Assembly: GCA_025603075.1 (NCBI GenBank)
Contig: MU626432.1
Coordinates: 1-39,735, forward strand
DNA from: Neoconidiobolus thromboides FSU 785
Lineage: Eukaryota > Fungi > Entomophthoromycota
Reading direction: 5' to 3'
DNA: 39,735 nucleotides
Both the position numbers and the translations under genes were made by a program. The notes below the pieces were generated by a model. That model worked only from the letters and a program-made list of their open reading frames with translations. It was not told the origin of the DNA and made no database searches. Shown here piece by piece: positions 1 through 39,735 of the stretch; the first letter of the stretch is position 1; each line of letters opens with the position of its first letter.

Positions 1-752
1 TATTTATATAATTATATAATCATATAGTTATATATTATATATCTATTAAATATTTAACAGAAATAATGTAAAACATATAGTTAGGAAAATGAGCTATTAA
101 GAAAATGAAATAATTAAAATAAAATTTAAATAAAGAGATTTAATTTGGGCTTTTTAGATTTAACCGTCACATTAGACACAAATTTAAAAGTCTAAATTTT
201 GGATTAACTTCCAAGTAAATTTTAGAATCAATTTGGACAACCCCATATAACAAAGTAAAACCAGTATTATAAAAACATGCAGTTCAGTGCTATCTATTTT
301 ATAAATTTTAGCAAGTTTTAAAATTTAACTAACCGGTTTATACTAAATAGGTTTTGAGACCTATCTTTAAAGGTTTTTAGACAATAACTAATCCTTAAGT
401 TAAAAAATAAGTTTAAACTTATGATAAAAAATCCAGTTTTTTTTTGTATTTTTAAATACTTTGACTTTTAAAAGTTCAATTCTCAAAACTTTTTATACTA
501 TCATGTTAAAATTTATATCAAAATTATATAAGGTTTGAATACCACAAAGTTTTTAGCATTTGGTAAAAGATTCATAAAAGGTTATAGTTATAAATAAACA
601 TAATATTTATAATGATTTTTCAATTATGATCATAGAAATTTATTATAAATTTTAATTAAATTCTGTAATTGAACAGTTTTTTAAGTATAGTGTTTATTCA
701 ATCAATCATTTTTATTATTCTATAAGCTGCTCTATTTTAAAATTTACCATCT

Positions 753-2702
753 TTAACTTAAAACTGTTTTAGTTCTAATTGATCGTTTAATACGTTCCGA
801 CAAAGATCTATCTTTTTTACCAACTAATGCGGTGACAATACCACTTTTACCAGCACGAGCAGTTCGACCGCATCTATGTAAGAAATCAACTACCGAAGTC
901 GGAAAGTCATATAATATTACATGATTTACTGAAGTAGTATCAAGGCCACGTGAAGCTATATCAGTGCACAAAAGTATTTTGGGATTTTTATCTATTGTGG
1001 TATCAGTTTCAGGATCAGTTTCAGTTTCACGAGTAGAACTCGAAAAAGCATATGAACTAGATACTGTTGGTGAGCTTGGATAAAGAAATTGTTGAATCTC
1101 TTTCTCAGTTGCTGGTGGAGTATTAGGAAAAGGGTCCTTACCATAAAGTGATATACTTGGTATTTTTCTATCCATCAAAAAAGTTTGTGCGATTGAGACT
1201 GATTTACGAGTATTGCAAAATATTATGATTCTATCCCTTGATTTTTGTTGAGCAGTGCTCGAGGTTCTTTGATCAAACTGCCTCAAAATATCCAAAAGCG
1301 CCAACTGTCTATTACCCTGATAATCTTTCAAATCAACGAAGTGTTGCTTACAGTTTGGAAGGGCTTTATGCAAAGAAGGAGTGGTAATTTTAAGTATATT
1401 AGGGAAAAGCTTATCAAGGGTTTGAAGGACTAATTTAGGTAAAGTTGCAGAGACTATTTGAATTTGGTAACTTCTTTTTAATTTCTCATTGGTCTTCTTA
1501 ACTCCATCTATAATATCTTTAACATCACCAGCAAACCCTTTTTCAAACATAGTATCTGCTTCATCAATTGCCATTTGCGTCACTTCAGATAAAGATAAAT
1601 TTCCAGTAAGTAGATAACGTTTTAATGATGCTGGGGTAGTTACCAAAATATCAAATGGTGTATTCAATCTACGCAAAAAATCCTTTCTTACTGTTGATCT
1701 GGTTAGCAAAACTGCACGAAATTTTACTAAATGAGATATTTTTTTTGAAACTGCATATACCTGTTCTGCTAAGGCACAGCTCGGTACAAGCACTATTGCC
1801 CTTGGCCTGTTTAGTTTACGTAAATCAGTGGTGCTTAGAAGTCTAAGCTCTTGACTATTCAGAACATCTTTGCTATCCATTTCCATATTATTCAGTAAAA
1901 CATCGTTTCCTTCTTCAGATTTGAGTTTAGAAATTATTGGTAGTAAATAAGCTAAAGTCTTTCCAGAACCGGTTTCAGCTGCTAAGAGAATATGGGATTT
2001 ATTGTTTTTCAAAAGCTCTGGGACGGCTAGTGCTTGAATCTCAGTAGGCTTCAATTTGGTTGGCTCAATATTTGGAAATAGCTTTTGAATGCTTTCTAAT
2101 AGCTGAGGATGAAGCCCTAAATCTTCAAAATTTAATTCTTTTATTCTCTTCTCTAAGGACTCTATAGTTTCGGTTTCTGCCATATCAAATTTCGTAACTT
2201 TAACTTGATTACTATTCCCTATTTCCTTAACTTTAGGTTTATCTCTACGATTGCGCTCCCGTTCTTTAAACTTTTTCTTTGCGCTAATAGTCTCATAGGT
2301 TAGATTTAAGTTTGGTTTTAGCCCTTTTTTAATATCCGAGGGTAGAGATTCCAGTTTAAATCTGGTTGGAATAAAACCTCGAGTTTTTTTTGAAACTGGT
2401 TTCGCTGTGAATCTTTTACTCTTTTCCTGTTTAACTAACATTCTTCTACGTTCATTTCCTGTCAATCCGTCAGGCCTTTTATGCTTCAAAAGGGATGAAT
2501 AACTTACTTTCGATCTACTTCTTTCATTTAATTGTGTTGAAGTATAAAAAGTATTATAGAGGTTGAGTGCTGGGATGCTATTTTCTTTTCTTATAGAAGA
2601 GTCATAAAGTTTACTTTTTCCTATAAAATTAATAGAATTTAAACCATTTTTTTTAAGGATACTGCTTCTAGATACTATTAATTTAATACGACTAAAAATC
2701 AT
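753..2702 (-). CDS. MRH4: Mitochondrial DEAD-box RNA helicase (Mrh4/DDX28-like), intronless, 649 aa
   Basis: Q-motif FEDLGL..PTEIQ, I AETGSGKT, Ia PSCALAEQ, Ib TPASL, II DEAD, III SAT, IV IIFCNTRK, V TDIASRGLD, VI HRCGRTAR. The N-terminus is R/S/K-rich with almost no acidic residues, like a mitochondrial presequence. The DEAD-box call is certain; orthology to MRH4 is inferred. Confidence 0.85.
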   Translation of the reverse strand: MIFSRIKLIVSRSSILKKNGLNSINFIGKSKLYDSSIRKENSIPALNLYNTFYTSTQLNERSRSKVSYSSLLKHKRPDGLTGNERRRMLVKQEKSKRFTAKPVSKKTRGFIPTRFKLESLPSDIKKGLKPNLNLTYETISAKKKFKERERNRRDKPKVKEIGNSNQVKVTKFDMAETETIESLEKRIKELNFEDLGLHPQLLESIQKLFPNIEPTKLKPTEIQALAVPELLKNNKSHILLAAETGSGKTLAYLLPIISKLKSEEGNDVLLNNMEMDSKDVLNSQELRLLSTTDLRKLNRPRAIVLVPSCALAEQVYAVSKKISHLVKFRAVLLTRSTVRKDFLRRLNTPFDILVTTPASLKRYLLTGNLSLSEVTQMAIDEADTMFEKGFAGDVKDIIDGVKKTNEKLKRSYQIQIVSATLPKLVLQTLDKLFPNILKITTPSLHKALPNCKQHFVDLKDYQGNRQLALLDILRQFDQRTSSTAQQKSRDRIIIFCNTRKSVSIAQTFLMDRKIPSISLYGKDPFPNTPPATEKEIQQFLYPSSPTVSSSYAFSSSTRETETDPETDTTIDKNPKILLCTDIASRGLDTTSVNHVILYDFPTSVVDFLHRCGRTARAGKSGIVTALVGKKDRSLSERIKRSIRTKTVLS

Positions 2703-3144
2703 TTATACACTTTAAAAAACAAAAATATTAAAAAATAACTTTTGTATAAGTATATAATTGGAAATTCTTAGCTTCGAATTTACCCAATCATTTTTAGGAA
2801 TATAATCCTTTAACTTCAAATTCGATAGTATAATAATAATTCAATTATTATTTTATACTTTAAAGATGAACAGTGTGGTTAAAATACAAAAAAGCGTATA
2901 TTTATCTATACATTATATATGGTATTGATATGATCGCTCTAAAACATACAAGCTTTATTTTGATATTAAGTTGTGACAATCAAATTCTGAGATACTACTT
3001 AATATTATCTTATAAAAGTAGTTTGAAAAATAATTATCACAATTTAATTTAGATTTTAACATATTTACTCTAATAAACAAGCTATATGATTGTAAGTATA
3101 ATATATTTAAGTGCCTTTTTATTAATATATTTATTAAATTTAAA

Positions 3145-5283
3145 TTAAGTCTCCTTGTTGATATCCACTGATTTACAGTTTTTACTACTTTGAGTTGATT
3201 CTTTTGATTCCAGAAAGTCAATTTTGCGTTTATTATATTGTACAATAGAAAGTTGTCTATCATCATTATTTTCTTGAAGCACATCTAGTTCTCCGCCACT
3301 CATCTTACTCCTTTCCTTTATTTCTTTTACTTCTTCATAGTACTTATCAATATTTAAAATAATTTCACTATCCAAAGATATTTCAGAATCTGGATGCTCG
3401 TCTTTTCTATATTTATCGATCTGGTCATACTCATTACATGGATCTAAACACAAAAGAGGGTTTGATTGCATTTTTGGTGCAGGTAAAAATCCATCTCTAT
3501 TTTTCGATGCAATAGCAACTTCTTTAGCATCAAATAAAATCGCCTTTGTTGATTTTTTGTTATCCGGCAGTTTGAAAGGCGATGGGGGCGTAAGCAAACA
3601 ATAATCTTTTATTGGTGTTATATCTAACAAGGTATCTATATTATTATTAAGATCTTCTAATTCTCTTTCATTCTCACTTAAAGAGACATCATCTGAATTA
3701 TCACTTGTAACATAAGTGTCTAAATTCTCATTTTCAGATTGTAGTGCTTCAAAGCTCTCATTTTCATCTTCTTCATTACTATCACTCCTTCCTTGTGATG
3801 AGAATTGATTGGTGTTTTCACGGATATATAAATCTCTGCCATTATAAGTATCTGTGCTTTTATTGTTGTACTGATTTAAGGGTATAGTGTAATCGCTTTG
3901 AGATATAAAATCAGTATTTAAATATTCTTTTCCGTTAGATGCCTTTGGTTTTGACTTAATAGTTGCTTCTGCAGTATTAGATTGTGAAGTAGTATTGAAC
4001 TGCGCAAATTTTGGAGATCCGATGATACGAGATAAAATTGTTCTGGGCGTTGCTGTTGAATCTAATGATTTTTCATCCAAATCTCCATTTTCAGAGGTAA
4101 AGTTAAAGTTTTTATCCATAGTACTATTCCCAACGTTGTCGAGGTTGTAATTACTATCATTAGTTGATTTTAATAATTCGCTATCTATTAGTTCCTGATT
4201 TTTTGGCTCTAATATTATTTTTTTCTTGATTTCTAATTCCACTTGATCTTTACTAACTTGGGGGGTTATTGGGTTGAAATTTCTATGTGAATTACTATAA
4301 GGTTGATCAGAGGTAAAAGTGTTTGATGAATCCTTATGGCTTTGATTTTTACTCCTATCATTCGTCAGATGTGCCTCAGCATCATTTTTAGTCTTTACTT
4401 CTATTGTAAAATTGTCACTTTTTGATGTAAATTTCTTTTGTATATTTGATTGATTGTCAAACCCGGGAAGAAGACATTCAATGTTTTTTATTGTTGGAAA
4501 ACCATTCGGAAATAAAGCTGAATATTTACTAGGGATGAAAGGAAACTCACGTTTAAAATCATTGACTTTTAATTTCATTTTCTTTGGCATGGAAATGACC
4601 AAATTCTTCCCCAGATAAGGGTTGCGTTTTAAAAAGCAAAAAGATGCGAGCTGACTAATTTTACAAGCATCAAAATAAGTGCAATGAACTCCATAAATCA
4701 GAGATGATTCTATAATGTTTTCATGATATACTAAAATAGAAGAATCAAAATAGCAAATTGCAAGTTCAAGGAGTTTCAAACCCGAATATTCAGCGAATGG
4801 GTGGTTCCTTTGAATGATTTCACAAAACAAAGGTATTAAATTGCTTGAAGGGCAAATGATAGATATCATTACAACACAATCGAAGGCCTTTTTTCTTACG
4901 CTTAGACAATAATTATCTAAACAACACAGTATCTTTGGAACGTAAAAAGGTATTAATGGATTGAAATCTTCTTTAAGGACCAACAATACATCCATAAACA
5001 CTTGAATCAAAAGCGCTAACTGAGACATTTCGCCATGTTCAAACTAAAAATGTTAGAGTCATAAAATAAAACATAGTAGATAAAAACTTACAACTAAGCT
5101 CAATGAATCATAAATCTGCTGTAAATAATAAATAAATTCTAAAGGGTGTTTTTTAGCGACTTCAACCAATTCTATTAATTTAAATAAAGATGTTTTCAAG
5201 TATATACTGTTATTGCATATTAAATCTTTTCTAAAATTGTTTTTAATTCCTTCTATTAACTTTTGTAAGTCTTTTAATGACAT
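3145..5283 (-). CDS. Divergent CLASP_N/TOG (HEAT-repeat) protein, STU1/CLASP-like, with a long disordered tail; 2 exons
   Basis: Exon 1 (MSLKDLQ..DSLSLV) joins the 627-aa ORF through a 48-nt GTAAGT..TTTTAG intron (5044-5091), giving ..DSLSLV|FEHGEMSQLA. Helical segments (FNPLIPFYVPKIL..SVRKKAFDCV..LKLLELAI..IIESSLIYG..RNPYLGKNLVISMPKKMK) follow the CLASP_N pattern as recalled. The C-terminal ~450 aa are S/N/E/D-rich. Confidence 0.6.
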
Positions 5284-6572
5284 TTTGAAAAATAACATTG
5301 CATAAAAGTACAATTTAACTTTTAAATTTGATCTTTACTAAATTCTGATTGGGCAGCAATAGCCTACAAAAAAAACAATTAAAAAACAAGTTACAAAAAA
5401 TGTAACTATTTCGATTCTATTGAGACTTAATTAACCGTTCATTTAGAGATAAAATTTAACTAGAACTATAATTTAATATAATAACAAAGTTTAGAGAAGC
5501 AGTTAAATAAGAATTCTGTTATAAGGCCGTTGCTAATTAGATCACAATAAAATTGCAACAGGATATACAAAAAGACAAAAGGTTAATTTAAATCTGACTG
5601 AACTTAAATTATGAAATAAATTTGATTAGTTTATTATTCAAATTAACTCAAATGAAAATAATTAAGGTTGAAACTCAAAACTTTTTTACAAAAGCTCATA
5701 ATTATAAAAATAATTCAAATGTAAAAAATTATATTAAAACCAATTAATTACAAAGCAAATATTGGTATAAATCTTAGCTTACTCTTTATTTATACTTCAT
5801 TATTATAAAAGTTTTAATATTGTTTTTACATTATTCTGGCTTATATAAAAAGTAAGTTTCGATTTTGATTATTTTACATCTAAGTCAATTTAAGTAATAA
5901 ATTAATTGAATTTTTGAAATATAAAAAATTAGTTTTGAAATTCATTTAATATAAAGCTATTTAAACTTTAAAACATTGGAAAATTATAAAATGATTAGCT
6001 TAAAGTTGTATTTTTATGTTTATCTTTTATTTTATCATATTATTAGGTAAATTTTAATACTAAATATAAACTAATATAATGAGTATTTTTTAATATTATA
6101 AAATTATTCAAAAAAACACAATTCATAATATTTTAGCATTTTATTTTTATACTTTTATAATGATTTTGCTAACAAAATATAATTTATTCCAAAATTTTAG
6201 CTCTAACCTTCTCAAAAAGAATTTATATTAATGAAACTACAATAATTGGGTCTTTAAAATAAAAAAAGGCTTAAAGTTTCAGGTTAAAGTTAATTATAAA
6301 AAACAATTGACTATCAGCTCGAACTTTTAAAGCCAAAACTTATGATATTGTAGATTAAAATGAGTACCAAAAAACAATTTCAAGCTGTAAGAAATAACTA
6401 TGGTTTGGCTAATATCCGTTGTATCCTTGAAGAGCCAATATCCTCTCAGAACCTTTCGTGACTCCTATATTAAATCCAGTTCTTACTAAGCAAAATCAAA
6501 TATTTACGCACTATTTAAATTTTTACTCAGCTTTTTGTTTACCTATTTTGCAATTAAAACAAAATAAAAAAA

Positions 6573-9500
6573 GTGGTGAGAACAAAAAGACAAACTTCTC
6601 CTTCACATCAACAAAAAACCAGTAATATAGATAGTGATAGCGATATGGAGGGAAAAATAAATGATATATCTCCCAAGAAGTCAAGCTCTAAAAGAAGCTC
6701 AAATATTTTTGACTTGAGTACAACGGAATTTAACATCGGATCATCCACTTTAAACAATAGTAATGGAGGCAATGCTGGCAGTTTTAACCTTGAAACATCT
6801 ACTTCAAATGGTAACACCAGAAGCAATTATCACGAATTTACTATTATACCATCCACTTTAAATAATAACAATGTCCAAAGCAATGTTGTTGATTCTAATA
6901 AGAATAATGATCCTGAAATTATATATAAAGACAACAAAATTAAAAAAAGGGGTTTATCTGAATCTAATTCAACAGCACTAAATGATGCAAATGCCTCAAT
7001 CAATGGATCAAGCATCGATATTAGAAGCTTTAATAAGAGAAGGATAGAAGACAGCTTTAAAAAAGATTCTAGCTTAAAATCAGATATCATAAAGGGTGAA
7101 GAAAAAGAGTTTACTAAGACATCACATGTTTCAATAAAGTCTGAGAATGATTATTTAGGGTTTAGAAACAACATCTTAAACCCTTATGGTAATGCTAAAT
7201 CTAAATTTAACACTGATTCGAATGAATCGAATGGGGATAAGACATACTTTATAGAAACAAAGGAAGACGGTAATGTAGCAGATTATTTTAAGGATTTTTC
7301 AAACATAAACAATCAAAGTACAAGTTTTCAAAAGGAAATATTAGTTAAGGAGGAGCAAGAATCTAAGTCTATAAGCGGCGGAATTTATAAAAATGTAGCA
7401 CAAAAATATTTTGGATCTCAGTTAAATAGTCAAGGTTCTATCAAAGCAGAATCTGATTTACAATCGCTAAACAGTCTAGAAAGTGCGGGAAAAAATGATG
7501 TAGATTTGAACAAAAGGGCAGATTTTGATGCTAACAAACCTCTTAAAGGTCTTGATCAAATAATAAGAAATTACAGTGGCGACATTTTTGATCAATCAAA
7601 ATTTGAAGGCATTAAAAATTCAATAGAAAAGGACTGTAGTTCTGTTGAAATCCATGGAGCCCAATTTTTAAATAAAGAGGAACTCGGACTTAGAGCGCCT
7701 TCTGGGTTTGGGGAAATCAAAACATTGAAGATTTACAAAGATGAAGTTAAAGGAGATAATCGTACTAACTTCAATGACATTACTAATGTCATCATCAACA
7801 ATGATAACCAGCCAATGGCCCAGTCGTTTGATTTCCTTAAGGAATTGACAAAAAATGGAAGCTTTGAAGATCAATTAGCTGGACTTATTAGAGTTCCAAA
7901 AGAACATAGATATGAGGTATTTAACTATTGTAACCTTTCTCTAATATACTTATAGCAATTAGAGCTTAAAAATAAACCAAGATAAAAAGGGCGCGGTCAA
8001 TAATCTATTCAACAAAGTATTTTTTAAACATAGCACTAGTCTAAAAATTAATTAGCATTTAGGATACAGAATTTGAAGAAAACAAGAAATCAAATTTATT
8101 TGATCTTGACCCCCTTCGTCTTGCAAAAGATCCATTTACTGTTCACACAATCCGAGCATTTCTTAACAGTAATAATAAGAACTTCGAAGACCCAAATAGT
8201 ATATTCTCATTCAAAAATGACAGTAATTTAAATGAAAGGTCAAGAAACGCGAAAGATGACGTAATTGGTTTATGTTTGATTTATTAATCAATTTACTAAT
8301 TTTATTTGACAGGAAAAATATACTAAATATGATTTGATTAAAGACATGAGAAATGAAAGCTATTCCAAGTATTATCCAGTAATAAAAGAGTTCATCCACA
8401 AGATTAGCAAATATGAGAGCTTTAATCCTGTTATTGAATTTGAAAAAGCATTCAAATCAATCAATCTTAAATCAGTACGTTTTATATGATAATTTATATG
8501 CAGTGGTTAACCTTGTTTTAGGATAAACATATTGGGGAAACATGGAAGATACTATCATATTTAACAACAGAGCGTTATGATTCTTCAGATTCATCTAAAA
8601 TTAAACAAGTTTCGAAGTTAAAATTCTCAAGAGAGTATCAAGCTGCTACTGTTGAAGACCATCAGTCGCTTATGAGTATACAATCAAGAATGAATCTTAA
8701 TCAAGCCTCTTTAGCTTATCTTCATTCGGAGTAAGCCCTTGATCATAAATATACTGCATTTATTTACTTTTTATAGCTTTATTGAATTGATCAAAGAGTT
8801 TGTAAATCAAAAGATAATATATTGTGAACTTGGAGGAAATCCTACCATCAATGATTTTATTAAAGCATTCATCAAACTTAAGTTCAGAACCTTAAAAATG
8901 AGAAGCGGAGGTTATGAAGTTTATGTAACTTTTATTTAATCAAATGATTTTATATTAAAATATTTTAGGAATCCCCAAAAACATATTTCTGGACACATCT
9001 TTACTATTTATTTAGATGTGGATTGTATAAGGATTGTAGTGATTATTGCTATATGAGTGCCTCTTTAAACTTTAATGAATCAGAAAAATATATATTGGAA
9101 TGTTTTATAACTTTTTTGAATCGTGATGATAAATTGTAATTTAATGTTAAAAAATATAAGCTTGTCATTAATATTTTGTAGTCTTCCTAATAGTTTTAGA
9201 ATAAAACTACAAGATATTTACAACACTGTTGAGAAGGTCTCGGACCCTTATAAATATACAATTTGTAAAATCATTGGGAGATTCGATATTAGAGATGTTT
9301 ATGTACCTGAAGTTACTGAAACATTTTATGACTTTTTGTGGGCTAAAGTAAGAAAAATATATCCAAACACAAAATATCTAATAGTAATAAAATTTTAGTT
9401 TAACATATTCCAAGAAGATTTAAAATTAACTCCGCTTAAAGAGAATCAGCATATGTTAAGTGATATTCAAAATGAAATCCACAATGAAGGTGCTGAGAAT

Positions 9501-10829
9501 ATAATCTCTGGTAGATGCTCCCCTATTGAGTATGTAAACATTCTATTACTTACTCACCAATTCGAAGCAGCTATAGCATACTTGTTAACTGATTCGCAAT
9601 TCCATTCTGAAGCATTGCATATCTTTACTTCTTTATGCTATTACGGGCTAATTCGTGTTTCGGATTTAACAGATCCAGTGGGATGGGAGTATGGTAAGTA
9701 TTCTTTTTTTGGCAAATCAAGTAGTTAATTTTTTTAGTTACTTTGAATTCAACTGTCAGTGATCAACCAGTATATCCTAAACTTAATGCTGGTCTTGTGT
9801 ATAGTCGCACATTGCCCTGGTTTACGAATTATAGAGTAGAAGAAATATTTGATTATTTGTTTCTTTATACTTTAATTCCATCAAAAGAGTACAAAGATTG
9901 TCTTTTAAACCGTGTTGTTAATGTATGTATTGCAACAGATGGGTTTTATGATGTATTTGGAAGACCAGCTGAAGCTGAAAATCCATATAAATTCAAGGTA
10001 CTTAATCCTATAATTTTAAAACCACTTTATAACATTTAAATTAGCAGGGAGTGATAGAAAAATATAGCAATGTCTTTGAGAATGAAAAGGAATATAAATC
10101 CTTCAGACAAAATGCTTTACGTCAAATGTTGAACTATTTTATTAATGAGAATGACTTGGAAAAAGCTTTTTACTGCACTTGTATGGTTGAAGTAAGCTTC
10201 ATTTATTCTTTTATGTATTGTTTAATATAATGTATTAGGGGTTTGAATACTACGTTACCTATTTAAACAGTAGTATTTGTAGGGCTTTAGAAGGTTACTT
10301 TCAAATAGACTTTAATCCAAAGAATCCAAATTCATACTCAAAAATTGATGAAGTTAAAGCCTATTATCAAGCTTTAAAGAAAATCCATGAATTAGGCGTA
10401 GGAGGTCATAGCCGTATCTCTGAAAGGACTTCAATGTATTCGCTTCAACTATCCAAAATTGCTGATTTTGCCATTGCCACTGATTTAGGAGATACTGAGT
10501 TGATTAGAGATACTATAGTTACTTTACCATTTATGCCGTATAGCTTAAGTAATCTCGATCAGATTGTTTCTTATGTTAACTTGGTAGAAATATTACCCGA
10601 TCACCTTGTTAATTTATTCCATATTACTTTATTTTGTATCCCTATCGCTTTAGTAAAATTTAAGCTTATCCCGCTCAAACCACAAGATGGTAGAGAATTA
10701 ACTATCCATGAGAATATCTTGCTTTGGGTTAATCTTATCAATGAAAAATATTTGAAAGACACTAAGTATCGTTATAATGATTTTGGCCTCCCAGATATCT
10801 CTGATCTTACTTTTACCTCCTTTTTATAA
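6573..10829 (+). CDS. NIC96: Nucleoporin Nic96/Nup93 homolog, multi-exon (about ten or more short introns), with a long low-complexity N-terminal extension; start uncertain (GTG 6573 or ATG 6645)
   Basis: Spliced exons give Nic96 hallmarks: ELGGNPTINDFIKAFIKLK, FWTHLYYLFRCG, DPYKYTICKIIGRFD..FYDFLWAK, ILLLTHQFEAAIAYL..EALHI..YYGLI. Canonical GT..AG introns link the ORF fragments at 8739, 9123, 9453, 9743 and 10434. Confidence 0.85.
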
Positions 10830-11179
10830 AGAGGAATATTATCATACAACTATATTAAATTGTATTGCAATTATATCTCATTTTCATGTTAGTATAATAG
10901 TTTTAAATAAACGCAGATTAAAATGATTAAAATGATGTATTAATCTATTACTATGTATTACTATGTACTAATAATATTGATTGTATACTGTATTAGCTTT
11001 TTGAAAGTAAATTATGTCATATCATACCAAATTGGTAAATTAAATTAAAATAAAGTATAATTAAACAAAGCGGGATAATTTAGAAATAAGCTTTGAATGA
11101 ACAACAGAAAAAGTTGTTATTTCTTGGCAACTTTTTTAAAATAAAATAATTTAATTTAATAGAAACAATAGCAATCGTA

Positions 11180-12055
11180 ATGAACCAAATATCTGATACT
11201 ACAACGCCTACTAATTTATTAGTCCCAAGTGAAAAACAAAAATTGACTTTAATCATCATTGGAGTTTATATCATTGCTATTTTAATTTTATGGAACATTC
11301 CATATCTAAAGCTAATTTTATATCCTTTCAAATTGGTTACAGTTGCTTTTCACGAGCTATCTCATGCTGCTGCAGGTTTATGTACAGGTGCAAAAATTAT
11401 ATCAATAGAAGTAGATCCAGATGAAGGTGGTGTAACAAAAATGGTAGGTCATTTTAATTATAAAAGATTTATACTAATGATAGTTGAACAGAGAGGTGGA
11501 AATTCTTTTTGTACTTTACCTGCAGGTATTAGTTTTTAAATTTATTTATATATGTTGAATTCTTTTTTAGGTTACTTAGGTTCATCTTTAATTGGGGCAT
11601 TTATGATATTTACAGGCTTTAATATCCTAGCATCTAAAGTTATGTCTATAATAATTGGTATATGTCTATTGTTATGTTTATTCTGGGCAAGAAATTGGCT
11701 ATTAAGAGGATTAACTTTATTATTTGTTGGATTGATAGTAATTTTGTGGGTATTTGACCAAGGGGATGGGTTAAGATATTTTGTATTATTTATGGGGTAA
11801 GGCTATTTATTCTAAAAATTTATGGAATATTAATCTCAGCTTAGAGTAATGAGCTGTTGCTATTCCCTTTGGGATATTATTGAAGATCTGGTTTTTAGAA
11901 AAGTAAATGAGAGTGACGCTACTAGGTTTGCGAAGTTGTTTAGGTGTTGTCCTGCACAAGGATGTGGTCTTTTATGGTTTATTATTTCCTTAGTTTTTCT
12001 TGCTGGCGGAATACTTGCTGGCCTCGTTGCGTTTAAAGACCCAGCGGCACAATAA
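11180..12055 (+). CDS. Peptidase M50B-like membrane metalloprotease, 4 exons
   Basis: HELSH (HExxH) follows a TM helix; DPDEGGVTKM|RGG..TLPAG|YLGSS; YSLWDIIEDLVFRKVNESDA. Multiple hydrophobic segments and three short introns. Confidence 0.9.
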
Positions 12056-12500
12056 TAATAATGACAATCTTATCATAATTAAATATAAACATTAATATTC
12101 AACTTTTTGGGCTGGTTATTAGAATTTAGACTACGACGTTTTATAGTATATGTCATTCATTTTGTTTTTATAATCTCCCATTTGATTAAAAGAGTAATAC
12201 TATGTATCAACAATAAGTTTATAGTAATTTTGATTGAAAGTTAGCTTATTTATATTACAAAGTCTCTTAATAAATCCTCTGAAAATCATCGTTTATGCTT
12301 CAAAAGGCCAGCTGTACTAAAAAAGATCCAATGTAGAATATGAAAATATTACTAAAAAACACTAAATTTACATATTAAATCTTAACATGTTAATTGGTAG
12401 AGGATTTTTGATTTAAAAAGTTATATAATTACATGACAGATTATTATTTAATGTGATTAACTATTTCTATCTAAGTTTAAAAAAGTTACTGTTTATTTTC

Positions 12501-12912
12501 TTAAGGCATATAAACTGTAGGTTGTACATAACGTTTGGTGTTATAAACACTTTCCCCTACTTTCCAGCCTGGAACATCTTTCATTATCTCTGCCTCACGA
12601 GCCAAAGAAGCTTGTTGACGACGATATAAGTCACGGTCTTCTTCAGCAGTTAATAATGGTACAAGGTGAATTCTAGCCCAAGTTTTTTCACGATGTAACT
12701 CCCTAAATAAAATTAATACTTTTAATTTAAAAATTTAAAACTTTTTACATTCTTTCACGCTTTCCTTGATATACTTTATAAAAACCATAAAAGGACAATG
12801 CAAATATACTTCCAAAGATTACTGCGCCTGAAGGACCTCGGCTCGGAATACTTCTTCTATATCTAACGAAATCATACCCTCCTTTTGGTGCTGTATCTTG
12901 TTTTCCTTCCAT
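12501..12912 (-). CDS. NDUFA13: NADH:ubiquinone oxidoreductase subunit NDUFA13 (GRIM-19/B16.6), 2 exons; absent from the ORF track
   Basis: Hand translation: MEGKQDTAPKGGYDFVRYRRSIPSRGPSGAVIFG..YGFYKV.. then a 46-nt intron (12703-12748), then ELHREKTWARIHLVPLLTAEEDRDLYRRQQASLAREAEIMKDVPGWKVGESVYNT. Confidence 0.95.
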
Positions 12913-13460
12913 TTTACTTTTTTTAATTAAAAATAGTTTTATCGAAATCTATTGATTTGATTGATTATCTGCAAAATTTAAATGGAATTTTATGCTAATT
13001 TTAATGGGAATTTAGGAATTTATTATAAGTTTAAAAATTATATAAGATTTAACATTTGAAGATGTATTTTTATATTTAAGAAATTTTACTAGTAAAATTT
13101 CTACTAAAATAGCGTTTAAAGATGAAAAAAACAATAAAGTCAAAAAAATACCCATACATTTTTTTCTACATAAAATAATAAAGCATTAAGTTTTCGTACA
13201 GTTGTCTATTAAGGATTTTATAATGTCTATTACACTGTTTTGATTTATAAATACTAGAATATGATGTAAGCACCTTCATCCTTCTTTTATAACTTAATTA
13301 TTGTTATTAGGATATATTATAGCAGAATACTAATATGTCAGTTAGACAACTGTACGTAATTTATAAGTAAATATTTGAGTACCGATCTTAAGTCAAAATA
13401 ATAACAGTTATCATAAAATAGGATTTTTTATTCGTTTCCCATAAAAGTTAGATATAGTAC

Positions 13461-16455
13461 TCAGTCTTTAGTAATTAAATGGCCCAAGTCTAGACCAGGC
13501 TTATCTGACTTAATATAATCTGCTGAGTATGATTGAGGAGTAGGAAACTTATTGTTATATTCAAGCTTGAGGAGAGTAGCTAATGAATAAATGGCTAAGA
13601 AAAGATTACAATCACCAGCTGGAAGCCCAATAACATTTTGTGTTTTACAATCTACTAATACAAAATGACCCTTGTTTCCACTTAATTCTTTAAGGAAGAA
13701 AGTGGGATCGCTCATTTCTACATATTTAGATTAAAACAATAAAAACAATGAAAATTCCAATTTACCTTCTGGGTGATCTTTGCCATAAAATGCCATATGA
13801 ATTTTAGTAAATAGAAGAGAAGCAAAAGATACTGGAGGAGTTGTCAAATTTAAATTCATTTTTGTAATGAATAGATGCAGTAATAATTCATAATCAGTAA
13901 TCTGGGATTTTGAAGTGGATTTATCATTTAAAATTATATCACTTAATGGGACAACCGATTCGCCATAATTGCCTTTATAATTAGATAAAAAAGGTGAAGT
14001 TGCTAAAACTAATTAAATGAACCAATTCAATAATAATAATAATAATAATAATAATATAATTTACTTCTTAATCTTGAAATCAATTTATCACGCTGTTCGG
14101 GGGTTTTAGCTAAATTTAGATAATGTTCTACTTCGATTCTTTTTGATGCCATCTTGTCAGTACGATATGCTCCAGCCAGATCTATTAAATCATAGTAAAA
14201 TGGACCTTTTGGTCTGATTTCTTTTATCCTAGCCTCTGAAACGTTATTTGTAGTGGCTTTATATTTTTCATCCTCTTTACTATCGCTTGAAATACCGTTG
14301 TTGACTATCTCTTTTCTATCACTCTTCTTACTTTGTGAAGCCTTTTCATACTGCTCATATATTCTTTTTAAATAATGTTCCCTTTTACTCTTATATTTAA
14401 GTGAACTAGCCTTTACGAAATGTGGACGCTTAGCTTTTTTCCCTAATCTTGTGTACGCTTTCTTGATTGGTGAAGCTTTTTTGGCATCACTGGAATTTTT
14501 TGAGCTTGAGTACTCCGGATAATTGGTAAACTTTGGTATAACTATAGATTCATTGCTATCTCTGTTTGAATAATTTGAAGTTTGATTGGATAAAATAATA
14601 TTGTTGTTAGCGCTAAGTCCAGGGAATGAAGGTGTCTGATTAGTGGTCCAATTAGAAATCCCAAATCCAGGAATTGATGTCTGACTAATAGTCCAATTAT
14701 TAGTACCAAATTTAGAAGACATTGATGTCAGATTGGTATCCCAGTTACTAACGTTAGGTCCAGGGAGTGAAGATGTCTGATTAGTGGTCCAATTAGAAGT
14801 TCCAAGCACAGGAGCTGATGCCTGATTAGTAGGCCAGCTGGTTGAGCCAAGCCTAAAAACCCCATTTGGTTGATTTGTAATAGATGGGATACTACTATTG
14901 TTCGAGTTTTTATCTAAAGAATGCACTAACGCAACTTTACTTGGAACATTACATTTTAAATGTGGGCAGTCTCTTTTAATCATTTCGTTATTTACTTCAT
15001 CAATAGTTTCAATTAAAGGATCAATAAGGTATTTGAAGAACCATAATTTAGTGCGTAATACAATAGGATCTATATTTCCATCAAATTCAAATAGCCTACC
15101 ACTTTCAGATGGGAGTATATAAACATAATCAGCATATGGTCCTAAAGCCTTTAAAAAGGTGTTAGAAAGATCTTCTAGTTCATCTGATCCTCTAATTTCG
15201 GGCTGTTTAAACATCGATGCCTTCATTTGTCCTTCTTTAGAGGAAACTTTGCTATATTTGATTAGTTTCGGCTTTATATCAACCAATTTGGGTTCAATTT
15301 GATTGGTGGAGACGGGTTTGTTAACAAAATCTATCAGAAATCAATAAAATTAAATAATATAATTATAGTTATTACTTGTATTGTCATCAGATGCTTTTTT
15401 ATTCCCTAAGCCTGTAAGTGATTGAACATCCAATTTAAAACTATCGCTGTTACTCGTCTTAAATGAAGGGTACTTCATGGATTTTAAAAGGACTTGACCG
15501 TTATTATTGTTCGAGTCTGGAACCTGATTTTTAGATTTAAAAAAATCCTTATAAAATACATTGGAATATGAAGTTTCTGAACTTTGAGAAGGGTAAAATA
15601 CTTTATCTAACAAAGAATTTTTAAAGTAAATATATATAAGGTTAACAATTGCTGGGAATAATTTGTATCCTAAAAATCCTAAACAAACAAAACCTTAAAT
15701 GATAATTAAATGCTATTACAATTATGTAGAATAAATTTACTTGAAATATCATAAAGTGGATATTCCAGTGGAAAAGTAAATCTAAACAATATTAACTAAA
15801 ATAAATAAATCAATATAGCATTACTTCATAAATAAATTTGAGATTATAATTAAGGGGAACGAAATTAGTGCATGTTTTAGCTTGTTAAAATTTTTCAAAA
15901 GATTTTCTTCTAAATCGGTATTCGATTTTATATCTAATTGTTAGTTTAAATTTATAAAATTCATTCAAAATTACCTGTATTGAATGCAACACTTTTGTGT
16001 GATTTTTCATTCCCATCTTTTCCTCTTGCTGAGGTGACGCTATTACTGTCTATTTTGAATTCGGTATCGATCAATTTTTCTGATTTCATTGAACCCTTTT
16101 CTTTTAATTGAATCAAAATGTTTTCATCTAAAGCTGATTTATTATTATTGATATTTGGATTAAATGATTGTAAAAATTCCTCTTTGAAACCTCTTTCTGT
16201 ATGTAGATTCTCTTTCATTTTATCCTTATTTAATTTCACTCCGCCTTTTAAATTCATTCCTTTTCTATTTACCTTGTCTTCTATTTTGATGACATTATTA
16301 GTTCCATTAAAAGAATGAGGCTCATCAATTATTAAATTTGATCTAATGTATTCAGGCTCTCTATTATAATGCCTTAGCCTAAAGAACTGTTCTTTTATTA
16401 CACTTTCTCCTTCCGCATCTCTTTTTTCCCATCTTCGTGCAGTTTCTTCAAACAT
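13461..16455 (-). CDS. TMEM209/Pom34-like nuclear-envelope membrane protein; a single multi-exon gene uniting ORFs 15961, 15350, 14027 and 13461
   Basis: In-frame short GT..AG introns link all the fragments. There are two N-proximal hydrophobic segments (LISFPLIIISNLF; FVCLGFLGYKLFPAIVNLIYIYF). Segments resemble TMEM209 as recalled: RTKLWFFKYLIDPLIETIDEVNNEM, ITDYELLLHLFITKM, HFVLV..LPAGDCNLFLAIYSLATLLK. Confidence 0.7.
14031..14057. repeat. (TAA)n microsatellite inside an intron of the TMEM209-like gene
   Basis: About 8 TAA units. They produce the artefactual poly-Tyr end of ORF 14027..15286; the splice donor AGA A|GTAAAT lies just before them. Confidence 0.9.
14616..14845 (-). repeat. Coding minisatellite of five 45-48 nt units encoding (S/N)W(T)TNQTS-type repeats
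   Basis: The G(A/G)TG(T/C)C(T/A)GA core occurs at 14631, 14676, 14724, 14772 and 14817 (spacing 45/48/48/45). The units at 14631 and 14772 are near-identical. Confidence 0.85.
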
Positions 16456-16579
16456 TTTGAAAAAGTATCATTTAGGTTCTGTTGGATTGCTATTTAAATC
16501 ATTCAAGCCAATCATTTAAATTTATTCGAAGTCCTTAAAACTCAATTTTCATTGAGTTTGATTTTATTATCTTAATAAA
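16456..16579. promoter_or_regulatory. Compact bidirectional promoter between the TMEM209-like gene and GIM4, with a CCAAT box
   Basis: Head-to-head ATGs 124 bp apart; CCAATCA at 16508-16514. The same motif lies upstream of MRH4 (2784-2790) and the CLASP-like gene (TGATTGG 5346-5352). Confidence 0.5.
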
Positions 16580-17026
16580 ATGGCAGCATTACCAAAGTTA
16601 ACCGAAAAAGAAATAGTTGTTAAGTTTAATCAACTAAAACAAGAAATCAGCACCATTACTTCAAGAATTGGAGAATTGGAGTCAGAGATAGAAGAACACA
16701 AGTAACTTTACTCATTTTTATTTTATTTTAAATTTACAATTTCAGATTAGTTATTGAAACAATGGAGCCATTAAGTGGAGATAGAAAGTGCTTTAGGTTG
16801 ATTGGAGGTGTATTAGTAGAACGTACAGTTAAAGAAATTTTACCAACTTTAAAAGCAAATCATGATGGCGTAATTTCATTTAATTTTGTTTTTAGTATAA
16901 ATAAACTAATCTATTTAGATTGCAAAATTAATAGAATCCTTAGTTAAAAATTATAAAGCTAAAGATGAAGAATTCAAAAAATTTCAACAAGACTATAAAG
17001 TTAGAATAGCCCCTGCTCAATCCTGA
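16580..17026 (+). CDS. GIM4: Prefoldin subunit 2 (Gim4/PFDN2), 3 exons
   Basis: MAALPKLTEKEIVVKFNQLKQEISTITSRIGELESEIEEH|KLVIETMEPLSGDRKCFRLIGGVLVERTVKEILPTL..|IAKLIESL..FQQDYKVRI. Confidence 0.95.
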
Positions 17027-17565
17027 TTTTTTTAATTAAAGCCTTTATAGCTATTTGTATTATTATTTCTTTAATTTAGAGTCCCATATTTACTATCCTT
17101 ATCCAATATTTATAAGCTTTAGTATATCGCACCAGTTGGATTAATATAATAACCATATAAACACTATGTTGAAATTTATTATTAGTTAATATTTATCCAA
17201 ATGTAAGTTTTAACCCTAAGAGTAGCATTTTAAGATAAAGTAAGGCTTACTATGGAATTGACCTATATATCAATACTTTAAAGTAGTAATAAAATAAATG
17301 CATTTCATACGTACTATAATACCTTTTATAATATCTTTTATACATTTTTAAGTAAATCAAGGTTAACATTTACTAGATTAAATAATTTTTTAAATCACTT
17401 TTACTAAAGATCGTGTTAAAAGGTTACTTATCAAAAAAGATATATTGAGCAACAAAATAACTTATATGAATATACCATATTTTATTCCACCAAAGTAAAT
17501 TCATATAACATTAGCAATGTTCATATTCAAAAATCATCAAATACGACTTTAAATCTTAGTTTATA

Positions 17566-17664
17566 TGGAGATGTTTTTTGTTTTCATCACTTTTTCCATT
17601 TTTTAAGCGCTATTTGAACAGAACTTTTGTTAGTAAAATTCTTAAACAAAAAAATATATATTCA
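17566..17664 (-). mobile_element. MITE copy A (~100 bp, TA-flanked)
   Basis: TA|TGGAGATGTTTTTTG...AAGCGCTATTTGA...CAAAAAAATATATATTCA|TA, homologous to the other copies. Confidence 0.8.
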
Positions 17665-18686
17665 TATATTAAAATTATGAAATATAAAATTATGGTTCTG
17701 ATAAAGTTTCAAGAAAATAGTAAGGGGGAAGGTATCTGATAAATAAGGTTTAATTTTTAAATGCAAATTTATCTTAGAGTAACTGTTCAGAAGTAGCTAT
17801 TTTAATAACCGTAAGACAGTTTCGTAGTATAAAAAACATAATAAAAAACATATAATAAATGTTCTAAACAATATAAATAACATCAAAAACTTTTTATAAT
17901 AATTACATAATAAAACATTAACTTCAAGTTATTTTCACGTTACTATCAATCTGGAATTATTACAACTTTGATCGAGTTAATATATTAATTTGTGTCAATT
18001 GGCAAAATATTAGTTGAATTTGGTATTTCATTTTTCATCCACCTGATACAAAATGCCAATACAAGCTAATAAATTCGAAGTTCCAATACTCCTTTTCCAT
18101 TCCAAAAACAGTGGATTTGAAGTTTAAAGTTATTTCATTTTTTATCAATTGAATTTGATGCAAATTACTAGCAAATAAATGTGGGGCTTACAGCTTTGCA
18201 CCTTTAAATTAATTTATCGTTGTAATGTAAAAATTTTGTGAATAATACAAAATGATTTTATATTAAATTATAAAGATATTAATAAATTAAACTATAGCTC
18301 TAATTATAAAAATCTCCTTTTATTTAATAAAATTTAAAAATAGATATTAATATTCGGAAATCAACATGATATTATGCACCATTGCAATAAAAGAAAGTAA
18401 GTTCTATTTTTAGCTGTTATTATGTAGGATTGATCACATTTAATAAATCCAATTTCCTAGTGACAACCTAAAACCAAATCGATTGGTCTATCCAGAATCG
18501 AAAATTACTTAATATAGGAAAAACAAAATAAAAATTCAAATATTAGTGATTACCAGGATCAAATGATTTAGCAACCTCTATTTGTTCCACAAATTTAAAA
18601 AGATATATAAATACTCTTAAATCCTAATCTTTAATTTTTTTACGAAAATACAATTTACAGGCAGTGCCAGTTTAAGCTAACTAAAA

Positions 18687-18962
18687 ATGATTGAAATAAT
18701 GGGATATAAATACAGAGCAAAGAAGCTATTCAAAGCTTATTACTTTGGGAAACCAGTGTTTATTGAAAAAGTAGTACCTGAAAGCATGCGTAGTAAAATT
18801 CATAATACAGATTTTGATTTAATGTTAAAAGATGAACAGAATTTTAATACCATCAAGTTGAGTTTAACCCCTTCATTAAACTCAGACAAAAGAACAGGAC
18901 ATCGTAGATCAAGCTTTGTGGTCAATAATCAATCATTACAAGATTTGAAAGGTTGTAATTAA
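18687..18962 (+). CDS. Hypothetical 91-aa ORF, possibly the 3' remnant or last exon of a larger gene
   Basis: Open frame with protein-like composition and higher GC than the flanks; A-rich start context (CTAAAAATG). No family recognised with confidence. Confidence 0.35.
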   Translation: MIEIMGYKYRAKKLFKAYYFGKPVFIEKVVPESMRSKIHNTDFDLMLKDEQNFNTIKLSLTPSLNSDKRTGHRRSSFVVNNQSLQDLKGCN

Positions 18963-19738
18963 GAGCTGTAGTTTATTGAATTAACAGAGTTATAAGAATT
19001 AATATTTAAATTAGAATATTGAGTACTATAGTTTAGATTATGATTATAATGGAATTAATTAATTAATAAACTTAATATTATAATAATATCTTCATTGAAT
19101 CAATATATTATTTATTTTATCCAACTATTCCTTCCCCTCTCCTTAATATCGTCTCCTCCGTTATCTACCCTGTTTTATACCTCATAAAGCGATAATAGAT
19201 TTCATATCTTGTAATTAAATCTTAATAAAAACATAATTCTTTAAACATTATTTTAAATTTTGACTATTTTAGTTAGCTTTAAAGAAAACTATTAAATCAT
19301 ATTAGATAATATTAAATAAGGGGTGGATAACATAAATAAATGGTAATATTAAAATCGAAGAATAAATATTAATATCAGAATAAAGTTTATTTTAAGTGAT
19401 ATTTTAATTTTGATTTATAAAAAGCGGAGACAATGCTGTAGTTTAATTTAGATTATTCTTCAATCGAATGTTTGTAAATTAGTAGCTGTACTTTCTAATA
19501 TTATACTTTGTACTAATAATTTATTTAATTTAGTTTATTATAACTGTGTTCTTTAGTTATAGTGGTAATATCACTTCAAATAGATTCAAAAAAAATATAC
19601 ATGTAGGCAACATAAGTTAATAAAACATCATAAGATATGCTACAATAATGGCTTTATATTTGATAAATAATAAATAAGCGAAATAAGCTATAAATGACAT
19701 GGACCGAAATAAAAACTAAAAGCATAGCTAGTTAGATA

Positions 19739-20954
19739 TTAAATTTTACCCCTAAAATTAAGATTGGAATCTATACTAGAGATACCATCAAACTGAGACT
19801 CTTTTCTTATATTAGATAAATAAATATCATCCTCTTGAGAAGAAGTAAAGTGTTGATCATCAAGTTTATTGAATGTACTTTTATTTCCTAGATGGTTACT
19901 ATCATTGTGAAGGTTGATAGGTTCTGGTATTACTTCTTTAGCTTGGTTTTTATCCTTACTATCGCTCAAATTCATAGCCCATTTAAATAGCAGTGTTACT
20001 GCTACCATTGATATCAATACCAAACACCTATTAACCAGTTAAAACAATATATAATAAAAATAATATATTGACTTACCAAAAGAATCCAAGAATATCACTT
20101 ATACAACCCATAGCAGGCACCCCAGGTTGAGAGTTTCTTAACGCAGGCAAAGCAAACAGCATAGAAACGCTAGTGCCCAAAATAGGTGGTGGGATTTCTC
20201 TATTATTAAATACTGCGTCAACAGCAATATTAATCATAGCAATAGCTAAGCACCACATCAAAACAACCATAAAAGAGCAAACTAACAAAGTGGTAGGGGG
20301 CCGTACAGCTCTTACAGCAACAATTTTTGACTCATCCAAAGTGGTATAGGTAGAAAAATAATCATTTGTTTTTTCATCTTCTGGTAAGTCATAGAAACGA
20401 ATACGAAATAATTGTGAAGTGCCATAAAAGGTGACGCTTGTAGGGACTAAAATTGGATCCCCGGATTTTGAGATGGATTTATTTTTGGTTGTTATTTCCA
20501 ATGGAAAATACGCGATGAATTCTTCTAATGGATAGTCTCTTAAGTTACCAAAGGTGAAAGGTACTGTTAATTGGAAAGGCTCAATGGAGTTTCCCCTTGG
20601 TACAGATCTACGTTTGAATCGGAAGTTGATATCAATATCATATTTGATTGTTTTATTTTCATAACTTAGGTCTCCTATTGGATCAAGTTGTATAAACAAA
20701 TCTACTTTTTTATTTAAAGGATCTACATTCATTAAATCTACTTGTATGTTTAGACTACCTCCAATTAATTCACTTTGTGTTGCTATTTGCTTATATGATC
20801 TTCCATTTGAGCCCTCGTTTGAATAAGCTACAAAGATTGGTAATACTATTACACACCATAATATAGCTCCAATAAAAAATTTAAATAGCCGTCTTCTTAC
20901 TTTATGTAGAAATACCCAATTATAGCACCTAGTTAAGGTCTTATTTTTTAACAT
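19739..20954 (-). CDS. DUF4436-family multi-pass membrane protein, paralog 1, 2 exons
   Basis: N-terminal TM, a soluble domain (PFQLTVPFTFGNLRDYPLE), then TMs with FALPALRNSQPGVPAMGCISDILGFFW. An intron after GFFW joins ORF 19739..20023 (CLVLISMVAVTLLFKWAMN..). Confidence 0.8.
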
Positions 20955-22061
20955 CTTTTTAAAGAAAATGAGCTGTGGTTAAAATTACAATAAAGATTAA
21001 TAAAAAGTAATCTACCATTTAGTTTCCTCTTTGTTTTAAACTTCAGTTATATGATGTTTTACATTTGTCAGTTCATCAGTTTGAGCTTTTATTTTTCGTT
21101 ATTCTTCTGCTAATTTTATCACCTAATAACTTTACAAATTATGATAAATTATTGGCTAAAAGTAGAAATGAGGTTGTCTTTTTTGCTTAAGGAATTCGTT
21201 AGCATTTTTTCCTCTTAATAGCACTTAAAAAGGGAATAAATAATGAAACCAAAAAACACTATCAAGTTTATTTTGTGCAATAGTACTATTTTAAGCATAG
21301 TACTAAAATGAACTAAAATTTGCCATAATAATCAAATTAGTGAATTAAAAAAAGAATACAGAAATGAACCTGACACAACTATTTTCCAAGGATATATTAT
21401 TTATAGCTTCAGAACTTTAAGTGTGTGTAAAATTTACAATAAAAGATTTATTTTTACATTTGTTGTTATATTTGAGTTAGGATTAAGTTCAAATATTAAC
21501 TATCAAAATCTTATTACTGTTTTTATTTTGTATCTTTCCTGGATTATTTTTATCCAATGACTTAAATATGAATTAACAGAAAGCGTGTAATTCAATATCA
21601 ACCCTATGGTTTCTTCGAACCTTGTTTTGAAAGTATTAAATTAGACGTTATCCCCCTTATTTATACTACTTTTAGTCTGAGCTGTTTACCATTTTATTCA
21701 CTTGATATACTCTCTCCTACCAATAAAAGTCAATAGATACATTATGAAGTTAAAAGGAGCTTTACAATATAGTAAAACTGAAGTTAACATTAAAAGTTAC
21801 TAGATTTATACATTAAAATCGTTGGTTATTTTGCTATCCTTTCAAATGTACTCATATCTTTGGTGTAAAGGGTGGCTCTGGAAAAAAGAAATTTCTAAAA
21901 TTTGGAGAACATTTTCTATCATACTTTCAAATTTGTCCGTAATTTTAAAATGCTTAAGGAATGTTAAATGATATAAGGATAAGTTTAAATGGATCAATAA
22001 TATAAATATTGTTATTAAGCCAAAATATAAAGGAATTCAACTGGACTTGACATAATAAAAA

Positions 22062-23050
22062 ATGATGCCAATAAAAGCAAACATAACCAGGTTACATAGC
22101 TGGATATTTTCCAGTAATCTTAGGAGAAGAGTCTTTAAAATATTTATAGGGATGACACTATTCTGTATCATAGTGATACCAATTTTTATAGGATATGTCA
22201 ATGAAGGAGATAAATCCAGGGTCCTGAATAATATTAAAAACTATACGGATTCAAATACAGAGGATTATATTGATTTACAGATTGACTTGGTTACTGCAGA
22301 TCCAGTCAATAAAAAAGTAGATTTATTTGTACAGTTAGACCCTATAGGAGGATATAGTTTTAAAAATAAGACGTCAAGGTATGATATTGATATCAATTTT
22401 CGATTCATACGTAAGTCTATTTTAAAGGGTGAGTTTATAGAACCCTTTCAACTAAGCTTACCCTTTGCGGAGGGAAGCTTAAGGGATTATCCTTTTGAAT
22501 TATTTTTGGTTTATTTTCCAATTGAAATCATTATCAGAAGCTCAAGCTTGAGCTCTAATGAAATAGACTTATTAGCTGCTAACACTAACATTAATTTCTA
22601 TGGTACTTCTCAGCTATTTCGTGTACGCTATGAAGAGGTATCTAACCAAGATAAAAGCAATGCCTTCTATTCTTCAGTCACTATCTTACCAAATTCAAAA
22701 TTAATTATGGTAAAATTATTGCGTCCTCCTACTACACTATTGGTTTGTACCTTTATGGTTGTTTTGATGTGGTGCTTAGCTATTGCTATGATTAATATTG
22801 CTATTGATGCTGTGTTCAATAACAGAGAAATTCCTCCTCCAATTTTAGGTACAAGCGTTGCTATGTTGTTTGCTTTGCCTGCGTTAAGAAACTCTCAACC
22901 TGGGGTGCCTGCTATGGGTTGTATAAGTGATATTCTTGGATTCTTTTGGTAAATCAATATATTATTTTTGTAGAATATTAGATATTAGCGTTAATTAATA
23001 GGAGTTTAGTTTTAATATCAATAGCAGCAGTAACATTATTGTTTAAATGA
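22062..23050 (+). CDS. DUF4436-family multi-pass membrane protein, paralog 2, 2 exons; TGA at 23048-23050, frame stays open to TAA 23252-23254
   Basis: Collinear with paralog 1, with the same intron position (GFFW|). Exon 2 reads SLVLISIAAVTLLFK* where paralog 1 has ..TLLFKW. Confidence 0.8.
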
Positions 23051-23359
23051 CTTCTTAACAGAGACAAGGAAATAACTGGTAAAGTACCAGGTTCAACTAA
23101 TTCAAACGATAATCAAGTTGAAAAACGAAGTAATTTTAGTTCTACCAATCTATCAGATGAAATGCAAATTACATACAATAGTAAGGTACAGGCCTCATTG
23201 AGCGAGTATGAATTAAATTCCAAAGTTCAAATAAACAGGGGCTTAGCCCAATAAATCAAGTTAATATTTGTAATAATAGATCATTTCTAAAACTTTAAAA
23301 TTTATTATTTTAACTATTTTACTATTCTATAACTTAAAAACCGTACTATTCGCTGTTGC

Positions 23360-24139
23360 TCAATCCTTATTCTTTTTCCACAAAGTCCATAAACCTGAAG
23401 CAACTGGATTATTCTCTAGCTTTCCTTTTTCAATAAAGAAAGTTTTAGCTCCTCCAAAAACAATCTTACCATCTTTTTCTGCAAGGATAGTTCTTTTAGC
23501 TTTAAGATTAGCTGGAGATAACCAATGGTTAAATACTTCACAATCTCCTAATTGAACTAAAGTACTAACTTCTTGCCCGTAAAGCCCCATTGTATTTAAC
23601 TTCATCACCGATTCTTTTGTTATGCTCCTTTGATTTTTACTCCCTGATTGGCGTAGTTGTGCTAAATTCACATAACTCTTAGTTTGGGAGTAGGTATAGT
23701 AACTTGGTAATATACCGCAAATAGTGACTAAAAGCAATAGTATTAGATCAAAAAAAGAGCTTTACTACATTTAAAATAAGTACCGAAAGCTGAGCCTAAG
23801 ATGGGGGCTTTACCATAAAAATAAATAGAAGGTGCGGCAAACAGAGCTACTAAAAACAATGAATTTCCGATATATTTGAACCCTTTCATGGTGTTATTTA
23901 TTGGGCCTTCATAAATTGTTTCATAGAAATACTTTGATTTCGGTTTTTTTAGATCAAATTTTGTTTCTTTTTGTGAACTTGGTGCATCTTGTTGTGATTG
24001 TAATGCACTCTTTGTTGTGTAAAAATTGTGGGTTGGGACTATAAATAGGGCCCTATTATTTTAAAAAAATACATTAAATTGTTGTCTTATTTGTCTTATG
24101 GTGATTTTAATACCTTTTGTAAGTCAATAAAGAACTCAT
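23360..24139 (-). CDS. TMEM70/TMEM186/TMEM223-family mitochondrial inner-membrane protein, 3 exons
   Basis: MSSLLTYKR|ALFIVPTHNFYTTK.. resembles a presequence. TIYEGPINNTMKGFK, two TM segments and TKSYVN follow. A 56-nt intron (23728-23783) restores the frame into ORF 23360..23737. Confidence 0.65.
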
Positions 24140-24302
24140 TCTATTTATTTTTAATCTTAACATTTTTAAAAATGATAATAATTTTGCCTAATACTCAATA
24201 AAATAAATACCATTATTTAACACTGAATCATTCTCAATTTTATTGGCCATTCAAAACTTCAAAAAACAAAAACAAAAAGTAAAAATTATCTTTCTTTCTA
24301 TA
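24140..24302. promoter_or_regulatory. Compact bidirectional promoter between the TMEM70-like gene and the hypothetical gene
   Basis: Head-to-head ATGs (24139 and 24303) are 163 bp apart; ATTGG at ~24243. Confidence 0.4.
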
Positions 24303-25948
24303 ATGCTGAAATCGTTTATCAATAATGTAACATTACAATTCAATTTATAATAGCAATATTAAACCTTCATTAGATATATGATGAGTTAAATCTTATTAAG
24401 CTAACGTTTGATGTTGTAACTGGAAGGATAGATGGTATAAAAGAATCTGAAGTTCAAGATAAGCGAGGGATTAAAGGGAGCAGTCAAGAAATAAAAAGAG
24501 AAGACAAGGAAGAAGCTAAAAACGGAATTAAGAAAAATATAGATGATTATATAGAAACTAGTGAACTCTCAATTTCGAAACAAGGGAGGAGCATAGATCC
24601 AGTCAAGGAGCAAGAAACAAAAGACAATTTAATTGTAAAACAAGAGACAGCAGAAAGTTCGATTAAACAACAACAACAAGAAAAACCAGCAAGTGTTAAA
24701 TGGTCCGAGATTAACGGGGAGAATGCGATAGATAATTTACTTTTTAAGATTGAGACGAAGCTTTTAACCAAAAAAACTGACACTGGCCCTACAACAAGCA
24801 GGGTGCTTGGTAATTTAAACTTCAAGTCAAATATGTTTGGAACTTCAATTCAACTTGATACGAGTATACCTGAGACTATAACGAAAGTAGCAAAAGATTC
24901 AACGATGGAAAAAAATATCAATGAAATCATTAGTAAATGTGAAGAAATTGTAAAAAATACTGGTTTTTATTATCTTACAAGTGGTACTGAGCTTGATACC
25001 CCAGAAGGATTAAACAAAACATTGCTTCCAACATCATTGGATGATGAATTTACTAAAGGGATTGAAATTTCGGAGCTTTATTCAAAGCATGAAGTATTTC
25101 AAAAGCAAATTCAACAAGAGGTTAAGGAAGAAGCTATCTTAAATTGTGGAAATCATTTGGCACTTATTTCGAATGATATTATAGATTATTATACTAAAAA
25201 AGTTTTTCCCGCTATTAGTGAGAGTGAAGATTGGAAAGAGTATATTGATGTTGTAAATAATAGAGTTAAGGAATTGTTTAATGTTATCCAAGAGTATCCG
25301 GAGGAAATGAGACGTTCAGTAAGTATCATTTAACTCATAATTTATTTTACACATTAATATTTTAGGCTGGAGAAATCTTAGAAATATTAACAGAAGCGAG
25401 TGGACTTAATCATATCATTGGAGAATATTTGCTTTTTAGAATTTATTCTATTTTGATTGTAATAAGATTATTATTACTATGCTATTTTATACTAATTTAC
25501 ATTATCAGGAGACTGTATTGACTTGTAAATCCAAAGACTCAGTTGACACTCTTATTAAGTTTTCGAAGTGTGTTTATAAAATCAGACCTGGGTTTTCAGA
25601 ATATATATTTATTGCTAAGCTAGTTAATGAGAATCCATATATTCTTTTTAAAGACTTGAATGATAGAAAGATGGTAAACCAATAATTAATAATATCACAT
25701 ATTAACATTAATAACTGTTATTTACTATTTAGATCCATAATATTGCCTTAAAAGATCATAACGCTCTATATCAACTTCAAAATCAAATTAAAGAAACTGA
25801 AAGTATCGTAAACAAGAACAAAGTTACTAAACTTAACGTAAATTATTCAGCTAGTGAGGATAAAAGGAAGGAAGCTTATGAAAACTTACGCATTTTCAAC
25901 CTTAACCAGCTTATTGACAGCTTAAATATCTATCAAATAAGTAACTGA
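24303..25948 (+). CDS. Hypothetical multi-exon protein with a charged N-terminal region and a helical C-terminal region weakly resembling a degenerate RasGAP domain
   Basis: ATG 24303 (MLKSFINN|IYDELNL..) splices into a long frame continuous with ORF 24803..25333, then exons AGEILEIL..IIGEYLLFRIYSILI|ETVL..|IHNIAL..YQISN*. The RasGAP resemblance (YPEEMRRSAGEI..IIGEYLLFR) is weak. Confidence 0.6.
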
Positions 25949-26298
25949 GCTATTAATTAGTGAAGATGGAAAGCTTGTAAAATTTGTGCATTTTTAATCA
26001 CAATCAATCGGTAGCTTGAATATCTATCAAATAAAAAAGGACACATTTTTATGCTTAAAATAGTTTATTTATTACTTATATTAACTAAAATAACATCTCA
26101 TGTGTATTATTATTATTTCTTTATAATATTTAATTTTTAAAAAAGAATATAAAAGAACTTTCTATAGCGCATTTACCATTTAGGTAGAAACCATAAAAAT
26201 TCTTGAAAATTCTTGAAAGTTAAAGCAACTTCAACAAATAAAAAGTAAAAAAGTAGAAAGTGGCATTTAAACTTGGTAACTCTTTTTTTAAAATAATA

Positions 26299-27513
26299 AT
26301 GGCAGAATCAAATCAATCAGCTTCTAACGATACATGGTCTAATTTAAGTGGTAAATTTGGGCCATTGGCCAGCAAAATAAGCAAGGGATTTACACAAGCC
26401 AAACAATGGAGTGAAGAGAAGTTAGGCACTGCTTCGGATGTCACTGAGTTACCTGTAGAATATCTTGAACTTGAAAAGGTAACTAAGCTAAATAAATAAA
26501 TCATCAACTATAAAATAATCTAATAAATTAAAAAGAAAGTAGACACTATAAGAAATTTGCATTTACAAATGATAAAAGTTGTCAAAAATTATTCCGCTCA
26601 GTTAGGTGATACTGTTTTACCAGAAAGCTTACAAGGATTTACAAAAAGTATTACTGAAACATTTAACGCTGGTAATGGGCCTGTAGCTCCACATGCTACT
26701 GAAAATAATGATCCTAAAACAGTATATAACGCTTTTGCTAAGACTGCATTTGAAGGTGCTGGTGTACTAGGAACTGATGAGCCTTTCGGTAATTTAAATT
26801 TAGTTTAGTTTGTTAGAATTCTGGTTAATTTTTCTAGGTACCGTTTTAATGAAATTCGGTTCGGTAGAAGATAAAATAGGTGATAGTAAGACAAGAATGG
26901 TAATAATATTAATGATAGTATTTTAAATCAATTAATCTTTTATTTATTTAAATAGAATCAAACTATTCAAAAACAAGTATTAACCCCATTAAACTCTACT
27001 TTAAATACAACTATTCAATTAGCTATGGTGAGTTAAAATATGATATCGTGGATGGTTCTTTATTAATGTTTCTTTAGAAAGCTCGTCGAAATGTAACTAA
27101 TTTAAGACTCGAGTTGGATGGGTTAAGATCCAAACATAGAAACGCTAAACCAGAAAAATTAGCTCAAGTAACTATCATAACTAACAATAACTCAAAGAAT
27201 ACAACTAACACGAAAATAGGCCAAAAAAGAAATAGATGATGCTGAAGAAGCTTTAGTACTTGCAGTAGATGAAGCAAGTGAATTAATGCGAACAGTCATT
27301 GATAATGTAAGTAATTAATATACTCATAAAAATAGTACATAATAATATTTTGACTTCTAATAGCCAGAACCACTTCGTAATTTGGCAGAGTTAGTAGCTG
27401 CTCAAATGGATTTTTACAAAGAAGCTTATGAGTTGTTAGCTGATATTGCTCCTGAAATTGATGAAATTCAAGTCACCCATGAATCCCTTTATCGTCAAAG
27501 TCAAGCAAATTAA
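26299..27513 (+). CDS. GVP36: GVP36-like BAR-domain protein, multi-exon
   Basis: KGFTQAKQWSEEKLGTASDVTELPVEYLELEK; ARRNVTNLRLELDGLRSK; AEEALVLAVDEASELMRTVIDN|PEPLRNLAELVAAQMDFYKEAYELL. Confidence 0.85.
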
Positions 27514-27759
27514 TCTTATTAAAAATTAGTTTTTACAAAATTAATATTTTTAGTTTGTTGATTAGTTTTAGGTGTCATGATGTAATAATATGCTATTAAG
27601 TTTATATTAACAATAAATTTATTAGGTGAAACATTAATAAAAGATAGTATTTATTATTCAATAAAATGAAGACAAATTTAATACAATAAGACGTAACGTT
27701 AATTAAAAACTGCAATTTTATCTATAAGATATCATCCTTATCTTCCCAGCATCTATATA

Positions 27760-30700
27760 AATTATATTTCTTTTAAGTATCATCACACATTCGAATCGTT
27801 GATTTTGAGATTCAGTTTTGAGTTGAGCCTGAGGTTGGTTATCGATCTCTCAAATTTTAGCTTGAACGTTTAATCTTTCCAAAATTAGTACTATAAAATC
27901 TTCATTATCATCGTCATCCTTAAAATAACTTTTGTTTCTTAGGTCTTAAACTAACATCGATAGCTTGTCCTTGAACGTTTTTATCCTCAAGTTCATCACT
28001 TACCTTGTTACTCGCTTTAGCTGATAAAGTTCTTCCAACAGTAACCTGTCTATTTTCTTGATTGATAGTTTTTTTGACTGAGGGTGCATTGAGTAGTGAT
28101 GGATTGTTATAATTTTTATCTAAAACAGATAATAAATAACCTTCATTAAGTTCCCTGTTAGTGTTGCTTTTTAAATTACTTTGATCCTTATCATTTAATG
28201 CTACAGCTTCTATCAGCTTAGATGATAAAACTGAAGCCAGAGGAGAAGGTACATCATTATCAGCCTGATGATGCATATAAGGATGTTTTCTTTGGCTTCA
28301 TCAGTTTTTCCATCTTTTAAATGCTATTTGAGTGGAAAAACCATTGGTAAAATCCTTAAACGCAAAAATACATTTCCGTATCTTTGGTATCATCCTGATC
28401 ATATGAACTTATCTGGAAAACCTTAAGCTCTACCGTATTCACGTACAGTAATCACTTTATTTTGAGATAGATGAATAACAGTATCCTGTTTACCCATAGA
28501 TTGGATATCCGTTAAAGCAGTTAAGAAATGTCCTTTAAAGTCCAACCTCGCAAATAAGCCTTTCCGGCTTAAACACCATAGCTTTAATTTTTCTGATAAG
28601 GAGGAGTGATCAGAACCTGGTACCATGGAGATACGGCAGATCCTTTCCACCGTTATATCGTTAAATGATCGAGTCACATGGTTGAAATACTTCATAGCAC
28701 TTTGTCGAGAAAGTCGTTGGAATTCAGAAAATGGTTTCATAATATAATTTGTTTGCATCTTACCAATATAAACTGTATCGATTTTGATCTTTTTAAAATG
28801 ATTGATTGAGTTGTTAGTTATTTTATAGTCTGGGTAAACGATACATTATTATCGTACTCAAACCCTTCTAAATTGGCAACTACATCATAAATTGTTTGCG
28901 CTGGATGTGGTACACAATAGTCAGTAAGATTTATTGCTATATAAAAAACACTATTAGATAATGAGATATTTAATCAACCTATTTTATGGAAACGATGTGT
29001 TGGCTCTGGGTAATATGCAAGATGATTGTCTAAAATAGTACCCCAGACAATGACACGACGTCTTGATTGAGCCAAACCAAAGTTGCCAGCCTGTTGAGTT
29101 GAAATACGATATTGATAGCCCATATGAGTAAGGCATCTAAAAACGAATTTGATCTATTCCATTCTAATACCTCCTTCAATCATATTGATCTCCTTTTGAT
29201 TACCTTCTAATCTAGAATTTAACGGCTCGCGTATATTTTCTGATACAGAGTATTTTGGTCGATAGAAATCTACATAACCCATGGCAGTAGCAGTTACTGA
29301 ATTTTTAATATCATTTGCTTTTTTAAATCTATTGATATCCGAGAGTTCCTGGCAGGGTGGGCCACAATAGATCAAGATAGCTTCTCCAGGCTGTGGCATG
29401 CCTGATAATTGCCTCCCCATAAAATCTTTTGCTGAAGGAAGTCCATTCTTATCGCTTGTATTAATACCTTGATTCAATAAAAAGTTAATATGTTGATCGT
29501 ATACTGTTGTACTTGGGAAATTCTTTTTAAATGTGATAGCTGCACCTGGGTTAAATTCGATAGAATAGCTAGTATGAACAATCCACCCTTTTCCATTCCT
29601 GGTGTAAGGCTTCTATACTCTGAAAACATATTTAAAGCTACTAATGATTTACAATTATCATATAAGTCGTTTGTTTCTTTAATGTGCTTCAGTCTGTACT
29701 CATTACATAATTGACAACATTCAAGTTCTTTCTTACTAACGTTGATTATACTTCCGTTCTCATCTTCACCACTTTTAATGTAAAAGGTACTATCTTCCGA
29801 CTTATAGCTATCTAAATTTTTAACATCCTCGATATACTTGAGATAACAAGCACCCTCTAGTTTATCTATAGCCATAATGGAATGTTTACTAATTTGATAT
29901 ATATCTTGGATCTGGTATAAACTTCCTTGGTCCATAACTAGAATTTAAGGCCACAAAGTCAATCGTTTTTTCAAATCTTTTATAACGTCTTAAATGAAAT
30001 TTGATAGTCTTATCTAATAATTTTCCCCAGAGCTTGTCCCTATTATTATTTTTATTGAACGGTACTATTTGAGTAGTGACATAATAAGTTTTTCTTTCTT
30101 TTGGTAAAACACAAACAAAATTATAAGAATGATATTCAAAGGACCTATGTTTCATACTACTTGTATTCTTATCAATCTCGCTTGGATTTAACTTATTGCA
30201 ATAAAGCTTAGACTCCCAACTCTTAGAAATAGACAGCTTGGTATCAATAAAAGCTCTGGTAGCAATCTCATAAAAATATCTGAAAAAGAAAGAGTCAATA
30301 AACTTGGTCTCATCTTCTTTTATTGTCATATGGCTCACTTTAGTCTTTGCAACAAATTGATTCAAGGAATAAGTTTCAATATAATCCGTAAAGAATAATT
30401 CATTTTGCTAAACTAGCTCTCCCATAATAGCTTCATTACTTAGCACAAAAGCGCGTCATAAAGCTTTTTAGTTTTGTTTGCTTCAAATAAAATACATACA
30501 TACAATACGATTTGGTCGGTTTTTAGCATCTTTTACAATGATAAAATCCCTACTTTTATGCTGTCATTTTTACTTTTGCTTATGAAAATAAATCAATCTT
30601 TGGAAATGATTGTATTTTTCTTCCAGCCCATTCGGATATACTTATAGTTGGTTTTCCGTACACTAACTGATAGTGTAGCTTTTCTCTAACTTCTTTTAAT

Positions 30701-31640
30701 TGATTTTCTTTTGCTTCCTCAACAGGTTCATGATTAATAAGACCATACGCTAACTTTGAAATAATTTTGGTAAAAATTGGAGGAATTGTTTTATCCTTTA
30801 TCAATAAACTTTGCTTACCAACACTTCTATGGACTCTGAGTTCCTTTTGGTAAGGTAATTCGAATTTATCATCTTGTATTTCCATCAACCTGGTAAAGGA
30901 TAGGATAGTAAAAAATCCATACTTACTGTTTTCTTGCATCTAGATCACAATCTCTTCTTCGATGTAAGCTATTAGTCTTAAAAAAGCTTTTATATTTATT
31001 TTCATTATTGTGCAGCTTGGAAATGGGGGACAAGCTTTCGACGATTCTGGAAATACTCAAAGGAACTCTTCGTATACTAAGTTTGGGTTTTTAGGCATAT
31101 CATTGATAACAAGATCAATTAATCGAGTTCTCATCAAATAATCTCTATATTTAGAATAACATTCTGGATTTGGATTACTGAGTTTATACCAAACATAGGT
31201 GGTATTTAGGAAAAGTTCACTGTTTATTGATTAATTTTCTAGATAAAACTGAAATCAATTACCTTGATTCATATAGTATAAATGCCATCTCCCAATCAAA
31301 GATAAAACCAAGTCTCACAGATTGATTAGGGAAATTTCCTTCGTCTAACAAAGTCTTTTCTTTATCTGCTTCCACTTGATCGTTATCAATGTCATTACCA
31401 TCGTCTTCACTCTTAAGGATAACTTGACTGCTTTCCTCATCTTTTGAAGCTTTTACAATACCAATACCAAGGATCTTTCTGTTCTCGTTATCAATCTCAT
31501 CCAAACTGGTATAATATTATTGTTTAAAGCGTCATAAAAAATAAAGTCTTTTAGGATTCGAACGGTAAAAGGTTTCCATCCTTGTTTGGTGTATTACCTC
31601 CCTTTTTGTCTTTATTCAAAGAAACAATTCTTGTTGATCT
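27760..31640 (-). pseudogene. DNMT1: DNMT1-type (Dnmt1/Masc2-like) cytosine-5 DNA methyltransferase pseudogene with RFTS, BAH1, BAH2 and MTase domains
   Basis: RFTS: LP.RILKDFIFYD..FIFDWE..TTYVWYKLSNP. BAH1: MGEL..NELFFTD..NQFVAKTKV..SFFFRYFYE. Degenerate motif I ALNMFSEYRSLTPGMEKGG; motif IV CGPPCQ; VI YRPKY..ENI; VIII QAGNFGLAQSRRRVI; TRD GLFARLDFKGHFLT..MGKQDTVIHLSQNKVITVREYGRA*GFPD; motif X HQADNDVPSPLA. In-frame stops (e.g. 31057-59, 29154-56, 28423-25), several frameshifts, a MITE insertion, and retained introns (31220-31262, 28937-28978). Ends are approximate. Confidence 0.93.
28278..28378 (-). mobile_element. MITE copy B inserted in the DNMT1 catalytic domain with a TA target-site duplication
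   Basis: ATGCA TA [TAAGGATG...CATTTCCG] TA TCTTTGG. Removing the element and one TA restores minus-strand AAA GAT ATG CAT (K-D-M-H). Confidence 0.9.
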
Positions 31641-32439
31641 TTCTGATAATCTGTTAGTTTATGTTTATCTTATGTTTACTTTGTGCTATTGTAATTTAAT
31701 TAAAACCAGACTTTAGTTGAACTTTACTGAATTTCTGTTTTGTTAAAGTCAATAAAACTTGTTTACCAATAAAAAGTGTGTATCCATAACAAAGTTCTCC
31801 AACAAGAGAGTATTTTAAACTAAAAAGAATAAGTTACAATAAATTACAGAAACCAAATTAATGATGATAGGAACATTATGTGAAAGTAATTAAGAAAACG
31901 TAAATATACTGACTTTCGTAAATAAGGTATTAAATATCAAGTAACTTCATCCTTAGTTTTGGAAATAATTTTCATATATATATTATAATAAATTTATAGT
32001 GCGTAATGGTGAGTGAAGTCACTTTTGCTTCACTCTTTAAATTGCATCTAAATAAATATATAACCAAGTCTTTTTTGTTCAAGAACTTTAACAATGCTTT
32101 TCCACTTAATAGGACCTAAAATATCAAAAAACAAACGAAACTAAACAAGACATCCTCATATTCAAAAAGCTAGGCAACTTATAAATCTAACTTGTATTAA
32201 AAATAAGCGTTAAACTTATATATATTATTAGTCATCAATTAGAAGCTTGAATATTGCTGAAAGTTTTGATAAAATAAAACACTGATTGAAGGCCAATTAC
32301 AAAGCTTAATAGTTAATATTGTAACAGTAAAATTACCTTTAAAATGTTTTCTATACTTTTTTTTACTGATTTTTAAGCCAGTTAAGTTGATTTAAGCAAC
32401 TATGAATGAAAAAATCTATTTAGCTTAATGTTAAAAAAT

Positions 32440-33440
32440 TAGTGGCGTTTTGTTAGCAAATTTAAAATTTAGAGTTTGGACCTACACACCAAAACTTATT
32501 CTTAAGTATTTCTTACTCAAACGTTACTGCTTTACTATAAAAGCTGGGCTAAATACTACAACCTGAGTTGGAAACAATGTAAAAGTTTTAAGATTTGATG
32601 AATAAAATTTTGTTCATTTAGTGAGATGGAATCTATCCCTTTGAGTCAATGATCTTAGGAGGGTTATAGAAAATTATTACAAGTTGGGATTTTAGAATAG
32701 GACCTTGATGACGATTGAAAGTACATTGATAAGAGTTGAAGCTTAAAATGGGTTTAATTTTTGAAGCAAAATTCGTAAGTTCAAAGATTATCACAATTAG
32801 CTGCAATAAATTTAGAAGATATACATTGTATAATAAAAGTAATCTCTAATGTGCTTGGGCTTGTAAAAAATCATATTAGTATGTATAAAACGCTTGAGAG
32901 TACATTCATTATCTACTATTGTCAAATCCCCTATCGTGTGATTCATAAGTGTTTAAATCAAAGTAGGTATCCTAAATGATTAATTGAGTTTTGTGTAACT
33001 TACCTTCAGAAATTCTGAGAGAAAACAAAGCTATACAGATAAAGATTTGTAGAGATGGCCTTTCTATTATAATATTACTTTGGGGTCCTAAGATTTTTTT
33101 AAAGGGCTATCACTAGTATACAAAGTAATACATTACAAGAAGACATATTGTATCAATATTCAGTATGTCATTTTGAGCTATCATTATAAAAAACTAATTT
33201 TTTTCCAGCAAATCATTGATTGTATGCCTCTATAATCAAAGATAGAATCTGTAATAAAAGCAGCATTTCTAATAATATCAGTCATATAATCAAAATTACT
33301 AAACTATAAGAATCGATAGTAATGTAATCAGGTTTGACTTTGCACATTCCTGAAAGTATGAATTAAAAAATTGCTAATGGTTATGGATTTAAGATTTGGA
33401 GCCTTAAAGAAGTAATATTCTTACTCTATCTCATTTTTAA
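32440..33440 (-). pseudogene. Possible decayed protein-coding gene of unknown family
   Basis: Slightly higher GC than the flanks. Short protein-like runs are broken by stops and shifts (EYYFFKAPNLKSITISNF; MNHTIGDLTIVDNECTLKRFIH), and there is a GTAAGT..TTTAG intron-like segment (32972-33003). No ORF of 60 aa or more. Confidence 0.3.
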
Positions 33441-33564
33441 TAGCTATTAGTTTAATTTATAGATTTACGATGGGTTTAATATTTTTTTTCAATTAAAAAA
33501 AAATCTTAATTAAACCCTAAATCGTGAAGTAAGAGCTATTTTAAAACTCTAAGTATCCTTGCGT

Positions 33565-34026
33565 TGTGAAACATCGCCTTATCAGCTCTATGATTGACTA
33601 CAATATAATAATCACTTAAATTGATGTGTTCTCAAGTTCAGCTATAACTAATCCCAAGCCTTTTACTTCCACTTATTATTAGAATTTCTAACTTCATTGC
33701 AAAGAATATCATCCTCTCGTTTTGATATCTATACTTGTTGGGGTATAAAAGAGATTTTAGAACATAATAGCTCGAGGCTTTTTAATTAAACTACTCATTG
33801 ATATTGTACCTTTAATATAGCGGCTAAATCTTTCTGATAGTATTTTACGTAGAATTTACAGTAATATTGTTTATTCTATTTATCTTACATAGTTCGTAAC
33901 TTATTGTATGGCATTTTTCATAATTCAAGTCTATCTTAGTCACATAAACTAAGACCTTTCGACTTACAACTAGTTAATCAACCAAAAACTGCTTTTGACT
34001 CCAATCACTGAATACCAGATTTCACA
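33565..34026 (+). mobile_element. Solo-LTR-like repeat copy 1 (~460 bp)
   Basis: Termini TGTGAAA...TTTCACA (TG..CA with a short inverted repeat); TATAAAAG at ~33744 is conserved in all 3 copies. No TSD or PBS seen. Confidence 0.7.
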
Positions 34027-34494
34027 AAACTAATCTTAGCTTATTTTATAAAGATAGCTGAAGGTTTAAAGTTTTGATACTTATTAAATAAGTAAAGAAA
34101 TGGTTTATTAAATATTGTGAATTAATTATTAAAGATTAATATTACTTAAGTTGTTAATATCTAAGTTAATAAATAGTCAAAAAACAAGTAGTTATAACAA
34201 TAAATAAAAGCTACTACTATATTGCTTATATCATATAAAGATAGCTAATTACAGTTTAAGACTAACCACTCCCTCCCATGCAGCTATTTACTAACTTAAT
34301 AATATATTAATAATATAACTATAGCATTAAAATAACTTATTCATTTAATAGCGAATTTGCAATATTAGCTATGAAGCAGTCAATAATAAATATTTCTCAA
34401 TAAAGCTTTATAAAAATACATATTAAAATAGTTTGAAACTTTGGGTACTTTTGCTTTCTAGTAAAGAATTTATTTTTATAGAATTTCAAGCAAA

Positions 34495-34571
34495 GAATCT
34501 TGCTAAGAATTTTCCCACTCAAATAGCGCTTAAAAAATGGAAAGGTAATGAAATCAAAAAAAACATCCCCA
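34495..34571 (+). mobile_element. MITE copy C (left end degenerate)
   Basis: CCACTCAAATAGCGCTTAAAAAATGGAAAGGTAATGAAATCAAAAAAAACATCCCCA. Confidence 0.75.
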
Positions 34572-35031
34572 AATGTTAAAAGCTGAATCTTAGTTTCATA
34601 TTAAATTTTCTTGGTATCAAAATAATTTAAAAATAAATAAATTTTTTATATTATTATGAGTTATGGGAGAACTTTATTAAGGTTCAACTTCAATCATTCT
34701 ATTATGAATCCCTAAAATTGTTCTAATCAAATATTACTGCTGTATTTATATTCTAATGTAGGTCGAGATTGTTTTGAGTATGTATTAGATTTTTTCAAAC
34801 TGCCTCATCTTTCTTTTATTCTTTTAGTAATTCACTAGAGCTTTTTTCAAAAGTTTACTAACATTTATTTTACAAGAACTAGATCAAAATTTTTGTTATT
34901 TTAGTCAACTAAGCTACTAGAATCTATTCTCGACTAAATTAAACCGAATCCCATAATAAACCTCATTACATAACAAAGCTCGAAAACTAAAAAAATTAGA
35001 TTATTCATATTTACTAAATTTAATATAAAAA

Positions 35032-36360
35032 ATGACTAAAGATACTTTTTTAATAAATTATAACGAAGAAGAAATCCAAAATCATTTAAAAGTGGCCTTA
35101 GATCAATTAATAAAGCCATTAAACCAACGTGAAAATAATGGTTTAATAAGAAAACTAACACTTGCCACTACTTTGATAAGCAGTAAAGAAGACAACTATA
35201 TTGATTTTTCTTCCAACGATTACCTTAGTTTATCTGAAAAGGGCTCACCATTACAGTCTGAGATAAAGAAGCAATTCAATAACAGCGACAATAACATAAC
35301 GAGTGGTTCAACAGGCTCAAGGCTATTAGATGGAAATTACAAAGAAATCGAACAGCTTGAAGAGTTAGCTAGTAGATTTCATTCTTCTTCTTCAGCTTTG
35401 TTGTTCAATTCTGGTTTCGATGCCAATGTTTCATTGTTTTCAACTATAGCAACCAAAGAAAGTACTATTATCTATGATCAACTTATACATGCTTCAATTC
35501 ATGATGGCTTAAAACTGTCAAAATGTCAACATAAGTTAGCTTTTAAGCATAATGATTTATCTCATCTTGAAGTTATATTAACAAAAACAAGAAAATTACA
35601 TAATAATAATATATATATTGCTGTAGAAAGTGTATACTCTATGGATGGTGATAAAGCAGATATAAAAAAATTAGTTTCATTATGTTTAAAATACAAAGCA
35701 CAATTAATTATTGATGAAGCACATGCCACAGGTATTTATGGAAAAAATGGGGAAGGTTTAACAAATGAAGCATTGAACAATGATTACAACTTGATCAATA
35801 ATTTAATATTGGCAAGGATAATCACATATGGTAAATCATTTTGTAATCATGGTGCTGTTATCTTATGTAATTCAATTTTAAAACAGTACTTGATCAACTA
35901 TGCTCGCCCATTAATATATTCTACTTTTTTACCACCAATTACCTGTTTAACAATTCAATGTGCTTATAAAGTGATTATGGATCAACAAATCGGTGGTAAG
36001 TTAAGACAGAATTTATTAGCTATTATTAATGAATTTAAACAACTCTCTTATGAATTATTACCTCACCATTTACTGACTCCTTCGACTACTCAAATTCAAG
36101 CTGTTTTAGCGCCTGGCAATTTTTTTGCTTTAAAATTGACTCATCATTTACAATCCAAAGGTTATTTGGTACGTGCTATCCGTTATCCTACTGTACCTAA
36201 AGGTCAAGAGAGGATACGCATCTGTTTGAGAGCTAGTCATAATAAGGAGCAGTTGAGAAGTTTTTTAAATGAAGTTTTGACTTTCATTCAATTGAAGAGA
36301 CCTACTTTATTATCATCAATCAATGATGGCCATTCTAAAGATCCAAGCTCTAAGTTATAA
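35032..36360 (+). CDS. bioF: 8-amino-7-oxononanoate (KAPA) synthase, PLP-dependent, intronless, with C-terminal peroxisomal PTS1 (SKL)
   Basis: IDFSSNDYLSL, GSTGSRLLDGN, LFNSGFDAN, DQLIHASIHDG, FKHND, VESVYSMDGD, IIDEAHATG, TYGKSF (PLP Lys), RPLIYST, AIRYPTVPKGQERIRI; the protein ends ..DPSSKL*. Confidence 0.93.
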   Translation: MTKDTFLINYNEEEIQNHLKVALDQLIKPLNQRENNGLIRKLTLATTLISSKEDNYIDFSSNDYLSLSEKGSPLQSEIKKQFNNSDNNITSGSTGSRLLDGNYKEIEQLEELASRFHSSSSALLFNSGFDANVSLFSTIATKESTIIYDQLIHASIHDGLKLSKCQHKLAFKHNDLSHLEVILTKTRKLHNNNIYIAVESVYSMDGDKADIKKLVSLCLKYKAQLIIDEAHATGIYGKNGEGLTNEALNNDYNLINNLILARIITYGKSFCNHGAVILCNSILKQYLINYARPLIYSTFLPPITCLTIQCAYKVIMDQQIGGKLRQNLLAIINEFKQLSYELLPHHLLTPSTTQIQAVLAPGNFFALKLTHHLQSKGYLVRAIRYPTVPKGQERIRICLRASHNKEQLRSFLNEVLTFIQLKRPTLLSSINDGHSKDPSSKL

Positions 36361-37141
36361 ATAAAATTTTATAATATTATAGTATTATTAATTTAAAAAT
36401 ATAGAATATTTAAATATCAATGGTATTTTATACTTTTGTATTATATAATTAGTATAATTAGTCCTTTTACAAAAAACATCTGTTTTTGCAAGGAAAATTT
36501 AGAAGTATAGAATAACACAACAGTAAAAAAAATTATGCCGCAATCAATAATCATTCTATTTCTAACAAGAGCTAGCGTCAGTTATGGGAAAACTCGATAT
36601 TGATGTTTTAAAAACCATTACTATACTCTTGTGTTGGTCTTTTTATCCCATTTATATTATAATGATTTTTAAATATTTAAATATAATACTACTGTGTCTG
36701 ACCTAAAATTATATACACTTACCCATATATAGTGAATACAATTTAATTTTATGATGTTTGCCAAATTTTGACTTTATTATTGAAATTTACTAATTTGCCT
36801 TATTAGTAAAAGAAACTAATATAATAAAGCTGCCAATCATATGAATACTTTAATATTTGTATAGTAAAGATAAACAAAAAGGCAATTAAAGGCACTTAGT
36901 CTCTTTTGTAATAAATAAAGGGTAAGTGAGGTTTTGGAGATCGTTTTTGAAAAACCATAAAGGAACTAAAAATGAAGAATAAAAAAATATAAACAATCAA
37001 TACAGTTTTATTTAAAGTCGACTATAAAATGAAACTGTAGTTTGTTTTCGTTAAAATGTTATAAATTAATAAAATTATTAACATTATGATAGTAGCAGAT
37101 GTCAAAATAATTTGCCAAAAGTTCCTTCAAAATTTAATATA

Positions 37142-37239
37142 TAGGAATGTGTTTTTGTATTTAAGAATTTTACTAACAATTTTTCCACTCAAATAGCGCT
37201 TAAAAGATGGAAAAGTAATGAAGTCAAAAAAACATCTTG
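37142..37239 (+). mobile_element. MITE copy D
   Basis: TA|TAGGAATGTGTTTTTG...CCACTCAAATAGCGCTTAAAAGATGG...AAAAAACATCTTG|TA. Confidence 0.85.
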
Positions 37240-37426
37240 TATGCAATTTTAAGAGAAATAAATAAAAATATTATAATAAAAAATATATATAAGGTTAAAA
37301 ATTAAAAATTGATTTATTCATAATGTTACTAATACTATTGATGTATTAATTAAGGTTATAAAAAATGATTAAAAAGCAAAATATATAATAGATTTTTTAA
37401 TAATTTTTTAATAATTTTCTAATACA

Positions 37427-37522
37427 TGGGAGTATTTTTTTACTTCACTTTTTCTATCTTTTAAGCGCTATTTGAGTGGAAAAATTCTTAGTAAGATTCT
37501 TAAACACAAAAACACATTCACA
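37427..37522 (-). mobile_element. MITE copy E
   Basis: TGGGAGTATTTTTTT...AAGCGCTATTTGAGTGG...CAAAAACACATTCACA|TA. Confidence 0.8.
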
Positions 37523-37560
37523 TATATACAATTTAATACTTTGGAGTTAAAATTAAAATA

Positions 37561-37658
37561 TAGAGATGTATTTCTGTTTTTAAGAGTTTTACTAAGAATT
37601 TTTTCGCTCAAATAGAACTTGAAAGATGGAAGCGATGAAGTCAAAAAAAACATTGTCA
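37561..37658 (+). mobile_element. MITE copy F, abutting LTR-like copy 2
   Basis: TA|TAGAGATGTATTTCTG...CGCTCAAATAGAACTTGAAAGATGG...AAAAAAACATTGTCA|T, followed immediately by TGTGAAA. Confidence 0.75.
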
Positions 37659-37659
37659 T

Positions 37660-38122
37660 TGTGAAATCTGGTATTCAGTGATTGGAGTCAAAAATAGCTA
37701 TTTGTTGGTTGAATATACTGTAAGTCGAAAGGTCTTAGTTTATGTGACTAAGATAGTCTTGAATTATGAAAAATGCCATACAATAAGTTACGAACTATGT
37801 AAGATAAATAGAATAAACAATATTACTGTAAATTCTACGTAAAATACTATCAGAAAGATTTAGCCGCTATATTAAAGGTACAATATCAATGAGTAGTTTA
37901 ATTAAAAAGCCTCGAGTTATTATGTTCTAAAATCTCTTTTATACCCCAACAAGTATAGATATCAAAACGAGAGGATGATATTCTTTGCAATGAAGTTAGA
38001 AATTCTAATAATAAGTTGAAGTAAAAGGTTTGGGATTGACTGTGTCTGAACTTGAGAACACAATGACTTAAGTAATTGTTACGTTATAGTTAATTATAGA
38101 GCTGACAAAGCGATATTTCACG
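37660..38122 (-). mobile_element. Solo-LTR-like repeat copy 2, inverted relative to copy 1
   Basis: Reverse complement of 33565-34026; termini TGTGAAATC...ATTTCACG. Confidence 0.75.
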
Positions 38123-38380
38123 AAATCTAATTTAAATAATTATTATAAAGTTTATAATTTTAGTTGGAGCTATATCAGATTTTTTAAATTTACTAGACAC
38201 TAGCTAATAATATAACTTATTACTATATTTAATAAAATATAAACGTTTTTTAATATTCTATATTTTTATTACTTTTTTTATATCTTTGTTTTTTATTACT
38301 GATAGTTAAATTGTTGATTTTATTATTTTATTATTTTATTATTTTTTGAATACAAAACATCAAACTTTAACACTGGTATA

Positions 38381-38480
38381 AGGGGATGTTTTTTTGGCTT
38401 TGTTATTTTTTACATCTTTTAAGCGCTATTTAAATGGAAAAGTTATTAGTAAAATTCTCAAATACAAAAACACATCTCCA
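38381..38480 (-). mobile_element. MITE copy G
   Basis: TA|AGGGGATGTTTTTTTGG...AAGCGCTATTTAAATGG...CAAAAACACATCTCCA|TA. Confidence 0.85.
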
Positions 38481-38837
38481 TAACTTGTTTATTATAATAG
38501 TCTAACTTTATTAAATCTGATTTTGTATTTATGTTTATATTTTATCTAACTTAAAATTGTTATGTAACTTTTATTACTTGATTTTTTAATAACTTTATTA
38601 AACATGCTTTTTTAAGTATCAATATAAAATTTATGTAATCTATAACTTTTTTTATCAAAAAAGTTTTTTATCTCTGCTTCATTTTTTATTGTTGTATTTT
38701 TTTAAACGATTTTTTTTAATTACATGCTGAGTATGTATATTACATAAATCTGCTTCTCTTGCTGTATTTTTAAAATCAATTGGTATATATATAGTATTGA
38801 CCTAACTACTGTTTTACCTTTTAAATTATTAAAATAT

Positions 38838-38935
38838 TTGGGATGTATTTTTGCGTTTAAAAATCTTATTAACAATCTTTCCACTCAAATAGTGCTTGAA
38901 AGATAGAAAAAGTGATGAAGTTGAAAACGCCTTCA
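38838..38935 (+). mobile_element. MITE copy H
   Basis: TTGGGATGTATTTTTGCG...CCACTCAAATAGTGCTTGAAAGATAG...GAAAACGCCTTCA|TA. Confidence 0.8.
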
Positions 38936-39151
38936 TATGATAACTGGAGGGTTTTTTATGTTCTTAATAACAGGTTAAAGTATTAATATTTTGTTATTAT
39001 TAATTGTTTTTAAATAATGATATTTGTTTTCATTTATATTAAATCCAAAACCTTTACATTTATCGAAAATACATATTAAAACTATAATTGATGATGATGC
39101 TATTTATTGATTTTTATTCAGCTTAAGCTTTTTTAAATTTATCTAGTTATA

Positions 39152-39251
39152 TGGGGATGTGTTTTTTTGCTTAATAATTTTACTAAAAAATTTTTCACTC
39201 GAATAGTACTTAAAAAATGTAAAAAGTTATGAAACCAAAAAAACAGCCCCA
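39152..39251 (+). mobile_element. MITE copy I, with the best-preserved TIRs
   Basis: TA|TGGGGATGTGTTTTTTTG...CCAAAAAAACAGCCCCA|TA: imperfect TIRs of ~17-18 bp with TA on both sides. Confidence 0.9.
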
Positions 39252-39380
39252 TATATCAAAAACTTAAAAATTTAAGAATTTGAAATTTAGATTAATTTAA
39301 ACATCTCTAGATAGGATTTTAAGTAGAAGAGAATATCTGTAATTTTCTTATGAAATATAACAATGATTTAGATTAGATTT

Positions 39381-39735
39381 TGTGAAATATCGCTTTGTCA
39401 GTTCCATGGTTAATTATAGTATAATAATCGCCTAAGCTGTTGTGTTCTCGAGTTCAAAGAAAATCAACCCCATGTTCTTAGTTTGATTTGTTATAAGAAT
39501 TTCTAGCTTCATCCCAAATATTATCTTCTCATTTTGATATTTATACTTTTCAGAGTATAAAAGAGTTTACAGAGTATAGTAGTTCGAGGCTTTTTAACTG
39601 AATTATTCCCTGATATCTCGAACATTTAATAAAGCCACTAAGTTTTCTTAATAGTATTTTACGTAGATTTTACATTAGTATTGTCTATTCTACTTGTCTT
39701 ATATAGCATGTAACCTATTACATGCTATTCCTCAT
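39381..39735 (+). mobile_element. Solo-LTR-like repeat copy 3, more diverged and truncated by the window end
   Basis: Starts TGTGAAATATCGCTTTGTCAG and shares GTGTTCTC, GTATAAAAGAG, CGAGGCTTTTTAA and TAGTATTTTACGTAG with copies 1 and 2. Confidence 0.7.

What the first reader, a model, noticed from the sequence alone, without database searches (positions are those of the whole stretch)
27760..31640. Fossil of a full-length DNMT1-type methyltransferase at the border of a repeat-rich zone
Seen: all DNMT1 modules (RFTS, two BAH, MTase motifs I/IV/VI/VIII/TRD/X) are present in order, with two introns retained, but with at least ten stops or frameshifts. It is therefore a decayed genomic copy and not a retrocopy. 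Established: DNMT1-class enzymes methylate CG in repeats for genome defence, and 5mC machinery is patchily lost in fungi, including early-diverging lineages that instead rely on 6mA. Inference: this could be a snapshot of a lineage losing 5mC-based TE silencing, if no intact paralog exists.
Basis: partly seen in the sequence, partly recalled or inferred. Interest (0 to 1): 0.75.

Follow-up and report, generated by a model that had tools for sequence, protein, structure and literature searches.

The report
Dead DNMT1 DNA-methylase gene in fungus
This is the decayed remains of the only DNMT1-type DNA cytosine methyltransferase gene in this fungal genome (named Neoconidiobolus thromboides in earlier scan notes); no working DNA cytosine methylase was found in the assembly, so the lineage has probably given up copying CG methylation, which is a known kind of evolutionary loss.

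Summary
On the minus strand, from about 31584 to 27923, lies a full-length DNMT1 gene that reads colinearly with the intact DNMT1 of Entomophthora muscae (aa 8-1121) and Massospora cicadina. The order is RFTS, two BAH domains, then C5-methyltransferase motifs I, IV, VI, VIII, the target-recognition domain (TRD), IX and X.

It is dead. It carries 10 in-frame stops (all three stop codons), 6 frameshifts and a 108-bp MITE (a short non-autonomous transposon) inserted between motifs IX and X. Key catalytic residues are also replaced. One 43-nt GT..AG intron is retained, so it is a decayed gene left in place and not a retrocopy. I found one intron, not two.

A tree places it as the vertical ortholog, sister to E. 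muscae, on a branch about 4 times longer.

Genome-wide, the only other C5-methyltransferase loci are two DNMT2 (tRNA) genes and a second, older relic on contig C60. All four SRA (UHRF1-like) loci also contain stops.

The "losing 5mC maintenance" reading is therefore supported at the level of gene content. Actual 5mC and 6mA levels are untested.

The scan had already reached this conclusion from other DNA: reports on the UHRF1 relics (s1-062757) state that the only DNMT1-type gene is broken. This is an ordinary pseudogene. It could be useful as a natural comparison with relatives that keep DNMT1.

The parts
27923..31584 (-). Whole DNMT1 unitary pseudogene (the detectable part; the low-complexity N-terminus upstream of 31584 was not recognisable)
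   Evidence: Colinear tblastn chains to E. muscae P0151 and Massospora P0186; own-genome hits
30940..31584 (-). RFTS / DNMT1-RFD domain. It starts at VRILKDFIFYD (31563-31531), has a frameshift near 31508 and stops at 31059 (TGA) and 30942 (TAG)
   Evidence: PF12047 19.8 bits, just under the cut-off of 22; 55-67% identity to the RFD start of several DNMT1s; 34-40% over aa 54-364 of orthologs
31220..31262 (-). Retained 43-nt intron (GTAATT...AACAG). Splicing gives FDWEMAFILYES-S-ELFLNTTYVWYKL, the same length as the E. muscae segment
   Evidence: Sequence read, compared with the alignment; neighbouring genes show similarly short gaps between exon ORFs
29770..30557 (-). BAH1 and BAH2. Stops at 30485, 30470, 30458 and 30410; frameshift near 29904
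   Evidence: 41.9% identity to aa 319-537 of P0151, which Pfam annotates as two BAH stretches; sub-threshold PF01426 hits of 17.7-19.4 bits
28118..29640 (-). C5-methyltransferase catalytic domain. Motif I 29629-29594 (FSGCGG changed to FSEYRS); IV 29363-29340 (GPPCQGFS changed to GPPCQELS); VI 29243-29226; VIII 29093-29052; TRD 28845-28525; IX 28452-28426; X 28276-28238 (QVGNAVP changed to QADNDVP). Stops at 29156, 28976 and 28425; frameshifts near 29582, 28847 and 28405
   Evidence: PF00145; PDB DNMT1 top hits; 61.6% and 56.5% identity to P0151; motif coordinates
28274..28381 (+). 108-bp MITE inserted exactly between codons ..TKD and MHHQ.. (between motifs IX and X). The flanks fit a TA target-site duplication; short terminal inverted repeats
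   Evidence: Family with 2438 first-look candidates in the genome; consensus and TIRs from 48 copies; boundaries and flanking codons; 85% identical to the family consensus

Best explanation
This is the unitary pseudogene of the lineage's vertically inherited DNMT1, the maintenance CG cytosine-5 DNA methyltransferase. It is a decayed gene left in place with one intron retained; same-position synteny with relatives was not tested. Selection on it was lost after the split from the Entomophthora/Massospora lineage. Since then it has collected ordinary neutral damage: AT-biased point substitutions including 10 nonsense codons, 6 small indels, and one insertion of a high-copy MITE with TA flanks. 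It cannot encode an enzyme. The SAM-binding motif I, the catalytic loop after PCQ, and motif X are all altered, and no reading frame longer than 172 codons survives. The rest of the assembly holds only DNMT2 tRNA methylases, a second dead methylase relic and broken UHRF1-like reader genes. The inference is that the DNMT1-UHRF1 maintenance pathway as a whole has been lost in this fungus. Shown: the identity, orthology and lesions of the relic, and the absence of an intact DNA C5-methyltransferase in the assembly. Inferred: absence of 5mC, and the order and cause of the loss.
For: The full-length colinear alignment to intact E. muscae and Massospora DNMT1 carries 10 in-frame stops and 6 frame changes. 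All nearest relatives carry RFD + 2 BAH + DNA_methylase. The maximum-likelihood tree puts the relic sister to E. muscae (SH-aLRT 100), then C. coronatus (99), inside a Zoopagomycota clade; its terminal branch is 1.24 against 0.33 for E. muscae. It departs from the consensus at 17 of 55 columns that are at least 90% conserved in 51 DNMT1 relatives (31%, the highest of all rows; E. muscae 5.5%, C. coronatus 7.3%). The retained intron is shown. The MITE insertion falls precisely between two codons. The stops use all three stop codons, so no variant genetic code explains them. Long intact ORFs of 649, 627, 460 and 442 aa in the same window argue against poor local assembly. Own-genome searches with PF00145, PF12047 and P0151 find no intact DNMT1, Dim-2, DNMT5, RID or DNMT3; the two other loci are DNMT2 by their PDB best hits. 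SRA loci contain stops.
Against: No read-level data were available to confirm the indels, and some lie next to short homopolymers. The assembly is fragmented (799 contigs), so an unassembled intact copy cannot be formally excluded. No methylation or RNA data were available. A 117-aa gene call (P0001) exists on the motif I-VI piece, so a fragment may be transcribed or at least predicted. CpG-decay tests for past methylation were inconclusive.
Confidence: 0.9

Rival explanations
1. A dead duplicate: an intact DNMT1 (or another DNA C5-methyltransferase) exists in the organism but is missing from, or was missed in, this 24.6-Mb, 799-contig assembly, so 5mC maintenance continues.
For: Assembly completeness is unknown (header). 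The six-frame searches score only the best candidates.
Against: All 4 PF00145 candidates were scored and none is an intact DNA methylase. PF12047 and the P0151 protein search find nothing else except a worse relic. The tree places the relic as the ortholog, not as a lineage-specific extra copy. The independent UHRF1-like partner loci also contain stops.
Confidence: 0.06
2. The gene is functional, and the apparent lesions are assembly or sequencing errors, many short introns, or non-standard decoding.
For: One frame change did turn out to be a real 43-nt intron. A few frameshifts sit near A/T or G runs.
Against: The ten stops align residue-for-residue with sense codons of the orthologs, so they are not in introns. 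They use TGA, TAG and TAA alike. The other frame changes leave no spare nucleotides for an intron. Near-invariant catalytic residues are replaced. A transposon with its flanking duplication interrupts the coding sequence. Neighbouring genes are open.
Confidence: 0.02
3. The gene was killed by a directed hypermutation process (RIP-like, or deamination of methylated CpG) and not by passive neutral decay. This is the idea of the scan's note s1-275548.
For: G>A and C>T account for 30 of 50 inferable single-step changes at formerly conserved codons. Motif I lost four Gly/Cys codons by G>A changes.
Against: The two strands are equal: G>A at 17 of 120 G sites and C>T at 13 of 81 C sites. No dinucleotide context dominates: CpG accounts for 2 of 17 G>A and 0 of 13 C>T, and CpA/TpG for under half. 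MITE copies show the same GC-to-AT bias, 11% against 4.6%. The genome is 28% GC. Several stops arose by transversions. The locus is single-copy, whereas RIP needs repeats.
Confidence: 0.04

Closest known systems
Fungal DNMT1 (DNMT1/Masc2 clade): Entomophthora muscae KAJ9070173.1, Massospora cicadina L0F63_007074, Conidiobolus coronatus KXN74494.1
   Same: Same domain order (RFD, 2 BAH, C5-methyltransferase with a DNMT1-type TRD). Colinear over about 1100 residues. 62% identity in the catalytic core to E. muscae. Groups as the ortholog in the tree.
   Different: Those genes are open and keep motifs I, IV and X. This one has 10 stops, 6 frameshifts, a MITE insertion and replaced catalytic residues.
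Inactivated dim2 of Zymoseptoria tritici (PMC8016269) and other documented lineage-specific losses of fungal 5mC enzymes
   Same: A recognisable relic of the main DNA cytosine methyltransferase is left in a genome that otherwise lacks a working one. In both cases it marks a fairly recent loss of 5mC.
   Different: Z. tritici dim2 was amplified and then killed by RIP (abstract of PMC8016269). Here the locus is single-copy, is DNMT1 and not Dim-2, shows no RIP-type context, and the UHRF1-like partners are broken too.
Co-loss of DNMT1 and UHRF1 in animals such as braconid wasps (PMC9915587)
   Same: DNMT1 and the SRA-domain reader that recruits it disappear together, as that paper's co-evolution analysis predicts.
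   Different: In those animals the genes are simply absent. Here both are still visible as pseudogenes, and the host is an early-diverging fungus.
Mammalian DNMT1 (PDB 3pt9, 3av4, 4wxx)
   Same: Best solved-structure matches for both the motif I-VI piece and the TRD/motif IX piece.
   Different: No CXXC domain was detected, as in fungal DNMT1s generally. About 35-40% identity. Non-functional.

Membership tests
DNMT1 (maintenance C5 DNA methyltransferase), by descent | N-terminal replication-foci targeting domain (Pfam DNMT1-RFD, PF12047) | tested here: met
   PF12047 19.8 bits (cut-off 22), and the only hit in the genome. The RFD start VRILKDFIFYD matches several DNMT1s at 55-67%. Colinear with the Pfam-annotated RFD of P0151 and P0186. 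Met by alignment; the profile score alone is just under threshold because of decay.
DNMT1 (maintenance C5 DNA methyltransferase), by descent | Two BAH domains between the RFD and the catalytic domain | tested here: met
   41.9% identity over aa 319-537 of P0151, which covers its two BAH stretches. Pfam BAH is sub-threshold on single pieces, 17.7-19.4 bits.
DNMT1 (maintenance C5 DNA methyltransferase), by descent | C-terminal C5-methyltransferase with motifs I, IV, VI, VIII, IX, X in order and a large DNMT1-type TRD | tested here: met
   PF00145 46.9 bits. PDB best hits are all DNMT1, for both the motif I-VI piece and the TRD piece. Motif coordinates.
DNMT1 (maintenance C5 DNA methyltransferase), by descent | Groups with DNMT1 orthologs of related fungi in a tree | tested here: met
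   Sister to E. muscae DNMT1 (SH-aLRT 100), then C. coronatus (99), within a Zoopagomycota clade (95). This is the quick IQ-TREE search; the careful search did not finish.
DNMT1, as a working enzyme | Continuous reading frame with intact SAM-binding motif I, catalytic PCQ loop and motif X | tested here: not met
   10 stops, 6 frameshifts and a MITE insertion. Motif I FSGCGG became FSEYRS, motif IV GFS became ELS, motif X QVGNAVP became QADNDVP. 31% of conserved columns are replaced.
Processed pseudogene (retrocopy) | Lacks the parent gene's introns; poly(A) tail; a parent copy elsewhere | tested here: not met
   A 43-nt GT..AG intron is retained at 31262-31220. There is no parent copy in the genome.
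Dim-2 / RID / DNMT5 / DNMT2 | Dim-2 and RID lack the RFD; DNMT5 has an SNF2 ATPase; DNMT2 is about 350 aa with a PPCQPFTR motif | tested here: not met
   An RFD is present. All nearest relatives are RFD-bearing DNMT1s. The genome's DNMT2-type loci are separate genes on C208 and C40.
TA-flanked MITE (Tc1/mariner-associated type), for the insert at 28274-28381 | Short (about 100 bp), non-coding, terminal inverted repeats, TA target-site duplication, high copy number | tested here: met
   108 bp; TIR TGGGGATGT/ACATCCCCA in a 48-copy consensus; 2438 first-look candidates. At this site the flanks fit a duplicated TA between codons D and M. An autonomous partner was not sought.

The most novel reading that the evidence does not exclude
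This genome preserves the whole CG-methylation maintenance module mid-decay: DNMT1, four UHRF1-like readers and a second methylase, all as readable pseudogenes. Sister lineages (Entomophthora, Massospora, C. coronatus) keep DNMT1. The order of gene deaths, and the consequences for its very abundant MITEs and for 6mA use, could therefore be reconstructed. One possibility is that the MITE burst followed, or even caused, the loss of 5mC silencing.
Probability: 0.3. Interest if true: 0.55.

Novelty: new member of a known kind. Interest (0 to 1): 0.35.

Why it matters
Loss of cytosine methylation is common in fungi, but it is usually seen only as gene absence. Here the relic proves that the ancestor had DNMT1. 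It dates the loss to after the split from the Entomophthora/Massospora lineage. Together with the broken UHRF1-like genes, it points to decay of the whole pathway and not of a single gene. This gives a natural comparison (this fungus against C. coronatus and E. muscae) for asking what happens to transposons, CpG content and 6mA after 5mC maintenance is lost. It is not a new kind of biology.

Tried and rejected
1. Alternative genetic code: rejected, because all three stop codons occur.
2. Introns as the cause of all frame changes: only one junction (31262-31220) has spare nucleotides and GT..AG ends. The others are contiguous in both protein and DNA.
3. CpG hypermutability in 48 MITE copies as a footprint of past 5mC: inconclusive. 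The consensus has a single CpG. Its transition frequency of 17-23% lies within the range of non-CpG C/G sites (mean 11%, maximum 35%).
4. CpG observed/expected in the window: about 0.6 in genes, spacers and the relic alike, so uninformative.
5. RIP-like or strand-biased hypermutation: not supported.
6. The C60 relic as a recent duplicate of this gene: rejected, with 30% aa identity and no nucleotide similarity apart from MITEs.
7. PDB search with the BAH piece: no hit.
8. The bacterial promoter/terminator scan is irrelevant for a eukaryote and showed no excess.
10. The word search with P0151 returned only one relative (Massospora), because the candidate list was saturated.
11. Literature: no paper in the held library reports DNMT status or methylation for this species.
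A read-through with X at every break was used only inside scripts for alignment, tree and counts.
13. The large profile-free search was used because single pieces cannot reach full-length relatives in the length-windowed word search.
Full report
**What is there**

The window is AT-rich (28% GC) and is contig C175 of a 24.6-Mb, 799-contig assembly. Earlier notes of this scan name the organism Neoconidiobolus (Conidiobolus) thromboides. I did not verify the name directly. The tree below and the closest relatives (Entomophthora, Massospora, Conidiobolus coronatus) fit it.

Six-frame reading of 27.4-31.9 kb shows no long ORF. On the minus strand there is instead a chain of short open pieces carrying unmistakable C5-methyltransferase motifs. 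Pfam finds DNA_methylase on two pieces and a weak BAH on a third. The motif I-VI piece and the TRD/motif IX piece both have DNMT1 structures as their best and nearly only PDB matches (E=3e-12 and 1e-8).

**Getting intact relatives**

Single pieces cannot reach full-length relatives in the length-windowed word search. I therefore used the one profile-free search, with the 152-aa piece 29612-29157.

- The best hit (100% identity, 117 aa) is a gene call on the window itself (P0001).
- The next hits are Entomophthora muscae (63% identity; its full-length cluster mate is P0151, 1234 aa, KAJ9070173.1) and Conidiobolus coronatus (P0153, KXN74494.1).
- After these come Dimargaris, Dispira, Coemansia, Apophysomyces, Diversispora and Podila.
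- All seven proteins tested carry DNMT1-RFD + two BAH + DNA_methylase.
- A word search with P0151 added Massospora cicadina DNMT1 (P0186, 1290 aa, same three domains).

**Anatomy and lesions**

tblastn of P0151 against the window gives one colinear chain, aa 8-1121 over 31507..28118, in seven pieces that hop between frames. P0186 gives the same chain. The RFTS domain begins further upstream at 31563 (VRILKDFIFYD), in another frame.

Identity is 30-43% in the N-terminal half and 56-62% in the catalytic domain.

In-frame stops align to sense codons of the ortholog at 31059, 30942, 30582, 30485, 30470, 30458, 30410, 29156, 28976 and 28425. They comprise four TGA, three TAG and three TAA, so a variant genetic code is excluded.

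Frame changes with no spare nucleotides lie near 31508, 30570, 29904, 29582, 28847 and 28405.

One junction is different. Between 31263 and 31219 there are 43 extra bases that begin GTAATT and end AACAG. Removing them restores the frame and gives exactly the ortholog's length. This is a retained intron, and short gaps of this size separate exon ORFs in neighbouring genes. I found no second intron in the aligned part.

Between motif IX and motif X, codons ..TKD and MHHQ.. are separated by a 108-bp element at 28274-28381.

- Its family has 2438 first-look candidates genome-wide.
- A 48-copy alignment gives a consensus with short terminal inverted repeats.
- The flanks at this site fit a TA duplication.
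- There are 11 copies in this window, six of them in 37.1-39.3 kb.

Catalytic residues are altered:

| Motif | Ortholog | This locus |
|---|---|---|
| I | FSGCGG | FSEYRS |
| IV | GPPCQGFS | GPPCQELS |
| VI | ENVRG | ENIRE |
| X | QVGNAVPP | QADNDVPS |

These changes are shown.

**Evidence for relaxed constraint and orthology**

I aligned the relic, read through with X at every break (in scripts only), with 51 full-length DNMT1 relatives. The relic departs from the consensus at 17 of 55 columns that are at least 90% conserved. That is 31%, the highest of all rows; E. muscae has 5.5% and C. coronatus 7.3%.

A quick IQ-TREE run (the careful search did not finish) places the relic sister to E. 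muscae (SH-aLRT 100). C. coronatus comes next (99), and all sit within a Zoopagomycota clade (95). The relic's terminal branch is 1.24, against 0.33 for E. muscae. The locus is therefore the vertically inherited ortholog, decayed after that split.

**How it decayed**

At formerly conserved codons the inferable single-step changes are 17 G>A, 13 C>T, 8 A>G, 5 T>C and 7 transversions.

- The rates are equal on the two strands (14% of G sites, 16% of C sites).
- No CpG or CpA context dominates.
- MITE copies show the same GC-to-AT bias.

This is ordinary AT-biased neutral decay, not RIP-like or strand-specific hypermutation.

A uniform model converts 9 stops over about 186 stop-target site-equivalents into roughly 0.05 substitutions per site. 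The replacement level at conserved sites suggests somewhat more, so constraint may have been relaxed before the first disabling lesion (noted as unexplained).

**Is there an intact paralog?**

- PF00145 over the whole assembly gives four matches: this locus, one on C208 and two on C40.
- The C208 and C40 genes have the PPCQP(F/Y)TR motif, and their best PDB hits are DNMT2/tRNA(Asp) C38 methyltransferases.
- PF12047 hits only this locus.
- Searching with intact P0151 adds one more place, C60:84799-85188. There, traces of motifs I, IV, VI, VIII, the TRD and X run over about 1.7 kb with at least six stops.
- That C60 relic is only about 30% identical to the window's relic and shares no DNA similarity with it apart from MITEs. 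It is a distinct and older fossil. It may be the locus whose tail is described in s1-269093.

No intact DNA cytosine methyltransferase was found.

**Partner genes**

All four SAD_SRA loci of the genome contain stops. On C12 and C44 the pieces read PHD, SRA and RING in broken frames with MITE fragments inside. On C12 a stop sits four codons before a conserved SRA strand, where no intron can explain it.

Earlier follow-up reports of this scan examined these UHRF1-like relics in detail. They had already stated that the only DNMT1-type gene is broken (s1-062757, s1-275459, s1-255131). My check of them is only partial. Published co-evolution analysis shows that DNMT1 and UHRF1 are gained and lost together (PMC9915587).

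Two MT-A70 loci and one zf-4CXXC_R1 locus are open. I did not establish whether the MT-A70 genes write DNA 6mA.

**Surroundings**

- Downstream, on the plus strand, exon-sized ORFs of another gene end at 27513. One of them looks BAR-domain-like by eye, which I did not test.
- Upstream there are about 2 kb without recognisable genes.
- Next comes a MITE-rich stretch, in which 403-nt inverted repeats (94% complementary) bracket an intact class I/II aminotransferase ORF.

So 'border of a repeat-rich zone' is roughly right, but the zone is not gene-free.

**Limits**

- No reads, RNA or methylation data were available.
- The CpG-based tests for past methylation were inconclusive.
- No paper in the held library addresses DNMTs or methylation in this species.

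**Verdict**

This is a real, well-preserved but thoroughly dead DNMT1 ortholog. The phenomenon, lineage-specific loss of 5mC machinery in fungi, is well known. The scan had already reached the same conclusion from the UHRF1 side. Interest is moderate to low.

Noticed in passing
G000:C60 ~83,826-85,532, minus strand (L024:4826-6532): A second, more decayed C5 DNA-methyltransferase catalytic relic. It shows traces of motifs I, IV (TPCQSYS), VI, VIII (NHGTYQNRNRLFIW), the TRD and X, with at least 6 stops. It is about 30% identical to the window's DNMT1 relic and is not a recent duplicate. It may extend the 'tail only' relic of note s1-269093.
   Followed up: partly
G000:C126:59430-59991; C44:16006-16365; C12:138830-139159; C3:151077-151501 (L025-L028): All four SAD_SRA (UHRF1-like) loci of the genome carry stops. 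C12 and C44 read PHD-SRA-RING in broken frames with MITE pieces inside.
   Followed up: partly
G000:C208 (L005:7082-7660, minus) and G000:C40 (L006:7322-7546, minus): Two separate, apparently open DNMT2/TRDMT1 (tRNA C38 methyltransferase) genes. These are the only C5-methyltransferase loci in the assembly without stops inside the match.
   Followed up: partly
window 13061-13148, 17563-17667, 21168-21259, 28274-28381, 34493-34575, 37139-39254 (six copies): A 108-bp MITE family with short terminal inverted repeats and TA flanks. There are more than 2400 first-look candidates in a 24.6-Mb genome. Copies often sit as inverted pairs.
   Followed up: partly
window 33566-33968 and 37719-38121: 403-nt inverted repeats, 94% complementary, bracket an intact class I/II aminotransferase ORF (35032-36360).
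   Followed up: no
window 20073-20954 (-) and 22062-22952 (+): Head-to-head DUF4436 paralogs whose ends share a 285-nt inverted repeat (85%).
   Followed up: no
window 29582-29232 (-): A 117-aa gene call (P0001, source NCBI contig) sits on the motif I-VI piece of the dead gene and begins with Ile, not Met. It is a fragmentary model on a pseudogene.
   Followed up: no
G000:C236:2906-3477 (+), C204:21362-21538 (+), C257:9314-9517 (-): MT-A70 family loci (two) and one zf-4CXXC_R1 locus have open frames. Whether the MT-A70 genes are DNA 6mA writers was not examined.
   Followed up: no
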